This document shows, piece by piece, positions 1 through 64,000 of a stretch of 64,000 nt of DNA. The stretch spans positions 16,616 through 80,615 of IMG/VR virus record IMGVR_UViG_3300025264_000007, one strand, 5' to 3'. Below the pieces are notes generated by a model, which was not told the DNA's origin, ran no database searches, and was given only the letters and a program-made list of their open reading frames with translations. Origin of the DNA: a virus. Made by a program: the position numbers and the translations under genes. Positions within the stretch are counted from its first letter, which is position 1; every line of letters begins with the position of its first letter.

Positions 1-250
1 GTAGATTTTCCCTAATCCACGTTTCCGTTCTCTGCACACATTGGGAGCGCGGAGTGTTGGATCGGATGCAGATTGCTTCTTCTCTTTTAATTACCTGGCA
101 ATAGCAGCGCATGCGGTTTTGTAGTTCCTGCTCCGGCGAGAGTGTGACCCCTGCCGGCAAAGGAACGTTGGTGCCCGGAAGCCACTTAGGGCAAGTCACC
201 GGATTTAATCCAGCAAAAATAATCAGATATGTGGATAGAATAGAAGTCAT
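1..250 (-). CDS. Cys-rich hypothetical protein with hydrophobic N-terminus (runs off window start)
   Basis: Manual translation MTSILSTYLIIFAGLNPVTCPKW...RCYCQ..., open to position 1. Confidence 0.6.
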   Translation of the reverse strand, partial: MTSILSTYLIIFAGLNPVTCPKWLPGTNVPLPAGVTLSPEQELQNRMRCYCQVIKREEAICIRSNTPRSQCVQRTETWIRENL

Positions 251-352
251 TGAAAAGCCTCATTATTTCTTGTAAGAAGATTTGTCTTATTATAGCAAAG
301 TTTTATAGGTTAGTTAAAGGGGATCTCTTGGCTGCCCTCATCCGAATTTTTT

Positions 353-586
353 TTAGTGATACTCATCGAACATCGACACCAAAATCTTTCCTTGATAGTT
401 GGGTAGCCCCGTATGATAGCTTAGGCCGTATTGTTGAATAACCTTTACAGCCTCAAACAGCATTTGTTGGCTGTTCCCCGTTATGATTTCCACAAAGGCT
501 CCGCTTTGTAACCAGCGTTCTAAAAAGCGCGCAACCACGTTGCCGACCTCATAATAAGTTAGCCCATGCAAATCAAGTGTAGGCAC
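353..586 (-). CDS. Stand-alone Smr domain protein
   Basis: LDLHG...EIITG Smr signature. Confidence 0.8.
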   Translation of the reverse strand: MPTLDLHGLTYYEVGNVVARFLERWLQSGAFVEIITGNSQQMLFEAVKVIQQYGLSYHTGLPNYQGKILVSMFDEYH

Positions 587-784
587 TACTCATCCCTCTC
601 TAGTGCTTTTGCGCTGCGTGCCGCCCACGCTCCCATCCTACAACTATGCTTTAGCACAAAACATTGAAGCTTCCAGTTGATCGCTAAAATAGCGACGAAA
701 AATTTTCTCTTCACCGCATTATATCGTTTTTTCATCTCTCACCTTTAAACTCTCGTTTTTTCTTTGGAAATTTTTTTGTTACGG

Positions 785-1009
785 CTATTCATCGCTAATA
801 CCGCTAATCACTTCTACATGTTTAGTTCGCACCCAATAATCACGTTCCCCGCTGCGCACCTTGCAGTAATCGGATAACACAGCCCCTTGCTCAGATGGAT
901 CCTTGTCAAGGGTGCAGTCAACGGCAGTCATCAGCACTCCAATACCGGAGACTTGAGTGCCGTGCTTTCCGTAGTGAAACTTGACCAAGTCGCCCACATT
1001 ATACATCAT
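785..1009 (-). CDS. Small SH3/KOW-like 'xGDLV' family protein
   Basis: YNVGDLVKF...GIGV...VEVIS. Confidence 0.7.
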   Translation of the reverse strand: MMYNVGDLVKFHYGKHGTQVSGIGVLMTAVDCTLDKDPSEQGAVLSDYCKVRSGERDYWVRTKHVEVISGISDE

Positions 1010-1233
1010 TCCGTCTGAGCTTTCGAAACCAAATAGAATTGGTCATAGCTCCAAAGATGTTTTTCACCAGTGGAGCAGACATAACCATAAAAATGTTTTT
1101 TACTGCCGCCAACGGTGTCAACCACAAGTATAAGACCATCCGTTCCCAAGAGCGGTTTATCAGTGAGAGCGCAGTTAACTCGGCTAGCAGGCTTGAACCT
1201 AAGCAGGTCGCCCACGTCAAAATCCGTTATCAC
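1006..1233 (-). CDS. Small SH3/KOW-like 'xGDLV' family protein
   Basis: FDVGDLLRF...GLILV...FYLVS; overlaps neighbours. Confidence 0.7.
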   Translation of the reverse strand: MITDFDVGDLLRFKPASRVNCALTDKPLLGTDGLILVVDTVGGSKKHFYGYVCSTGEKHLWSYDQFYLVSKAQTE

Positions 1234-1456
1234 TCAACCACTCCTTATATTGCCGGCAATGCGATAAAAATACATAACCCGACCAAGTAGGGAATTGCAC
1301 CGTAGCTTGATCAGCACCTTCTGGCCAAGTTCGGATCGGCAGTAAAGTGTTGGCGTCAAAGATATCGGTGATCACTCCGAACTCCTCACAGCCGCCCCCA
1401 TATTGCCATACAATGAAGTTGCCGACGTCAAACATTATGTGACCAAGTGCCGGCAT
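1217..1456 (-). CDS. Small SH3/KOW-like family protein (start may be the internal MFDVG)
   Basis: FDVGNFIVW...FGVITD. Confidence 0.65.
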   Translation of the reverse strand: MPALGHIMFDVGNFIVWQYGGGCEEFGVITDIFDANTLLPIRTWPEGADQATVQFPTWSGYVFLSHCRQYKEWLSDNGF

Positions 1457-1661
1457 GTTTTTGGGCTTTCTCTAGTTCATAGCTCATGAACCATAATGGT
1501 AAGGAACTGCTGGGAAAAGATACTGCGTATTGGGTAACGGCTCCGGAGTCAAAGATTGCCTCTATCACGAGCCCGACCTCAGAACGGTTGGAAAAAACTG
1601 AAGTGATGCTTTTGTGCCCGCCCGTGCGACGCCGACGAACGATATCTCCGGGCTTTATCAT
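1428..1661 (-). CDS. Small SH3/KOW-like 'xGDLV' family protein
   Basis: MIKPGDIVR...VGLVIE...ELEK. Confidence 0.7.
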   Translation of the reverse strand: MIKPGDIVRRRRTGGHKSITSVFSNRSEVGLVIEAIFDSGAVTQYAVSFPSSSLPLWFMSYELEKAQKHAGTWSHNV

Positions 1662-1770
1662 GTAGTAACCGTTCCGAACATGCTGAGGATTTCTTTATAG
1701 TTTATTATAGCATACACTTGCGCAGCTTTCTAGCCTAGCCGGCGTACATTCTTTTTTTTCTTGTTTTTTT

Positions 1771-1968
1771 CTATGCGTGTGCTAGCTGTGCCCAGCCTGC
1801 AACCCTACAGAAGTGAGAGTGAGTTGGGTATTCCCAGAACTCTTCGTTTTCCATGAGCTTCTCGTAGGCAGCGTGTATCATGGGTGGGAGTTCTTCCCAT
1901 ACTTCATCGGCATCTGCTGCCAACTCCGGCAAAGATAAGCCAGCGTCGTGATTAAGTAGAGGGGTCAT
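1771..1968 (-). CDS. Hypothetical protein
   Basis: ORF MTPLLNHDAG... preceded by purine-rich SD. Confidence 0.5.
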   Translation of the reverse strand: MTPLLNHDAGLSLPELAADADEVWEELPPMIHAAYEKLMENEEFWEYPTHSHFCRVAGWAQLAHA

Positions 1969-2409
1969 TTTTTCTTCCTTTCTCTTTCGAGCTTTTCTAT
2001 GAGTCTGCTTGCTAGCGTGTGTGCTAGCAGTTCCCGTGTATCGGGGGATGTTAGATGTTGACAATCATTTTTTAATACCTTCAAAAAGAAGGCTTTAGCT
2101 TTTCTGTGGTGTTTTTCTCTAAAGTATACTTCGTGTGACATTTTAGTCTAATATCAAAAATCTCTAAAAATTAGCTATCCGTTGTGAACGTACCTAGCAC
2201 AGACCGTACCCCCACCGGGGCGGGTGGGAGATACATTAGGGGGGCAGGCAGGGGCTCCCGTCTTGGCAGGATACTATAGCGGTTGCCGCTGTCAAGCTTT
2301 AAAGCTGGCAGGGGCTATCAGCAGCAGGCAGGCGTAGGCGCTGGCGTTGCTGGTGTTCGCTGTTACTCTCTCCTATAGTTTTCATTCTTTTATTTGTTTC
2401 CCGCAAAAA

Positions 2410-3651
2410 CTAAGCGTCGATCGCGATCACACGCTCATTGGTTTGGAAGTAGGGGCGAGCAGCACCACGCTGGTCAGTCATCCACATGCGTTGGGCCTTG
2501 CACCGCTTGGGCTTGGGAGCTTCCATATCCGTCAGAATAATGACACCGTCAAAGCTATGCTTATTGACATAATCGGTGGGAGCATCGAAGCAAGTGCCGC
2601 CGCAGGATACCCGCTCAGTCTTCTTGTTCTGCCCCTTCTTCCAGACGTAGACCTTATCCTCTGGCACCTCAGTATCAAAGGGGATGACCGTGAACTCTGC
2701 CAGCTTTGCCAGCCCATTGAGTTCAGCGAAGAAGCTCTCTAGCATGTGATCGCTGACAGAGCCCGACTGGTCGATGGCAATGGCAATCTTTGCCTGCCGC
2801 AGCACCTTCTTGCCAGGGTGGATGTAAGCGTAACGCTTGTTGATCCGCTTCACACTGGAGCGACGACTAGCACGCTGGCTGGTCTTGATGAAGTAGCGGA
2901 GCACCTTGCGCCAGTCTACCTTAGTCTCTAGTCTTTTTATAATCTCTTGTTTTACTTCCGCCGAAACCGAGCCCCAACCTTTAGCAGCTTGGCTAGCTTC
3001 TTGGGCAGCTTCTTTGAGCGCATTCTTGAGACGTTCCTGAGCCATCTGGTTAGCCTCTGCCGGCATGTTGCCGTCATCCCAACCGGAGTGGTCGTCAAAG
3101 CTACCAGGCTCGCCGGCACCACCGCTGTCGCCTGCCTCGCTGCCTTCACTACTGTCGCTACCTTCGCCGTCTTCGGTAGACTCGCCGCCATCACCGCCGG
3201 CAGAGCCTTCACCTTCTTCTTCGCCACCATCTTTCTTAATGTTGGCAAGGTACCACTCGGCACTCTCACCCGCAGGCAGATCAGCGAAGGGCCCGACACC
3301 AGGCATGCAAGCCAGTTCGGGCAGTTCATCTTTGAGGTGGCTGTTGATAGCCAGATCAGCCGCGATGTTCCACGTCTTATGGGGAACGCCTTCAGGCTTG
3401 CGACTCGTAACATGTTCGAAGATCAAGTGGTAGAACTCATGCTTGAGAACACCCTTGACGTGCTTTTCGGAAAGACTGGCAAAGAACTCGGGGTTGTAAA
3501 CCATCTCGAACTGTGCCGTCTCAGGGTTCACACGCACACCCGCTGTTGGGATGGCAGTCGTAGAGATCTTTTCGATCCGACGGCTCAAGGCTGCGAAGAA
3601 GGGCTCTTCCATCAACAGTCTATAGGCGTGAAGGCTTAGATCAAAACTCAC
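2410..3651 (-). CDS. VWA-domain putative metallopeptidase (DUF2201-like)
   Basis: HEFYH zinc motif, WNIAADLAIN, acidic linker, VWA MIDAS DQSGS...GGT...LTD. Confidence 0.9.
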   Translation of the reverse strand: MSFDLSLHAYRLLMEEPFFAALSRRIEKISTTAIPTAGVRVNPETAQFEMVYNPEFFASLSEKHVKGVLKHEFYHLIFEHVTSRKPEGVPHKTWNIAADLAINSHLKDELPELACMPGVGPFADLPAGESAEWYLANIKKDGGEEEGEGSAGGDGGESTEDGEGSDSSEGSEAGDSGGAGEPGSFDDHSGWDDGNMPAEANQMAQERLKNALKEAAQEASQAAKGWGSVSAEVKQEIIKRLETKVDWRKVLRYFIKTSQRASRRSSVKRINKRYAYIHPGKKVLRQAKIAIAIDQSGSVSDHMLESFFAELNGLAKLAEFTVIPFDTEVPEDKVYVWKKGQNKKTERVSCGGTCFDAPTDYVNKHSFDGVIILTDMEAPKPKRCKAQRMWMTDQRGAARPYFQTNERVIAIDA

Positions 3652-3671
3652 AGTGCCTCTCCCTCATTCAT

Positions 3672-3699
3672 ATAATAGCATGGATACACTACTTGTCAA
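3672..3699 (-). promoter_or_regulatory. sigma70-type promoter TTGACA-N16-TATTAT with extended -10
   Basis: Minus strand TTGACAagtagtgtatccatgcTATTAT upstream of the VWA gene. Confidence 0.8.
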
Positions 3700-3723
3700 C
3701 TTTTATTTCGTTCCCTTAAAAAC

Positions 3724-3750
3724 AAAACCCAGCGTTTGTGCTGGGTCTTG
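3724..3750 (-). terminator. Rho-independent terminator after AAA ATPase
   Basis: Minus strand GACCCAGC-acaaac-GCTGGGTT followed by T-rich run. Confidence 0.65.
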
Positions 3751-3781
3751 CCGATCTCAAAGGAGTCTGGAGAGAGAGGGA

Positions 3782-4825
3782 TCAGGCTCCCAAGATCTTG
3801 GAGAGGTGGGTTCCAACCGCTCCTTTGTTTGCCCCGTGGAAGTTGACCACGTTGCTTTGAATGCCGCCCGTGGAGATCACACTCCAGAGCTTCATGGCTG
3901 CTTCGCTAGGCAGGCTGACGAAGTAGTTAGCCAGGTTGGCAACTTCCTTCTCAGAGAGTTCCTTCTTGCAGACGTCTTCAGCCTCGACCTTTTCGATCAT
4001 GGCACAGTGCTCGTTGAGCGAGAAGGCTTCCAGAGTTTCGCTGCGATCGCCAGCTAGCAGTTGGGCAACCGTCACAACCCGCTCGTAGTTCTGAGCGAAG
4101 TCGTTGAAGGCAACAGCCGCTTCGAAGCCGACGAAGCTTTGAGCCAAGGTGAACATGGCAGGGGAAGCTTCTTCCAGAAGATCAGCCTTTACCAGCACAT
4201 CGTTCAGCCGATGCCAGGAGCGACGGCTGGGATAGCGTTTGTTGGGCTCAATGTCAGCGTTATGCTCAAGGTGAGCACGGTTCTGATTGATGAAATCCCA
4301 GATGAGGCCATCAATATTTTCTTTGCCCCAAGCCAACCAATCTTCTACCGTGGGCTCAATGTCCCAGACCGACCAGCGATCGAGTTCAGCAGGATCCATC
4401 TCATTGACCTGATACTGCTCGCCATGCTCGCCGCCGTTGATGGCAGCGAACACTACGGTATCCGGGTGAAGATGATGACCGTTCAGCTTCCGGCTGTCGG
4501 TCAGTTCGAAAATCCCCTGCCGAACTTCTAGGGTAGCGCGGTCAACCTCGTCGAGGAAGAGCACAACCGGTTGCTCGCAGGATTCTTTGAACCAGTCAGG
4601 GGGATTGAAGGTGGTGCGATTGCCGTCAATGCTGGGAAGACCGACAAGGTCTCCCTCGGTCATTTGGCTGGCACGCCGTTCAACAACAGGCAGTTCCATG
4701 TTGGCGGCCAACTGGTAAACAACCTGGCTCTTGCCGACACCGTGGCGACCACGGAGCAGAACTGGCAAGCGAGCAGCACTCACTGCGGGAGCCAGCTTGA
4801 CAAAGGTTTTGAAGTCTACAGACAT
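3782..4825 (-). CDS. MoxR-like AAA+ ATPase
   Basis: Walker A GRHGVGKS, Walker B LFLDEVDR, MDPAELDR, PSRRSW; adjacent to VWA partner. Confidence 0.9.
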   Translation of the reverse strand: MSVDFKTFVKLAPAVSAARLPVLLRGRHGVGKSQVVYQLAANMELPVVERRASQMTEGDLVGLPSIDGNRTTFNPPDWFKESCEQPVVLFLDEVDRATLEVRQGIFELTDSRKLNGHHLHPDTVVFAAINGGEHGEQYQVNEMDPAELDRWSVWDIEPTVEDWLAWGKENIDGLIWDFINQNRAHLEHNADIEPNKRYPSRRSWHRLNDVLVKADLLEEASPAMFTLAQSFVGFEAAVAFNDFAQNYERVVTVAQLLAGDRSETLEAFSLNEHCAMIEKVEAEDVCKKELSEKEVANLANYFVSLPSEAAMKLWSVISTGGIQSNVVNFHGANKGAVGTHLSKILGA

Positions 4826-4849
4826 TGTTCTCTCCCTCTCTCCAACTGT

Positions 4850-4877
4850 ATAATAGCATGGATAGGGTATCTGTCAA
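4850..4877 (-). promoter_or_regulatory. sigma70-type promoter TTGACA-N16-TATTAT
   Basis: TTGACAgataccctatccatgcTATTAT upstream of the AAA gene. Confidence 0.8.
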
Positions 4878-5150
4878 CTTTTAAATGCACTTTTAACGCT
4901 TTTTTCTTGCGTTTTAAAGCCAATGGTGCTCGAATTGACAAAGACCCTTATACTATGTATTAGGCACCTCAAGACAAACGCCCCCAAACGCTGACAATAT
5001 CTGACACACGCAGAAAACGTTGGTATTGCTGGATTTCTATTATCTTTTAACCATCCACAGCAGACAAACCAAACAGTTACAGCACTGTGCAACTTTTGCA
5101 GTCAGTTCTGTCAACTATGCATCATTTATTTGCAGCAGGCAGAGAGCACC

Positions 5151-5624
5151 CTAGAACTTTAGTTTAGATAGGTCTGTGTTCTCTATATAATCTTCTATAG
5201 ATCCTGTATGATTCTCTGCCTCTTCTAGCATGTCGTAGATGGAAAATGTTTTATCTTTTTTGTTTGGTGCCGCATGAAGCTGACCTGAGAATATCCTGTG
5301 AACTGTAGAGGGATTAACCTTCATAGCCCAGAAGCGTTTAGAGAATGCTTTTGCAGTTTCCCTTGTGCTTAACCTATACTGTTGTTCCTTTATCCAGGCT
5401 ATGTGCTTCTCGCTTAATTTATGCGTTCTTTGTTTTCTTTTTTTTGCGCGCCTTTGATTTGATGCTTTGGTGTCAGCATCATAACATTTTCTACAACGAG
5501 AGCGGAGACCGTCTTTAGCAGACTTGATCTTCGACTTGTAATAGTGTTCGACCGGCAACGTCTCTTTGCATTTTGTGCAAGTCTTAACGTGGTTGCCGCC
5601 CTCGTCGTAGAACGCATGTGGCAT
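5151..5624 (-). CDS. Zinc-ribbon DNA-binding protein (HNH/EndoVII-type N-terminal CxxC...CxxC plus HTH-like region)
   Basis: KTCTKCKE...DGLRSRCRKC; no obvious nuclease motif. Confidence 0.6.
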   Translation of the reverse strand: MPHAFYDEGGNHVKTCTKCKETLPVEHYYKSKIKSAKDGLRSRCRKCYDADTKASNQRRAKKRKQRTHKLSEKHIAWIKEQQYRLSTRETAKAFSKRFWAMKVNPSTVHRIFSGQLHAAPNKKDKTFSIYDMLEEAENHTGSIEDYIENTDLSKLKF

Positions 5625-5739
5625 CGCTACTCGCGGTTATTGTTATTGAAGCTTTTGGCAGTGAACGCGAGAAACTCAAAGGCTAGCTTAGTCACAAAAA
5701 AGCCTCCCACCAACGCAGCGGCAATTACGATTGCCGTTT

Positions 5740-6201
5740 TCATCCGTCTGTTCCAGTAGGGGTGATCTCCACCAGTTCAATAGCGAAGTTTAGCGTCTTG
5801 CCTGCCAGAGGGTGATTCACGTCGAAGGTGACCTCCTCATCCGTGCTGCTGGTGACGGTGGCCATCACCGGCTGTCCGTTGGGAGCCATGAGCGGAACCT
5901 CTGATCCATCCGTGAGATCCAGATCCTCCGGAAACACATCGCGCTGAATAGTGGTGACTGCTTCCGCGTTGGGATCGCCGTAAGCATCTTCCGGGTCGAG
6001 GGTGATGGTGCGCTTTTCGCCCGGCGTCATGCCGGCAACTGCTTGGTCGAACCCGGCAATGAGTTCGCCGGATCCGAGGGTAAATGTGAGGGGAGTTTCG
6101 CGTTCGTATGAATTGTCGAACTCGCTCCCGTCATCGAGGGTGCCGCGGTAGTGAACCGCAACGGTATCGCCTGTTTGGGCTGTGGGGGTGGTGGTTGTCA
6201 T
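5740..6201 (-). CDS. slyD: FKBP-type peptidyl-prolyl isomerase (SlyD/FkpB-like)
   Basis: VHYRGTLDDGSEFD...PEDAYG...DVNHPLAGKTLNF. Confidence 0.92.
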   Translation of the reverse strand: MTTTTPTAQTGDTVAVHYRGTLDDGSEFDNSYERETPLTFTLGSGELIAGFDQAVAGMTPGEKRTITLDPEDAYGDPNAEAVTTIQRDVFPEDLDLTDGSEVPLMAPNGQPVMATVTSSTDEEVTFDVNHPLAGKTLNFAIELVEITPTGTDG

Positions 6202-6740
6202 GAGTTATCTTCTCCTAGATAAAAGTCTTTACAGACTTGTTCGAATTTATTAATAGCGTTCCACAAAAGTGTGTCGAGGTCATCGACTCCATGGTCAGGA
6301 TAGTTGTCGTCGTAATACCTGGCCACTTCGTCAGCATCAAGGGACAGGAGTTCTTTGTCTTGCAGAACCTCCCCATCCATGCAAGCGTAGCCCCCTACTC
6401 GGCACTCGTCCTCCGAAATAGTTGTCATGGTGACTAGCCGATTCTGAAAATATGAGGTGTCGCGACTCGCAGCTAGAACCCAACCTTTGGGTCTCTCCCA
6501 CTTTGTTTCCAAAGTAACGAGAAGGCGCTCAGTAGAAGGATCGTAATCGTAGTCAGCGACCTCTATCCACCCCACGCTACTCCACTCGTCAGCATTAGGC
6601 ACAAGTTGGAACAGTAACGAGTCTGACCCAAGCGCAGCACCTGTCGCATCATAATCGAAGGCAAAATCTTCTGCTTGCTCAGGCGTAATACCGTAAACGG
6701 TGACGTAGCTTCGGGTGGCGTCAATTTTAGTGCTCGTCAT
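6198..6740 (-). CDS. Hypothetical acidic protein
   Basis: 180-aa ORF with ATGA overlaps on both sides. Confidence 0.7.
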   Translation of the reverse strand: MTSTKIDATRSYVTVYGITPEQAEDFAFDYDATGAALGSDSLLFQLVPNADEWSSVGWIEVADYDYDPSTERLLVTLETKWERPKGWVLAASRDTSYFQNRLVTMTTISEDECRVGGYACMDGEVLQDKELLSLDADEVARYYDDNYPDHGVDDLDTLLWNAINKFEQVCKDFYLGEDNS

Positions 6741-7501
6741 CTGTTTTCTCCTTTTTCTAGGTGATTACAAAGATTATCTAGTCGTTCCAATGATTTTTCT
6801 AGATAATCTTCTTCTATTTCACACCCTTTAAATGATCGTTCTGTGTTGGCGCAAGCAATCATCGTCGATCCACTCCCGCTAAAACAGTCTAACACAATAT
6901 CGCCAGGGTGTGTATGGGCTTTAATCATTCTTTCAATTAAAACGATAGGTTTTTGGGTAGGATGCCATCCGGCGTATTCTTTGCTCGTGGTGTGATTGTT
7001 TTTCGCCCACACATCAGTCGGAATCTTCCCCAGGGGGTTATTTTGGGCTCCGGCCCGCACATTTTTGGGCATTTTGTAAGGAATTCGCACGTTGTCGGCA
7101 TAAAATGGGAACTCTTTTCCCTTAGAATACATTAAAACATCTTCGTGCTTGCGAGGGAACTTTTTCCTTGTGCGGCCGCCCCAGTCATACGACCAAATGA
7201 TCCAATTCTGGTAGTGAGCGTCCGGAATATTATTCAATACGTCTAGCTTGTAGCGTAAAAAGGTGTCTTTTTTGGTAGTTCCCCACACATAAAAGCAGGC
7301 ACCCGGCTTCATTACGCGAAAACATTCTTTGGTCCATTGGTCGCACCATCTTAAATAGTCTCCCTCGGAAGCCCACTGGTTATCCCAGGAATCTTTGATA
7401 ATTTCAAAGTAAGGAGGGTCAACAATGACCAAGTCTATTGATTCATCCGCCACCGTCTTGAGGTAGGAAAGGCAATCAGCTTTCTGAAGATCCGCTGTCA
7501 T
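6737..7501 (-). CDS. DNA methyltransferase, N6/N4 beta class
   Basis: DPPY; HPTQKP; LDCFSGSGST. Confidence 0.93.
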   Translation of the reverse strand: MTADLQKADCLSYLKTVADESIDLVIVDPPYFEIIKDSWDNQWASEGDYLRWCDQWTKECFRVMKPGACFYVWGTTKKDTFLRYKLDVLNNIPDAHYQNWIIWSYDWGGRTRKKFPRKHEDVLMYSKGKEFPFYADNVRIPYKMPKNVRAGAQNNPLGKIPTDVWAKNNHTTSKEYAGWHPTQKPIVLIERMIKAHTHPGDIVLDCFSGSGSTMIACANTERSFKGCEIEEDYLEKSLERLDNLCNHLEKGENR

Positions 7502-7751
7502 TTTCTCTCACAATTATCTCGACGTCAGTAGTGTCGGTTTCCATCTCAATCCATACTCTTGCTCCACAACTCAAAGGTTTGTGGGGTCGATAGATCACCT
7601 TGGCTAATTCTATACCATCTTTGGTTTTGATTATAGCTTCGTGGGCATAATTATTTTCTTTATATGTTTTTACCGTCAAAACAGGCTCGTCAGTTCCGTG
7701 CTTTGTGTTGCGCTTGATGACGTGTTGGTTAACGTGGATGATCTTTTTCAT
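7476..7751 (-). CDS. Phage hypothetical protein
   Basis: IHVNQHVIKRN...PLSCGARVWIE; compact ORF overlapping the MTase start. Confidence 0.75.
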   Translation of the reverse strand: MKKIIHVNQHVIKRNTKHGTDEPVLTVKTYKENNYAHEAIIKTKDGIELAKVIYRPHKPLSCGARVWIEMETDTTDVEIIVRENDSGSSES

Positions 7752-7764
7752 ACTAGCCCTTTCA

Positions 7765-7794
7765 GAGCAGGGCCAGCTATAGCTGGCCCTGCTC
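7765..7794. repeat. Perfect 30-bp palindrome
   Basis: GAGCAGGGCCAGCTATAGCTGGCCCTGCTC equals its own reverse complement. Confidence 0.95.
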
Positions 7795-7802
7795 CTTGGA
7801 AG

Positions 7803-8978
7803 TTACTCGTCTTCATCATCAACGATGAACGAAGGATCATCAACAGGAATTAATCTCCCATTGTCCATCGCCTCTTTGTCTTGGACCATCTTCTGCGGTA
7901 ACCGCAACAAGTCATCATTGAGGGTGCGAGCACGATACCCCCCAGCATGCAGTTTTTCAACTGCCTCCGCCTGGGTGACTCCGTCGGGAATCTTCACGAC
8001 AAGAAGCTTTTGGGTGGGCTCCCACCGCTCGCTCATGAAGGTTTCAAGGGCGTCGTCTACGGCGGACTCGCCGTTCCTCACGGGAAAGTGAACACCCCAA
8101 CGAGCAACCTTATCCCAATCATCGTCACTCTTTGCGAGTTCGCCGATGAACGTTCCAAGATTACGCTCCCAATTAGCCCCATCGCCACTACAAATCCGAA
8201 CCACAGCATCGGCATCATCTAGAGTGAGATGCCGATTGGCCATGTTGTAAGCGAAGTGCGCTGCGCCTTCTACTCCTTTGCCTCGATAATTCCGCACTTG
8301 GTAAACTATTTGGCTGTTGTTGTCGATAATTCGCTGGGAGATCTCTTTTAATTTAGTCTCTGCCAGAGGATAGTTTTTCCGCAACCAAGTATTCATAGCT
8401 TTTTTGCGCGTTTCATCGCGGACAGCCTGGTCCCCGAACAAACCGTCTACAAATCCCTGATTGAGTGCTTTTTCCGCTTCAGTCGCTGTGCAAGGCAGTT
8501 TGACCTCGGGCCCGTTAAACGATGCTTGAACTAGCATGCGCTGACCGTCGGTGTCAAAGAAATCGTGAGGTAACGTGATTGCACGAATTTTTGTGCCGTT
8601 AGCTGGGTCGAATGATTTGCACTTTTCGTTGGCAAACAAGTCGGAGACCGCCGTGAAGCGATGAACCCCCTCAATTATTTTGAATTTCTTCGAACTGTTG
8701 GGAGCTTCTTGAATTATGATGGGAACCTCCAAGCCATTGTTCCAAATCGCTATGGTTATTTTCTTAAGGTGCCCGTCATGAGTTGTCTCCACATGGCGAA
8801 TCTGACTCTCGTCATGTGGGGCTGCAATTAAAGCAAGATTTACCAGGGAGTCTTCTTGGTCTTCAATCAATTGCGTGATCAACTCTACGACCGCCGTGGT
8901 GTAAGCAACCCCCTTGAGGGATTTAATATGTGAGATCCTATTTCGCATCTCTTGGGTTTCATACCATTGTTTTTTCAT
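7803..8978 (-). CDS. ParB/Srx-like N-terminal domain protein
   Basis: PIIIQE...KIIEGVHRFTA resembles the ParB/Srx GxHR motif. Confidence 0.6.
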   Translation of the reverse strand: MKKQWYETQEMRNRISHIKSLKGVAYTTAVVELITQLIEDQEDSLVNLALIAAPHDESQIRHVETTHDGHLKKITIAIWNNGLEVPIIIQEAPNSSKKFKIIEGVHRFTAVSDLFANEKCKSFDPANGTKIRAITLPHDFFDTDGQRMLVQASFNGPEVKLPCTATEAEKALNQGFVDGLFGDQAVRDETRKKAMNTWLRKNYPLAETKLKEISQRIIDNNSQIVYQVRNYRGKGVEGAAHFAYNMANRHLTLDDADAVVRICSGDGANWERNLGTFIGELAKSDDDWDKVARWGVHFPVRNGESAVDDALETFMSERWEPTQKLLVVKIPDGVTQAEAVEKLHAGGYRARTLNDDLLRLPQKMVQDKEAMDNGRLIPVDDPSFIVDDEDE

Positions 8979-9127
8979 TTGGTTTTTTCCTCTATTTGAG
9001 TCGCATTGACTCGTTAAAAAGATCTAATATTCACCATGAATATCTTGATCGTAAATGAAATTACCATTCACCTCTCATGGTTGAGCTTCTTGTAAGATCC
9101 TCCTTCCGTCTATTCTTATATCTTATA

Positions 9128-9331
9128 TTATCCCTCTTTGGGTGAGGCGTTAAGCTTTTTTTCTAAAATAACAATGCGTGCATCAAGTTCCATTTGGATG
9201 CGGGCTACTTCGTCGAGTTGTGCAGTTAAATAATTGATAGACCCTACCAAAAGATCAAAAACTTCCTTGGTAAAGGGGAGGAAGATATCCGCCTCCGGCG
9301 GGCGCTCAGGAGGAGTTTCGTCAGTCATCAA
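9128..9331 (-). CDS. Small coiled-coil hypothetical protein
   Basis: ORF with heptad pattern. Confidence 0.55.
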   Translation of the reverse strand: MMTDETPPERPPEADIFLPFTKEVFDLLVGSINYLTAQLDEVARIQMELDARIVILEKKLNASPKEG

Positions 9332-9872
9332 TGTTCTTTCTTAAAATTGTCGTTCCCTCTCTTGCGAGTTTATTATATGATATTTTTTTCATCTTCTGCC
9401 GCCTCTTAGTCGATTTATTTGTATTTCTAATTGTTTTATAAGATCTGTCGTGGGTACCCGATATGCGTCGCGCAGTATCAGAGAGAGAGTGCTCTTGAAA
9501 TTCGCTAAAGCCGAAGCTATTTCCTCCTTAGAATTCTTCATAGGCTGGTCAATCTGGAGTCGTCACAACGATTACTTTAGTTCTCACACGCACGGGTCTA
9601 TGCTGCTCTAGAAAAGCAGGTAATAGCTGATGACACAGCCCATGACTGCACCGAAAGCAGCACACAGCGCCACCTGAAGAAGCATCAACTTTCTATCGTA
9701 TTTGGGGAGCTTGCTTATTCTTTTCATTGGTCTTCCTTGTTTCTTCTTCTCGTTATGCTCTCTAGGAAGGAGCTAGCTGTGTTGGTTATAGCTCTCCCGA
9801 ACATAAAGCCTATTACTACTACTGCTGTTGCTATAATAAATGTTTTCATTTTATTTCTTGGTGCCTTTCATG

Positions 9873-10250
9873 TCAGAATTCTTCGCAAGTTGATTCGGCT
9901 GGGTCACAGTCAAGTGGCGTTTGCCAACCGTTCTCAAGCGGGAAGTAGTAGGAGCGCACCGCATGAGGCTGAAAGTTTTGCTGCGAAGCCACAGCCAAAA
10001 CCAAAAGCTTTTCGTTGGTGTTGACACCGAAAACAAATCGGCATCCCCTAAGAAGCCCAGGCACATGCTTATTGTTGAGGGATTTGGGGTCTTTGGTGAG
10101 CACCCCAACCGCAATCACCCTGCAAAACCGATAGTAGCGTTGCATCTCGACGGTGCGAACATCCAGCCGTTGGCAGCAATGCTGTTCTGGTGTGGCGGGA
10201 GCGTGTGAGCACCCCACAAATATTAATGATGTCATTAAAATATATTTCAT
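9873..10250 (-). CDS. Cys-rich lipoprotein (paralog A)
   Basis: Lipobox FVGC; CCQRL...RFC...CRFVFGV. Confidence 0.7.
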   Translation of the reverse strand: MKYILMTSLIFVGCSHAPATPEQHCCQRLDVRTVEMQRYYRFCRVIAVGVLTKDPKSLNNKHVPGLLRGCRFVFGVNTNEKLLVLAVASQQNFQPHAVRSYYFPLENGWQTPLDCDPAESTCEEF

Positions 10251-10528
10251 TGTGTTCCTTTCACTGCAAAAACATATTTGCAAATGTCTAAGCCTTCTTT
10301 AATATTCTTTACTGCCTTGGGGTCATGCGGGAATCGGTTCTCTAAGAAAGCAAGTCCGATGCATAGCCTTTCAAATCTTCCAAGAGTGTCGGTACGCAGC
10401 TTCAGGCGCTTGCAGCATTGCCCCCCCTCTGAGGGAATTGGTTGCGCATGAGAGCAACTGGTTACAAGGAGGGCGCTACAAACAATGATAGCTAAGAGAA
10501 CTATAAACTCTAGGGGATTGAGATTCAT
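10247..10528 (-). CDS. Cys-rich lipoprotein (paralog B)
   Basis: Lipobox VTSC; CCKRL...RLC...CKYVFAV. Confidence 0.7.
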   Translation of the reverse strand: MNLNPLEFIVLLAIIVCSALLVTSCSHAQPIPSEGGQCCKRLKLRTDTLGRFERLCIGLAFLENRFPHDPKAVKNIKEGLDICKYVFAVKGTQ

Positions 10529-10818
10529 TTTCTTTTTTTCCTGGGCTGCGGAATGCCGGCCTCGTTCATTAAGAAATCTAAATGCCACTGGTCAAAAGCG
10601 TTTATCTCTTTTTGTCTTTTTCGCCGCTCGCGCTTGTAATCGATCTTTGGAACCCATCCCATATAATACATGACCGAGCGCAAAACACGCGGGTCTTGCT
10701 TCTTTAGCATTTGTACAATTTGATGTGCTTTTGCACGAACCTGACGGTGGGTCAGGGGTTTAGTGTTGTACCCATTGTGCGTGGTGATGTACCCCGCTAA
10801 AAGCAAACTAACCATCAT
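10525..10818 (-). CDS. Hypothetical protein
   Basis: Overlapping ORF within the operon. Confidence 0.6.
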   Translation of the reverse strand: MMVSLLLAGYITTHNGYNTKPLTHRQVRAKAHQIVQMLKKQDPRVLRSVMYYMGWVPKIDYKRERRKRQKEINAFDQWHLDFLMNEAGIPQPRKKRK

Positions 10819-11698
10819 TTAAGACCAAGTGCGCCTGCGCTTTTCGGATGCGTTCGATTGCTAGCTCGCGATACTCGTCGTTGATTTCAAACCCGATAAA
10901 GTCGCGGTTATTTTCGAGCGCCACCACTGCGGTGGTACCAGATCCAATAAAGGGATCGAGAACAACTCCGCCCTCAGGGCAACTCGATAAAATAGGATCA
11001 GCGATGAGTTCTGGCGGATAAACAGCAAAGTGGGCACCTCGATAGCTTTTTGTAGAGATATCCCATACCGTAAACTTCGGGCGCGTCAGTGTTTCGCCGG
11101 CTTCAATACGCTTGCGGAGTTTTTCGTAGTGAGAAGCTTGATTGACACTCGAAATGGCAAAACCTTCTTTGCCATGAGCATCTTTATCTTTACGTTTACT
11201 AATATTGTTCTTGGAGAATGCGCGACGGATCGAAATCTCTTTCTGCGGCACTCGCGGTTGATCAAAGTAATAACCCTTAGTAACCTTAGTAAACATGTAA
11301 AGTTTTTCGTGGCTTACCCAAAACCGATCTTTGGCCGACATGGGTTGGGGATTGGGCTTGCTCCAAATCACTTCGTTACGCAAAATCCACCCACGATTGG
11401 TCATTTCAATTTCAAATCGGCTAGGAATCTGTGCAAGACACTTCTTAATATAAGTGTCACCGATGTTGACCCAGCACACCCCTGTCTTTTTAAGCACTCG
11501 TTGAACTTCGTCGAAAATATTACACAGATCATTCACATAATCTTGATAACTTTCTTCCAAGCCAATCTGGCGATCCTTTTTATAATCACGAAGATTATAA
11601 TAGGGAGGTGAGGTGATACACATGTCAACCGACTCGGCAGGAAGCTTCTGAAGTTCTTCCAGCGAGTCGCCTAAATGAATGACGTTTCTCTCTAGCAT
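10808..11698 (-). CDS. DNA methyltransferase, N4-C/N6-A beta class
   Basis: TSPPY; HFAVYP; LDPFIGSGTT. Confidence 0.93.
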   Translation of the reverse strand: MLERNVIHLGDSLEELQKLPAESVDMCITSPPYYNLRDYKKDRQIGLEESYQDYVNDLCNIFDEVQRVLKKTGVCWVNIGDTYIKKCLAQIPSRFEIEMTNRGWILRNEVIWSKPNPQPMSAKDRFWVSHEKLYMFTKVTKGYYFDQPRVPQKEISIRRAFSKNNISKRKDKDAHGKEGFAISSVNQASHYEKLRKRIEAGETLTRPKFTVWDISTKSYRGAHFAVYPPELIADPILSSCPEGGVVLDPFIGSGTTAVVALENNRDFIGFEINDEYRELAIERIRKAQAHLVLNDG

Positions 11699-12300
11699 GC
11701 GAGCCCCTCTTCAATCCGTTCAATCGCGTCATCGCGCAATTCTTTCGCCGTGGGATAATCCTTTTTAGCATGATTTGGTTCGAACTTAAAGGTCGAGTAG
11801 GGAAAAAGTTCTTCAAACCTGAGCAGCCGTCGCCACGACGCAGCGCGGTAGACCTTGCGCTTGGAAAAGGCGCAGGATGCCGCGCTTCCGAGCACTTCAA
11901 GCTCATAAAGACCCTTCACAGTCTCGGCAGGAATCTCGTAGGCTAAGGGCTTGCCGCCGTCATAAATGGGGTTCATGTCGAGAACCACATATGAGTCTAC
12001 CTTTTCCAACTTATCATAGAAAGTGCTTTCTTCGAAGAACCTTCCCTTGCCCGTTGCCGTTGAAGGAGCAAAACTAAGCTTTGTCTTCATGTTCCGCACT
12101 TCGATGCGGGATGACCAGTGGTCATTGCCGGCGATTACATCGTAGGCTTCCTGTCCTGGCACGGTGCGCCCATCAACGAGGCGAGCGACGGTGCGCTCGG
12201 CTTGCGCTGACATTGAGTTACAGTTCATATTCCGAACGAATTCGTCTCGCGTATCGCCGTAACCCTCCGCGATCTTATCCATGTTCCAATTGATTTCCAT
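11692..12300 (-). CDS. Putative restriction-endonuclease-fold protein
   Basis: E...YDVI...RIEVRNMK resembles PD-(D/E)xK; overlaps the MTase gene. Confidence 0.45.
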   Translation of the reverse strand: MEINWNMDKIAEGYGDTRDEFVRNMNCNSMSAQAERTVARLVDGRTVPGQEAYDVIAGNDHWSSRIEVRNMKTKLSFAPSTATGKGRFFEESTFYDKLEKVDSYVVLDMNPIYDGGKPLAYEIPAETVKGLYELEVLGSAASCAFSKRKVYRAASWRRLLRFEELFPYSTFKFEPNHAKKDYPTAKELRDDAIERIEEGLAC

Positions 12301-12337
12301 CGTGGCAGCCTTTCATTATAGTTGTTCCACGCTTACT

Positions 12338-12365
12338 AGAATACCTTACTTTGGTAAGAAGTCAA
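12338..12365 (-). promoter_or_regulatory. sigma70-type promoter TTGACT-N16-TATTCT
   Basis: Directly upstream of the nuclease-like/MTase pair. Confidence 0.65.
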
Positions 12366-12586
12366 GTTTTATTTTTGTTACGTTGTTCGGCTTCGAAGCC
12401 TCGCCGCAGAATCCGGCTGACCGAATTGGGTGATTCTATGACTTTCATCAGCGCACCGCAGACAGGGCAGTTAGGAGCTTGAATATCTCGGGGATCAAAA
12501 TAAAAAACAAACTTGCATTCTTTCACGAGATCGTTGTTGCGAGTCCCCGCGGAGGAGCACTGCCAGTTGGGTGGCGGAGAAGTCAT
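12362..12586 (-). CDS. Small zinc-ribbon protein
   Basis: C...C...CPVCG. Confidence 0.6.
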   Translation of the reverse strand: MTSPPPNWQCSSAGTRNNDLVKECKFVFYFDPRDIQAPNCPVCGALMKVIESPNSVSRILRRGFEAEQRNKNKT

Positions 12587-12670
12587 TTTATTCCTTTCGT
12601 CAGCCGTAACAAATCAGATACATCATAACAGCAAGGGAAGCTGCGATCAAAATATCTATCGTAGTTGGCT

Positions 12671-12970
12671 TCATACCTTAAGTAGGTATTTTTGAGCCAA
12701 GATTGCCTTACAAAAATATTTTTTCTCCCCAATTTGAAGTTCATAGGTTAGCGGTTGGTTAAGTTTATTAGTTTTGACTTGAACCACTAAAGCTAGTTTT
12801 CCCTCTAAAGCATCTTTGGTCAGCCGAAAAGGCGGATCATAAAACGAGTCGTATCGTTCAGCAGGGCACTCACTTAAGAACTTGTCTTTGCCAGCGCGCG
12901 CGCAGCACAGGCTCCAGCCATGCTCATTGACAATCACTTGCAAAAGGTCGCCTGCCGTGAACTGTTTCAT
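12671..12970 (-). CDS. SH3/KOW-like family hypothetical protein
   Basis: FTAGDLLQ...LALVVQV. Confidence 0.6.
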   Translation of the reverse strand: MKQFTAGDLLQVIVNEHGWSLCCARAGKDKFLSECPAERYDSFYDPPFRLTKDALEGKLALVVQVKTNKLNQPLTYELQIGEKKYFCKAILAQKYLLKV

Positions 12971-13272
12971 TCATCGGGGGTCTCAAATTCAGGTAAGGGA
13001 GCAACAGTTCCGGTGTGGTTATGAAGCATATTAGCAAATTGGTAAAGTTGAGCGCCCATTTCGGCTGCAAGTTCAGCCGTCTCGCTCATCATCTCCGGAT
13101 CGAGCACCATCTCTGTTGCTCGTTTTGCGCCCCCATCGGCTACTTCTTCGATCAGACGTTTCATCTGAACCGACAGGTCGCCATACATGCTAGGGAGATC
13201 CAGCGCGTCTTTAGTGACTTGAGGAAGGATTTCCTCGTAAATAAGTTGATAGTTGATGATGGGGTAAGTCAT
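12967..13272 (-). CDS. Hypothetical protein
   Basis: ATGA overlaps with neighbours. Confidence 0.65.
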   Translation of the reverse strand: MTYPIINYQLIYEEILPQVTKDALDLPSMYGDLSVQMKRLIEEVADGGAKRATEMVLDPEMMSETAELAAEMGAQLYQFANMLHNHTGTVAPLPEFETPDE

Positions 13273-14258
13273 GTGGTTTGACCTTTCTTTGTTGCGCGGC
13301 GTTCATCCTCAAGGTGTTGGGCAGCCGCCGCGGGGAAATCTGGGGGGATAGGGAGTGAGGCGTGAAATATACGGCGAAGGGGGTCATCTGTGTTGACGGA
13401 ATGCTCCGCTTTGGGTTGGGTACCGGCGGCGCGCGCGGCATCCTCCACCTTTAATGTGCTGTATGCCCCAAAATATGACCTTGACATACACTTCAGGTTG
13501 TGAAGGTCGTCGGTATCGGCATGCGTGGGGTCGTCGGTATCGGCAGGCGTGGCGCAGTCGTGAGTCTGCTGGAGGCTTTCGATGAGCTTCTCGGTTTTTT
13601 CTTTTTCGCCGTTGTGGAGTTCAATCTCGATGTATCCCACCCTAGACAAATCTTTGCCGGTGAGAAACTCGTATTCAGCGCCCTCGCAATCTACCTTAAG
13701 GTAGTCAATGAACCCATTGGGACTGGCCGCTAGAATATCTTCAATAGAAATCGTCTTTACTTCTTCGTATTCGTCGTCGAAAGGTTTTTCTGCGGAAGAA
13801 TAGGCGTCGCCCGAAAAGTTGCCGTTCTGTAAGTTTTTTTGCATGTAAACTGTTTGCCCTGACGTGGCTCCCACTGCTAGGTTATGCAGTTGAACTCGTT
13901 GGGGCGCTACGACCTGGCGTGCAACGTTGTCACTCAAGCGCCTAAAAGTTTCTTTGCACGGCTCGTAAGCTATTACATTGGTAGCTATTCGTGAAGCTAA
14001 ATAAGTAAATGCGCCGACGTTTGCTCCCACATCCACAATGCACATGGGGCGGGGGCAAAGTGGGAATATGGGCAGACTTCCCCAGCCGATGAGGTACTCT
14101 GTGAGCATCTTTTCATCGTTGTGGGGATGGGAACTGGCCATTTGATTTAGGTTTACCATGCCATATGAGGGCCAGCTATAAGCTACTGCTACCTCTCTGA
14201 CGCGGTCGTAAAACCACTCGTCTTTCTGTCCTTGCGTAGCATCTTCAAACTCTAACAT
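13269..14258 (-). CDS. FkbM-family SAM-dependent methyltransferase
   Basis: VDVGANVGAF, YEP, LKVDCEGAE. Confidence 0.9.
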   Translation of the reverse strand: MLEFEDATQGQKDEWFYDRVREVAVAYSWPSYGMVNLNQMASSHPHNDEKMLTEYLIGWGSLPIFPLCPRPMCIVDVGANVGAFTYLASRIATNVIAYEPCKETFRRLSDNVARQVVAPQRVQLHNLAVGATSGQTVYMQKNLQNGNFSGDAYSSAEKPFDDEYEEVKTISIEDILAASPNGFIDYLKVDCEGAEYEFLTGKDLSRVGYIEIELHNGEKEKTEKLIESLQQTHDCATPADTDDPTHADTDDLHNLKCMSRSYFGAYSTLKVEDAARAAGTQPKAEHSVNTDDPLRRIFHASLPIPPDFPAAAAQHLEDERRATKKGQTT

Positions 14259-14319
14259 TGAAACTCCTAATGGTTTAGTATACGCCAGGTTGGCTATGAT
14301 GTTTAGTTATTTTCATCGT

Positions 14320-14565
14320 TTAATATCCCACATAAGGTGAGATTTCTGCCGGCAATACCCACCATAATATATTGCGCAGGAACTGCACTTGGTAGTGATG
14401 GCGGTGATTCCCGTCGGGTCCGCTGACGATCACTCCCACGGTTCCTTGTGTGATGGTTTGGTTGTCTTCATCCCCATCGATAGGAACGCTCGAATAAATA
14501 TTGGCGGCTGCTTCCACGAGCGCACCCGGATAATAGCATGACGATTCAGTCGCTTTAGTCGGCAT
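14320..14565 (-). CDS. SH3/KOW-like family protein
   Basis: YYPGALVE...GTVGVIV...YQVQF. Confidence 0.6.
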   Translation of the reverse strand: MPTKATESSCYYPGALVEAAANIYSSVPIDGDEDNQTITQGTVGVIVSGPDGNHRHHYQVQFLRNILWWVLPAEISPYVGY

Positions 14566-15033
14566 ATTGGCGGAGAACTTCGTAAAGTCGTTGGGGTGTT
14601 AGATCGGAATAGTGGTAGAGGTTGTCAACTGCGCCGGCAAGACGCAAGGCGTAGGCAATCCACTCAGAACAATACCAGCGACCTGTGCGCTTGATGTGAA
14701 AGGGCGTGAACTTTGATAAGATCATGCCTGCCCAATCATAGCCGTCGCCTTTGGTGTCGTGGTAGAATAGCTCAATGGTGTTGACCTGCTCAAGCGTAAC
14801 GGGTATACAGATAATATCATAGTCTTCCATATTTTCTTCAGCCTCTAGCCAGATCTTTCGAACGCCTTCCGCGCTAAAGGGGAGAATGCTTATTGATTTG
14901 CCGTCAGGCATCATAAGTTCAGCATGAGAATAGATGGATTGGGTAGTCTTTCGGACAAGCCGGTTGTGCCACTCTCCCTCGCCCTTGTAGAACGCTACGC
15001 AAAGTTGAAGTGGTTCTGTCGGCTTTACCCCAT
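14555..15033 (-). CDS. Permuted papain-like (NlpC/P60/YiiX-type) protein; upstream ATG is out of frame
   Basis: Frame continues upstream of 14914 as VAFYKG...YSHAEL; YDW and WYCSEW motifs. Confidence 0.65.
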
Positions 15034-15152
15034 AATAATATAACTATATCGGCAGGTAAGGAAATGAAAAAAATTTCGGCAAGTCTTTTTGGTGCTGAGA
15101 ATTAACCTCAATCCCACGATGTTCTTCGCCAAATCTTGTGACGTCACCCGGA

Positions 15153-15374
15153 TCATTTCCCGAGTAAAAAGTAGGCGGTTAGAAACCCCCCCACATAAAA
15201 TACGGGGTGGAGCATAATGTGGAGTTTCATCCGTTGATGATAATACCCGGTAGCAATCATAAATTTAGCCACCAAGGCGGCGGTCTCCCGTCGGGCGCGG
15301 GGATCTTTCATCAGCGCGTCCTCCCACTCTTGTTGGTTACGAGCCACCTCATTATCTATATCTTTATTTGGCAT
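15153..15374 (-). CDS. Small membrane protein
   Basis: C-terminal hydrophobic segment. Confidence 0.55.
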   Translation of the reverse strand: MPNKDIDNEVARNQQEWEDALMKDPRARRETAALVAKFMIATGYYHQRMKLHIMLHPVFYVGGFLTAYFLLGK

Positions 15375-15747
15375 CGGCTTTTTTTCGTAACCATGAGGGG
15401 TTGGCTACCCTAGCTTTTCCCTTAACTATTTTAAGATGTTTGGCAACCGGGGGAATATCCCAATATGACACCCGGAAACACCCGTCGAATTCTCCCAGGG
15501 CTAACGGTTCGCACTGCATTTTTATAAGCTTCTTGCATAAAAATGTAAATTGCTTGGGAGTTTCTCGCGCCACATACAGGCCGACTGTTCTCTCCTCAAA
15601 GCTACAGTAAAGCTCGTCTGTTTTCCACTTGCCGATGGAGCGAGCAACAGGAAGACCGTCTTCCGACTCCCGAAGGCGCAGGCGATTCTTTCTACAGAAT
15701 CTTTTAAACTCTTTAATTCTTTTTACTTGATCCTCGTCAGAAACCAT
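15364..15747 (-). CDS. Hypothetical protein
   Basis: SD GGAGA, operon context. Confidence 0.7.
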   Translation of the reverse strand: MVSDEDQVKRIKEFKRFCRKNRLRLRESEDGLPVARSIGKWKTDELYCSFEERTVGLYVARETPKQFTFLCKKLIKMQCEPLALGEFDGCFRVSYWDIPPVAKHLKIVKGKARVANPSWLRKKADAK

Positions 15748-15757
15748 TTTCTATCTC

Positions 15758-16090
15758 CTATGAAAGGGGGCGGCGTTCATGCTGCGCCTTAAGCGCACGC
15801 GCAAACCAATTTAAACTTTTTCCTTCATTCACTAACATTGCCTCAAAGACCGGGTTATTTCTCACAATCACCGCATACAGCTTATGCCATACATACCACT
15901 CTTCTTGCCCCACGGGGAGAAAGCCCGCCTGTGCCAGTTGGTGGTTGACCTCTCTGTATGAAAGGTCGCTCCGAGCCGCAGCTAGCAGCATTTGTCTTCT
16001 CTTCACATCCATATAGTCTATTATGCCATAAATCCCGCGGAGCGTAAAGAGCGATAGAGTGCTCTTATTCCCAGATGTGGCGACACGCAT
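15758..16090 (-). CDS. Hypothetical protein (start uncertain)
   Basis: ORF track. Confidence 0.55.
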   Translation of the reverse strand: MRVATSGNKSTLSLFTLRGIYGIIDYMDVKRRQMLLAAARSDLSYREVNHQLAQAGFLPVGQEEWYVWHKLYAVIVRNNPVFEAMLVNEGKSLNWFARALKAQHERRPLS

Positions 16091-16186
16091 CCCTCACTGC
16101 GTGGGCTGCGATACTTGCACCTAAAATCCCTAAAAACATTAATCCTACGACTCCGCTCCCAAGCGCCAACGCTATCTCGCGGGAAT

Positions 16187-16564
16187 TCATTCGTCGATAC
16201 CGTGGTGGCGACCCGCATTCCGAGCATAAAGATAGAGAGCCCTCTCCAGCAATTCTCTGAGCGCAGCACCCATCTCATCAGGAGACATATCTTCGCCCCG
16301 GTAGCTCATGGAGCGGAGCAATGCCACGCCCTCTTCATGAATCACTACGGTGGTGCGCAGTGATCGCGTGAGATGGTTGTGCTCGCACTCCCACACATCC
16401 ACTATTGGGTTCTTTTTACTCATCTTCTTTTCCTTCTTCTCCAAAACGTTTAACTTCAACATATCTTCCACAATAATACATAGCTCCGGCCAAGAACCCA
16501 AAGCTAAAACCGGTGATCCTTCCGGTCGCGAAATCGTGCGCGGCGCATGCCCCAAAAAAAACAA
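16187..16564 (-). CDS. Hypothetical protein (start probably internal)
   Basis: ORF track. Confidence 0.5.
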   Translation of the reverse strand: MFFLGHAPRTISRPEGSPVLALGSWPELCIIVEDMLKLNVLEKKEKKMSKKNPIVDVWECEHNHLTRSLRTTVVIHEEGVALLRSMSYRGEDMSPDEMGAALRELLERALYLYARNAGRHHGIDE

Positions 16565-16592
16565 TCATGAATACATAAAACTGCAAAAACAT

Positions 16593-16967
16593 TTAATTCA
16601 CCTCCACTCGAATGTGGCAGAGATGGCGAAGCTCTTGCGTTTTCTGCTCGACCACATCTGATAACTGAGCCAAGTCAACCACTTGGTCTTTGCTCAAAAC
16701 AATATATTCTTTGTTGTCGTCATTAGCCAGTATCACCTTGTTGTCGGCGAGAACCTCACTCATAAACTGAAGCTGCTCAGACAAAGCAGCGATGGCGCTA
16801 GCAAGAGCCCCGATATCGCTAACTCCAAACTCGCTGAAGGGGGCATCCACAAAAGCGCACAAGTAATCAAGCGTCAGCGATGCTTGTTCGACGCCTTGAT
16901 TGTATGCGGCAAGACTCATTAGGTATTCACCTTTTTTTGACCGCTTTGTCATTTGAGCGTCAACCAT
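16593..16967 (-). CDS. Hypothetical protein
   Basis: ORF track, operon context. Confidence 0.65.
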   Translation of the reverse strand: MVDAQMTKRSKKGEYLMSLAAYNQGVEQASLTLDYLCAFVDAPFSEFGVSDIGALASAIAALSEQLQFMSEVLADNKVILANDDNKEYIVLSKDQVVDLAQLSDVVEQKTQELRHLCHIRVEVN

Positions 16968-17479
16968 TCGGGAAACCTAATTTTAAAAAAAGCATAAGTT
17001 CTGTTTACCTTCTTACGATATGCCTGAATAGCTGCCACATTCTGGGAGCGCCGCCAACCGGGGCCGCCATTATAACACGCGGCTAGGTTTTTCCCCTGGC
17101 AAGTCTTGTAGGTTCGTAAATTAGTTAGCACGCGAGTTGCTGCTCTTGTGGCATGAGTAATGTTGTGCATGTCTCGGCGAAAATCGGCGAAGGAGGCGTA
17201 TCCCCACTGTCGCTTCCCCCACCAATACCAGTTGATTTGAAATACTCCCACATCCCCCGTTGCCGATGCCGCATCCGCTTGAAGACGTGACTCTGCCCAA
17301 GCGATGGAGATCAAGAAGTGAGGGTCGGCACCGCGCCGATTGGCTTCCCTTATTATATCTTCGGCGACGGCTAGCTGTGCGGGAGTATAGTAGGCGGGTG
17401 CCCCCAGATAGAAAAAGTGCTCCGCTTCGGTGAGAGAAAAATCCCAACCCACCAGCAAACTGATCAGCACCCCCATCAT
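16949..17479 (-). CDS. Lytic transglycosylase (SLT family)
   Basis: IAWAES, GVFQIN, ACYNGG. Confidence 0.85.
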   Translation of the reverse strand: MMGVLISLLVGWDFSLTEAEHFFYLGAPAYYTPAQLAVAEDIIREANRRGADPHFLISIAWAESRLQADAASATGDVGVFQINWYWWGKRQWGYASFADFRRDMHNITHATRAATRVLTNLRTYKTCQGKNLAACYNGGPGWRRSQNVAAIQAYRKKVNRTYAFFKIRFPEWLTLK

Positions 17480-18078
17480 GCGAAATCAATCTCCACTTCT
17501 ACCGTAATGCTTAACTGCGGCGTACGCAGATGGTTGACAATTCCATGTTTCTTTGCTTCCTCGGCGTCCATGAACCAGTCGGCATGTTTTTTATTGAAAA
17601 CCTTTTTCTTAAAGTAGTCGTCTTTCTTTCCACAATTACGAGCCATCATAGTAAATATCTTCTCATCCAGCCTTTCGGCTTCTTTTACATCGGCTTTTAG
17701 CTCTTCTATCTTTCCCCAGCCTCCGCTGCTCACGTCGTGAATCATGACGGTGGCATTAGGGTCGGCAAACCTCAGACCTTGTTCTCCAAAAGTTAAAAGA
17801 ACGGCTCCGCAAGACATAGCTTTACCTTCTACAATGGTGGCAACGGGTAAGTCAGCAGCCTGAATAGCCCCTATCATTGACATTAAAGCATAAACTTGTC
17901 CCCCATACGAGTCAATGATGACCGGGATAACTTTTTGCCCGGTGTTGTGGGCGAGCGCCATCTTGTGCGCAAACTCCGTAGCCGATTTTTCATTGAACTT
18001 GTTTACTCGAATAATAACGGGTTGCTTCCGCAACTCGCACTCTTTGATGAGTGGTGAGATTTCTGACTTCCAGATCAT
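17476..18078 (-). CDS. clpP: ClpP-like serine protease
   Basis: IDSYGG, AMSCGA (Ser), MIHD (His), DWFMDAEEA (Asp). Confidence 0.9.
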   Translation of the reverse strand: MIWKSEISPLIKECELRKQPVIIRVNKFNEKSATEFAHKMALAHNTGQKVIPVIIDSYGGQVYALMSMIGAIQAADLPVATIVEGKAMSCGAVLLTFGEQGLRFADPNATVMIHDVSSGGWGKIEELKADVKEAERLDEKIFTMMARNCGKKDDYFKKKVFNKKHADWFMDAEEAKKHGIVNHLRTPQLSITVEVEIDFA

Positions 18079-18083
18079 ATAAT

Positions 18084-18341
18084 TTATCCTCGGAGAACCT
18101 GTTTCCCCTTATTTAAATAGGTTTTGAGGTCTTCGAACCCCCCAATAAACTTCTCACTCCCCGCAGTAATCTCGACTACCAGGGGCACCGTGCGCCAATT
18201 ATAGGTATTCTGAATCTCTGTAAGAAGTTGGGGCTGCTGGTCGAGACCGTAGCATTCAAACTCGTGCTGCTTCTCTGCGAGCAGCCTGATTGCCGCATGG
18301 CAATAAGGGCAATCTGTCTTTGTGTATAATCTAAATTTCAT
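18084..18341 (-). CDS. grx: Glutaredoxin
   Basis: CPYC, TVP, FIGG. Confidence 0.92.
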   Translation of the reverse strand: MKFRLYTKTDCPYCHAAIRLLAEKQHEFECYGLDQQPQLLTEIQNTYNWRTVPLVVEITAGSEKFIGGFEDLKTYLNKGKQVLRG

Positions 18342-19206
18342 TTTTTACTATCTCCAATTCAAAGGGGTGAACCTCTTCATAAATATCTCCCCCGAAAGAA
18401 ATCCGGTAAAAGGAGCGTGCAAACTCGCCATTCGTGCGAGACGACGGTGCTAGCACAAGCCCATAGGGGTGCAGGGCTAGCGGGTTGGCTTCTGACCACT
18501 TAATAAAATCATCTAAGCCGGGTGGGGGGCGTCGTCGATCCCCTTCAATATACTCGCGCAACCCAAAAGCATAGCCGGCGGCATCTCTGGAAGATGTGCG
18601 GTATTCGGCTACAAGATCTAACAGTTTGTCGTCTTTCTTAGCGCGGGGATAAAAGTAAGCCATCCGAGGGCGAACCAAAGCGCCCGGCTGAAAAGGGTCG
18701 GCGTCGTGAGTGATCTCGCAGAACTCTTCGTACGACACCCTCTCCCCATACGATGAGTGCATCATACGGAGCGCGTTCTCATACCCAAAAACAGCCCCAA
18801 AAGGTCTAAAGATCGCCCACCCGATACGGAAAGGGCTCGGAATTACACTGCACCGGGAGGGAATACACAAGGCATCGCTTTCGTCTACCAAAAATCTTTT
18901 CTTGCCGCCGGTCAAGTTAAAAGAAAACTGTCGATAGCCGCGCGGGGATGTTCCTTCGTATGCCAGATTGTGACACCACAGGGATCGGCCGCCACGAACC
19001 AACGTTGTATAGTCGGGGTGCTTCTCCAAGACTTGGGCGGGAAAAACCAGGCGAACGCGGTCTTCGTCCCGCGAGGGAGAATAGTTATACCGGCGGCGTG
19101 AGATTGCCTCAAAAAATGGATTACGTTCCACGGTGGTGTCGTCGCTATAATACCTAAACTGATTGCCAAAAAAGTTTTGGTATAGGTTGAGCCAGGTGTG
19201 TCGCAC
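18331..19206 (-). CDS. Hypothetical protein
   Basis: 291-aa ORF. Confidence 0.75.
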   Translation of the reverse strand: MRHTWLNLYQNFFGNQFRYYSDDTTVERNPFFEAISRRRYNYSPSRDEDRVRLVFPAQVLEKHPDYTTLVRGGRSLWCHNLAYEGTSPRGYRQFSFNLTGGKKRFLVDESDALCIPSRCSVIPSPFRIGWAIFRPFGAVFGYENALRMMHSSYGERVSYEEFCEITHDADPFQPGALVRPRMAYFYPRAKKDDKLLDLVAEYRTSSRDAAGYAFGLREYIEGDRRRPPPGLDDFIKWSEANPLALHPYGLVLAPSSRTNGEFARSFYRISFGGDIYEEVHPFELEIVKNEI

Positions 19207-19208
19207 GC

Positions 19209-19517
19209 TTAGGCTTGCCCTTTCGCCATCCGCACGAGGAGGCGATCCAGCGACTCGATCACAATTAACTGATTACTTGAGAGAGAATTGCTGCTGAGGA
19301 GGACGCGACTAAATTCGTGACGCTCGTCGAGATCGTCGGGCAGAAGCTCATCTTCTGTTTGTTTGCTCAGGTCGTGGGGGTAAATCGCTACCACATAATC
19401 GGGATTGAGGGCAACTTCCCTAATGCCATATTTTTTACCATATCTCACCGACGCCGTAATATCATTTTTTCCGTACGCCTGCAAGGCTTGTTGGTGTAGT
19501 TCCATAACCTTTATCAT
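19209..19517 (-). CDS. Phage hypothetical protein
   Basis: REVALNPDYVV...LDERHEFSRV. Confidence 0.7.
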   Translation of the reverse strand: MIKVMELHQQALQAYGKNDITASVRYGKKYGIREVALNPDYVVAIYPHDLSKQTEDELLPDDLDERHEFSRVLLSSNSLSSNQLIVIESLDRLLVRMAKGQA

Positions 19518-19518
19518 C

Positions 19519-19752
19519 TTATACCTCTTTACAGTCTATCTTGCGCGCCAGCCAGGGAGACCCCTGGTAAAGAACCTCATAATAGGGCTCGGATTCGGTA
19601 GCAATGCGCTGAGGAGCTTCGTCGCATACAACCACGACGAGGGGCTCGTTTACTTGAACGAAGTCATCCACCACGTTATCGCACTCCATCTTAATGAGAG
19701 TTACTGCCGAGGGAAGGAAAACCAAGTCGCCTTTTTTAGGAGTCATCGTCAT
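19519..19752 (-). CDS. SH3/KOW-like 'xGDLV' family protein
   Basis: KKGDLVF...YYEVLY. Confidence 0.65.
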   Translation of the reverse strand: MTMTPKKGDLVFLPSAVTLIKMECDNVVDDFVQVNEPLVVVVCDEAPQRIATESEPYYEVLYQGSPWLARKIDCKEV

Positions 19753-20122
19753 CGGGCACTTCCTCCTCTGTCATTTTTTGAACGAAGGCATCGAATCCCT
19801 TAAGCTGGCTGAGTGTCTCAGTGAGATCGCCGAGGTTGTGAATCGGTTGCCCTGGTGGGTCGGCGGCGGAGGTGGTCTCCGGGCTTCCTTCCAGCTTGGC
19901 TCGTTCAAAACTGAGAAGCATATCTTTATATTGCCGTAGCTGATGGGCTGCCTCATCCAAACGTTCCAGGGCCTCCTCAATGTCGTTGGCTAGAGAATCG
20001 GTGCCGGCAGCTTCTAGCTCTTCCACCGCTCTATTAAGACGGTAAGCCTCCTCTAACACCAGACACCTCATAGTGGCGGGTACGCGACCCACCTCTACTT
20101 CAAAGTTAATTGTTGCTCGCAT
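19736..20122 (-). CDS. Coiled-coil hypothetical protein
   Basis: SD AGGAG; heptad repeats. Confidence 0.7.
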   Translation of the reverse strand: MRATINFEVEVGRVPATMRCLVLEEAYRLNRAVEELEAAGTDSLANDIEEALERLDEAAHQLRQYKDMLLSFERAKLEGSPETTSAADPPGQPIHNLGDLTETLSQLKGFDAFVQKMTEEEVPDDDDS

Positions 20123-20176
20123 ATACTAATTTCTCCTTACTAGGATTATCTCTCACTCTTTACATTTTGTTAAGAG

Positions 20177-20821
20177 TTAGTTCTTTTTCTTTTTCTTCCG
20201 CTGTGCCGCCTTGAGGCAGCGGTCTTGCAGCCTGACCTTCTCTCCATTTACGAGGAGGGTTGAGGAGGCGTGGAGCCCGGTAGCGTGGTTCTCCATCACC
20301 AGACCAAACTGGTTGTGAAGTTTGCGGTTATTTACCAAATTGTAGTTGGCTCGGATGAGGCAGAGCGATCCAGCCGGGAAGGCAGGCGGCTCAGTCGCAG
20401 TAGCGATGGCCTTCTTGGCGTACTTGTTTTTGGCAATTGCTTCAAACTGGCGCTCGGTTGGAACGAAGTCCTCGTCAAGCAAAATCTTGCCGGATAGGTC
20501 GCTGAAGTATTGAGTTGTGCGATAGTATTTGGCGACGATGAGGGCAGTGGGGCGGTGGTGAGCCTTGTATGACTGAACCCAACGCTCGCGCTTCAGGACA
20601 GTCTCGGGAGAATAGCGTTGCTCCATGCGCTCAAAGCACTCAATCTGCTTGGGGCTCAACTTGCCGCCATCCCCGAACTGACGTTCCAGAGATTCCGCAA
20701 ACTGGCGATCCTTTTCAGACAGCTTCTTAGCCATCAAAGACTCAAAGCGAGCCTCGCCGTTCTCAACTTCAAGGCGTTCAGCACGTTGACGGCGGGGATA
20801 CATTTGGTGCCAGTATGACAT
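20177..20821 (-). CDS. Hypothetical protein with C-terminal SH3-like module
   Basis: Own promoter and SD GGAGG; FPAGSLC...GLVM. Confidence 0.75.
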   Translation of the reverse strand: MSYWHQMYPRRQRAERLEVENGEARFESLMAKKLSEKDRQFAESLERQFGDGGKLSPKQIECFERMEQRYSPETVLKRERWVQSYKAHHRPTALIVAKYYRTTQYFSDLSGKILLDEDFVPTERQFEAIAKNKYAKKAIATATEPPAFPAGSLCLIRANYNLVNNRKLHNQFGLVMENHATGLHASSTLLVNGEKVRLQDRCLKAAQRKKKKKN

Positions 20822-20842
20822 AGGGGTCTTTCCTCCATAACT

Positions 20843-20870
20843 ATATTAGCATGGATGGGGGGCATGTCAA
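20843..20870 (-). promoter_or_regulatory. sigma70-type promoter TTGACA-N16-TAATAT
   Basis: TTGACAtgccccccatccatgcTAATAT. Confidence 0.8.
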
Positions 20871-21014
20871 GTTTTTTTATTCCCCCCAGTCTTCCAGTAA
20901 TATTTGGTTTTTTTTAATATTTTCTCTAACTTCCTCGCACTTCTTCCAGCGATTGCGGTAATAAATCGCTCCCCCTAGAAAAATGAGTGAGAGAAATAAG
21001 CCCAACATTTCATA

Positions 21015-21488
21015 TTACTTCATCATCAGGTCCATGAAATGTTTGACCCACATAGCCCCAGCGGCGGTGGCAATTAACCAAATGACCTTGGTGATGCCTT
21101 CTTTCCAGCTTCTCAGTTCCGCCACTTCCATTTTGAGGTGTTCTACCTCTTCCAGATCTTTGTCTGCTTGGATCTTCCAGACTCCTAGTTCGCGTGCAAA
21201 TTCTAATGAAGGCTTGGCCTCGTTGACAAACTCCATGCGTCTATCCGATTCTACCTCCAGTTGCTTTACTCGGCTGAAGAGTCCCGAGTCGGGTTCATAA
21301 ATACTTTTCTTGATGCCGCGCATGCCTTGGAGCACCTCGTTTTGGGTTTCCTTGATGTGCGAGATCTCCATCAGGAGTTTATCAAATCCCCCATTTAAGG
21401 ATGATGCGCTGGCTAGTTTACACTCCATCTTGTCCACTTTGTGGAGAAGATTTTTTAGGATTTCTTCGCTCATTTTAATGACCCTCAC
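21015..21488 (-). CDS. Coiled-coil protein with C-terminal transmembrane helix
   Basis: Heptads followed by VIWLIATAAGAMW. Confidence 0.7.
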   Translation of the reverse strand: MRVIKMSEEILKNLLHKVDKMECKLASASSLNGGFDKLLMEISHIKETQNEVLQGMRGIKKSIYEPDSGLFSRVKQLEVESDRRMEFVNEAKPSLEFARELGVWKIQADKDLEEVEHLKMEVAELRSWKEGITKVIWLIATAAGAMWVKHFMDLMMK

Positions 21489-21566
21489 ATAAAAAAGACC
21501 AGCACAAAATATACTGATCTTTATGTATGAAACCGGCTGTTCTAATTAGTCGCTAGACTTGTGTTT

Positions 21567-23671
<2,105 letters not shown>

Positions 23672-23700
<29 letters not shown>

Positions 23701-24622
23701 TCTCCTTTACGTTTAAGATTAATATTTCATTAGATTTTCCCATCTTCTTGACAGTCGCTTGGGAAGCGGCATTGAGCAAATCCAAGATGGGGGTAATTAT
23801 CTCTTTATCTTTTAGCGCCTCGGAATTCTGGATCCCTTCCATCAGCGCAATACTCTTTTTGAGGTCACGGCGCACAGCTTTCTCTTCTGCGGTATAAATA
23901 TTCTTCATACCATAACTCCAAACAGGATACTCGATTTGATAATCTTTGTATAGTTCCAAAATTTCGGGATGGCGATTATATGAAATTGCCCAGTTATTCT
24001 TTTTCTTTATTTCTTTCGCGAACCTGAGATGATCGAAATCCTTATGCGTCGAACCCCTCTCACCGTATAGAGTAGAGTTTTCCAAAAGATATGGTGGGTC
24101 AGCGTAGATAAAAGTCTCATCGTCGTGCCTCCGTAAGCTGTCTTCAAAGTCTGCCTGCTCTACACTTAGAGAGTGACATACAAAGTTTTTTAGGCGGTCG
24201 ATGCTGCTTTGGGTAAACCTCTTCTCCGCGGCTTGGTTGGAGTATCCTGCACTCAGAGTGCATCCGCTAAATGAGGAGCGGTTCAAAGCATAGAACATAC
24301 AGGCCCGCTGCATGGCATCGTAATCTATCCAAGCCTGTTTCTTAAGAAAATCTGAGAACATTTTGGGGGTGCAAGGATGGAACGACGTCTCAAGAAGAGT
24401 GGCGACTGCTTCTGGCTGTGTCAAAACATGCTGCCAGAAGTTGGTGAGAGGCTCAAAGATATCGTAGCCATGAACTCTGACGCCCTGAGAGGCGTAATGA
24501 ATTTCAATGGAACCACCGCCAAAAAAGGGACTGACAATTTCTGTCAGGTCTTTTGGGAAATATTTGGTTATTTCTTTGAGTGCTCTTGTTTTACCACCGG
24601 GGTATCTTAAGAGAGATTTCAA
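23672..24622 (-). CDS. dam: DNA adenine methyltransferase (Dam/D12 family)
   Basis: RYPGGK, PFFGGGS, LNRSSFSG, DPPY. Confidence 0.93.
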
Positions 24623-24647
24623 TCTTCCTCGCTTTCTTAGTCTGATT

Positions 24648-26318
24648 CTACCACGGTTCGCCCGTTGGCTTAATAGAGCTAAATACCCGAGAAGCGTACT
24701 TCATTCTAATTTTGGCTAGCTTGGTTCCTTCGCTATCAGAAATTCCTATTGCATCTCTTCCTACCGGGGAAAATGTGAACCCTTGAGTCTCATTGTTGAT
24801 ATCTTGTGCTTTTTTCGTGGCTTTGCTAATGGTGGCGCTGTAGGGCGTCTTCTTTCCGCGCCCGGTCACTTGAATCCACGGAGGAGTTAAAGCGTCGCCT
24901 TCTTGCCTCACCCAAAAATACAAAAAGTGCTCTTTAAAGTCATCAAGAGCCATGTTGGTGTAAGTGTCGAGCACTTGATCTCGCGCATACTCCAACAACT
25001 GTCCCCCTGCCGTCTTTAGGTTCTTCAATAAAATGGGAGCCAGGTTCCCCATCCCCGTGGCTGAGAAAGGTGATATACCCTTGAGAGAGGGGTCATACCC
25101 TTCGTCGTTGGGGTCATCGATTGGGTTAATAGTTTTTTCGAGACGCTTTACAAAAAGTTTAAGGGCCTGCGCGCTCAGAGACCGGTATTCACCCGTTCCC
25201 TTTCCCTTTTTTTGGATTTCCTTTCCTAGCATCATCGAAAGAGCTTCAGCATATTTGCCAGGGTGCTTGGCTAGGTGGGCATTCACAGTGTTTAAAACTG
25301 CCGTTCTGAGTTCCTCGCGCTTCTTTTCAATAGCGTAATATGATTTTTGTCCGGGAATTCCTAAGATTGTTTGTTTTAAATCCAGCCGAATCCCCGCTTT
25401 CATCTGTTTTGTGGTGATCCCCCCAACAGGATCCAAAAGACTGCCGATGCCCCGGTTCGCCCAGGCGATATCAGCCTTCTTTTGTTTAGTAGATTTGGCC
25501 GAAATTCCAAGAAAGTAGCCACCCCCAGCTAACTTACTTGGCTTCTTGTATTGAACGACGACGTCGGAAGGGTTCAACCGTTGGTCAACGGTTTTGCCGG
25601 GTTCCGGTGTGGGGCTGTCAGCCCCATAGATAAACTCGCCGAGGGAGCCTTTGCGTGCGGTCCATGCCACTCGGGCGACGTTGTTCGTGTACCCCCCCTG
25701 GTTCAACAGGTCATACATCGCCTGAGCCCTTCCCTTCTGGGCGTCGAGGCGTTTCTCATAATTCTTGGGGAACATCGCCTCAAGCTCATCTTCTCTTTGG
25801 GTGAGTGTCGCCTTGGCATCTCCGCCATGGGAGAAAATATTATCATAAGTGGAGCCATTAAGAAGATACGCTAAGTGGATCTCATTAATGTCACCCTCTA
25901 AGGTTTGTTCTGCTGCTTCCGCGAGCAACTCTTCCACCACCACATCAACGAACTCATGTAGATTATTCAGACCTTCCCCGATTTTAATCGTGAGGGGAAG
26001 TTTAGCCTTCTCTTGAACGATCGCCGTCATCAACGCTGGAGAATGGTAGCGCAACTCTTCATCTACGTCAGGGCATCCGCAACTCTCAACCGCCCCCTTA
26101 ACGTAGTCATCGACGCTGGCGGCACAGCCGCCATCTAAAAATAAATTCTGGCTAAAGATTTCTTGCTGATGATCCGTAAGCGTATCCCAATTGGGATATT
26201 GCATCCCGTTCATTTTAAGCCGACGATCTAGCTCTCTCACCTTGTCGCTGAATTCATTATGAACCGCTGGGTGACTCCCTATGTTAGCTACGTTTTCTGG
26301 CTTAAAGTTGGCATACAT
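24648..26318 (-). CDS. Large hypothetical protein with PD-(D/E)xK-like nuclease motif
   Basis: NEI...PSDVVV...GISAK; immediately upstream of dam. Confidence 0.5.
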   Translation of the reverse strand: MYANFKPENVANIGSHPAVHNEFSDKVRELDRRLKMNGMQYPNWDTLTDHQQEIFSQNLFLDGGCAASVDDYVKGAVESCGCPDVDEELRYHSPALMTAIVQEKAKLPLTIKIGEGLNNLHEFVDVVVEELLAEAAEQTLEGDINEIHLAYLLNGSTYDNIFSHGGDAKATLTQREDELEAMFPKNYEKRLDAQKGRAQAMYDLLNQGGYTNNVARVAWTARKGSLGEFIYGADSPTPEPGKTVDQRLNPSDVVVQYKKPSKLAGGGYFLGISAKSTKQKKADIAWANRGIGSLLDPVGGITTKQMKAGIRLDLKQTILGIPGQKSYYAIEKKREELRTAVLNTVNAHLAKHPGKYAEALSMMLGKEIQKKGKGTGEYRSLSAQALKLFVKRLEKTINPIDDPNDEGYDPSLKGISPFSATGMGNLAPILLKNLKTAGGQLLEYARDQVLDTYTNMALDDFKEHFLYFWVRQEGDALTPPWIQVTGRGKKTPYSATISKATKKAQDINNETQGFTFSPVGRDAIGISDSEGTKLAKIRMKYASRVFSSIKPTGEPW

Positions 26319-26809
26319 TACAGATTGTTAATTTCGCTTTGGATCATGGTGCGCAGGGAGTGGATGGACTCTGTCTTTGCTTTCTTTTCTTTCTCTGCTT
26401 TTTCCATCGACTCGTCCTCGTCACCATCCTTGTCCAAGTCAAGGAAGTCGGGCTTCTTGGCTTCGGTGCGTTGTCCCGGTGACAACTCGTCAGCGCGGCT
26501 TTTGATTCGGCGCATCAAGTCATTGACTAACTCATATATCTCGTGCTCCTCTGTTCCGTCAAGGTAAGGAATAAAATCATCGCGAAGAGAATACATCATG
26601 CCTTGCAGTTGATGAAGGGCAACTCTGTCTCCCCCCATGCGTCCCACGGTCAGATGCTTGGGAATAGCTTTTCCTTCTTCTGACCAGCGATTAATGTTTT
26701 GCATGAGGGCATTAGGTGGAGCGGCGGGGCGCACCTCTTCATGAAGAGATTGGTATTCCTCTTTGATGATTTGTGCTAACCGTGCTTTGGTAATTTTATA
26801 TTGGGACAT
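26318..26809 (-). CDS. Putative internal head protein
   Basis: KITKARLAQIIKEE leader; DLDKDGD EF-hand-like motif. Confidence 0.55.
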   Translation of the reverse strand: MSQYKITKARLAQIIKEEYQSLHEEVRPAAPPNALMQNINRWSEEGKAIPKHLTVGRMGGDRVALHQLQGMMYSLRDDFIPYLDGTEEHEIYELVNDLMRRIKSRADELSPGQRTEAKKPDFLDLDKDGDEDESMEKAEKEKKAKTESIHSLRTMIQSEINNL

Positions 26810-26849
26810 TATTTATTTTCTCCTTGTGAGATGACCTATCTATAAATAG

Positions 26850-27563
26850 TCACTTATCTAGGTGATTTCTCAATTCTTCTTCAGTTAATAGTGTATACGA
26901 AAATGAGTTGCCGTATAGATCCGCCGACTGCTTACAAAGGCTGACGAACTCATCATAATCTTTCACCCGTTTAAACACTTGGCAACCCGCACTCCACTTG
27001 TTGACAATATACGATTCTGTGTAAGGATTGCTCCGATGGATATTGATCCCAAAGAAGCCCTGGTTAACGTGACACTCCATGCGCTGATAATCAATCACGT
27101 CATCTTTGTTGTTGTCGCGCCACACTCCCACCTTTTGGCGCTGAACTAGGGCTTCATATCTTCCCTGGTGTTTTCCAAGTTGCCAGCCTCCTCGGTATTG
27201 GTTGGGAACCAAGACAGCCGTTCCCTGGGGATTCATGGGGTTTTCTAGCCAATACTTGCCCGGATCAGTCGTGATGGAGTATCTTTTCTGAATCATCAAC
27301 TCTTCTTCTCGGTAGAGCACCAGCATAAAATCATCAAACTCGTTGGTGCCTTGGTTGTCGCGGCGCACCCCTATTAAATTTAAGTTTAGTTTTTTGTTTG
27401 CCCCGTCGAAAAAGACGTAGCCTTTCGCTTTCATCAGCGACATAATATTTGGGGAAGTTAGGAGTTCTTCTAGTGACTTAGGTGGGCTCTTCGGGGCCCG
27501 TGGGTTTTGCGGCTTTCGCAGCAAGTTCATTAGAAGATTTAATAATTGAGTTAACAAGTTCAT
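26850..27563 (-). CDS. Putative cell-wall enzyme (L,D-transpeptidase-like motif)
   Basis: GINIHR...WSAGCQ resembles the YkuD H...SxGC motif. Confidence 0.55.
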   Translation of the reverse strand: MNLLTQLLNLLMNLLRKPQNPRAPKSPPKSLEELLTSPNIMSLMKAKGYVFFDGANKKLNLNLIGVRRDNQGTNEFDDFMLVLYREEELMIQKRYSITTDPGKYWLENPMNPQGTAVLVPNQYRGGWQLGKHQGRYEALVQRQKVGVWRDNNKDDVIDYQRMECHVNQGFFGINIHRSNPYTESYIVNKWSAGCQVFKRVKDYDEFVSLCKQSADLYGNSFSYTLLTEEELRNHLDK

Positions 27564-27837
27564 TCATTTCCGTGTCGGGTTTCATCTTATAGAGCAACTC
27601 GCTGCCGTCTTCCTTGAATTCTAATTCTGCGGTTCCTAGTTTGTAATACATTAACATCGTTAAATAGGCTGGCAGGTTAAAATCGGGGTCATCTTGGACT
27701 TGGCGGTGTATCCATCTCATTACCCGAGCGGCAAAGAAAGCTTTCTCGGCGTGGATCACATTGTCGTCGCCTTCCTTAATATAACCTTCTTCCTCTAAAA
27801 GTTTAATGACATTAAATGTCAACTTTTCCTCGCTCAT
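27478..27837 (-). CDS. Hypothetical protein
   Basis: ORF track (start revised to MSEEK). Confidence 0.6.
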   Translation of the reverse strand: MSEEKLTFNVIKLLEEEGYIKEGDDNVIHAEKAFFAARVMRWIHRQVQDDPDFNLPAYLTMLMYYKLGTAELEFKEDGSELLYKMKPDTEMNELVNSIIKSSNELAAKAAKPTGPEEPT

Positions 27838-28741
27838 CTCGCATCTTCTGAATGCGGTCGGCGGCTTGCTGGCTTCCACGGAAACCTTCGGGTCCGCCGG
27901 GCTCTAAGGTCGTGACGCCTCGGATCTCCAATTCGTCTTCAATCCACGCTTGTCCGATGGGGTTGCCCACCGGGGCTGTGACAAACCCCATGGCGGCATC
28001 AACAATCGCATCTTCGGGAGGGCCAAACTCTGTGTTGTCCACGACAACAAAGTTGTCCCCGAAGAGTTCAGCGTAGGCATCTTTATTATCTTGTACGTCT
28101 TGCCACATCTGCCGCACCCCATCTTCGGGGAGTTTGCGGGATCGGGCTGCGTTTCTTTCTAGGGCTACTTCCATAGTAGTATCCACGAACAACATCAGCG
28201 TGTCATACCCCAGCGATTCCATCGCTTCTTTTTGTCCCAGTGTTTTCTTGTAGCGGCGGCCTGTTCCGTCAACGAGCAACCCAAGTCTTCCACTTGTGTA
28301 AAATGCTTTAAGTGCATTGAGTTGGTCTTTGGCTACGTTACGAATAGAGTCGGGGCTTGCGCCCTGAATAGCATCCCAAACGGCTGGGTCTGTTTGTTCA
28401 ATGGTGGCAAGGTCGCTTGGGCTGATCCCGGCTTTGTTTAGACCCCTCTCAAATAATCTATCAGAATTAACATACTTGAGCCCAGTGTTCCCCAGGAACG
28501 AGGCGTTCTCAAAAGTGCTAGCACCTTTGGAGTTGCGCATCCCAAAAACCAAGTCAGCTACAAAAGATTTGCCGCTGCCGGGTCCGCCCGCTGTAAAGAC
28601 ACACTTAAGGATGCCTCGATCAAAGACGCCCTCCTCCAGAGTCTCGGGCTGCTCAAGCAGCCACTTAAGTTTTTCGGGCTGATACGAAGAAACGACCTCC
28701 TTGATCAAATCACGAAGGTCGTCTTCTTGGAAACGATTCAT
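27812..28741 (-). CDS. Zeta-toxin-like/AAA_33 P-loop kinase
   Basis: AGGPGSGKS, VNSD, VDGTG, ALERNAARSR lid. Confidence 0.8.
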   Translation of the reverse strand: MNRFQEDDLRDLIKEVVSSYQPEKLKWLLEQPETLEEGVFDRGILKCVFTAGGPGSGKSFVADLVFGMRNSKGASTFENASFLGNTGLKYVNSDRLFERGLNKAGISPSDLATIEQTDPAVWDAIQGASPDSIRNVAKDQLNALKAFYTSGRLGLLVDGTGRRYKKTLGQKEAMESLGYDTLMLFVDTTMEVALERNAARSRKLPEDGVRQMWQDVQDNKDAYAELFGDNFVVVDNTEFGPPEDAIVDAAMGFVTAPVGNPIGQAWIEDELEIRGVTTLEPGGPEGFRGSQQAADRIQKMRDERGKVDI

Positions 28742-28758
28742 TATTTTCTCCCGAAGGA

Positions 28759-29433
28759 TTACTTGCGTCGCAGGAGTCGTTCGACCACTCGTTTAAGAAC
28801 TGCTTCGGTGAGTTCCTCGTCATCAATGACCTCAAGATCGAGAGCCTCATCCTTGCGGTTGTTGACGAAGGCGTCGTCGCCCTTCTTCTCGCCACGACCC
28901 TTTCCGCTGGTCTTTTTCTTTGTTCCCTCGGCTCCGCGCTCTTCGGCTCCCTTGCGCATATCTTCGCCGGGCTTTTCCTTCTTGGCGGTGTAATCCTTGT
29001 CTTCCCCAATGTCGCGACGGTTGTAGGCGCGGCGGTTGCCAGCATCGTCTCCCATATCCATTTCTTCATCGGCAGCGTCATCAAGCTCATCCGACACATC
29101 CATGCCCATATCCATCTCGTCGTCAGCGGCTTCGTCAGCGGCTTCGTCACCGGCCTCGCCTTCGACTTCAATCTCGACTCCCGTTTCCGAGGAAATAGCA
29201 TCCACCACGGCGGCGACGATGCGTTCAACCGCTTCTTCTTCGCCCACGTCTGCGGCAGCTTCTTCGCCTGCTTCCATCTCGGCTTCGCCGGCTTCGACCT
29301 CGTCTTCCGCAGCCCCCATCTCGTCTTCCATGTCGTCTTGCTCGTCGAGCCAGTTCTCCGTGAGCGGTGCCATGTTGGCAAGCTTGCCCCAACGGCGCAA
29401 AACACGTTCGTTCAAAAGAGTCTTCTTGGTCAT
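28759..29433 (-). CDS. Highly acidic scaffold/core-like head protein
   Basis: Glu/Asp-rich; LNE, LTE motifs. Confidence 0.55.
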   Translation of the reverse strand: MTKKTLLNERVLRRWGKLANMAPLTENWLDEQDDMEDEMGAAEDEVEAGEAEMEAGEEAAADVGEEEAVERIVAAVVDAISSETGVEIEVEGEAGDEAADEAADDEMDMGMDVSDELDDAADEEMDMGDDAGNRRAYNRRDIGEDKDYTAKKEKPGEDMRKGAEERGAEGTKKKTSGKGRGEKKGDDAFVNNRKDEALDLEVIDDEELTEAVLKRVVERLLRRK

Positions 29434-29501
29434 TATAATAATCTCCTTAAATGATTGGGTCATCAATCATTATTAAGTAGTTTGCCAATAGGGAAAAGCA
29501 C

Positions 29502-29834
29502 CTATTCTTCCTCAAAATCTTCAAAAACGCCGGCCCCCTTAAGTTTCTTAAAAGCCGCATGTTCGATCTGGCTAATCCTAGGAAAGCTTACCCCCATGCG
29601 TTCCGCCACTTCTCGCAGGCTTAATCCGTTGTCATGCTTGCGCGCACAAACCACAGCACAATTCAAGTCTTCGCTGTGGTTCATCCAGTTCCTGCACGCT
29701 GTTGCGTCACACTCCACTCTCCATTTTTCATGCACCTCAAAACAGGTGGGGTCGGGGCTATACTGAGTTTCAAATTCTGTAGGGTCTTTGTCTTTTTCTT
29801 GTTGCTGAGTTTTAGGATCTTTACGATAAAACAT
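29502..29834 (-). CDS. Sigma70 region-4 HTH protein with Cys-rich N-terminus
   Basis: LSLREVAERMGVSFPRISQIEHAAFKKL. Confidence 0.85.
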   Translation of the reverse strand: MFYRKDPKTQQQEKDKDPTEFETQYSPDPTCFEVHEKWRVECDATACRNWMNHSEDLNCAVVCARKHDNGLSLREVAERMGVSFPRISQIEHAAFKKLKGAGVFEDFEEE

Positions 29835-30893
29835 TTATTTTCTCCGAGCGTTGTAGGTGTTGAGAATGTGGGCTCCACTCTCGTGAGTTCCGGCAGAAGT
29901 TTGCCTCGCCCATTCTACCTTATATCGGAGTTCTGTCAAGTTTCGTGCCCCCGAATAAGAGAGCCCACTTTTTATACCTCCTCTCAACTCTAAGAGAATA
30001 TCCCCCACATTTCCTTTGTAAGGAATATAAGAAGCCACTCCCTCGGGAGTGGATGACTTGTTGCGCCAGTCGAGTTGAGCATCTTTGGAAGCCATTCCCC
30101 GATATTCTTTTACGGGATAGCCGTCGGGATGGTAAGCCACTGCCCCAGGAGTTTCGGTGGTTCCCGCAAGCAGGGATCCACACATCACGAAGTCAGCGCC
30201 AGCGGCTAAGGCTTTGACGATATCTCCGGAGCTTTTGATTCCTCCGTCTGCGATGATCGCGACGTCTCGGTCAGTTCTCGCGCAATCAAAGATGGTCTGG
30301 AGACCTGGGACGCCATGCCCAGTAACCACACGAGTAGAACAGATGGAACCCCCACCAATATTACAACGTATAGAATCAGCACCCCAGTCGGCAAGATCAT
30401 TGACCCCCTCTAAGGTACATACGTTGCCCGCCATAATATGGATATGATTATCGTATTCTTCCCTCAAATTCTTGAGGGCTTCCTTCATCAAGATGTGATG
30501 ACCGTGGGCAACATCTACGCAGAGGGTGTCTACCCCAGCCGCCACCAGGGCTGCGGCTCGTCTCATGTAATCGTCGGTCACGCCGATGGCTGCTGCGACG
30601 TTGCCAGACCAGTCGGTCTGCTGAATAGCGTGTTGAGCCATCTTCGCCTGTTCTTCTACCGTATGGTACCTGTGAAGAATTGCCATACCTCCAGCGTTGT
30701 TCATGGCAATAGCCATAGCATCTTCGGATACGGTGTCCATCGGCGATGCGATGATGGGGAGTTCTAAAACTTTTCCTCTCCCCAGGTCGCTTGATATATC
30801 TACCTCGCTTCTGCTCTTGATATCGCTGTATTGCGGTACCATCAGCATATCGTCGTAGGTGACTGCTTCTTTAAATTTCATTGGATTGCCCAT
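29835..30893 (-). CDS. guaB: IMP dehydrogenase/GMP reductase (no CBS domains)
   Basis: SPMDTV, DVAHGH, IGGGSICSTR, ADGGI, YRGMAS. Confidence 0.9.
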   Translation of the reverse strand: MGNPMKFKEAVTYDDMLMVPQYSDIKSRSEVDISSDLGRGKVLELPIIASPMDTVSEDAMAIAMNNAGGMAILHRYHTVEEQAKMAQHAIQQTDWSGNVAAAIGVTDDYMRRAAALVAAGVDTLCVDVAHGHHILMKEALKNLREEYDNHIHIMAGNVCTLEGVNDLADWGADSIRCNIGGGSICSTRVVTGHGVPGLQTIFDCARTDRDVAIIADGGIKSSGDIVKALAAGADFVMCGSLLAGTTETPGAVAYHPDGYPVKEYRGMASKDAQLDWRNKSSTPEGVASYIPYKGNVGDILLELRGGIKSGLSYSGARNLTELRYKVEWARQTSAGTHESGAHILNTYNARRK

Positions 30894-31152
30894 CTGCCAA
30901 TTCCTTGGCTTGTTGTTGGCAGTCAGGGCAAAATAACCTGACTAATTTTTCTTGGTTTCTTACTGATACGCGCCAACTCATGTGAGCTTCACGCGTCTTG
31001 GGAAAATCTTTATTGCAACCCGAGCACTGCTCAGGCAGTTGACTGAAGAGGGTTAGCTGTGACTTCATGCGGATGGCAGCGTCTTGAGCTTTCCTCTTCT
31101 CTTTCTTTTTCTTGTTGGCTCGCTTGAGCTTCTTTTTATGTTTTTTATCCAT
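30871..31152 (-). CDS. Basic zinc-finger protein
   Basis: CSGC...CPDC; start revised to MDKKH. Confidence 0.65.
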   Translation of the reverse strand: MDKKHKKKLKRANKKKKEKRKAQDAAIRMKSQLTLFSQLPEQCSGCNKDFPKTREAHMSWRVSVRNQEKLVRLFCPDCQQQAKELADGQSNEI

Positions 31153-31663
31153 TGACCACCTCAAAGGGTTCGGTGCGATACTCTGCCAGCCAGTTCGGAA
31201 CCTTGTCGGCTGGGTACCGTAAGCGCGGCTTGGATGCGTAGAACTTGCGGTAAGATACAACCGGGTTGGCTGACCTGAATTTCTCAGGCATCGCAAGTCG
31301 TAGGGGCGTGGGGCGCTGAGTGGGGAATCGCTCCCCATCAAACAAGATGACAATGCGATGAAGAACTTCGGAGCACTTGTGAGTCTTGTTGAACCGGCGA
31401 CCATACTCCGCGATCATAGCGTCGCAGTGAACGACCAGCGACATAAAATTTGCGGCGGACTCCGCTGCCCACATACATGATGGGTGCTTGGGGTTGAACG
31501 AGCGATAAGGAGCGTCAAGCCCCTGCTCGTTGAGAACTGTAGATAAAATCTGACACGATTCTAAAATCATTTTAACCACGCGGAGGTTGTCTTGTGACTC
31601 CGCTGACTTGATCCAGTCAATCTCGCCGGTATCGGCGTTGCCCTCAATAGCAAAGATGTTCAT
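31145..31663 (-). CDS. Pyrimidine-dimer DNA glycosylase (DenV/PDG-like)
   Basis: MNIF...VVKMILESCQILST...HPSCMW...YRKFY. Confidence 0.8.
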   Translation of the reverse strand: MNIFAIEGNADTGEIDWIKSAESQDNLRVVKMILESCQILSTVLNEQGLDAPYRSFNPKHPSCMWAAESAANFMSLVVHCDAMIAEYGRRFNKTHKCSEVLHRIVILFDGERFPTQRPTPLRLAMPEKFRSANPVVSYRKFYASKPRLRYPADKVPNWLAEYRTEPFEVVNG

Positions 31664-31681
31664 AAGTTCTCCATAGATACG

Positions 31682-31709
31682 ACTATAGCACTTATCCTGC
31701 AAAGGTCAA
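31682..31709 (-). promoter_or_regulatory. sigma70-type promoter TTGACC-N16-TATAGT (-35 overlaps the FtsH stop)
   Basis: Seen directly in the sequence. Confidence 0.7.
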
Positions 31710-33535
31710 GTAATTTCTTCGGGCTCGTCGAAATAGTTGTCGAGAATTGAAAACATTCCCTCTAGCTCTGATGCCATCACCGTATCTTGCTCCAGAAGCA
31801 TATTAGACAACACTACCAGATGCTCGCGCTTGGCCGCCAGCAGAATCTCTGCCTCGCGCAGCGCATCGGCGATGATCTCCCTCACCGAGCGATCAAACTG
31901 ATCTTTAGTTAGTTCCGAAGAGTCGCTGGAGCGGGGAGCATAGCCTTCGGTCTTTCCAAAATAAACGGGGCCAAGAGCCCCCATCCCATAATCTTTGACC
32001 ATTTTTTCTGCCACTTGTTTGGCACGCATCAAATCATTGGAAACGCCTGTGCTGGTGCCTTCCTCTCCATAAAACATTTTTTCTGCCACATAGCCACCCA
32101 GCAAAACCTTAATGGAGGCTATATTTTCTTTCTTGTTCCATGAATATTTATCATCTTCAGGCAATTGCATAGTGAGACCGAGCGCCTGACCGTGAGGAAT
32201 GATCGTGACCTTATGCAAAGGATCCGCATCTGCTAGGTAATACGCCAAGAGAGCGTGGCCTGCCTCGTGAATCGCCGTCGCACGGCGCGCTCGATCGGTC
32301 ATCTTCATAGACTTGCGCGGCTTCCCTATTATTAGTTTATCGCGCGCCTGCTCAAGGTGGCCTCGATCGACAGACGCGCTCCCCTCCATCGTAGCGCGGA
32401 TCGCTGCTTCGTTCACCAGATTAGAAAGATCTGCTCCCGAAAAACCAGTGGTCATCCTCGCTATCTCATTTAAATCTACGGCAGTATCAAGGGGCACTCC
32501 CTTACAGTGTATATCTAAAATTTGCTTACGCCCATGAGCGTCAGGGAGAGGTATATGCACCTTTCGGTCAAAACGACCGGGGCGCAACAGAGCCTTATCC
32601 AGAACCTCTGCGCGGTTAGTCGCCGCCAATACAATAATGCCACTATGCTCCGAAAACCCGTCCATTTCTACCAGTAGCTGATTCAATGTCTGCTCGCGCT
32701 CGTCATGACCACCGCCGGAACCGGAGCCTCTTTTTCTTCCCACAGCGTCTATTTCGTCAATAAAAATAATACATGGAGCAAGACTTTTGGCTTGATCAAA
32801 CAGGGCGCGAACTCGGGCTGCACCAACTCCCACAAACATTTCCACAAAATCGGATCCTGAAATAAGCAAGAAAGGGACGTTGGCTTCGCCAGCCACCGCC
32901 TTAGCCAGAAGGGTCTTGCCGGTTCCCGGCGCGCCCACCAACAAAGCTCCCTTTGGGAGTTTGCTGCCCATGCGGGTAAAGCGAGAGGGGTGCTTTAAAA
33001 AATACACCACCTCCTCAAGTTCTGCTTTGGCCTCCTCGCATCCGGCAACGTCAACAAAGCGAGTATGGTTAGCTTCAGGTAGAGAAAGACGCGCCTTGGT
33101 TTTAGCAAATCCGTCAACCTTCCCCGCGGAGGCAGATAAATTTTTGATCAAAAGATACAAAAAATAAAACAGGATCAGGAACGGCAACCACGACAGCAGG
33201 AGGGTCACCCACAGTGAGGGCGCTTCCGCCTCTAAAAATCTTACCTCTAAGTTCTTTTTGGTCGCCAGCTTATTAACGAAATCATCGGTAAGGGGCGCGG
33301 TAGTCACATATACCCGCTCCCCCAATTCCAGCCGCCAGTTATTTCCCTGCACCACAAAGCGACCGGGATTGTGCTCGTTGACATTATCAAGGAGCGAGAG
33401 AATTCTAGTATAACTCACCTCCTCTACAGACGGCTGGTGCCTTTTATCTGCCCAGGAGGCTAATGCTGAAATTAATAAAAAAGCGCCCAACCACATCGCT
33501 AGAACTCGTAGTTTTCGACTATAAAATATTCCCAT
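31706..33535 (-). CDS. ftsH: ATP-dependent zinc metalloprotease FtsH
   Basis: Two TM helices, [28 protein letters not shown]. Confidence 0.97.
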
Positions 33536-33603
33536 CTATTGTGGTTCCCTCGCGCTCCTTTGTATAACTAGTTTTTGCGCAGGGATTTTTATGGTGCGGA
33601 AGG

Positions 33604-33783
33604 TTACTCTAATAGTTCAAGAGTGTTGAGGATCTTCATTTCTGATTCCGCGGTAGTCTCTGTTTCTTCCCAGTGGATAGTCCACCATTTGTCGTGGCGG
33701 CGAGTAAATGGTCCTAACAGCATTCCTACGAAACCGGTCGAAGGATCCTGCACCAAGGTACCTGATCTTAATTGTGTGCTCAT
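33604..33783 (-). CDS. SH3/KOW-like family protein
   Basis: LRSGTLVQ...VGMLL...WTIHW. Confidence 0.6.
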   Translation of the reverse strand: MSTQLRSGTLVQDPSTGFVGMLLGPFTRRHDKWWTIHWEETETTAESEMKILNTLELLE

Positions 33784-33826
33784 CGAGCCTCCTAACTTCC
33801 CACTACTATGGGTGCTTGTTGTCTGG

Positions 33827-34297
33827 TCATTTTTTACACATTTGGTTGTTGCACAACCCTGATAAAAAATTGAATTGTTTCTTCTGGAGGTTGCAGGTAA
33901 AGAAGGGATCTTTTTCTGCAAACTCATCCAAATATTTGTTGGCAATAATTGTTTGGAATACCGTGATGCCGTGATCTTTGATCTTGTTGACATAATAAGG
34001 GTTGTCATCGTAAAAGATTTCTATGTTATGTTCTTTTAGGATTTTTAATTTATGTTCCGCCATTTTCTGGAAGTGATCCAAATCCATATTTTTTTTCTCA
34101 TACTCAAATCCGCACAAGATATCTTCGTAGGTATCTGGACCAAATCCTAAATCGGCTAAACCTTTTTCTACTTCGTGTCGTTGAGAAGGGGGAGTTCCCG
34201 TTACAATATAAACCTTCCCCTGCCAACCGTTAATGAGTCTTTTAAAAAACTCAGGTGCATACGAAAGGGTATCGTGGAAATCAATGCCGATATTCAT
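33827..34297 (-). CDS. HAD-superfamily hydrolase
   Basis: IGIDFHDTL, VTG, K...FYDDNP. Confidence 0.8.
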   Translation of the reverse strand: MNIGIDFHDTLSYAPEFFKRLINGWQGKVYIVTGTPPSQRHEVEKGLADLGFGPDTYEDILCGFEYEKKNMDLDHFQKMAEHKLKILKEHNIEIFYDDNPYYVNKIKDHGITVFQTIIANKYLDEFAEKDPFFTCNLQKKQFNFLSGLCNNQMCKK

Positions 34298-36277
34298 TAG
34301 CTCAAAATATCCATAGTATTATATATGTTTGTGTAAGTTTCCTGGGAAATATTATCTATCGCAAAGGGGCGTGGTTCGCCGATCCACTGAAGCTGGAACC
34401 AGAGGACGCCGTCGGAACGATCCCAGTCAGGGGGGGATTTGATAATAAGGGCTGTTTGCTTTGTCTTGCGACACTGCACGAGTCTCCCCACTTCAAGCGT
34501 ACGGGGGACAACCTCAAACATTCCGTAGTGCCTACTCATCTTCTTTCCTAACGATGTTGAAACAATTATTAACGTTTACTAAAAGTGTTTGTTCTTTCTC
34601 TCCGGAGGTGAGCCACTGAAGATCTACATAGCGGTTGGCCCAGCTTGTGCCGGTACCTTTCTTCTCCTCGTAAGACTTGGTGAGGACAAGAGCGAGGCGG
34701 TCAGAACGTCGGCAACGCAGAAGAGTGCCGGGCATCTGAACTTTGTTCGCATGGTAGAGACTGTAGTCACTCTGATTCACTCAGCACCTCCCAATTCATA
34801 GGCATATAAATACATCGGCGACCGTTCGGAAATAGCACATCCCATAAAATATTTTTACCGGTCACTACTTGCTTGTTAGCAAGGATAGCATATTCTCCAC
34901 ACTCTTTAACGGTGGAGTTCTCACGGCACTGTTTCTTGATACGGAGAAGGGTGCCTGGTTTGAGTCTGTCAGGGTAATTCACTGGCTACCTTCTCCAACA
35001 GATCCGGGCGGTATCGCTTGGGATGGTTGCCGTTGTTAAAAAGAACGCTGACATAATGATATTGTCCGTCAGGAGTATGAGTGACAAAGTTGGAGCGCGT
35101 GATAAGACCCATCTGTCCGCCGGGGACAGCAATGCGAACCAAATCACCCACCTTGAACTGGGGTTTTGTGTCGAAGTCTGGATTCATTTTACTTTCGCCA
35201 GATATTCTATGGGGTATTGGGTTGACTGGTGCGCTCCAAAGAGAACGTCAACAAACTGAGTCTCGCCTCCGAGATATTCATCAAGAGCCCAATAGTTTGA
35301 GCGAGTGACGACGCCGAGAGCCTTTGTGGCGTTGGCACTGACCAATTCGCCAATCTTATAGCTCACATATTCGGGATTCATTACCACATCCTTTTCGTCA
35401 GTTTTTCTTCTTGAATAAAGAAGGTTGAGCTATCGGGCTTGAGTACACACCACATGGGATAGACCGGACCATTAATCTTTTCAACCAGAACCAAGGGCGT
35501 CTTGTTGTCAGCCAGGTCAATGAACCACAAGGTTGACAAGTGGTCAATCGCCGTCTTTCTAATTCTTACTAGGTCGCCGCACTTCATGATACTACCTCAA
35601 AATGGCTGGCGTTTCGCCAATGCTCTGCGTGAAACCGTGGTTCGTGCGTGGTATCCATGAGAGTTACTCTGATGATTAGGTCTGCGGGGTCGGGTCCTAT
35701 CTCCGTTACCAGTCCCAAAGCACCCCCAGGCTGATTGGTAACTCGATTGGGCTTGCGTCTTACGAGGTTGCCGACTTTCATGAGAGCACCTCCGCTTGAT
35801 CAGGGAAAACCATAACGGCACCCATGTCTAGGAAATTCATATTCTGCAAAGACTCGAACCGCACAAGAGACGGGTAAACCTTTACTCGCTCCGGTAGCTT
35901 GTCTTGATCTAGCTTGTGAGAGAGGTCATACTTTTCTTGGATAACCAAGCCAATCTCCCCCTCTAGTTTAGCACGGATGACGGGAGCGAACTGAGCCAGA
36001 CCAGATTTGTTTATTTTGATAATCTGTCCGACTTTCATGAAATCTGCTCCATGTTGCAGACATAATCTACGAAAGATTGCCCGCCATCAATCGGCTCGCA
36101 TTGATAGAAGAGGTGTTCATCGGCATCTTCATAGTCTCGGTCAAACTTACATGACGGCGACAAGCCGATAACCAAAGCAATCACATTGACCTCGGTTGCT
36201 GCGTTGCTGTTGACCAGCATACCCGGCTGGATGCGACAGCGTTTTTGAATCTCTTTTGCTACGCTCATCTGTGCCTC

Positions 36278-36433
36278 TTAATACATGAAGGTGTTTTCAA
36301 CGAGGTGTTCAACAACCACGTCGTGAATTTCCATAGCATTTTGGGGATGCTCGTTGATGGCGTCGTACCAAGCGTCAAGTGCTCCTTGACCAACGGCTCC
36401 TAGAATCTTTTCAATGTGTTCTTGAACTGGCAT
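36278..36433 (-). CDS. 51-aa helical hypothetical protein (not in ORF track), first gene after a promoter
   Basis: MPVQEHIEKILGAVGQGALDAWYDAINEH...; SD AGGAG. Confidence 0.65.
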   Translation of the reverse strand: MPVQEHIEKILGAVGQGALDAWYDAINEHPQNAMEIHDVVVEHLVENTFMY

Positions 36434-36452
36434 GTCTCTCTCCTTGTATCTT

Positions 36453-36480
36453 ATATTAGCACGGATAAGGTGCCTGTCAA
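36453..36480 (-). promoter_or_regulatory. sigma70-type promoter TTGACA-N16-TAATAT inside the array
   Basis: TTGACAggcaccttatccgtgcTAATAT. Confidence 0.8.
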
Positions 36481-36883
36481 GTTTTATTCTTGGGTCCCTT
36501 AGAAATAAGTTCTAGGTGGTCGCACCTTACCCAATAGTCTCCGTCGGGTGTTCGCACTTTGAACTTATTGTCGGCAGTGAAAACATAACGCTGCTTAATA
36601 ACAATACCTGTCAACATCGTCTCATCAATATATTCTTCTGTTACTCGCCTAGCCTCAAAGTTTACAAGGTCGCCGAGTTGGTATCTAAACGGATTGCTCA
36701 TCGTTCACTAATTTCAAATGCTGGACGGAATAATATTCTTCCAGTTCATATCCGAGCCAGTTAACCTTTACACAGACCGTAGTGCGGTCGTCTGGTGTTT
36801 CTGGATAGGAAAGCACCAGCCCAAGTTGGCGATTGTTGCCTTTGGCTACTGATTCCCGAAAACTCCAATCGGGCTCTACTAAG

Positions 36884-37051
36884 TCACCGGGTTTCACTTA
36901 TCACCTCTAGGCTTCCTTCTCTAAAGACTTGACCGCCGCTGAACCCTTCTAAACGAACAAACCCCTCAGCCACTGAAAGAACCAAATATGTTCGGTCGCC
37001 AAGGCTGGCTCCATATCGTCCCTTGATCGAGACCAAATCACCCGGCTTCAT
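36884..37051 (-). CDS. 55-aa array member missed by the ORF track
   Basis: MKPGDLVSIKGRYGASLGDRTYLVLSVAEGFVRLEGFSGGQVFREGSLEVISETR. Confidence 0.8.
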   Translation of the reverse strand: MKPGDLVSIKGRYGASLGDRTYLVLSVAEGFVRLEGFSGGQVFREGSLEVISETR

Positions 37052-37948
37052 TTATGACCTCCAAATACTTATTCCGAAACCAGTGAGTTTGTTTGCCCAG
37101 TGATGTTTTTTCGGTCAGAAGTAGTTGAGTGTAGTCTTCTTCTTCTGAAGATTCAAGAGCAATAATGATCCCGTAGAATATTTGGTAAGAGTAGCCCTCA
37201 GCCGTCTTAACCAAGTCACCGAGTTTCACGCCACAACTCCAATTCGCCGTAGTGCCAAGTTCTTTCTTTGCCTTCCAGCAAAGTCAAAACTGTTTCGCTT
37301 CGGTGGGAACCACCTTCAATAACTTTGATGACCAGCATCTTTTTGCCGGCCACTTCTCGGTCGGAAAAAATGTTTGGGGCTTGTCTTACCAAATCACCCG
37401 GCTTCATTTAGCACCTTCAATTCACACAAGCGTTGCTTACAGGGGGAGTTGTCGGACATAAAGTTCCAGAGAACGTCGCACCACATATAGCCCGCTGGGT
37501 TTTTGGGTGGGAGATAAACTTTTACAACAATACCTGAGACTGACTTGTCCATTTCGTGCTCAAACGTTACGAGATCACCGACTTTCATTGACTAGCTCCA
37601 AATAATCGTGGTCTTTGGGATAGGGTCCATTGCCTTCTCCGTCAGTCCACGCAATATCAACTTTTTCTTCTGCGCCTTCACAAGCCTTCCACACACCGAC
37701 AACCACGCCATAGACTGGTTCTTTCGTGGGGTGTGACCATTTTACTAAATCACCGCGTTTCACTGATTACCTTTTCTATACGATAGGAGCTACAATTGCC
37801 GGGAGATCCGTCCTCGCAGTAAACCATACGAATGTGGGGCGGGATGCCCTCGCCGTGAAGCTCAACTTTAGAAATGAGGGCGAGGTGACCCGACTTCATC
37901 TCAACAAGGTCGCCAACTTTTAGTTCGTATCGCCAACCGGCGTCGTCT

Positions 37949-38227
37949 CTAATCATTTGTTTCTACAATCTCAAAGTTAGGGTCGCTGTGAAGGCTCACC
38001 CAGCGGGCATCCCTTACCTGACCCAAAGCCTCAAGCAGGAGGAAGGGGCCAGGAGCAGGCGTCTTAAACGATACCTTGTCAGTCTCCCCGCTCACCTTCC
38101 ACATGTCACCCTTTTCGTGAATGCGGTTTTTGCCGTGACGGGTGATGCCAGAGAGCTTAACTGTCTTGCCTACGTTAGGTCCAGGCGGTAGCTGTGTCCA
38201 GTGCTTTTTCACGACTCTCTCCCTCAC
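37949..38227 (-). CDS. Phage hypothetical protein
   Basis: LSGITRHGKNRIHEKG...RWV...DPNFEI. Confidence 0.7.
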   Translation of the reverse strand: MRERVVKKHWTQLPPGPNVGKTVKLSGITRHGKNRIHEKGDMWKVSGETDKVSFKTPAPGPFLLLEALGQVRDARWVSLHSDPNFEIVETND

Positions 38228-38565
38228 TAGTATACTACCACCCTATTGGGATAAGTCAAGTTATTTATTTTATTGTGCCAGCAATATTTCAGCGTAATTT
38301 ACACATAGACAGACAGTCTTGATTCCCTCGGGACGACACAGAAGTGGTCCTCGTCCAGATTTAGTGAAGGGGTTTCCAGAATAGGCAACCACGCTATAAA
38401 AGTATCCTTCGGGCCAAATAGGTTCAGGCCCACTACACACATACCCCAGCGTGGGCTTACCCTTCAGACGAATTTCAACCACTTCACCAATCTCAAATTC
38501 GTTTTCAACCATAATGAAAACCTCCCTTACAGCAGTATATTAGCACACTTCTAGGAGAGGTCAAG

Positions 38566-38823
38566 TTATATTTCGATTCTGAGAAAAGTCAAAAATCTGG
38601 AAAGTAGGGAGCGATTATTTTTCGGAGCCATCTCGTTTTTGGTAATTTCATCCGCACAGGTAAAAAAGCGTTGCTCTCGGTATTGCTGGAGCAGGCGCTC
38701 GTCGCTTAATACCCACTTGCGGAGTCTGAACCATTCCACCAAGTCACTGGGAGTATAAACGGGCTGGTTCTCTAAGATAGCCAGACGGTATAATGCAGTA
38801 GCCACGGAGTTCTCCTCTACCAT
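38566..38823 (-). CDS. Hypothetical protein
   Basis: ORF downstream of promoter 38824-38851. Confidence 0.55.
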   Translation of the reverse strand: MVEENSVATALYRLAILENQPVYTPSDLVEWFRLRKWVLSDERLLQQYREQRFFTCADEITKNEMAPKNNRSLLSRFLTFLRIEI

Positions 38824-38859
38824 AGTATACCATTCCTTCGGCAGAGGTCAACAAAAAAA

Positions 38860-39504
38860 CTAATCGTTTAGTTCAGATATGAAAGCCTCTCGCCAATTTG
38901 TGTAGGACCCATTTGGATACCTTTCTTTACAAACTCTACTGTATTCATACGTCATATCCCAGCCGTCTAAGATGGCCATGTGTGGGAGAGAGATAGAACC
39001 GTTACTTGGGCACACATCAATTAGTTGCGCCCCCATTGTAATGCTGAAATTGGGATCAATGACCATCTTGGCGGGATCGGCTTCCACCAGTTCCGCATAG
39101 GCCAAACATTCTTCTGGAGATATGTCTGGGCTGCCTGTCGCATCTTGAGCTACTGCTATCAGGTAATCCCACTGTGCGTTGTCGCCGCCAGAGATGGCGT
39201 GGTCGAAGGTGATGCCTCGGAGGTAAGCCTTGCAGGCAGGGCACCAGACTGTGCTGATGGCGAAGACCTGTAATTTATTTTTGCCGCAGCCGTCGTGCAG
39301 TTGAACTTCCTCACCAAGGCAATTAATAAATGTAGCGTTGCGTAGTTGGTCGCCGATTCCGTTGCCGGTTCCCCGCTCTTCGCATCCGTGGTCAGGCTCG
39401 GAGGGTCCAGCGTCTGCCGGTCCTGCATCTAGCGTGCCCTCAAGCGGGGCTTCTCCGCACGCAAGTATCCCTAGAAGAACCCCTACATAAAACTTCCCTT
39501 TCAT
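38860..39504 (-). CDS. Thioredoxin-fold (redoxin) lipoprotein
   Basis: Lipobox ILAC, DAGPADAG linker, WCPAC. Confidence 0.75.
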   Translation of the reverse strand: MKGKFYVGVLLGILACGEAPLEGTLDAGPADAGPSEPDHGCEERGTGNGIGDQLRNATFINCLGEEVQLHDGCGKNKLQVFAISTVWCPACKAYLRGITFDHAISGGDNAQWDYLIAVAQDATGSPDISPEECLAYAELVEADPAKMVIDPNFSITMGAQLIDVCPSNGSISLPHMAILDGWDMTYEYSRVCKERYPNGSYTNWREAFISELND

Positions 39505-39543
39505 ATAGTAAGTATGTTGGGATATCCGTAAGTTGACGTATTT

Positions 39544-40101
39544 TTATTTATCGCCCGTTGAACCGAGAGCGCCGTCACCCCGGCTTGTTTCCTCGTCGTA
39601 AATATTTTCTGCCTCCACCAACTCAAGGTCGGTGGTGATTTTGACGAAGACCGCTTGGGCAATTTTATCACCCGCATGAAGCGTCTGGGTACGGTCGCTT
39701 GGGTTGTGAAGGTTCACAAAGATTTCTCCTGTGTATCCTCGGTCAACCACGCAGGCTCCCACGAGGAGGCCACGCTTGGAGGCGATCCCAGACTTGTTCT
39801 TGATCTCCATCATATATCCTTCGGGCACCTCAATCTTAAGACCTGTTGGCAGAGTAGATGCCCCGTGAGGAAGGATGCTCTCAATCTGTTTAGGTATCAT
39901 ATCATTCGGAGGGGGGCAGAAAAATAAATCCATGCCGGCATCTGTGGGGTGTGCCCGTTGAGGCATTTTAGATTGGGCATGGAGTAATTGAACTCGGAGG
40001 GGCATCATATCACTTTCATAGTCTGGGCAAGCTGGCTTGAGGTTACAACCGCAATTATAACATAATAGATCGTCTTTAATTAAGTTTTTTCCATCAATCA
40101 T
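39544..40101 (-). CDS. dut: dUTPase
   Basis: AGMDL, KSG, VVDRGYTGEI, IAQ, RGDGALGSTG. Confidence 0.93.
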   Translation of the reverse strand: MIDGKNLIKDDLLCYNCGCNLKPACPDYESDMMPLRVQLLHAQSKMPQRAHPTDAGMDLFFCPPPNDMIPKQIESILPHGASTLPTGLKIEVPEGYMMEIKNKSGIASKRGLLVGACVVDRGYTGEIFVNLHNPSDRTQTLHAGDKIAQAVFVKITTDLELVEAENIYDEETSRGDGALGSTGDK

Positions 40102-40295
40102 CGGGGAGTCAATCCTCTCTTGTGTATTTTAATTATCTTCGTACGAAATTTCACGGTACAAATATCTCCTTCAATATCCATTATTATTCCTTCCCAGTCA
40201 AACAGGGATAAAAGTTCCCATACATTGCAATGGACGCTTTGCCCAATACAAAACTCTTTGATTGGATTCACATTAGTCGTGAAACGCCATGTCAA
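40098..40295 (-). CDS. SH3/KOW-like small protein
   Basis: FCIGQSV...EGIIMDI...CTVKF. Confidence 0.55.
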   Translation of the reverse strand: MTWRFTTNVNPIKEFCIGQSVHCNVWELLSLFDWEGIIMDIEGDICTVKFRTKIIKIHKRGLTPR

Positions 40296-40827
40296 TGCCG
40301 TCGTCTACCTCATCGCCATGAACATCCCAGCCCTTAGTGGTCTGGCGAGCAAATAGTTCCAGCTTTGCCTGGTCCGGAAACATTTCTTCAATTCTCTTTC
40401 TTACTTCCCCTGGCTTGGTGCTGTGTTTTTGGCGCATCTTCGATACCAGTTGTCGGATGTTCCGTGCCCCACGCGGTTGCGGGATCTTACCTCGCTTACC
40501 GATAAGGCACAGTTCGCACTGACTCATAGTATAAAAACCGGGATTCACTTTTTGTTTATCCCAAACAAAACCGACGGTCGCCCAGCTAAACCCCCACGCC
40601 TTCATGAGTTCAATGGCCTGGTCGAGGTGAGGATTGGTTGTCCACAAAAAAAGGAGACAATCCTCGTCGCAATGACGTGTGATATCGAGGCGTTTTAAAT
40701 CCTTAAGTTTGAGGCACTCATAATGACGCAGCGCGCCCCCGCTGTCGGGGCCGCCTTTACCCGTGTGCTGCAACTGCCCTTTGTAATCCCACGGGGGATC
40801 TGCGTAGATAATCTGATATTTTTTCAA
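40273..40827 (-). CDS. MT-A70 family adenine methyltransferase
   Basis: IYADPPW, LFLWTT, HSTKP, LELFAR. Confidence 0.92.
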   Translation of the reverse strand: MKKYQIIYADPPWDYKGQLQHTGKGGPDSGGALRHYECLKLKDLKRLDITRHCDEDCLLFLWTTNPHLDQAIELMKAWGFSWATVGFVWDKQKVNPGFYTMSQCELCLIGKRGKIPQPRGARNIRQLVSKMRQKHSTKPGEVRKRIEEMFPDQAKLELFARQTTKGWDVHGDEVDDGIDMAFHD

Positions 40828-43800
40828 GTCAACCTCCTAAAGGTTCTGCGGAGACTGCGAGTGCTAAATCCCCATTTATCACTGTGTTCTAGGTTGGCGA
40901 CGTAAACTTTATTCAAGGAAATCCTGTCGTTGTCTTTGACGCCCCAGCATCTAATGCGGGCATCAAAGGCGTTGCTGTCAGTCGTGTGGATAATCCAATA
41001 CGCTGCGCCGTTCTTTGTCTTCTTTACTTTTACTTCCCTCGGAATGAACCAGACCAGTTGAAGGTCGGGGTCATACTCGCTGATAGGTGGGCAGCCTCGT
41101 CCCATTAGATTGTCCTGAATCTCTTGTGGCATAATCTCGTGGATCGGAAAGATGCCAGTGAGAGAGGCGAAGTGTTCCAGCTTCTCTTCATCCGTGAAGT
41201 CTCCTTCGGGAGCGTAGAGTTCAATGTTATCCTCAAGGTTTTTCTCCTTGCGTGGCCGGTCAACTGCTACCGCTGACCAAAAGTGTCTGAGTCCTGTGAA
41301 CCTGTCATCCATCAACTCGTCAAGAGCTTTACTCCTGACCAGCACATCCAAGGCTTTCTTGTTGAGTTTGGAGTAGGTAATGTTCTCATGGAAAAGGAAC
41401 TCCTCAATCGTATTGAAGGGTCGGTTGTTGATAATCTGGTCTAGGGCGCTGTCGCCCAGACCTTTGATGCCGGCAAGCGGTTGAATTAATGTTTTGCCGT
41501 CGTCTCCAATTTCCCAGACTCGTCCTGATCTATTAATGCTGGGTGGCTCTATCTCAAACCCAAAGGCTTTGGCGGTGTTGATAGCGCCAGCCTTCTTGTC
41601 CTCTGGTTCCTTGTCCAAGAACGCAGCCATCCACTCAACGGGATAATAATAACTAAGCCACGCACACTGGAATGACACCGCTCCGTAAGATACAGCGTGT
41701 GACAAGTTGAAGCCATATCCGGAGAAGTATTCCATGTTGGCCCACTGTTTATCGGCCACCTGTTGGGATAGCCCATGCTCGGCACAACCTGCTACGAACT
41801 TTTTATAAATCTTGTCTCTTACTTTATCTTTTCCTGTCCCCTTTTTCGTCAGAACTTTACGGAGGAGGTTGCCCTCGTCCAGAGAAATATCCTTGCCGAG
41901 CTTGTGAGCTAGCATCGCCAACTGTTCTTGGAAGACCAGTAGTCCGTGAGTCTCGCCCAAAACTTCTTTAATGATTGGGTGGTCGTAATAAACTTGGCTC
42001 GGGTTGGTCTTGTTGGCAACATAGAGACTATGCGCCTTAGCGGATAAAGGTCCCGGTCTGAAGATAGCTGTGACCGCTGCGAAGTCTAGTAACGATGTGG
42101 GCTCTGCTTCTTGGCAGAACCGTTGTGCTCCGCCGTTGGTCATCTGGAAGATGCCAGCCCACTTGCCTTTGTGAAAAACCTCTCGCCAGACTTCTTGGTT
42201 GTCAAAATCAATTGCGTCGGGATGGAGATGAGCATTATAATAATCTCTGACCTGTTCAAATGTCGGCTCTTCAATCCCTTCGTGTCGTTTTAATATATGT
42301 CGGATGGCTCCCGAAATCATACGGAGAGTTGATAGTCCGAGCAGGTCGAATTTAATGAAGCCGAGTGGCTCAAGGTGGCGAACGTTCTGGCCTTCACTCC
42401 ACGGGGTCTGGATGACTCCGCCGGAATTGATGAGCGGCATATGTTTGTCAAGGTCCTCTGCTACAACCACGCCGCCAGCGTGTCGTGATATGCTCCGCAT
42501 ATTGCCGAACAGATTATCAACGTGAGTCTCAATATGAGGATACTTTTGGAAGAAGTCTTGGAGGGTTTCACTGTATTCTTTTACCTCCGTAAATGTTGGG
42601 GTATAGACGCCAGCGATTTGACCGTGCGCTTTCTTGGCTAGAGGTGTGGCTTCGCTCATCATAACACCAGTGACCTTGTTGACTTCCATAAACGGAATGT
42701 CATAGAACTTGCCAATGTCTTTGATGAGAGAGCGGAGTTGAAGCGTATTGAAGTTGCTGATGGGGACGACCGTTGTCTTTCCCCAGTCTTCTGCTAGTTG
42801 CTCCTTCAAAGCCATTGGCTCCTCAACATCAAAGTCAATGTCCGGGTAGCCTTTGCCGCCCTTGGTTAAGAACCTCTCAAACTGTAGGTCGTATTTGATG
42901 GGGTCAATCTGAGTAATGTCTAGAACATATGACAGGAGGGAGCCAGCGGCTGAACCTCGTCCAAGTCCTACCAACATTTCCTCCTGGGCTTTATCACTGA
43001 TAGCTTTCATCGTCAGAAAATACTGGGCGAACCCTCGGTCCTTGATGATTCCTAGTTCATATTTAAGACGCTCCACATACTCGGGGTCTGTGATATTCTT
43101 TTCTTTCATTCCCGCCAAGGCGTCTTGGGTCAGAGCTTGGATGGCTGTCTTGCCTTTGGGCACCACGAATTCTGGGAGGCGTACTTCACTGCCCGGAAGG
43201 AAATCTTCACAGCGATCAAAAGCGATGTGATGGGTGCGTTCAATGCTGTCACGGATGGCGGTATCATCATAACTGATACGGTGCTTGGCTGAATATCGTT
43301 TGTAACTCTCCCACATCTGGTCCCCATTTTTGGGATAGAGTTCGTAGCCGACTTCATCAACCGTCTCGGGAAGACCGTTGTCGCCGTCAGCCCACGCTGG
43401 AACTTTGCCGCCCCAGCCGATGCGCTTATACATCTCTCGGTCTTTCCAAAGTTCTGGTCGGGGGTAGTGACTGTCGGCAGTGCTGATAATCTCTACGCCC
43501 ATTTCCATACAGGCTTGGATAATATAATTGTTGCCTTCGTGCTGTTCCTTGATATCGTTCCATTGAACCTCTCCGTAGAAGCGGTCGCCAAAGATTTCTT
43601 TGAACTGGGCGATTGTGTCCCGCATCGCTGAAAGAACGTGGTCTGGGCTCTTGTCTCTGTTCTTCCAGAAGTCTGCGAACAAAGGACCAGACATACAGGC
43701 GCTGCTGATGATGAGCCCCTCATTGTATTTGTCCAGCATCTCAAAATCCATACGAGGATAACGATAAAAGTTTTCAGGTTGGTAGCTGTTGGATACCAAC

Positions 43801-44243
43801 TGGAAAAGATTGTTGAGACCTGTCTGGTTCTGCGCAACCATCACAAGGTGGTTGCGGCTATTGAGAGGATTAAATTTCTTTTGTCGGTCCTCATCTTCAA
43901 TGACCATTCCATACTCTTCTTTTTTTTGTTTCTTCTTGGAGTTGGCCTTGTGTTCTTCATACATTGTGCGCCACTTACGATGGGACTTGATGAAGTAGGA
44001 TTCACATCCGTAGATGGCTCGGAAGTCTTTGCCGTCTGCCTTCATTTGCTTCAAGTGTTCCACCTGAAATGACAAGCCGTTCATGTGACCGTGGTCGGTG
44101 AGAGCGTGGGCATTCATCCCGTTCTCGTAGGCGAAATCCATATGTTCGCCTGGCATCCCCAATCCGTCAAAGGGGGAGAGCCCAGAGTGTGCATGAAGAC
44201 CCACAAATGGGATCTTGCTTACAATCCGTTCAGACATTAGCAA
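40824..44243 (-). CDS. dnaE: DNA polymerase III alpha subunit (family C)
   Basis: PHP LHAHS/TDHG, GRGSAAGS, PDIDFD, HAGGV, KFDLLGL, YGFNLSHA. Confidence 0.97.
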   Translation of the reverse strand: MLMSERIVSKIPFVGLHAHSGLSPFDGLGMPGEHMDFAYENGMNAHALTDHGHMNGLSFQVEHLKQMKADGKDFRAIYGCESYFIKSHRKWRTMYEEHKANSKKKQKKEEYGMVIEDEDRQKKFNPLNSRNHLVMVAQNQTGLNNLFQLVSNSYQPENFYRYPRMDFEMLDKYNEGLIISSACMSGPLFADFWKNRDKSPDHVLSAMRDTIAQFKEIFGDRFYGEVQWNDIKEQHEGNNYIIQACMEMGVEIISTADSHYPRPELWKDREMYKRIGWGGKVPAWADGDNGLPETVDEVGYELYPKNGDQMWESYKRYSAKHRISYDDTAIRDSIERTHHIAFDRCEDFLPGSEVRLPEFVVPKGKTAIQALTQDALAGMKEKNITDPEYVERLKYELGIIKDRGFAQYFLTMKAISDKAQEEMLVGLGRGSAAGSLLSYVLDITQIDPIKYDLQFERFLTKGGKGYPDIDFDVEEPMALKEQLAEDWGKTTVVPISNFNTLQLRSLIKDIGKFYDIPFMEVNKVTGVMMSEATPLAKKAHGQIAGVYTPTFTEVKEYSETLQDFFQKYPHIETHVDNLFGNMRSISRHAGGVVVAEDLDKHMPLINSGGVIQTPWSEGQNVRHLEPLGFIKFDLLGLSTLRMISGAIRHILKRHEGIEEPTFEQVRDYYNAHLHPDAIDFDNQEVWREVFHKGKWAGIFQMTNGGAQRFCQEAEPTSLLDFAAVTAIFRPGPLSAKAHSLYVANKTNPSQVYYDHPIIKEVLGETHGLLVFQEQLAMLAHKLGKDISLDEGNLLRKVLTKKGTGKDKVRDKIYKKFVAGCAEHGLSQQVADKQWANMEYFSGYGFNLSHAVSYGAVSFQCAWLSYYYPVEWMAAFLDKEPEDKKAGAINTAKAFGFEIEPPSINRSGRVWEIGDDGKTLIQPLAGIKGLGDSALDQIINNRPFNTIEEFLFHENITYSKLNKKALDVLVRSKALDELMDDRFTGLRHFWSAVAVDRPRKEKNLEDNIELYAPEGDFTDEEKLEHFASLTGIFPIHEIMPQEIQDNLMGRGCPPISEYDPDLQLVWFIPREVKVKKTKNGAAYWIIHTTDSNAFDARIRCWGVKDNDRISLNKVYVANLEHSDKWGFSTRSLRRTFRRLT

Positions 44244-44265
44244 CCTTTCTGTTTAGTATGCTTCT

Positions 44266-44293
44266 AGTATACATCAAAATAAGAAAATTTCAA
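44266..44293 (-). promoter_or_regulatory. Promoter TTGAAA-N16-TATACT for dnaE
   Basis: Seen directly in the sequence. Confidence 0.65.
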
Positions 44294-44295
44294 GT

Positions 44296-44326
44296 AAAAA
44301 ATGAGCGGGGTACCCCCTCCCCGCTC
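44296..44326 (-). terminator. Rho-independent terminator
   Basis: Minus strand GAGCGGGG...CCCCGCTC followed by a T run. Confidence 0.75.
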
Positions 44327-44376
44327 GCCACCCGCCGTAACAGGGAACACCAATTACCTCTAAATAGTAATCCGCG

Positions 44377-44754
44377 TCACGCTTCGGCGGTGCTTTCTTC
44401 ATCAAGGGGGCTCCCGTATACATCCTTGTGCCCGTCCTGGTAAGTAATGATGGTTCGATTAGCTGGGTGTGGTTCAATGTGAACCTTCACAAAATCGCTC
44501 ATACTATCAAAGATGGCAATACCTCCACGGGGCGGTGGGTACAGCCAATGAACAACACACTGTCCAGTCGCCATGACGACGCCTTCAATAACGACGCCGT
44601 CGCCGGAGACTCCGGTCTCATCATGCTGGCGGAATACTGTAAAACTGGTAATCCCTCGTGGTGCCAGCTTTGAAGGTGGCTTGGGGATTAAGTCGTCAGC
44701 AACCTCTTCAGCCGTTTTCTGTTCTTCGCTCATTTTGATATTCTCCGTAAGCAT
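44377..44754 (-). CDS. Phage hypothetical protein
   Basis: DETGVSGDGVVIEGV...VHWL. Confidence 0.7.
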   Translation of the reverse strand: MLTENIKMSEEQKTAEEVADDLIPKPPSKLAPRGITSFTVFRQHDETGVSGDGVVIEGVVMATGQCVVHWLYPPPRGGIAIFDSMSDFVKVHIEPHPANRTIITYQDGHKDVYGSPLDEESTAEA

Positions 44755-45022
44755 TCAAAACATTCTCTAACCACTGGGTGCTTACTGGCGTAAGCCAGTC
44801 TACCCGAATCTCTTCAGGCTCCCGATAGGAGGATCTCATTTTTTTATCCCAGGCAATCTTGGCAATATGAATGTCGTCTTCCAGCCAGTTAACTTTGCAA
44901 TAAGCCCAGCCGTGGTCGCCGATTCGTTTGGAACGCACGACGCCTAGGCGCAAAAGTTTGTGGTGCATGTTCATTACAAATGTTCCCACATGAATTCCGT
45001 AGGGTTCGTCTTTTAATCTCAT
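44708..45022 (-). CDS. SH3-like hypothetical protein
   Basis: IHVGTFV...LGVV...CKVNW. Confidence 0.6.
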   Translation of the reverse strand: MRLKDEPYGIHVGTFVMNMHHKLLRLGVVRSKRIGDHGWAYCKVNWLEDDIHIAKIAWDKKMRSSYREPEEIRVDWLTPVSTQWLENVLNAYGEYQNERRTENG

Positions 45023-45036
45023 TGTTCTACCTTTCT

Positions 45037-45549
45037 TTACTCGCCCTCTAATTGGGCTTGTTCGTCTTCGCCGACTCTGGTGGCTTCATAGGGAATGAAA
45101 AGAGATACCACATCAAAGCCGGACAACGAATAAAAAATGCCGTCATAACTTTCTCGGATATGCTCTAGCATATCGTTCCATTCCATTCCTTTGCGCAATC
45201 CATAGACACGATGGCGGTGCATCTCCTTGTGACCCTCGGGGTCGTTGCGAAAATCATAGATGCGATTAGCGAGAATCGTTGCTTGGTAAAGATACCGTCC
45301 TGACGACACTTGTCTTTCCTTCTGTTCCAAATCTACATACCAAAATGTTCTGGGCACCGTACTTGTTTCATACTCTCTCATAGAAAACGAACTTCTTTTA
45401 GCTTTGTCGGCAAAATATTTGGGGTCTACTATAATCTCTTCTTGGTTTGTGGGGGCATAATGGTATAGGGTGAGGGTACCCCCTCTGTCGTAGCGATTCA
45501 TCTGGGCCTCACTGAGGAACTCTTTAAAATCTTTAATAAGTTTTTTCAT
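45037..45549 (-). CDS. Putative ADP-ribosyltransferase-fold (ART-PolyVal-like) protein
   Basis: LYH...FWY...YLY...IYD...YDGI pattern after a KDFKEFLSE leader. Confidence 0.45.
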   Translation of the reverse strand: MKKLIKDFKEFLSEAQMNRYDRGGTLTLYHYAPTNQEEIIVDPKYFADKAKRSSFSMREYETSTVPRTFWYVDLEQKERQVSSGRYLYQATILANRIYDFRNDPEGHKEMHRHRVYGLRKGMEWNDMLEHIRESYDGIFYSLSGFDVVSLFIPYEATRVGEDEQAQLEGE

Positions 45550-46244
45550 AAATTCTTTTTTAGTTCCCGAAGTTTGAGACGCAGGATTTGGCGATGGTGC
45601 CAGCGGGACTTGGGTGTCCTGTTGGTATCCAGAGAGTATCCAATTCTGTTATTGATTTCCTTTATCAAAGTTTTATTAGTCTTTCGCTGTTGCGCTGTTA
45701 AACTGGGAAGGTCGTAATCATATTCATGACCTTCTTCCATTTCATATTGGTCGTCAAAGAAGGGAATATAAAATTTACGAGCGGCTGACTGCCGTTCTTG
45801 AGAGAAGAAATCTTCGCGCGACTGAACTTCTTCGTCGAACAAGACTGCATCTCTCTTCTGCATCGTCTGGTCGCCCTCGATGTATTCAAAAACAAACCGG
45901 TTTTCCTCCGTCTTCTCCCCCCAAATGACTGACTCTTGGTTAAAATATTTGCCAGCCTCAACCATATCTTCACGGCTGATATTGGGTATCATCATAGAAC
46001 GCTCCTTGCTACCGAACTTTCCACGAATGCGGATAGGTCCATAGCCCCTCTCTCGAAACCAAGCCATCAATTCTTTGTTAAGTTCTCGGTTTTCTTTGGA
46101 GGATAATTTTTGAGCCATTGGGTTTTCGCCGGTCATAAAGCCGACCGTATCTACCGAGGCTACTTTACCCTGTAGGATATTCTTGATCCGGTTAAACCCA
46201 GATTCATTCAAGAACTTTTTCCACTCTGTCAATAAACTTTTCAC
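45546..46244 (-). CDS. SAM-lyase-like / DUF3293-like protein
   Basis: FMTGENP...ENRELN...G.F...ERSMMI...FNQESVI parallels the T3 SAMase layout. Confidence 0.5.
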   Translation of the reverse strand: MKSLLTEWKKFLNESGFNRIKNILQGKVASVDTVGFMTGENPMAQKLSSKENRELNKELMAWFRERGYGPIRIRGKFGSKERSMMIPNISREDMVEAGKYFNQESVIWGEKTEENRFVFEYIEGDQTMQKRDAVLFDEEVQSREDFFSQERQSAARKFYIPFFDDQYEMEEGHEYDYDLPSLTAQQRKTNKTLIKEINNRIGYSLDTNRTPKSRWHHRQILRLKLRELKKNL

Positions 46245-46248
46245 TTAT

Positions 46249-46503
46249 TTACTCCACGCAAATGAGGTGATTTTCTCCGATAAAAATATATTCATGGCCC
46301 TCGACCTTAACCGTCTCCATCCCAAACGCATGAAACACGATCTTTTTATCCGTAAGGTCGGAGGAGCAATCATCAGCACAAGCGATAACCCTAGCGGTTA
46401 GAAACTCGGCTGCCTGTTCTTCAACCGGAACGAAAAAAACCCCCTCCTTTTTTTTCTCTTTTATTACCTCAATAAGTAGTCTGCGGTTTAGCGGTTTCAT
46501 CAT
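46249..46503 (-). CDS. groES: Co-chaperonin GroES
   Basis: MKPLNRRLLI...V.A...YIFIGENHLI. Confidence 0.8.
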   Translation of the reverse strand: MMKPLNRRLLIEVIKEKKKEGVFFVPVEEQAAEFLTARVIACADDCSSDLTDKKIVFHAFGMETVKVEGHEYIFIGENHLICVE

Positions 46504-46552
46504 AGCTCCGTTCGATACTCTGATATCATCATATTATATGTTGACGTTTTTG

Positions 46553-48424
46553 TCAAGTAATTTCACACTCACCGCCGGCACACGCTGCCTCCCCCTTAAG
46601 GTCGGTGTTATCATCTTCTTCCACAATCGTCGTAAGATCAACGGTGGCAAGCTTTTTCATCATCACGGTATATTTTTCCTCTGAACAATCTTCAAAGGGG
46701 GGTTGGCAATAAGTTCCTCCGTTATGGGGAAGGACACTCAGTCCGTTATAATGATTGCGATTGTCCCACATCCATTCCCCAGCATCGATCCACTCGTTCT
46801 CATGCAGGGAGATGGTGGCAGAGACGTTGTGTCCGTTTTGACCTGAGCGTTTGCCTGGGCTAACCCATTCTTGTGTTATTTTCTTTACTCGTCGCAAAAG
46901 TTGGAAGGCAGATTCCGTGCGGAGGATGGCCCCTTCGGGAGCCTTCTGGGGCACCGAGATGACGGCTGTATCGTGGGGGCGGAAGAACTCGTCTTCCACC
47001 AACTCCGGGTGGTGAATTGCTAGGTGCCAATAAATTGGCTCATTTTTGCCAACCCTAATGCGGCGAATATAATAATCATTGTGCCAAGCATGAATGCCGC
47101 TAGAGGTTCCCAGGGTCAAACTAGTGGTTCCTGCGGGCTTTACGCAGGTTGTGCGGGCAGCGTGATTGATACTTATAAGATCAGCAACTCGGGCATTTTC
47201 TGCCTTGACTGCTCGGGCCGCTGCCGTCAAATCTATGTCGTCTTGGAGAACTCTTCCTGATGCAATGCCTGTCATTGACACACCGATGAGAGCATCCTTT
47301 TCGGTGTTGCGCTGCCAGATGTTGCGAAGGTAATGAAAGTCGGTGTATCCCGCTTGAAGAGTGCCGATAAAAGCGGCGGCCTTCATCCGCTGTTCTAGGT
47401 CACGCTGGTCGATGATGTTGCTGACGTTAACTTCAGTGAGGTTGCAGAACTGGAAGGGGCGTAAACCAATCTCACAACAAGGGTTGGTTCCCCAATCCTT
47501 GTCATTAGAGAGATAGATTCCCGGTTCGCCAGCGTTGGAGGCTTCAACGCGCTTCCATATATCTAGGAAAAAATCTTTTGTTATCCTGTGCCGCAAGAGA
47601 ACAGCCGAGTTGTTGGCTCGACCTCGTTGAGAATTAGTCTCCCACCAGTTGCCAGTCTTGCAAGCAATCATCTCGTTGTCGCAGGCAGAGAACAATGATA
47701 TAAGGGCGGCACGCCGGATGCCTCCTGCCAAAACTGCATCGGCGATGTGACAGATTATGTCATGAACCTCGATGGGAGCTAGCTTATCTCCATCACTCTT
47801 TTGGGCTAGAACACCCTCCACTTTTACCAGGCACTCGCGCAAGGGCTGCGATCCAGGGGCTTTGCCGCCCGACGTTACCAGGCGAGCGCCTTTAGGGCGA
47901 ATATCACTAAAATCAAATCGTAGTTTAGAGCCGCCGCGGAAGTAGCTGCGCACAAGATATTTAACAGCGTCGGCCCATCCTTCAATACTATCACTTATTA
48001 AATACCTCCGCGTTCTTTCAGGATTAGGTTTTCTAATCTCGGCAAGTTGCTCAACGTGATGTTTCTGAACAGAGTATCCTACACCAGTTCCGCCGAGGAG
48101 GAGGAACATGATCTCTCCAAATACTCGCCAGTCATCTACAGGCGCATAAGCACAATTGAATACGCGGTTGGGAGAGATCTCAATGGGTTTCCCTGCAAAT
48201 TGCATGGAGCGCATAGAGGGGAGCACCTTCTTCTCGTAAACAAATTCATAAGCTTTCTTAATCTCAGCCTTCAAGGGGGGATACTTTTTCATGTGCATCT
48301 TCATGTTACGACTCACTAACTCATCCCAAGTTTCCCGGCGGTTCTTCTTGGGAAGATACCGCGCATACTTCATGTATACCGTAATGTCGGATAGTATCTG
48401 GGTTGATAGGTCTTGGTCGTTCAT
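46553..48424 (-). CDS. nrdJ: Class II (B12-dependent, monomeric-type) ribonucleotide reductase
   Basis: KYAR...RETW, FNC, GGIRRAA, TNPCCE, VKPAGT, C-terminal CAGGEC; no nrdB in window. Confidence 0.88.
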   Translation of the reverse strand: MNDQDLSTQILSDITVYMKYARYLPKKNRRETWDELVSRNMKMHMKKYPPLKAEIKKAYEFVYEKKVLPSMRSMQFAGKPIEISPNRVFNCAYAPVDDWRVFGEIMFLLLGGTGVGYSVQKHHVEQLAEIRKPNPERTRRYLISDSIEGWADAVKYLVRSYFRGGSKLRFDFSDIRPKGARLVTSGGKAPGSQPLRECLVKVEGVLAQKSDGDKLAPIEVHDIICHIADAVLAGGIRRAALISLFSACDNEMIACKTGNWWETNSQRGRANNSAVLLRHRITKDFFLDIWKRVEASNAGEPGIYLSNDKDWGTNPCCEIGLRPFQFCNLTEVNVSNIIDQRDLEQRMKAAAFIGTLQAGYTDFHYLRNIWQRNTEKDALIGVSMTGIASGRVLQDDIDLTAAARAVKAENARVADLISINHAARTTCVKPAGTTSLTLGTSSGIHAWHNDYYIRRIRVGKNEPIYWHLAIHHPELVEDEFFRPHDTAVISVPQKAPEGAILRTESAFQLLRRVKKITQEWVSPGKRSGQNGHNVSATISLHENEWIDAGEWMWDNRNHYNGLSVLPHNGGTYCQPPFEDCSEEKYTVMMKKLATVDLTTIVEEDDNTDLKGEAACAGGECEIT

Positions 48425-49908
48425 GGTGCTTCTTTCTCCTGTTCTAAGTTTTGTTTCAAATCTCGCAACCCTTGTTTAAAACTTTTTTGTTGGTCATTTT
48501 CTTTTTTTTTATCTTCGGAGGTGGTCTTCCTCTCCTGTTTGAACTGTTTATATTTTTTGCGCAGATGCGCGTCTTGTTCTTGTTTGGTCTTCATCACCAC
48601 GGCGTCAATCGTGGAGTGCTCGTCGGGGGCTAATACTTTAAGGTGAACCTTTGAGGTGTCAAACTCCATAGGGTAGACGATGCCGTCAATGCCGTTCCGG
48701 TTCTTGGCTACAAACATGCGACCCTTGTTCTCGGTCTTGTCCTCAATCGTGCGGGAAATAGTACAGATAAAATCAGCGACGAAGCACTTATTGAAGGCTT
48801 CACTGATAGCTTCCATCGTAATGACTTCGGCGTTTAGTCCGCTTCGGTTGGTTTGGGATGCTGTCCATACTGGGATATCCCAGACTTGTCCGATGGCTCG
48901 GAGTTCTTCATAAATGTTTCCGAGGCTGTGGCGTAATTCCTGTGTCTTGAAGCCCGTGGCAGTAGGGCGAAGTAGGTCAGCATAATCTACAATAACCATG
49001 TCAACATCTACACCTTTCTGCTTCAGCTTCTCAAGGTGCCCGGTGATGGTTCTTGTGGAGGCTGACTTCGTGGGATACTCTTTGATAATTAGTTGCCCCG
49101 GAATATGTTTTACAACTTCTATAATGGAATCTTTCATGCTCATTAAATCTTTGAGTTGCACGCCGGTCAGGCACGAGTCGTAGCGTTGCCCGACAACGGT
49201 GTCGGCTAACTCCAAAGTGTAATGAACAACTGTCTTCCCCTTGACGACGGCCATAGCTCCAAGGTGAACAAGAGCCATTGACTTACCCGCTCCCGTGGGA
49301 GCAACAACAACGCCAAGCTCTCGCTTCCCGAGACCACCCTTGGTGATGCTGTCAATCTCGTCCCAGTGAGTAGGGATCGGATTACGCATCTTCATTTCAA
49401 AGCGGTCTTCCACATCTTTGTGGTAGTCGTGCCCCTGGTCGTTATCGGACCCAAGGTTCATCGCTTCGTTGATAACTTTTTGTATCTCATCAAAGCTCTG
49501 GGAATGGAGAAGATCTACTGACTTTAGGATTGCTTCCTTGAGTTTCTGCTTCTTGCAAAAGTCGAGGGATTTTTCTTTAATATATTCGGCGTCGTCGTCG
49601 CCTATGGCGTTGCTCTTGATTCGCGCGAGAAAATCAATGACCTGCTTGATAACGCTATCGGAGTAATCTTCGGTCTGAGTGCGAACCACGGAAACCATGG
49701 CCTCGTAGGTAGGGTGGGGATAACTTTGCTTGTGCTGGAAAAAAAGATCGACAAATACCTGAAGGTATTTCAGTTCTAAATAACTGATATCTAGAACTTC
49801 TTCCATCTGAGCGGCAAACGTGCGGTCAAAAAGAATTGTCTTCACTAGTTTTTCTTGAAAGGCTTTTCCAAACTTACTAAATGTATCGTAGTGTTGTTCA
49901 ACCATCAA
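48421..49908 (-). CDS. dnaB: Replicative DnaB/gp41-like helicase
   Basis: APTGAGKS, TLEL, IVDYAD, TASQTNR, KNRNG. Confidence 0.93.
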   Translation of the reverse strand: MMVEQHYDTFSKFGKAFQEKLVKTILFDRTFAAQMEEVLDISYLELKYLQVFVDLFFQHKQSYPHPTYEAMVSVVRTQTEDYSDSVIKQVIDFLARIKSNAIGDDDAEYIKEKSLDFCKKQKLKEAILKSVDLLHSQSFDEIQKVINEAMNLGSDNDQGHDYHKDVEDRFEMKMRNPIPTHWDEIDSITKGGLGKRELGVVVAPTGAGKSMALVHLGAMAVVKGKTVVHYTLELADTVVGQRYDSCLTGVQLKDLMSMKDSIIEVVKHIPGQLIIKEYPTKSASTRTITGHLEKLKQKGVDVDMVIVDYADLLRPTATGFKTQELRHSLGNIYEELRAIGQVWDIPVWTASQTNRSGLNAEVITMEAISEAFNKCFVADFICTISRTIEDKTENKGRMFVAKNRNGIDGIVYPMEFDTSKVHLKVLAPDEHSTIDAVVMKTKQEQDAHLRKKYKQFKQERKTTSEDKKKENDQQKSFKQGLRDLKQNLEQEKEAP

Positions 49909-49963
49909 TAACCCTAGTTCCTACTATAACCCAACTGGTGAAAATGTGAAGGCCGACCCTCAT

Positions 49964-50917
49964 TTATTTTGCATGAGAGCCGAGCATGACCATTAGCTCG
50001 TCAATATTTAAAGTACCAATACCATCTTTGAGGAGCATTTTCCTAATTTGAGTGCGATTCAATTTGACCCCGTCATTCTGAATAGCGTATTTGAGTTTGC
50101 GCGTTCCTTGCAATGATATGGTGCTCGTATATAGTTGCATGATTTCGTAATTTAAGGCAATAATTTCTTCGCTTTCCAGAACTTTTTGAAATGCCTTGAC
50201 TTTATTTTTGTTCTTTTTTGCGTGGGTCAAAATGTCTGCTAAACCATAGTCTTGGTTTTCCGAAAGGAAAGAAAATCTTTTGGCAACTGTGGCTAGACCC
50301 AGACCTTTTACTCCATCCAAGTTATCTGACTTGTCCCCGACGATGGCTCGTGCCCATGCAAAGTTGCGAGGATGAATGTGGTATTGCTCTATCACCTTGT
50401 TCTTGTTCAGAACTTCCTCGTTCTTGCCGGGTCGGATAAGAACTGTCTTGTCGTCGCACAACTGAATAAAATCTTTATCAGAGGAGATGATTAATTTTTG
50501 CCAGGTTGCATATTGATTGCAGTGACAAAGCCACGCAATCACATCGTCGGCTTCCACATTTTCCACAGCAAGTTGAAGGACTGGGAGGTTTTCTAAATAC
50601 TCTGTTAGTCTGATGACCTGCTCGTATTTATTTTCTCGCTCTTCTTCGGGGGTGGAAAACTCATACTCTCGGTTGAGCTTGGGGGCTTTGCGTCCCACCT
50701 TATAGTTTTTATTTTTTTCCCTGCGAGACTGGGAGCCGCCGGGACCTTCCCACGCTACAACAACTCGGTCAGGCTTGGCCCGCCGTACCTCTTTTTGAAG
50801 GGACCGCAAGAAGCCAGTCAACCCTCCGATGGGGTTGCCGTTGGCATCCAGTTGAGGGGACATAACATAGTTGCGGATGAACATATTTTGTCCATCGATG
50901 ATAAGCAATCTTTTCAT
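49964..50917 (-). CDS. 5'-3' exonuclease / flap endonuclease
   Basis: IIDG, EADD, SSDKD, GDKSDN. Confidence 0.93.
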   Translation of the reverse strand: MKRLLIIDGQNMFIRNYVMSPQLDANGNPIGGLTGFLRSLQKEVRRAKPDRVVVAWEGPGGSQSRREKNKNYKVGRKAPKLNREYEFSTPEEERENKYEQVIRLTEYLENLPVLQLAVENVEADDVIAWLCHCNQYATWQKLIISSDKDFIQLCDDKTVLIRPGKNEEVLNKNKVIEQYHIHPRNFAWARAIVGDKSDNLDGVKGLGLATVAKRFSFLSENQDYGLADILTHAKKNKNKVKAFQKVLESEEIIALNYEIMQLYTSTISLQGTRKLKYAIQNDGVKLNRTQIRKMLLKDGIGTLNIDELMVMLGSHAK

Positions 50918-50935
50918 GGGGCTCCAAAGAAGTTT

Positions 50936-52006
50936 CTACTTCTTTCCTATTCTACACTCATCTTCTAAAATGTCAAGAACTCTTTTCTTAAAGTTCTCGT
51001 CTTCCAAAAGTTTCGGAAAGTCCTTACTTTGGAATTTTTTATCTTTGCCGTCAATATTGATTGTATACCACGCACCGCTGCGAACACAGCCGGGAGTCCC
51101 GCTGATAGCGGTGAGCCACGAGCCTGAGTCGTCAATGCCAACTCGGTCGTTGGCCAAATCAAATAACACATCAAACTCACAACTGCGAGGTGATGGTCCG
51201 AAGCGAGACTTCATGGTCTTCGCACTCGTGTGGAACCCAATGATCTGTTTCTTTGCGTTCCGGATTTCTCCGTTGGCTTTGCTCTTGTGCTGGGTCAGCC
51301 AGATGCGAGCAGAGGCGTGGTAGGGCAGAGCCTTCCCGCCGGGCTCAACTCGGTTGTCGCCAAACATCACGCCGATGTTGGTTTTCAACTGGTTGGTAAA
51401 GACCAGAGCAATCTGCTCCCTGCCAAGAGTCTCCGTCACTTTTCGCATGCCTTTGGCTAGAGCCTTGGCTGTCAAGCCGATACGACTGTTGGGGTCGTAG
51501 TCTCCTTCAATCTCGGCTCTGACTGGTGTGCCAGCAACGCTATCCCAAACAATACAAACAAGTTTGTTGGGAGCCTTTTCCCTGATGAGTCCAATGAGAC
51601 GCTCGATGTTCTCAAAGACCTCCTCAATCGTGCCGGGCTGAACATACATAAAATTGTTCTTTGTGTCAAGCCCTAGTTGTTCCATAAAATCCGGAGAGGC
51701 TGCGTTTTCTGTATCAATATATACAGCGAGCCCTCCCATCTTCTGGCAGTTAGCTAGGATCTGAGTCACGACAAGGCTCTTGCCGCTGGCAGATTCACCA
51801 GCAATTGTTGTGAGTTTGCCTACTGGGATTCCGCCGTTTCGTTTGTTGGATATAATATAATCCAAGAGCGTTGATCCGGTAGGAATCCAAGTCTTTACGT
51901 CTGTGGGGTTGTCCCCGTGCAGATCGTAAGCAACATTCTCTTTAGCTGCCTTGTTTAATTCGCTGCGCAAATCATTTACAAGGGAGTTTGTAGCTCCTCT
52001 AGCCAT
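50936..52006 (-). CDS. recA: RecA/UvsX recombinase
   Basis: GESASGKS, IDTE, WDSVA, TNQ, PGGKA; start revised to MARG with SD GGAG. Confidence 0.95.
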   Translation of the reverse strand: MARGATNSLVNDLRSELNKAAKENVAYDLHGDNPTDVKTWIPTGSTLLDYIISNKRNGGIPVGKLTTIAGESASGKSLVVTQILANCQKMGGLAVYIDTENAASPDFMEQLGLDTKNNFMYVQPGTIEEVFENIERLIGLIREKAPNKLVCIVWDSVAGTPVRAEIEGDYDPNSRIGLTAKALAKGMRKVTETLGREQIALVFTNQLKTNIGVMFGDNRVEPGGKALPYHASARIWLTQHKSKANGEIRNAKKQIIGFHTSAKTMKSRFGPSPRSCEFDVLFDLANDRVGIDDSGSWLTAISGTPGCVRSGAWYTINIDGKDKKFQSKDFPKLLEDENFKKRVLDILEDECRIGKK

Positions 52007-52066
52007 TTTATCTCCATAAGGAGAGGCACCTATAACCCCGTGCCTCCCTGCGGGTTTGGCGGTCAA

Positions 52067-52843
52067 CTACGCCAAAAGTTCGTCGAAGGCAGACTCAATG
52101 TCAGACACACCTTCCATGCTGGTGCTCGGCTTGGTCGTGGTGGTAGTGTTTTCATTGTAGCGAGTGGTTTCCGATCCGGTTGTAGCGGGCTCATTGTTGA
52201 GAGTTTCCTGCAAAACCTTTTCGCACTCTTCAAAAGAAACACGCACAAAAGCCTCGGTCGTGTCGGGAACGGTAGCAAGAAGCTTCTCGCGATCATCCTC
52301 GGTGGCGGCGAGCGGTGAAGTTTTGCGCATTGGTCGAATGTCAGTAGTGGGGAAAGATTGCCCCGACTTCTTTCCGTATTCGACGCGAATGTCAGTTCCT
52401 TCAACGGCATCAGTAATGTCGCCATACTCAGGATCAAGAACAACATTAAGAAGGTTCTCGTAGGTGGTGCGTGAAAAGCCCCACCAGCGAATCCCTTTGT
52501 CTTCTTCACCGCGAACGAGAACGGGAGCGAAGACACGCATCTTAGGCCAAAAGCGTTTGGCGATCTGCTTATCTTCCTCGTTGCCGCTGTTCCAAAGTTT
52601 GGTTCCAAACTCCGAAATGGGATCCGTCTCGCCAAAAGTGCGAGGGCTCAAAAGGCTCGTTTTGCCTTCGGAGCCAATTCCGTAATGGAAGTAACATTCC
52701 TTGAATGGGTCGCCGTTGGCTGGGCAAACAAGTCGAATGACCTGCGTGCCATCTTCCGGCTTCCAAAAAATGTCTGAGGAGTCGCCCCCTCGCGTCGTAA
52801 GAGCGGAATGTTTTTGCCGCATCTTGTCTAAATCAATACCCAT
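52067..52843 (-). CDS. Single-stranded DNA-binding protein (gp32-like)
   Basis: FWKP...IRL...FHY...DYG/EYGDITD; acidic tail FDELLA; next to recA. Confidence 0.8.
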   Translation of the reverse strand: MGIDLDKMRQKHSALTTRGGDSSDIFWKPEDGTQVIRLVCPANGDPFKECYFHYGIGSEGKTSLLSPRTFGETDPISEFGTKLWNSGNEEDKQIAKRFWPKMRVFAPVLVRGEEDKGIRWWGFSRTTYENLLNVVLDPEYGDITDAVEGTDIRVEYGKKSGQSFPTTDIRPMRKTSPLAATEDDREKLLATVPDTTEAFVRVSFEECEKVLQETLNNEPATTGSETTRYNENTTTTTKPSTSMEGVSDIESAFDELLA

Positions 52844-52936
52844 GTATTTCTCCTTTACTGGTTAGTTGACCGTGCATATACTATAACACACCCTCCTAGG
52901 GTTTATAGTAATTCTGAATCTTTTTTGTTTCCTAAG

Positions 52937-52963
52937 AAAAAGGAGGGGCTTAGGCCCCTCCTT
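52937..52963 (-). terminator. Rho-independent terminator after hsp20
   Basis: AGGAGGGGC-ctaa-GCCCCTCCT followed by TTTT. Confidence 0.85.
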
Positions 52964-52986
52964 CTGGCTGTGCTACAAAACCGGTA

Positions 52987-53403
52987 TCAGTTGATATCAA
53001 TAATGACCGGCTGGAGTTGTTCCTTCCGGGGAATAGTAACCGACAAGAGACCGTTGTGAAAGTCAGCAGAACAAGCCGTCAGGTCAAGGTTGCTGTCATA
53101 GTTCACAAAAGTCTTTTGAAAACTGCGCCGGGCAATGCGGCGGCTCGTGTCGCCTTCGGTAGTTGCCTCTGCTTTCACAGTAAGGCTGCTCTTCTCGGGC
53201 TGAATCTCAATGGTGAGATCCTCTTTGCTGAAACCTGCGAGGGCAAACTCAAGGGTTGTGCTCCCGTCTTCGTTGGAGAAAATATCGGCAACAGGATAAC
53301 CCTGTGTTGACTTTCTCGCTAGTGATGGGAAGTCTCCGAACAGTTCATCAAAGATGCTCCGCCCAAGTAGACTAGGTGTATGGTATTTTACTAAATTGCT
53401 CAT
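52987..53403 (-). CDS. Small heat shock protein Hsp20
   Basis: YP..DI, ALAGFSKEDL, IARRSF, NGLLSV. Confidence 0.93.
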   Translation of the reverse strand: MSNLVKYHTPSLLGRSIFDELFGDFPSLARKSTQGYPVADIFSNEDGSTTLEFALAGFSKEDLTIEIQPEKSSLTVKAEATTEGDTSRRIARRSFQKTFVNYDSNLDLTACSADFHNGLLSVTIPRKEQLQPVIIDIN

Positions 53404-53484
53404 GTTGTTTCCTCCTTTATAAGCAAGGTTGTTTGTGACTCCGTTAGGCAGTCGCTAGATTGTAAGCACCGCACAGCCACTTAC
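53404..53484 (-). promoter_or_regulatory. ROSE-like RNA thermometer in the hsp20 5'UTR
   Basis: CCUUGCUU-AUA-AAGGAGG pairs the SD with a bulged G; two upstream hairpins. Confidence 0.7.
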
Positions 53485-53646
53485 TATCTGTCTATAACTA
53501 TACTATAGATTTCTTATTTGTCAAGTTTTTATCTTATCCCACACGAGTATCCCCCAATAAAGGGGGGTGTAAAGAACCGCTACAATGACGGTAAGAAGTT
53601 TGTAAAGAAGGTTCATGCTATGCCTTTCTGGGAGAACCGGTGACGA

Positions 53647-54105
53647 TTATTCTGTCGGCTCTGTCGGGGGAGGGTCTTCTATTTTAAATATCTTAGCCAC
53701 TCTGATGGGCTGCACTTTTAACTCGCGGTTCATCGAAAGTAGGATCGTCTCTCTGTAGTTCTCCCAATTGAGCTTGAGGTCTCTTCCGGTTTTTCCCCCG
53801 TGCTCGCTGGCAATGGCCAGATTGAGGGCGTTGATGGTGTAAAGAGTGTTGGTCTGCTTTTTGCGATGAACTCGCATTGTAAAAAGGCGCGGGTTGAATT
53901 TTTTACCCTTTTCAGGAATGGCGTTATAGGTGAGGATCTTCTTCGTGCTGTCTTCCTTGTCTTCAAACAAGAAGATAAATTTATTGGTGAGGTTTAAGGT
54001 ATCTGCAATAGCTTGCACTTCCTCCATAATTTGCTCTTCCGACTCGGTAGTTATAAAAGACGCCAAAAGAAATCCCTTTTGGCCGGATGTTGGTTTGCGG
54101 GTCAT
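53647..54105 (-). CDS. Large-phage hypothetical protein
   Basis: TYN...VHRKKQTNTLYTINALN...W. Confidence 0.75.
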   Translation of the reverse strand: MTRKPTSGQKGFLLASFITTESEEQIMEEVQAIADTLNLTNKFIFLFEDKEDSTKKILTYNAIPEKGKKFNPRLFTMRVHRKKQTNTLYTINALNLAIASEHGGKTGRDLKLNWENYRETILLSMNRELKVQPIRVAKIFKIEDPPPTEPTE

Positions 54106-54213
54106 TGATGTGTGCTCTCCCTAGCTAGACGCCCGCTGGGGGACCCCCAGGGGATAAAACGGCTTTCCACCGAAAGCTCTCTTTATATAGATCTTCGGCT
54201 TATAAAAGGCTCC

Positions 54214-55068
54214 CTATTTAATGAGCACTTGAATATCTTTGGAGAAAAAAGTAAGTAATACCATGGTCGTATCAAAGGTGGTGGAATAAACGGAAAAACT
54301 AGTGTTTACTCCTTCCTTGGTGAATTTTTTAGTTTGGGTTTTAATTTCCCGCATAAGACTACTATTTTCTTCAAGCTCGTCATGAGGAATTCCATAATAA
54401 TGGTGTGCATCTTGCTCCCCCTTGAGCGGAAAAAGATATTTTATGTCGGCGTCGGGCTCTAGCGAGGATATGCCAAAGGTTCCGATGCGTGAAATGTCGG
54501 CGGGGGGAACCTTGTTACTGAGAACCGGATCCGTGTGATCATAATAATTAACCATAGCGACGGTGGAAGCTATAAAGTTGTAAATGCTCTTATCGTATTC
54601 TTTGATTGACACATCCCCCACTACCTCTTCCACCGTGGCGCGATCGACCAAAAACATTCTTTCAAACATTCCGCTGCGGGTGTATTGCTGGAGAATATTA
54701 AATACGATCTTGTCGTCGCGCTTCTGCGTAGTGTTGGCTACCTGCCGATCCGGCGCGATATAAAGAACACTTATGTTAGCGTCTCTTATCTGTTCCAATA
54801 TAGCCAGAGCCATCCCCGACGCGGGATCTCCGCCGCCCACGATAAAAAGAATTTCATCCCCCTCTTTGACACTTCGGAGATAGGCGCTAATTTCCACAGC
54901 ATCGACGGCTGATTCATATGCCTCGATATCGACGGCGGGCTCTATATCAAGATTTGCCCGGTCTCCGGTGCAAGGATCTGCAATCTTATAGATGCGATAT
55001 TCCGGGTAACGCGAAAATTCTTCGGCAACCCCGCACCCTGTTCTACCCAGACCAATAATCTTTTCCAT
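54214..55068 (-). CDS. Divergent tubulin/FtsZ-like GTPase
   Basis: N-terminal IIGLGRTGC loop, GGGDPASG at the tubulin signature position. Confidence 0.65.
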   Translation of the reverse strand: MEKIIGLGRTGCGVAEEFSRYPEYRIYKIADPCTGDRANLDIEPAVDIEAYESAVDAVEISAYLRSVKEGDEILFIVGGGDPASGMALAILEQIRDANISVLYIAPDRQVANTTQKRDDKIVFNILQQYTRSGMFERMFLVDRATVEEVVGDVSIKEYDKSIYNFIASTVAMVNYYDHTDPVLSNKVPPADISRIGTFGISSLEPDADIKYLFPLKGEQDAHHYYGIPHDELEENSSLMREIKTQTKKFTKEGVNTSFSVYSTTFDTTMVLLTFFSKDIQVLIK

Positions 55069-56288
55069 TACGTTGGAAACTCCTTAAGGTTCCCCAAGTC
55101 GTTGCCGCTGCTCACATTTATTTTAAACCGCCCGAATTTGGTAGACTCCATCAATTGCTTGATATCCCCCAATAGGGCTTCGTCTTTCTGGGAAAAATCA
55201 ATCACAATAGCGTCATGAATGATACATGCAATGTGAGAGTGGGAGCCCTGAGAACGTAACAGGTGATCGATTTTGAGTGCCTGCAATAAGGTAAGTTCGG
55301 CACACGTTGATTGAACAATATAATTCAGAGCATGATGCTCGTCAACGTTGTCAATCTCCTTGCGATAGGGAGTGTATACTTTTTTACCGTCCCAATATTG
55401 ATCTAAAACCTGTTCTTTGTTGTAGAACTTTTCTAAATGTTTGGAGTAAAGTCTGGTCTCTGCCGACTTGGATCCATAGAGCCACGCAAAAAAAGCCGTC
55501 TTTACTTCTTCTCTCGATTTCTTTTTCCCAAAAATCTCGCGGCGGTGGAATTCATGAACATCGTCGGAAGGCTGCGGCATCCCGAGCATCCCCAGGAGCA
55601 CGCGCACCTCTGCGCCATTAAAGTCTAGCTCTAGGAAATAATCATTCCTCGGCTCCACCACGCTGCGCAGTCTTTTTTTGAGTGTGAGAATCGGAAAAGA
55701 ATTTCGGCGGGTAGTAAGTCGCCCCGTCTTAGTTCCGAATTGATTATAGCGAATATAAGGAGGCGCTCCCAACAGGCGGCGAATTGGGCCGTCGCGGGGC
55801 TCTCCGCTAATAAAAGCCTTCAGTCGCTGGTCGTTGATTTTGAGCGGGCGGTTGGAAATGTCTTCCAAAAGCTGACACACTTTCAAGAGATACTCGTATC
55901 GCTGAGGGCGTTCGTAATGAGTGATCACATAATCAGTGATGATATTCTTCACCTCGCAAAAGTCAGCTAAAAAGCGCGTGGGAATAAGGTCAAAAATACA
56001 GTGGCTGTCTATATCCACTTTCCCAATGCCCAACGAACGTCGAAATGCCAGAAGCCGAGCGGCTACCTCATTCCAATCCTCTCTCAGGTATTCGGGGATC
56101 ACTTCCTCCATCTTCTTGTCTTGTACATATAAGTTGGCATATTCAATCTCGCCGCGGTCGCGGAGGTATTCCGAATATTTCCATGTCTTTGACATGTGCG
56201 CCGGAAAGTCGGCGGCGTCGAAATGCAGGGAACCGTTGCAATAAATCCCCACGCATTCCGATTTATCGTCTAGCGTTTGAAATAGCAT
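55068..56288 (-). CDS. Minimal family-A DNA polymerase
   Basis: TKTGRL, motif A DFNGAEVR, motif B KTAFFAWLYG, motif C IHD. Confidence 0.88.
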   Translation of the reverse strand: MLFQTLDDKSECVGIYCNGSLHFDAADFPAHMSKTWKYSEYLRDRGEIEYANLYVQDKKMEEVIPEYLREDWNEVAARLLAFRRSLGIGKVDIDSHCIFDLIPTRFLADFCEVKNIITDYVITHYERPQRYEYLLKVCQLLEDISNRPLKINDQRLKAFISGEPRDGPIRRLLGAPPYIRYNQFGTKTGRLTTRRNSFPILTLKKRLRSVVEPRNDYFLELDFNGAEVRVLLGMLGMPQPSDDVHEFHRREIFGKKKSREEVKTAFFAWLYGSKSAETRLYSKHLEKFYNKEQVLDQYWDGKKVYTPYRKEIDNVDEHHALNYIVQSTCAELTLLQALKIDHLLRSQGSHSHIACIIHDAIVIDFSQKDEALLGDIKQLMESTKFGRFKINVSSGNDLGNLKEFPT

Positions 56289-56299
56289 TTAATACTTTC

Positions 56300-57754
56300 T
56301 TAACGATTATTTATATCACCAATCGTGAGCTTTGTTAAGTTGTTGGTAGTAACGCCTGCAAACGTCTCCTTCTGAAGATACCGCAACGCTTGAAAATACT
56401 TGTCGCTGGCATCCCCCGGCGTAAAATAATACACATTCAAGATATCACGAAGCTCTCGCGTCCTTTTCGGCGCGCTTTTCACGATCCCTTTTTCGAGCAG
56501 ACGCAAATTATAATACGCCTTCAGCGCCCACTTATCGCCGTAAGCGCCGGACTGGGAGTTGAAAATGTTTTCTCCTACCAGAGCCCGCTCCACCACCCGG
56601 CTTCCTCCTGCTGGGCATTCGGCATCAGGAAGACGAGGAGTCACGCTGTAGGGATTGCTCGTTACAAACCGATTATGAAAATCGAGGAGATAAAGTTTTA
56701 AAATATCCATATCCTTTTGCCAGGTAAGATCGTAGGCTCCCTCAAAAAGAATCGGTACCGCTGCGTTGAAATCCTGTAACAGCCCCGAATAAGCTGGATA
56801 TCCCCACGCATGGCGAATAACATTTTCCAAGCCTGGAATTGCCGAGAAGCCATATGCGTCAGGAGTGTCCACTCCCGTTAGAATAGGCAGGTCGCAGTGC
56901 CCCGCGTCGTCCCGCGAATCTACGAGGTCTTGATTCATGTAAACCCCTATCATATACTCCCACATAGCCGGATTGGAAATATCGGCGACCAATCTCCAAG
57001 GAGCATTTTTATCAAACGTAAATCCATATTGGGAAGCTATCCCCGTCACAAGCTTATAGTTATCATCGTAGATGTATTTTTTCAATTTCGGTAAATCAGT
57101 GCCATGATCGTCCGTCGAAATTTCGATGGCCAGCCCGGTGTTGAGAGGCGAGCAATATATACTTTCCACAAAACCAGAGAAAGTAAGAGGACCTCCCTTC
57201 CGAATAACTCCCTCACAAAAGCTTGTCAGCACCTTCAGATACGAATCCACGTCTGTAAACTGAGTAATGTTCTTTTGAGAGGTCATGTAAATGTCAGCAA
57301 ACGAAGCATAAACGTCGCTTACCATGTAGTCGTGATATGCATCATAAGCACAGCGCCAACCTTTGGCTGCGCGGGGGTTTGCCCACGGGCTATCTTCAGC
57401 TAAAATCCCTGCCTGTCTAAGTTGCCGGATCCGATCAACAAAGTCACCCCAGGCGTCGGCGACAAAGTCAAGCGCAAAGAGGGTGCCCGCCTGAGAGTTT
57501 TTTAATTGCTTGAGCGACGATTCCTTCACGACTGCGGGGTATCCGTCGGCGTTTATCCTCCCATAATATTTATCTTCGGCCCAAAAATCTAAATAATTCA
57601 TAGTTCCCAAAGTAGGGTAAACAAAATCACGGTATTTTTGACGATAATAAAATGTCTCAGCGCACCCTAACGTGTTCGAACCGTAGGTGAGGAGGGGAGT
57701 ATCGTGCGGCGCTTTTTTAGGCATCGTGTGCTCCCTTACCCGAACAGGTCCCAC
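56300..57754 (-). CDS. Hypothetical protein (possibly virion-associated)
   Basis: 484-aa ORF in the tail operon. Confidence 0.75.
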   Translation of the reverse strand: MGPVRVREHTMPKKAPHDTPLLTYGSNTLGCAETFYYRQKYRDFVYPTLGTMNYLDFWAEDKYYGRINADGYPAVVKESSLKQLKNSQAGTLFALDFVADAWGDFVDRIRQLRQAGILAEDSPWANPRAAKGWRCAYDAYHDYMVSDVYASFADIYMTSQKNITQFTDVDSYLKVLTSFCEGVIRKGGPLTFSGFVESIYCSPLNTGLAIEISTDDHGTDLPKLKKYIYDDNYKLVTGIASQYGFTFDKNAPWRLVADISNPAMWEYMIGVYMNQDLVDSRDDAGHCDLPILTGVDTPDAYGFSAIPGLENVIRHAWGYPAYSGLLQDFNAAVPILFEGAYDLTWQKDMDILKLYLLDFHNRFVTSNPYSVTPRLPDAECPAGGSRVVERALVGENIFNSQSGAYGDKWALKAYYNLRLLEKGIVKSAPKRTRELRDILNVYYFTPGDASDKYFQALRYLQKETFAGVTTNNLTKLTIGDINNR

Positions 57755-60700
57755 GGTGCCATTTCAAAAAAGCACGTTAGCCGAGTTTCGTATTTCTCCG
57801 GAGTGATGGTGTTTTCGGATTTGACTACCCGATAGTAACCCCCTAACTTTAGTTCTCGCGCTACCATCGTTCCCAATCCCATGTCCGCGTTAATATACAC
57901 CAATTGCCCATTTTGAAACAAGGTGTTTCCCACCATGGTCAAGGTAACGTCTTGGGGAAGGACCAGGGCTTTACTATAATTTGCGCTGACAATAGTCATC
58001 GCCTTCATGTAGGGGATTTTCTTTTCAGAAAAAGACCATGACTTGACGAGTCCGCGATCCGTTCCAAGGAGTAAGTGGTAGATCCCCGCCGCCTCATCCT
58101 CCGTGCGATCGCCGTTCCTCCGGGGAGACACGGGCGTCCCAATCAGCCAATATTGGTAGGAGGGAGCGAAAGGATTATTAGGTGGCGATTTCGAAATCGC
58201 CCGCAATTCGTCTTCCCTATAAACTTTTCCAGGCACAATCTTCCGAGAGGTGCGCGCTACGGTTATATCAAACTTAATGTTTGAGAGACTAGTCTGCCCT
58301 GATTGGAGTTTGGCGGCGAGCACAGGCTCTACCAAATCCCTCAAGAGTCCGCGCGTAAATTCTCTAAAGCCGATGTGCGTTCGTTCTGCTTGAACGATGG
58401 TCTGTAGGAACCACTGTCCAAAATATTCGATCGAAATGGGAATGTCTGCGAGAGAAAAATTCTCAGCGGTGGTGGCTGGAACTCCGAGTTGGCTGGGGGT
58501 GATGCTGCCGAGCACTACTCCATAATCTTTGCGGGAAACGCCCGCTTCAAAAGCGGCGTCGATAATATCCCCAAGGCGCATATAATAGAGGTTAACGCGG
58601 TTAAGACTTCCCACACTCCAAACAACATCCGAGTATGCGTCAATCACGACCTCCGGATCTAAGAAGCCCACTTGGGTGGACGATGGCTTTTTCTCCTCCT
58701 TATCCTTGGTTTCCGTCGCAGCGGTCTGGAATCTTTTTACCGCATTCATCATCTGCCTTGCCGTTCGTTCAGCAGCCCCAGTTGGTGCGTATGGAATAAA
58801 ACGAAATTGCTGCTGCGGGTGACCGTCTAGCCTGATTGTGCCCTGCTTTGAGGTTGCCGCCCTGAACGGACTAATCCGTTCGAGACCAGCCACAAATAGT
58901 CTCTTTTTGGCAAAAAGGCGCGTCAGAAACCCCGCATACTTAGTTTTGCGGGTAGCGGATTCAACGTATTCACGAAGTAGCTGTAGGGTTTGACCCTGCT
59001 TTATGTAGCCTTCTATCTTTCGCTTGTTCTCGTCGTAACTCGGCTCCCCGGCAACTACAGGACGTTTTTTGTTCAGCATGGCCGCCACTTGTCTAATCTT
59101 CTGGTTCGTCGTTATTTCATACTCGATGCCCTCTAGGCTGAGGGGCACCACGGGTTCGTCTATAGATTGGTAGCCCAGGACAGTTCCCATATTCTGCTCC
59201 TTTGTAAGGCGCAGGATATTGCCTGATTTTTGTATCGCCTTATATACATATCCGTTGAGCATGACCCTGCCGCTTTCCGCGAGGGATCGTGGCGGCGTTG
59301 AGTCAGAATCCGATTTGGTTGCCCCCAGAAAGAGAGGAACATCAACGGGTTTCTTCTGTAGGGCTTTGGCAGCGGCACCCACACTCAGCACGTCAGATCT
59401 TTTTGTGTCGGCTAAAAGGTGCCCTATGCTTCCCCCAAAACTAAGCTTAAGGTCTACTTGCCCCTCTTGGCGAAAATCTAGTTTGTAGGTAAAAAGATTT
59501 AACGTAATGAGGCGTTGTGTTGCCTCTAGGGCGCTAAGGAAATCATCATCTACTCCTGTGGGGAAGTGTGTTCCTTCGGGTCGTGCCCAGCCCACCAACA
59601 CCTTGATTGACGTGAAGGCAAGATTTTTATCTTTTATTTCTGCTTCCCCGGTCTCCTCTAAATTACCCCGCGTTGCCATCATCAGTTTGCGCATCCCTAT
59701 TTCCCGCTGGAGGTTCTGCATCGTCTGACTGACTGATAGGTCGGGTTTTCCCGGCACCTTTCCGGCGAGCCGAGCGTCGGTGGGCGTGGGCTTTTTCCCG
59801 CTCGTAAACAAAAAGGCGAGGTATTTATCATTTATCATGTCGGCAGCCGAACCAAAATGAATCGTCAGTTCAGCCTTAAGAACATTTTCCCCGGAGCTTT
59901 TATTATCATATACCCAATTAAAATCTTTAATACCCACATCTGTGCCCTCGGTAGCGCGACTCTTGAGTATGTCTTTTGCCGCGCTGTCGCCTACTGCGCC
60001 AGCGCGCGCTTTAGATAGAGCAATCACTTGAGACCCCAGCGTGTGATCCGGAAACACGATCTCTTCTGTAACCTCACGCTTGTGAGGATCGACCATGGTC
60101 GGATCGGTGGTGACATAAAAAAATCGAAGTTTTGGGATTAGGAGCCCTAGTGCCGCGGGAGTTGCATGAACAAAGCCGCTAGAAGCTCCGGCGGTGGGGC
60201 TGGTCAGCAAGTTTGTAAATGCCGAGGGATCTCCAATATAAGAACTGACTGCCTTGAGCGGGTTTTTTTCTTTAGCCACCCCGTTAAACGCAACCAAAGC
60301 CCCCATGTTTTCAAGTAAAAGGCGTTGGGCGTCTTTAATTTTGAGGGCTACCTCCTCCGAGGCGCTCGGCGTTGGGGGTTTTTCGGGCTCGACTTTGTCG
60401 TTTTCCTCCGCCCATGCTTTTCTGCGAGGGTTGAGCTTTTCGTTCATAGCCTTCTGGCCTTGGGCGACTTCCTCCCGAGTTTCAGTCTTACCACTATTAA
60501 TGTTATAAGTGGTACCCGCTTGCATCATTTCAAGATTTTTCTTATGGAAGTCTTTCAGTGACTGTCTATACTTTTTCCACTCGTCGGGACTATACACGCA
60601 GTACCACTCGCCGTTGATCTGGGTGCAGTCATGTCGCTTGTCAAGCTTAAAAGAATTAGAGAAAAAAAGCTTACCTTTCCTTCGATAGTTGGGTGGGGGT

Positions 60701-60924
60701 GTCTCGCTACCAGGCTTCCACACCGGCTTCCCCGGCTTGATCGCATCTTGGCGCTTGGGGGTCTCGCGGTTGCGCATGACCCAATTGCCCTCGCCGCTGC
60801 GCCCACCCGTTCGCTGGCCACCGAGAAAATACTGGGACTCGAAGGCGCGTAAGCTCCCCGGCAAGCCCAACTCTGTCCAGTTCGACGCCGTTAATATCTT
60901 ATATAGAGGACCCTGCCACGCCAT
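57736..60924 (-). CDS. Large virion/baseplate-hub-like protein
   Basis: C-terminal TLTMVGN..FQNGQ...LGGYYRV; position in tail module. Confidence 0.6.
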   Translation of the reverse strand: MAWQGPLYKILTASNWTELGLPGSLRAFESQYFLGGQRTGGRSGEGNWVMRNRETPKRQDAIKPGKPVWKPGSETPPPNYRRKGKLFFSNSFKLDKRHDCTQINGEWYCVYSPDEWKKYRQSLKDFHKKNLEMMQAGTTYNINSGKTETREEVAQGQKAMNEKLNPRRKAWAEENDKVEPEKPPTPSASEEVALKIKDAQRLLLENMGALVAFNGVAKEKNPLKAVSSYIGDPSAFTNLLTSPTAGASSGFVHATPAALGLLIPKLRFFYVTTDPTMVDPHKREVTEEIVFPDHTLGSQVIALSKARAGAVGDSAAKDILKSRATEGTDVGIKDFNWVYDNKSSGENVLKAELTIHFGSAADMINDKYLAFLFTSGKKPTPTDARLAGKVPGKPDLSVSQTMQNLQREIGMRKLMMATRGNLEETGEAEIKDKNLAFTSIKVLVGWARPEGTHFPTGVDDDFLSALEATQRLITLNLFTYKLDFRQEGQVDLKLSFGGSIGHLLADTKRSDVLSVGAAAKALQKKPVDVPLFLGATKSDSDSTPPRSLAESGRVMLNGYVYKAIQKSGNILRLTKEQNMGTVLGYQSIDEPVVPLSLEGIEYEITTNQKIRQVAAMLNKKRPVVAGEPSYDENKRKIEGYIKQGQTLQLLREYVESATRKTKYAGFLTRLFAKKRLFVAGLERISPFRAATSKQGTIRLDGHPQQQFRFIPYAPTGAAERTARQMMNAVKRFQTAATETKDKEEKKPSSTQVGFLDPEVVIDAYSDVVWSVGSLNRVNLYYMRLGDIIDAAFEAGVSRKDYGVVLGSITPSQLGVPATTAENFSLADIPISIEYFGQWFLQTIVQAERTHIGFREFTRGLLRDLVEPVLAAKLQSGQTSLSNIKFDITVARTSRKIVPGKVYREDELRAISKSPPNNPFAPSYQYWLIGTPVSPRRNGDRTEDEAAGIYHLLLGTDRGLVKSWSFSEKKIPYMKAMTIVSANYSKALVLPQDVTLTMVGNTLFQNGQLVYINADMGLGTMVARELKLGGYYRVVKSENTITPEKYETRLTCFFEMAPWDLFG

Positions 60925-60929
60925 CTTCT

Positions 60930-61277
60930 CTACCTTCCCTCAAAAAATTCAAGCACCTCTGCAAGAGGCAGTGGAATATAGACAATGTCGCCGATCTTGA
61001 AGTGTGCTTCGGTAGGTTTTTTGTTGAACCACGCGAGAATCCACCACAACTCAGCATAACCATAATACTCGTGGGCTAGATTATAAAGCTTATCCGTTGC
61101 ACCCCAGCGAATCGGGGTGGAACTAATAGAAGAAATTTGCGCGTTGGTAGGATAGTTCAGGCGAGCGGTCTTATACTGGATAATTTGATTTACATCGCGG
61201 TCTCTAAAGAACTGATCGCGATAAGCTCGGTTATCGTTAATGAACATGTCTCTACCGTCGTATCTAGAATATGGCAT
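60930..61277 (-). CDS. Baseplate wedge/tail-X (LysM-like) protein
   Basis: DKLYNLAHEYYG...WWILAWFN...GDIVYIP. Confidence 0.75.
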   Translation of the reverse strand: MPYSRYDGRDMFINDNRAYRDQFFRDRDVNQIIQYKTARLNYPTNAQISSISSTPIRWGATDKLYNLAHEYYGYAELWWILAWFNKKPTEAHFKIGDIVYIPLPLAEVLEFFEGR

Positions 61278-61286
61278 AGCTTAGGG

Positions 61287-62300
61287 TCAGTAAACCCCTC
61301 CCCCTCCGCGCAGTGCGCTCTTGGGCTTTGCACCCGGTTTCAAGTTAAGTAAGCCGCCCTTAGCGTTGTGCTCTTTGACTAGCTGCGCATTAGTTTTTGA
61401 TGCCTGCGCTGGCTGTAAGACTGCCGCGTTTGCTTGGGCGGCTGCGGCGGGGCCTTGGCGCTGAGCCATTGGCTTTTCCGGCGCAGGCGTCGCGGTTGAT
61501 CCATCAGGCTTTTTGGGGATCGGCGCGGCGCTTTTGGGTGGTGGCGGCGTGAGACCTTCCCCCGTCCCCGGCACTCCATAGGGGAAACCTTGTTGTTCTC
61601 CTCCCCGCAAATAGTAATCCGACCCCCGTTTTACCCAGCCGAGGGGGTGCTCATGCAATACGGTCATTTCAAAATTAAGGCGAATAGCTTTAGGGTAATA
61701 TTCCACCCCGTCGCCTTCATCATCATACCCCATTGACCACACAAACATGCCCGCATCCATTTCCGGGTCCATGGTAAAGCCGTTAACATATCCGAGTAAG
61801 CCGCCGCCTGTGGCAGAATCTTGAATCAAGTTGCCAAACTTAACCCGCAGTAAGGGTGCCATATTAATATTGGCTCCTGTTCCAGCTTCATAAAGAGGAT
61901 ATAAAAATTGCAGCAGTGTATTAACATTGTTCAGATTATCGACTGCGGCTTCAGCCGACTCCGCCGGAATCATCCATGATACGGAGACCGCGCGTCGTGT
62001 TGATTGGAAGGTGGCAATCGGATCCATTCTTCCATATACTTGCTCGGATGACCATTCAGAATTATAGGCATCACTAAAACTGTCGAGAAAAGCTGGGAAC
62101 TCAACAAACAATCCTGTGGGGAGGTGCTCTATTTCGAGCATCATTTCCTGTCCATGGGCAAGATTTTCGACCCCCGCCAGCCTTAATTGGTTATAGGGAG
62201 GGGGCTGTGATGTTACAAGACTCCCCAGCGTGGGGGAGGGGGCTTTAGTTCGGTCAGACGTAACCTGCTTTATTCCTTTTTTTGTGCGGCCGCTTGACAT
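61287..62300 (-). CDS. Tail tube initiator/baseplate protein (contractile tail)
   Basis: W...YGRMDPI..F..T.R.VSV; APLLRVKFGNLI. Confidence 0.6.
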   Translation of the reverse strand: MSSGRTKKGIKQVTSDRTKAPSPTLGSLVTSQPPPYNQLRLAGVENLAHGQEMMLEIEHLPTGLFVEFPAFLDSFSDAYNSEWSSEQVYGRMDPIATFQSTRRAVSVSWMIPAESAEAAVDNLNNVNTLLQFLYPLYEAGTGANINMAPLLRVKFGNLIQDSATGGGLLGYVNGFTMDPEMDAGMFVWSMGYDDEGDGVEYYPKAIRLNFEMTVLHEHPLGWVKRGSDYYLRGGEQQGFPYGVPGTGEGLTPPPPKSAAPIPKKPDGSTATPAPEKPMAQRQGPAAAAQANAAVLQPAQASKTNAQLVKEHNAKGGLLNLKPGAKPKSALRGGGGVY

Positions 62301-62313
62301 TATCTATTTCCTC

Positions 62314-64000
62314 CTAGGCAGTTGTCAAATTATATTTAGTATTGATTAGATCCGCAACCACATTACCAAGCTCACGTTCGTTAAGCATCAGCTTGATGTT
62401 CCTAGAAGCTGCTTGGGATTTAAGAGCAGATTCAACCGCTTTAGAGACCTCTTTCCCGATCTCTTTTGCCATTGCTCGGGAGTCTTGGGTAGCACCCCCA
62501 CCCTTACCACCTAGCAACGAAGTTCCTCCCATAATAATGTCGTCTTTGTGGAAGGGAGTAACTTTATTCCCGCGCATAATAAAGTCGCTTTGCGTCTGCT
62601 CCCGCGACATGGCAGCAGCGTCGATGGCCATCGATGCTGCGGTGCCGAGTCCCGGCACCATAGAGGCTGCGCCGGAGGCGATTTCCAGCCCTGCGCCGGT
62701 AAAATCTCCTTGGAGAAGTTTTTGAAGAGCCATGCCTCCGCCTACGAGCAGGCCAATACCGGGCAGCTTCTTTGATAGTTTCATAGCTCCCCCCAGGATC
62801 CCGCTGAATTTTCCAAAGAATCCTTTGCCTTTCTTGAGGGTGCTTCCTAATCCTTTAATTTTTCCCCATAAGCCTCCCATACCCTTTTTCATCCTGCCGG
62901 GGCCCTTTTGGGGGCGGGATTTGCGGAGGCCCGGGTCGTTGTCACCCATAACGGGGGGTGCGCCGGCAGTGATCGCTTGGGGTATGGATGCACTTGCGAA
63001 AGGATTAGTGCCTGACGCTGTTTTCATCAGCGTCGTGATGTCGCCCATCGTCTTCCACATCTTGCGCATTTGGGAGCCGGCGAGAATGATCCCCCCAACA
63101 AATTTTACCAACAAGAGACCCCCGATTACGAGAAGCCAGTTTTTAATTGTTGACCCCCACTTCTCGATTGATGCGGGGTCGAACTTTTTGGCGACGTCGC
63201 TGAGGTATTCAAGGAATTTCTCTAGTTTAGGAGCCATCTTCTCGAATAAGTTTTCCATAATCCCTCTGAACTTATCTGTGAGAGAGTTCATCTTCTCCAT
63301 TCTTTCGTTGATTCCTTTTTGTTCCGCTTTATATTTCGCAAGATCAGCAGGCGTGCCGAACAACCTCGATGCGGTGTCTACATCCACCTTCATGATCTCC
63401 GCAACTGCTTTTTTCTCCCACCGGTTCATGTCGGCAAAGTTTTTGCCGCGCATCCTAAACTCAGCGCGCAACATATCAATTCTCTCGGATTCGCTAGCCT
63501 TCATCAGTTCGATAGAGTTAAGGCGTAGCCCCAACTGAGCGTTAAGTTTTCCTGCTAGATCGGAAGCACCTTCAAAGGTATCCATTTGCTCACCGATATC
63601 AAACATCTGCTTAACGCTCACTCCTAGGGAGCGTGCCTGGCGAGCTAATTTTCTAAATTCTATGGTTCCTCTCCTACCAAATTTGGCTAGCTGGGGTGCC
63701 ATCGCCGCAAAATCTTTCACGATCTGACCGGTGGGAAGACCTACCGACTGTGCCAGGGTGTCAAATTCCAGAGTGGTCTTGGCTGCTGCCGTTGCACTCA
63801 TGTTCATCCCACGACTCAGATAGTCAATGGATTTACCGACGTCTCCGGCGTCTGCTCCAAGTCCCTGAAGGGCAATAGTCGTATCCACCATTGCCGATTG
63901 AGCCGCGTCGCCGGCACCGGCAAAGAGCGTAATGCTGGCGTTGGCACTGGAAATAGCTTTGCCGGTGTCAGCCATAGACTGACCAAAGCGATTGGCGGTC
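62314..64000 (-). CDS. Tape measure protein (5' end beyond the window)
   Basis: Ala/Gly/Lys-rich helical protein with TM segments; frame open to window edge. Confidence 0.75.
   Translation of the reverse strand, partial: TANRFGQSMADTGKAISSANASITLFAGAGDAAQSAMVDTTIALQGLGADAGDVGKSIDYLSRGMNMSATAAAKTTLEFDTLAQSVGLPTGQIVKDFAAMAPQLAKFGRRGTIEFRKLARQARSLGVSVKQMFDIGEQMDTFEGASDLAGKLNAQLGLRLNSIELMKASESERIDMLRAEFRMRGKNFADMNRWEKKAVAEIMKVDVDTASRLFGTPADLAKYKAEQKGINERMEKMNSLTDKFRGIMENLFEKMAPKLEKFLEYLSDVAKKFDPASIEKWGSTIKNWLLVIGGLLLVKFVGGIILAGSQMRKMWKTMGDITTLMKTASGTNPFASASIPQAITAGAPPVMGDNDPGLRKSRPQKGPGRMKKGMGGLWGKIKGLGSTLKKGKGFFGKFSGILGGAMKLSKKLPGIGLLVGGGMALQKLLQGDFTGAGLEIASGAASMVPGLGTAASMAIDAAAMSREQTQSDFIMRGNKVTPFHKDDIIMGGTSLLGGKGGGATQDSRAMAKEIGKEVSKAVESALKSQAASRNIKLMLNERELGNVVADLINTKYNLTTA

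What the first reader, a model, noticed from the sequence alone, without database searches (positions are those of the whole stretch)
34297..38512. Massively expanded SH3/KOW-like small-protein family with a shared scaffold and variable loops
Seen: about 18 proteins of 55-90 aa share K-x-G-D/T/Q-L-V, a central G/A-L/I-V/I strand, a Y/V-x-V-x-W/F strand and a terminal L-E-x-I/V-S. Loop sequences are completely different. The lower half of the array uses 4-nt overlaps (36035-38, 35778-81, 35584-87, 35184-87) and two more 14-nt overlaps (34969-82, 34767-80). Strong promoters sit at 38232-38259, 38537-38564 and 36453-36480. Inference: a library of small beta-barrel binders expressed early, possibly anti-defence or host-takeover factors.
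Basis: partly seen in the sequence, partly recalled or inferred. Interest (0 to 1): 0.75.

Follow-up and report, generated by a model that had tools for sequence, protein, structure and literature searches.

The report
Chained SH3-like mini-genes in marine phage
An uncultured marine phage carries a head-to-tail chain of about 16 tiny genes for one uncatalogued small barrel-shaped protein with a fixed core and very variable loops; each gene starts inside the end of the one before, and what the proteins bind is still unknown.

Summary
On the minus strand of 34297-38512 lie 20 small ORFs. Sixteen are one family: 12 strong by profile and 4 probable. m12 is unresolved. m02 is a separate conserved family, probably of the same fold class. 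m01 and m11 are unrelated by sequence. The overlaps and the three promoters are exactly as stated.

An AlphaFold model of member m04 (pLDDT 88.5) is a five-strand SH3-like barrel, closest to Spt5 KOW (Z 8.9). The family has no Pfam or PHROG entry. It is abundant in uncultured viral contigs: at least 120 loci, about 1,200 members, up to 37 per locus.

It holds the Shine-Dalgarno site, the start codon and M-K-x-G-D of the next gene, written inside L-E-V-I-[S/N]-E-x-R-stop of the previous one.

Close relatives gain, lose and replace whole genes at these junctions. Orthologues show purifying selection (dN/dS 0.08-0.5), and indels are confined to loops.

Early expression is inferred from promoters. 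Binder or anti-defence function is not shown.

This scan already found the same kind of array in at least 54 other genomes.

The parts
38537..38564 (-). Sigma-70-type promoter with extended -10, in front of m01
   Evidence: one of 6 motif matches in the window, all on the coding strand, against 0.32 expected
38270..38512 (-). m01, 80 aa, an orphan ORF with its own promoter; not a detectable family member
   Evidence: hhalign probability 2-9%. Absent from relatives L138 and L139. Good ribosome-binding site GGGAGG
38232..38259 (-). Promoter of the m02-m10 operon
   Evidence: The same motif lies at the same place in L138, at 3419-3446
37949..38212 (-). m02, 87 aa from the GTG at 38212. A separate conserved family with the motif S-R-H-G-K-N-R-I-x-E-K-G, probably an SH3-like barrel with a helix in the first loop
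   Evidence: 26 homologues that begin at this start. Profile-profile probability against the family is 5%. The model has pLDDT 81. Its best matches are all Tudor/SH3-like, but Z is only 6.2
37750..37956 (-). m03, family member with a 12-aa N-terminal extension
   Evidence: hhalign 98%
37575..37763 (-). m04, family member; the one that was modelled
   Evidence: hhalign 98.8%. AlphaFold2 pLDDT 88.5 with five strands. Spt5 KOW Z 8.9. Absent from L138 and L139
37394..37588 (-). m05, family member
   Evidence: hhalign 98.7%. Orthologue 84% identical in L138, dN/dS 0.33
37216..37407 (-). m06, family member
   Evidence: hhalign 97.8%. Orthologue in L138, dN/dS 0.50
37038..37229 (-). m07, family member
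   Evidence: hhalign 98.3%. Other cassettes take its place in L138 and L139
36884..37051 (-). m08, family member, the shortest at 55 aa
   Evidence: hhalign 98.1%. A population variant skips m07 and m08
36685..36897 (-). m09, family member
   Evidence: hhalign 97.3%. dN/dS 0.08
36477..36701 (-). m10, family member and last gene of the first operon
   Evidence: hhalign 96.4%. dN/dS 0.16
36453..36480 (-). Promoter of the m11-m20 operon
   Evidence: An equivalent motif follows the m10 orthologue in L138, at 5028-5055
36278..36433 (-). m11, 51 aa, acidic; not a family member
   Evidence: hhalign about 1%. pI 4.4. Absent from L138 and L139
36035..36268 (-). m12, 77 aa; membership unresolved
   Evidence: hhalign 46% alone and 25% with orthologues. 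Orthologues in L138 and L139
35778..36038 (-). m13, probable member with a long insertion after the second strand
   Evidence: hhalign 86-94% over the N-terminal half. dN/dS 0.18
35584..35781 (-). m14, family member
   Evidence: hhalign 97.8%. 94% identical in L138 with dS of only 0.11, a sign of recent exchange
35381..35587 (-). m15, family member
   Evidence: hhalign 96.9%
35184..35387 (-). m16, probable member
   Evidence: hhalign 89-95%. Pairwise match to m17
34969..35187 (-). m17, family member
   Evidence: hhalign 97.5%. Missing from L138 exactly between two junctions
34767..34982 (-). m18, family member
   Evidence: hhalign 97.7%
34532..34780 (-). m19, probable member of a subfamily with a C-terminal extension
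   Evidence: hhalign 52-75%. Pairwise match to m20. dN/dS 0.11
34297..34539 (-). m20, probable member of the same subfamily
   Evidence: hhalign 91-92%
33604..33783 (-). A further member outside the stated range (59 aa, start behind AGGAGG), separated from the array by a 156-aa gene
   Evidence: hhalign 88%. Orthologues follow the array directly in L138 and L139
785..1661 (-). Second small chain of four overlapping ORFs: 785-1009, 1006-1233, 1217-1456 and 1428-1661
   Evidence: hhalign 96.7%, 90.3%, 24.7% and 96.9% respectively

Best explanation
This is a fast-turning-over cassette array in the replication region of an uncultured marine phage of roughly 200 kb.

Genes and proteins. Two operons run from host-type (sigma-70, extended -10) promoters. 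Between them they encode 16 paralogues of one uncatalogued, phage-restricted family of single-domain proteins of 55-86 aa. The predicted fold is a five-strand SH3-like barrel of the KOW/Tudor type.

The junction. Genes are chained by a junction of about 32 nt, consensus TGGAGGTNATNA|RTGAARNNNGGTGAYYT. Read in one frame it gives the last strand and tail of the upstream protein, L-E-V-I-[S/N]-E-x-[R/G]-stop. It also carries the Shine-Dalgarno site (GGAGG), the start codon and M-K-x-G-D of the downstream protein. Each cassette therefore brings the translation start for the next one, which gives coupled translation. The repeated junction also offers a stretch of homology at which whole cassettes are gained, lost and replaced.

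Conservation. Only the barrel core is conserved. Three loops vary freely in sequence and length, and net charge runs from acidic to basic.

What is shown: the family, the predicted fold, the junction, ribosome-site selection, purifying selection, cassette turnover at junctions, and promoter enrichment with conserved positions.

What is inferred: early transcription by host RNA polymerase. Also inferred, at about 35% on its own, is that the proteins form a repertoire of binders on one scaffold, each aimed at a different host or competitor molecule in host takeover or counter-defence.
For: Family membership:
- Iterative HMM searches on six-frame ORFs recover members and no off-frame decoys.
- hhalign probabilities exceed those of reversed decoys.
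- In related loci, 1,190 of 1,193 hits lie on the gene strand.

Fold:
- The m04 model has pLDDT 88.5 and strands at 6-9, 17-26, 33-38, 48-51 and 55-59.
- Best structural matches are Spt5 KOW (Z 8.9, 58 residues, 2.0 A), PsaE 8.3, Tudor 8.3 and NdhS 7.8. Foldseek TM-scores are 0.6-0.75.

Spread:
- 234 cluster representatives match at E<=1e-3 among 1.8 billion proteins.
- There are up to 37 members per locus.

Junction:
- Overlaps are listed.
- The consensus comes from 427 pairs; its upstream half was not part of the search pattern.
- Glutamate in L-E-V is GAG in 89% of cases against 44% elsewhere, and the leucine codon ends in G in 67% against 40%.

Selection:
- dN/dS is 0.08-0.5 for the 11 orthologue pairs whose dS could be estimated; dS was saturated for m03 and m12.
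- 1 gap codon falls in core positions against 39 in loops.

Turnover:
- Relatives L138, L139 and L140 keep the flanks (DnaE 87-95% identical) but lack m01, m04, m11 and m17, and carry other cassettes in place of m07 and m08.
- blastn blocks end at junctions.
- Per-cassette dS runs from 0.1 to above 1.5, against 0.7 in the flanks.
- A contig in two marine samples joins 36896 to 37239, skipping m07 and m08.

Promoters.

Diversity: 962 clusters at 60% identity among 1,208 members, with pI 4.2-10.
Against: - No transcript or protein evidence exists, and none of the runs that hold this DNA is an RNA run.
- No partner, ligand or phenotype is known for any member.
- Only one family member (m04) was modelled; m02, a separate family, was the only other protein modelled. 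The shared fold of the divergent lower half rests on profile similarity.
- Loops evolve only slightly faster than the core in substitutions (dN/dS 0.25 against 0.20). There is no sign of positive selection at this crude level, which an arms-race binder library might be expected to show.
- The loci used for family statistics were found with the junction pattern, so the share of 14-nt overlaps and the conservation of the N-terminal motif are inflated.
Confidence: 0.55

Rival explanations
1. KOW-like regulators with one common target. All members dock on the same host machine, such as RNA polymerase, Rho or ribosomal protein S10, as NusG/Spt5 KOW domains and UvrD/CarD Tudor domains do. The phage carries many interchangeable copies.
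For: - The best structural match is Spt5 KOW at Z 8.9. NusG KOW (7.2) and the PcrA/UvrD Tudor domain also appear.
- The only weak profile hits to solved structures are the KOW protein uL24 and other SH3-like ribosomal proteins, at E 0.09-1.
- The array sits behind early-type promoters.
Against: - No surface position is conserved outside the core and the junction.
- pI ranges from 4.2 to 10.
- No Pfam KOW match appears even at E<=1.
- A single target gives no reason for tens of divergent copies per genome.
Confidence: 0.15
2. Near-neutral, self-propagating cassettes. The junction repeat drives duplication and exchange. The proteins are kept foldable mainly so that translation can run through the chain, and they contribute little to infection.
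For: - Whole cassettes are freely present or absent among close relatives, and in the population.
- The strongest conservation lies in the nucleotide junction itself.
- 784 of 1,208 members are singletons at 60% identity.
Against: - dN/dS is well below 1 across whole genes, including loops.
- Barrel-core residues outside the junction are conserved over about 1,200 sequences.
- Orthologues persist across relatives in which dS is saturated.
Confidence: 0.15
3. Subunits of one assembly. The translationally coupled paralogues are made in equal amounts and build a hetero-oligomer (Sm-ring-like) or a virion or scaffold component.
For: - Overlaps imply coupled, roughly equimolar translation.
- SH3-like and Sm barrels often oligomerise (general knowledge).
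Against: - Copy number per locus ranges from 1 to 37.
- Neighbours are not kept together: m05 occurs without m04 in L138 and without m06 in L139.
- The array lies among replication genes, not structural genes.
Confidence: 0.07
4. Gene-calling artefact. The ORFs are chance frames over a DNA repeat and are not translated.
For: - The junction is a conserved nucleotide repeat.
- No expression data exist.
Against: - Purifying selection.
- A confident fold prediction.
- Profile hits on only one strand and frame.
- Selected Shine-Dalgarno sites.
- No information content between junctions at the DNA level, while protein core columns are conserved.
Confidence: 0.02

Closest known systems
KOW domains of NusG/Spt5 and uL24 (Pfam PF00467)
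   Same: - A five-strand SH3-like barrel of about 55-60 residues.
- The first strand begins with K-x-G-D-x-V.
- Best structural match: Z 8.9 over 58 residues at 2.0 A.
   Different: - No significant sequence match to the KOW model or to any solved KOW protein.
- These are stand-alone proteins, not a domain of a larger factor.
- They have hypervariable loops and occur in tens of paralogues per genome.
Tudor-like and other small SH3-like stand-alone proteins (PsaE, NdhS, PetP, R67 DHFR, PcrA/UvrD C-terminal Tudor, DsrB)
   Same: Same fold class and size, with Z 7-8.3. DsrB appears among language-model neighbours.
   Different: - No sequence relationship was detected.
- Those are single-copy proteins with defined partners.
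- None is arranged in overlapping arrays.
PeSL (promoter-early stem-loop) cassettes in hyperplastic regions of T4-type phages (Arbiol et al. 2010, PMC2839356; Comeau et al. 2014, PMC4122927)
   Same: - Short repeated sequences flank small non-essential early genes.
- Recombination between the repeats shuffles, deletes and inserts whole genes between close relatives.
   Different: - A PeSL is a non-coding promoter plus terminator between genes (abstract).
- Here the repeat is coding in two frames and carries a ribosome site, start and stop, with no promoter or terminator.
- The shuffled genes all belong to one protein family.
Integron gene cassettes
   Same: An ordered chain of small promoterless cassettes read from an upstream promoter, with variable cassette content.
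   Different: - No integrase was found on the 80.6-kb fragment.
- No attC-like site was recognised; the junction as read is coding (no dedicated attC search was run).
- All cassettes are paralogues.
Nip, the SPbeta counter-defence protein with two predicted SH3-like domains (PMC11984713)
   Same: A phage protein built from SH3-like domains that inhibits a host defence protein by binding it. It is a precedent for the proposed kind of function.
   Different: Nip has 279 aa and an HU-like dimerisation domain. It is a single gene, and no sequence relation was tested or expected.

Membership tests
KOW (PF00467) | Match to the Pfam KOW model above its gathering score | tested here: not met
   No KOW hit for any of the 20 ORFs even at E<=1
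KOW (PF00467) | SH3-like five-strand barrel that superposes on solved KOW domains | tested here: met
   The m04 model against MjSpt5 KOW gives Z 8.9, 58 residues, 2.0 A. This was tested for one member only
SH3-like small beta-barrel fold class | Five antiparallel strands forming a closed barrel in about 60 residues | tested here: met
   m04: pLDDT 88.5 and five strands, with all top matches in this fold class. m02: inconclusive at Z 6.2. The other members rest on profile similarity
The uncatalogued M-K-x-G-D-L-V ... L-E-V-I-S-E-S-R phage family (no Pfam or PHROG entry) | Significant match to the profile built from homologues | tested here: met
   Met for 16 of the 20 ORFs. m12 is inconclusive. 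m01, m02 and m11 do not match
The uncatalogued M-K-x-G-D-L-V ... L-E-V-I-S-E-S-R phage family (no Pfam or PHROG entry) | Chaining by the dual-coding junction (14-nt or 4-nt overlap with an upstream GGAGG) | tested here: met
   Within the stated range there are eight 14-nt overlaps, four 4-nt overlaps, and single overlaps of 17 and 7 nt plus two of 8 nt. The same junction occurs in 427 of 889 adjacent pairs elsewhere
PeSL cassettes of T4-type phages | The repeat unit is a sigma-70 early promoter plus a stem-loop terminator | tested here: not met
   Junctions hold no promoter. Terminator-like sites are not enriched: 3 found against 6.1 expected. Promoters occur only at the operon heads
PeSL cassettes of T4-type phages | Differences between close relatives are bounded by the repeats | tested here: met
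   blastn blocks between the window and L138 or L139 start and end at junctions. Cassettes are present or absent as whole units
Integron | Tyrosine-recombinase integrase next to the array | tested here: not met
   No PF00589 match on the 80.6-kb record. The record is only about 40% of the genome
Diversity-generating retroelement | Reverse transcriptase with a template repeat | tested here: not met
   No PF00078 match on the record. Variation includes indels and all residue types

The most novel reading that the evidence does not exclude
The array is an integrase-free cassette library. A standard 32-nt joint, read in two frames, lets the phage population plug in, drop and swap small barrel proteins without disturbing translation of the neighbours. 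Each cassette is a specific inhibitor or decoy for a different host defence or takeover target. The chain would then be the phage's exchangeable counter-defence repertoire, shared across many marine phage lineages.
Probability: 0.25. Interest if true: 0.85.

Novelty: new variant of a known kind. Interest (0 to 1): 0.6.

Why it matters
Small early phage genes of unknown function are the main reservoir of host-takeover and counter-defence factors. Here hundreds of distinct versions sit on one simple 60-residue scaffold, in a form that is easy to synthesise and screen.

The junction may be a natural design for seamless, translationally coupled gene chaining and cassette exchange. It packs a ribosome site, a start and a stop into two protein-coding frames.

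The family is abundant in marine viral contigs yet absent from Pfam and PHROGs. tblastn with two family sequences found it in none of the 50,697 GenBank phage records searched. Naming it would annotate thousands of 'hypothetical' genes.

The limit is that no function is known. The same architecture has also already been flagged repeatedly by this scan in other genomes, so this window adds one more, well-documented case, in a DnaE-type rather than an obviously T4-type phage. It is not a first sighting.

Tried and rejected
- Pfam and PHROG scans of all 20 ORFs gave nothing significant.
- megablast of the region, and tblastn of two family proteins (one a natural two-domain fusion), against 50,697 phage records gave no match even at E<=1. 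The tool may hide near-identical records.
A DNA pattern for two successive junctions was used instead.
The genomic context of the database homologues was therefore taken from IMG/VR loci only.
- Larger proteins that hit the profile (P0005, P0017, P0120, P0058) gave no informative domain fusion. P0005 is a biased-composition false hit.
- The profile search of solved structures gave only non-significant hits.
- Expression: no RNA holder is listed among the public runs.
- Co-folding of the neighbours m05 and m06 returned 'no answer' (score 0.00). It is no evidence either way.
- In the reads laid on the region, many short joints and loose ends pile up at junction positions. Most have sides under 35 nt and probably come from other phages that share the junction. 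Only the 36896-to-37239 joint (side 51) was used.
- A suspected link between the arrays and an 'HNH endonuclease' (PHROG 1314) was dropped. Pfam shows that protein to be a DUF2201 VWA/metallopeptidase-like partner of a MoxR-type ATPase, so it is a conserved syntenic gene and not a nuclease.
- The integron and retroelement readings were rejected.

Full report
**Context.** The window is bases 16616-80615 of a single 80,615-bp IMG/VR virus record that CheckV rates about 40% complete. Nearly all long ORFs run on the minus strand. They include:
- a DnaE-type polymerase III alpha subunit, a DnaB helicase and a class II ribonucleotide reductase;
- a GroEL-like chaperonin, a UvsX-like recombinase, dUTPase, an MT-A70 methylase, FtsH and an IMPDH/GMP-reductase-like enzyme.

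No cultured phage is close; the best DnaE match is about 30% identical. The DNA is held by marine metagenome runs of 19 studies, and none is an RNA run. The array lies between dUTPase and DnaE upstream and FtsH downstream.

**The observation.** Twenty minus-strand ORFs of 51-92 aa tile 34297-38512. I numbered them m01 (38270-38512) to m20 (34297-38539's lower end, 34297-34539).
- Pairwise similarity is weak. Only m04~m05, m16~m17 and m19~m20 reach significance.
- An HMM seeded with m03-m10 and iterated on all six-frame ORFs of the contig pulled in m14, m17 and a copy at 785-1009. It pulled in no off-frame ORF.
- With a profile enlarged by homologues from related loci, m15, m18 and 1428-1661 joined.
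- hhalign of each ORF against this profile gave more than 96% for m03-m10, m14, m15, m17 and m18, and 89-94% for m13, m16 and m20. It gave about 50% for m12 and m19, and under 3% for m01, m02 and m11. Reversed decoys peaked at 18%.
- Adding orthologues raised m16 to 95% and m19 to 75%. It left m12 at 25%.

The count is therefore 16 members, one unresolved and three non-members.

The stated 4-nt and 14-nt overlaps are exact, and the upper half uses six more 14-nt overlaps. The three promoters exist. The shared form TTGAC-N14-TGNTANTAT occurs six times in the window, all on the coding strand and all just upstream of genes, against 0.32 expected. The same motif lies at the equivalent places in relatives.

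**Fold.** AlphaFold2 on m04, with a 12-member alignment, gave pLDDT 88.5 and five strands. Foldseek found only SH3-like barrels at TM 0.6-0.75 but with E above 0.01. Exhaustive structural alignment gave Spt5 KOW Z 8.9 (58 residues, 2.0 A), PsaE 8.3, a Tudor domain 8.3, NdhS 7.8, NusG KOW 7.2 and R67 DHFR 7.0. So the fold class is SH3-like.

Sequence membership in KOW or any other Pfam family is not met. Hits of the profile to solved structures are not significant; uL24 is best at E 0.09.

m02 is a different, well-conserved family of 26 homologues, with the motif S-R-H-G-K-N-R-I-x-E-K-G. It has no profile similarity to the array family. Its model (pLDDT 81) has five strands plus a helix in the first loop. 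All its best matches are Tudor/SH3-like, but at Z 6.2 or less, which the tool itself rates as inconclusive.

**The family elsewhere.**
- A profile search of 1.8 billion cluster representatives found 234 proteins at E<=1e-3. Almost all are 54-85 aa long.
- A second search found 188 more cluster representatives. All are unnamed or 'hypothetical' and none has a Pfam domain. Language-model neighbours are viral.
It hit only 17 stretches in 596 Gb of prokaryote genomes, nearly all in metagenome bins.
- In those 120 loci the profile finds about 1,190 members, up to 37 per locus, and 1,190 of 1,193 lie on one strand.
- At 60% identity the 1,208 members fall into 962 clusters. Their pI spans 4.2-10.

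**Scaffold and loops.** Only these profile states carry more than about 1.4 bits across 1,209 members:
- states 1-7, M-K-V-G-D-L-V;
- states 21-24, G-[ILV]-[VI]-[VIL];
- states 38 and 40, V-x-W;
- states 54-61, L-E-V-I-[SN]-E-S-R.

Every other position is near background. Length variation is concentrated after states 13, 31 and 41, which are the three loops of the model.

**The junction.**
- The 14-nt overlap RTGAARNNNGGTGA gives M-K-x-G-D in one frame and [N/S]-E-x-[R/G]-stop in the other. S pairs with GTG starts and N with ATG starts.
- Upstream of it, L-E-V is written YTG-GAG-GTN, which is a GGAGG Shine-Dalgarno site 7-8 nt before the next start.
- This is selected at the nucleotide level. 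Glutamate at that position is GAG in 89% of members against 44% elsewhere in the same genes. The leucine codon ends in G in 67% against 40%.
- Over 427 junctions the information-rich stretch runs from -12 to +20, and the flanks carry none. The upstream half was not part of my search pattern.

Two of the four 'scaffold' motifs are therefore also a translation-initiation signal for the neighbouring gene. The lower half of the array (m12-m17) mostly uses the simpler ATGA form.

**Evolution.** Three relatives were found, L138 and the near-identical pair L139/L140, the latter from contigs of 115 and 172 kb. They keep the flanking genes: DnaE is 87-95% identical and dUTPase 77-86%. The array differs in whole units:
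- m01, m04, m11 and m17 are absent from all three relatives; m02 and m06 are also absent from L139/L140, and no orthologue of m20 was detected in any of them.
- m07 and m08 are replaced by two other members.
- Extra members sit between m12 and m13 (L138) and after m16 (L139); in L139 a different member stands in m14's place.

Nucleotide blocks begin and end at junctions: 37589-37207, 36907-36429, 36040-35182 and 34981-34551. Different junctions also cross-match at 82-100% over 23-39 nt.

Nei-Gojobori estimates against L138 give dN/dS of 0.08-0.50 for array genes, against 0.05-0.11 for the enzymes alongside. Per-cassette dS runs from 0.11 (m14) to above 1.5 (m09, m10, m13), with 0.6-0.8 in the flanks, which indicates mosaic ancestry. 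Pooled core positions give 0.20 with 1 gap codon, and loops give 0.25 with 39 gap codons. So there is purifying selection throughout, indels only in loops, and no evidence of positive selection at this resolution.

In contigs of two marine samples one variant joins 36896 to 37239 through a junction-like 10-mer, skipping m07 and m08. No integrase and no reverse transcriptase lie on the record.

**Mechanism.**
- Shown: real, constrained genes for one predicted barrel fold; a joint that provides ribosome site, start and stop; exchange of cassettes at the joint; strong host-type promoters at the operon heads.
- Inferred: early transcription, coupled translation, and homologous recombination at the joint. 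The phage has a UvsX-like recombinase.
- Most speculative: the proteins' job. There is no conserved surface, the charge range is wide, the number of distinct versions is huge and there are no enzyme-like motifs. Together these fit a repertoire of different binding specificities better than one shared target. No partner is known. Rivals are listed with odds in their own section.

**Comparison with known systems.** The nearest described process is PeSL-mediated modular shuffling in T4-type phages (PMC2839356, abstract read). It shares repeat-bounded exchange of small early genes. It differs in that PeSLs are non-coding promoter-terminator units and the shuffled genes are unrelated to one another. 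A phage counter-defence protein built of SH3-like domains (Nip, PMC11984713) is a functional precedent only. Four literature searches found no description of this family or junction.

**Earlier notes of this scan.** The same kind of array has been reported in at least 54 other genomes, with the same open question about function. My junction, turnover and fold results were obtained independently here and agree with them.

**Verdict.** This is an uncatalogued but, within this scan, already repeatedly seen system. It is of real interest for its architecture and as a screenable protein library, but its function is unknown.

Noticed in passing
window 785-1661 (-): A second short chain of four overlapping small ORFs. 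Three are clear family members. It lies downstream of the VWA/MoxR gene pair.
   Followed up: partly
window 33604-33783 (-): A further family member (59 aa, AGGAGG ribosome site) hidden inside a longer listed ORF (33604-34008). A 156-aa gene (33827-34297) that the relatives lack separates it from the array. That gene's N-terminus looks like a HAD-type hydrolase by eye, but it has no Pfam hit.
   Followed up: partly
contig G000:C1:4050-4544 (-), upstream of the window: A 164-aa protein whose C-terminal 58 residues match the family profile, fused to an unknown N-terminal domain of about 100 aa. It is the only domain fusion seen on this contig.
   Followed up: no
window 2410-3651 and 3782-4825 (-): PHROG 1314 labels the first protein 'HNH endonuclease', but Pfam shows DUF2201_N plus a DUF2201 VWA-like domain. 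Its neighbour is an AAA_5 (MoxR-type) ATPase. Orthologues 53-62% identical lie within 0.05-5 kb of family arrays in 28 of 120 viral loci, so this is conserved synteny and probably a mislabelled PHROG.
   Followed up: partly
window 31706-33535 (-): A full-length FtsH-like protease (AAA plus peptidase M41) encoded by the phage. Relatives L138 and L139 lack it at the syntenic place.
   Followed up: no
window 3672-3699, 4850-4877, 20843-20870 (-): Three more copies of the promoter motif TTGACA-N9-ATCCATGCTAWTAT, each just upstream of a gene: the VWA protein, the MoxR-like ATPase and a 214-aa ORF.
   Followed up: partly
window 38566-38823 (-): The listed ATG at 38823 directly abuts the -10 box of a promoter-like site (38824-38851). 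A GTG at 38805 behind GAGGAG is the more likely start.
   Followed up: no
window 37548-37731: Summed contig depth in four marine runs jumps 3- to 8-fold here (the m04/m05 junction and m04). Many different flanking sequences are attached, as if this junction version is shared by many phages in the samples.
   Followed up: no
window 37949-38212 (-): m02 belongs to its own conserved small-protein family, with invariant G-K-N-R and W residues. Some homologues start M-K-I-G and end E-I-V-E-x-N-D, so they mimic the array family's ends without detectable homology.
   Followed up: partly
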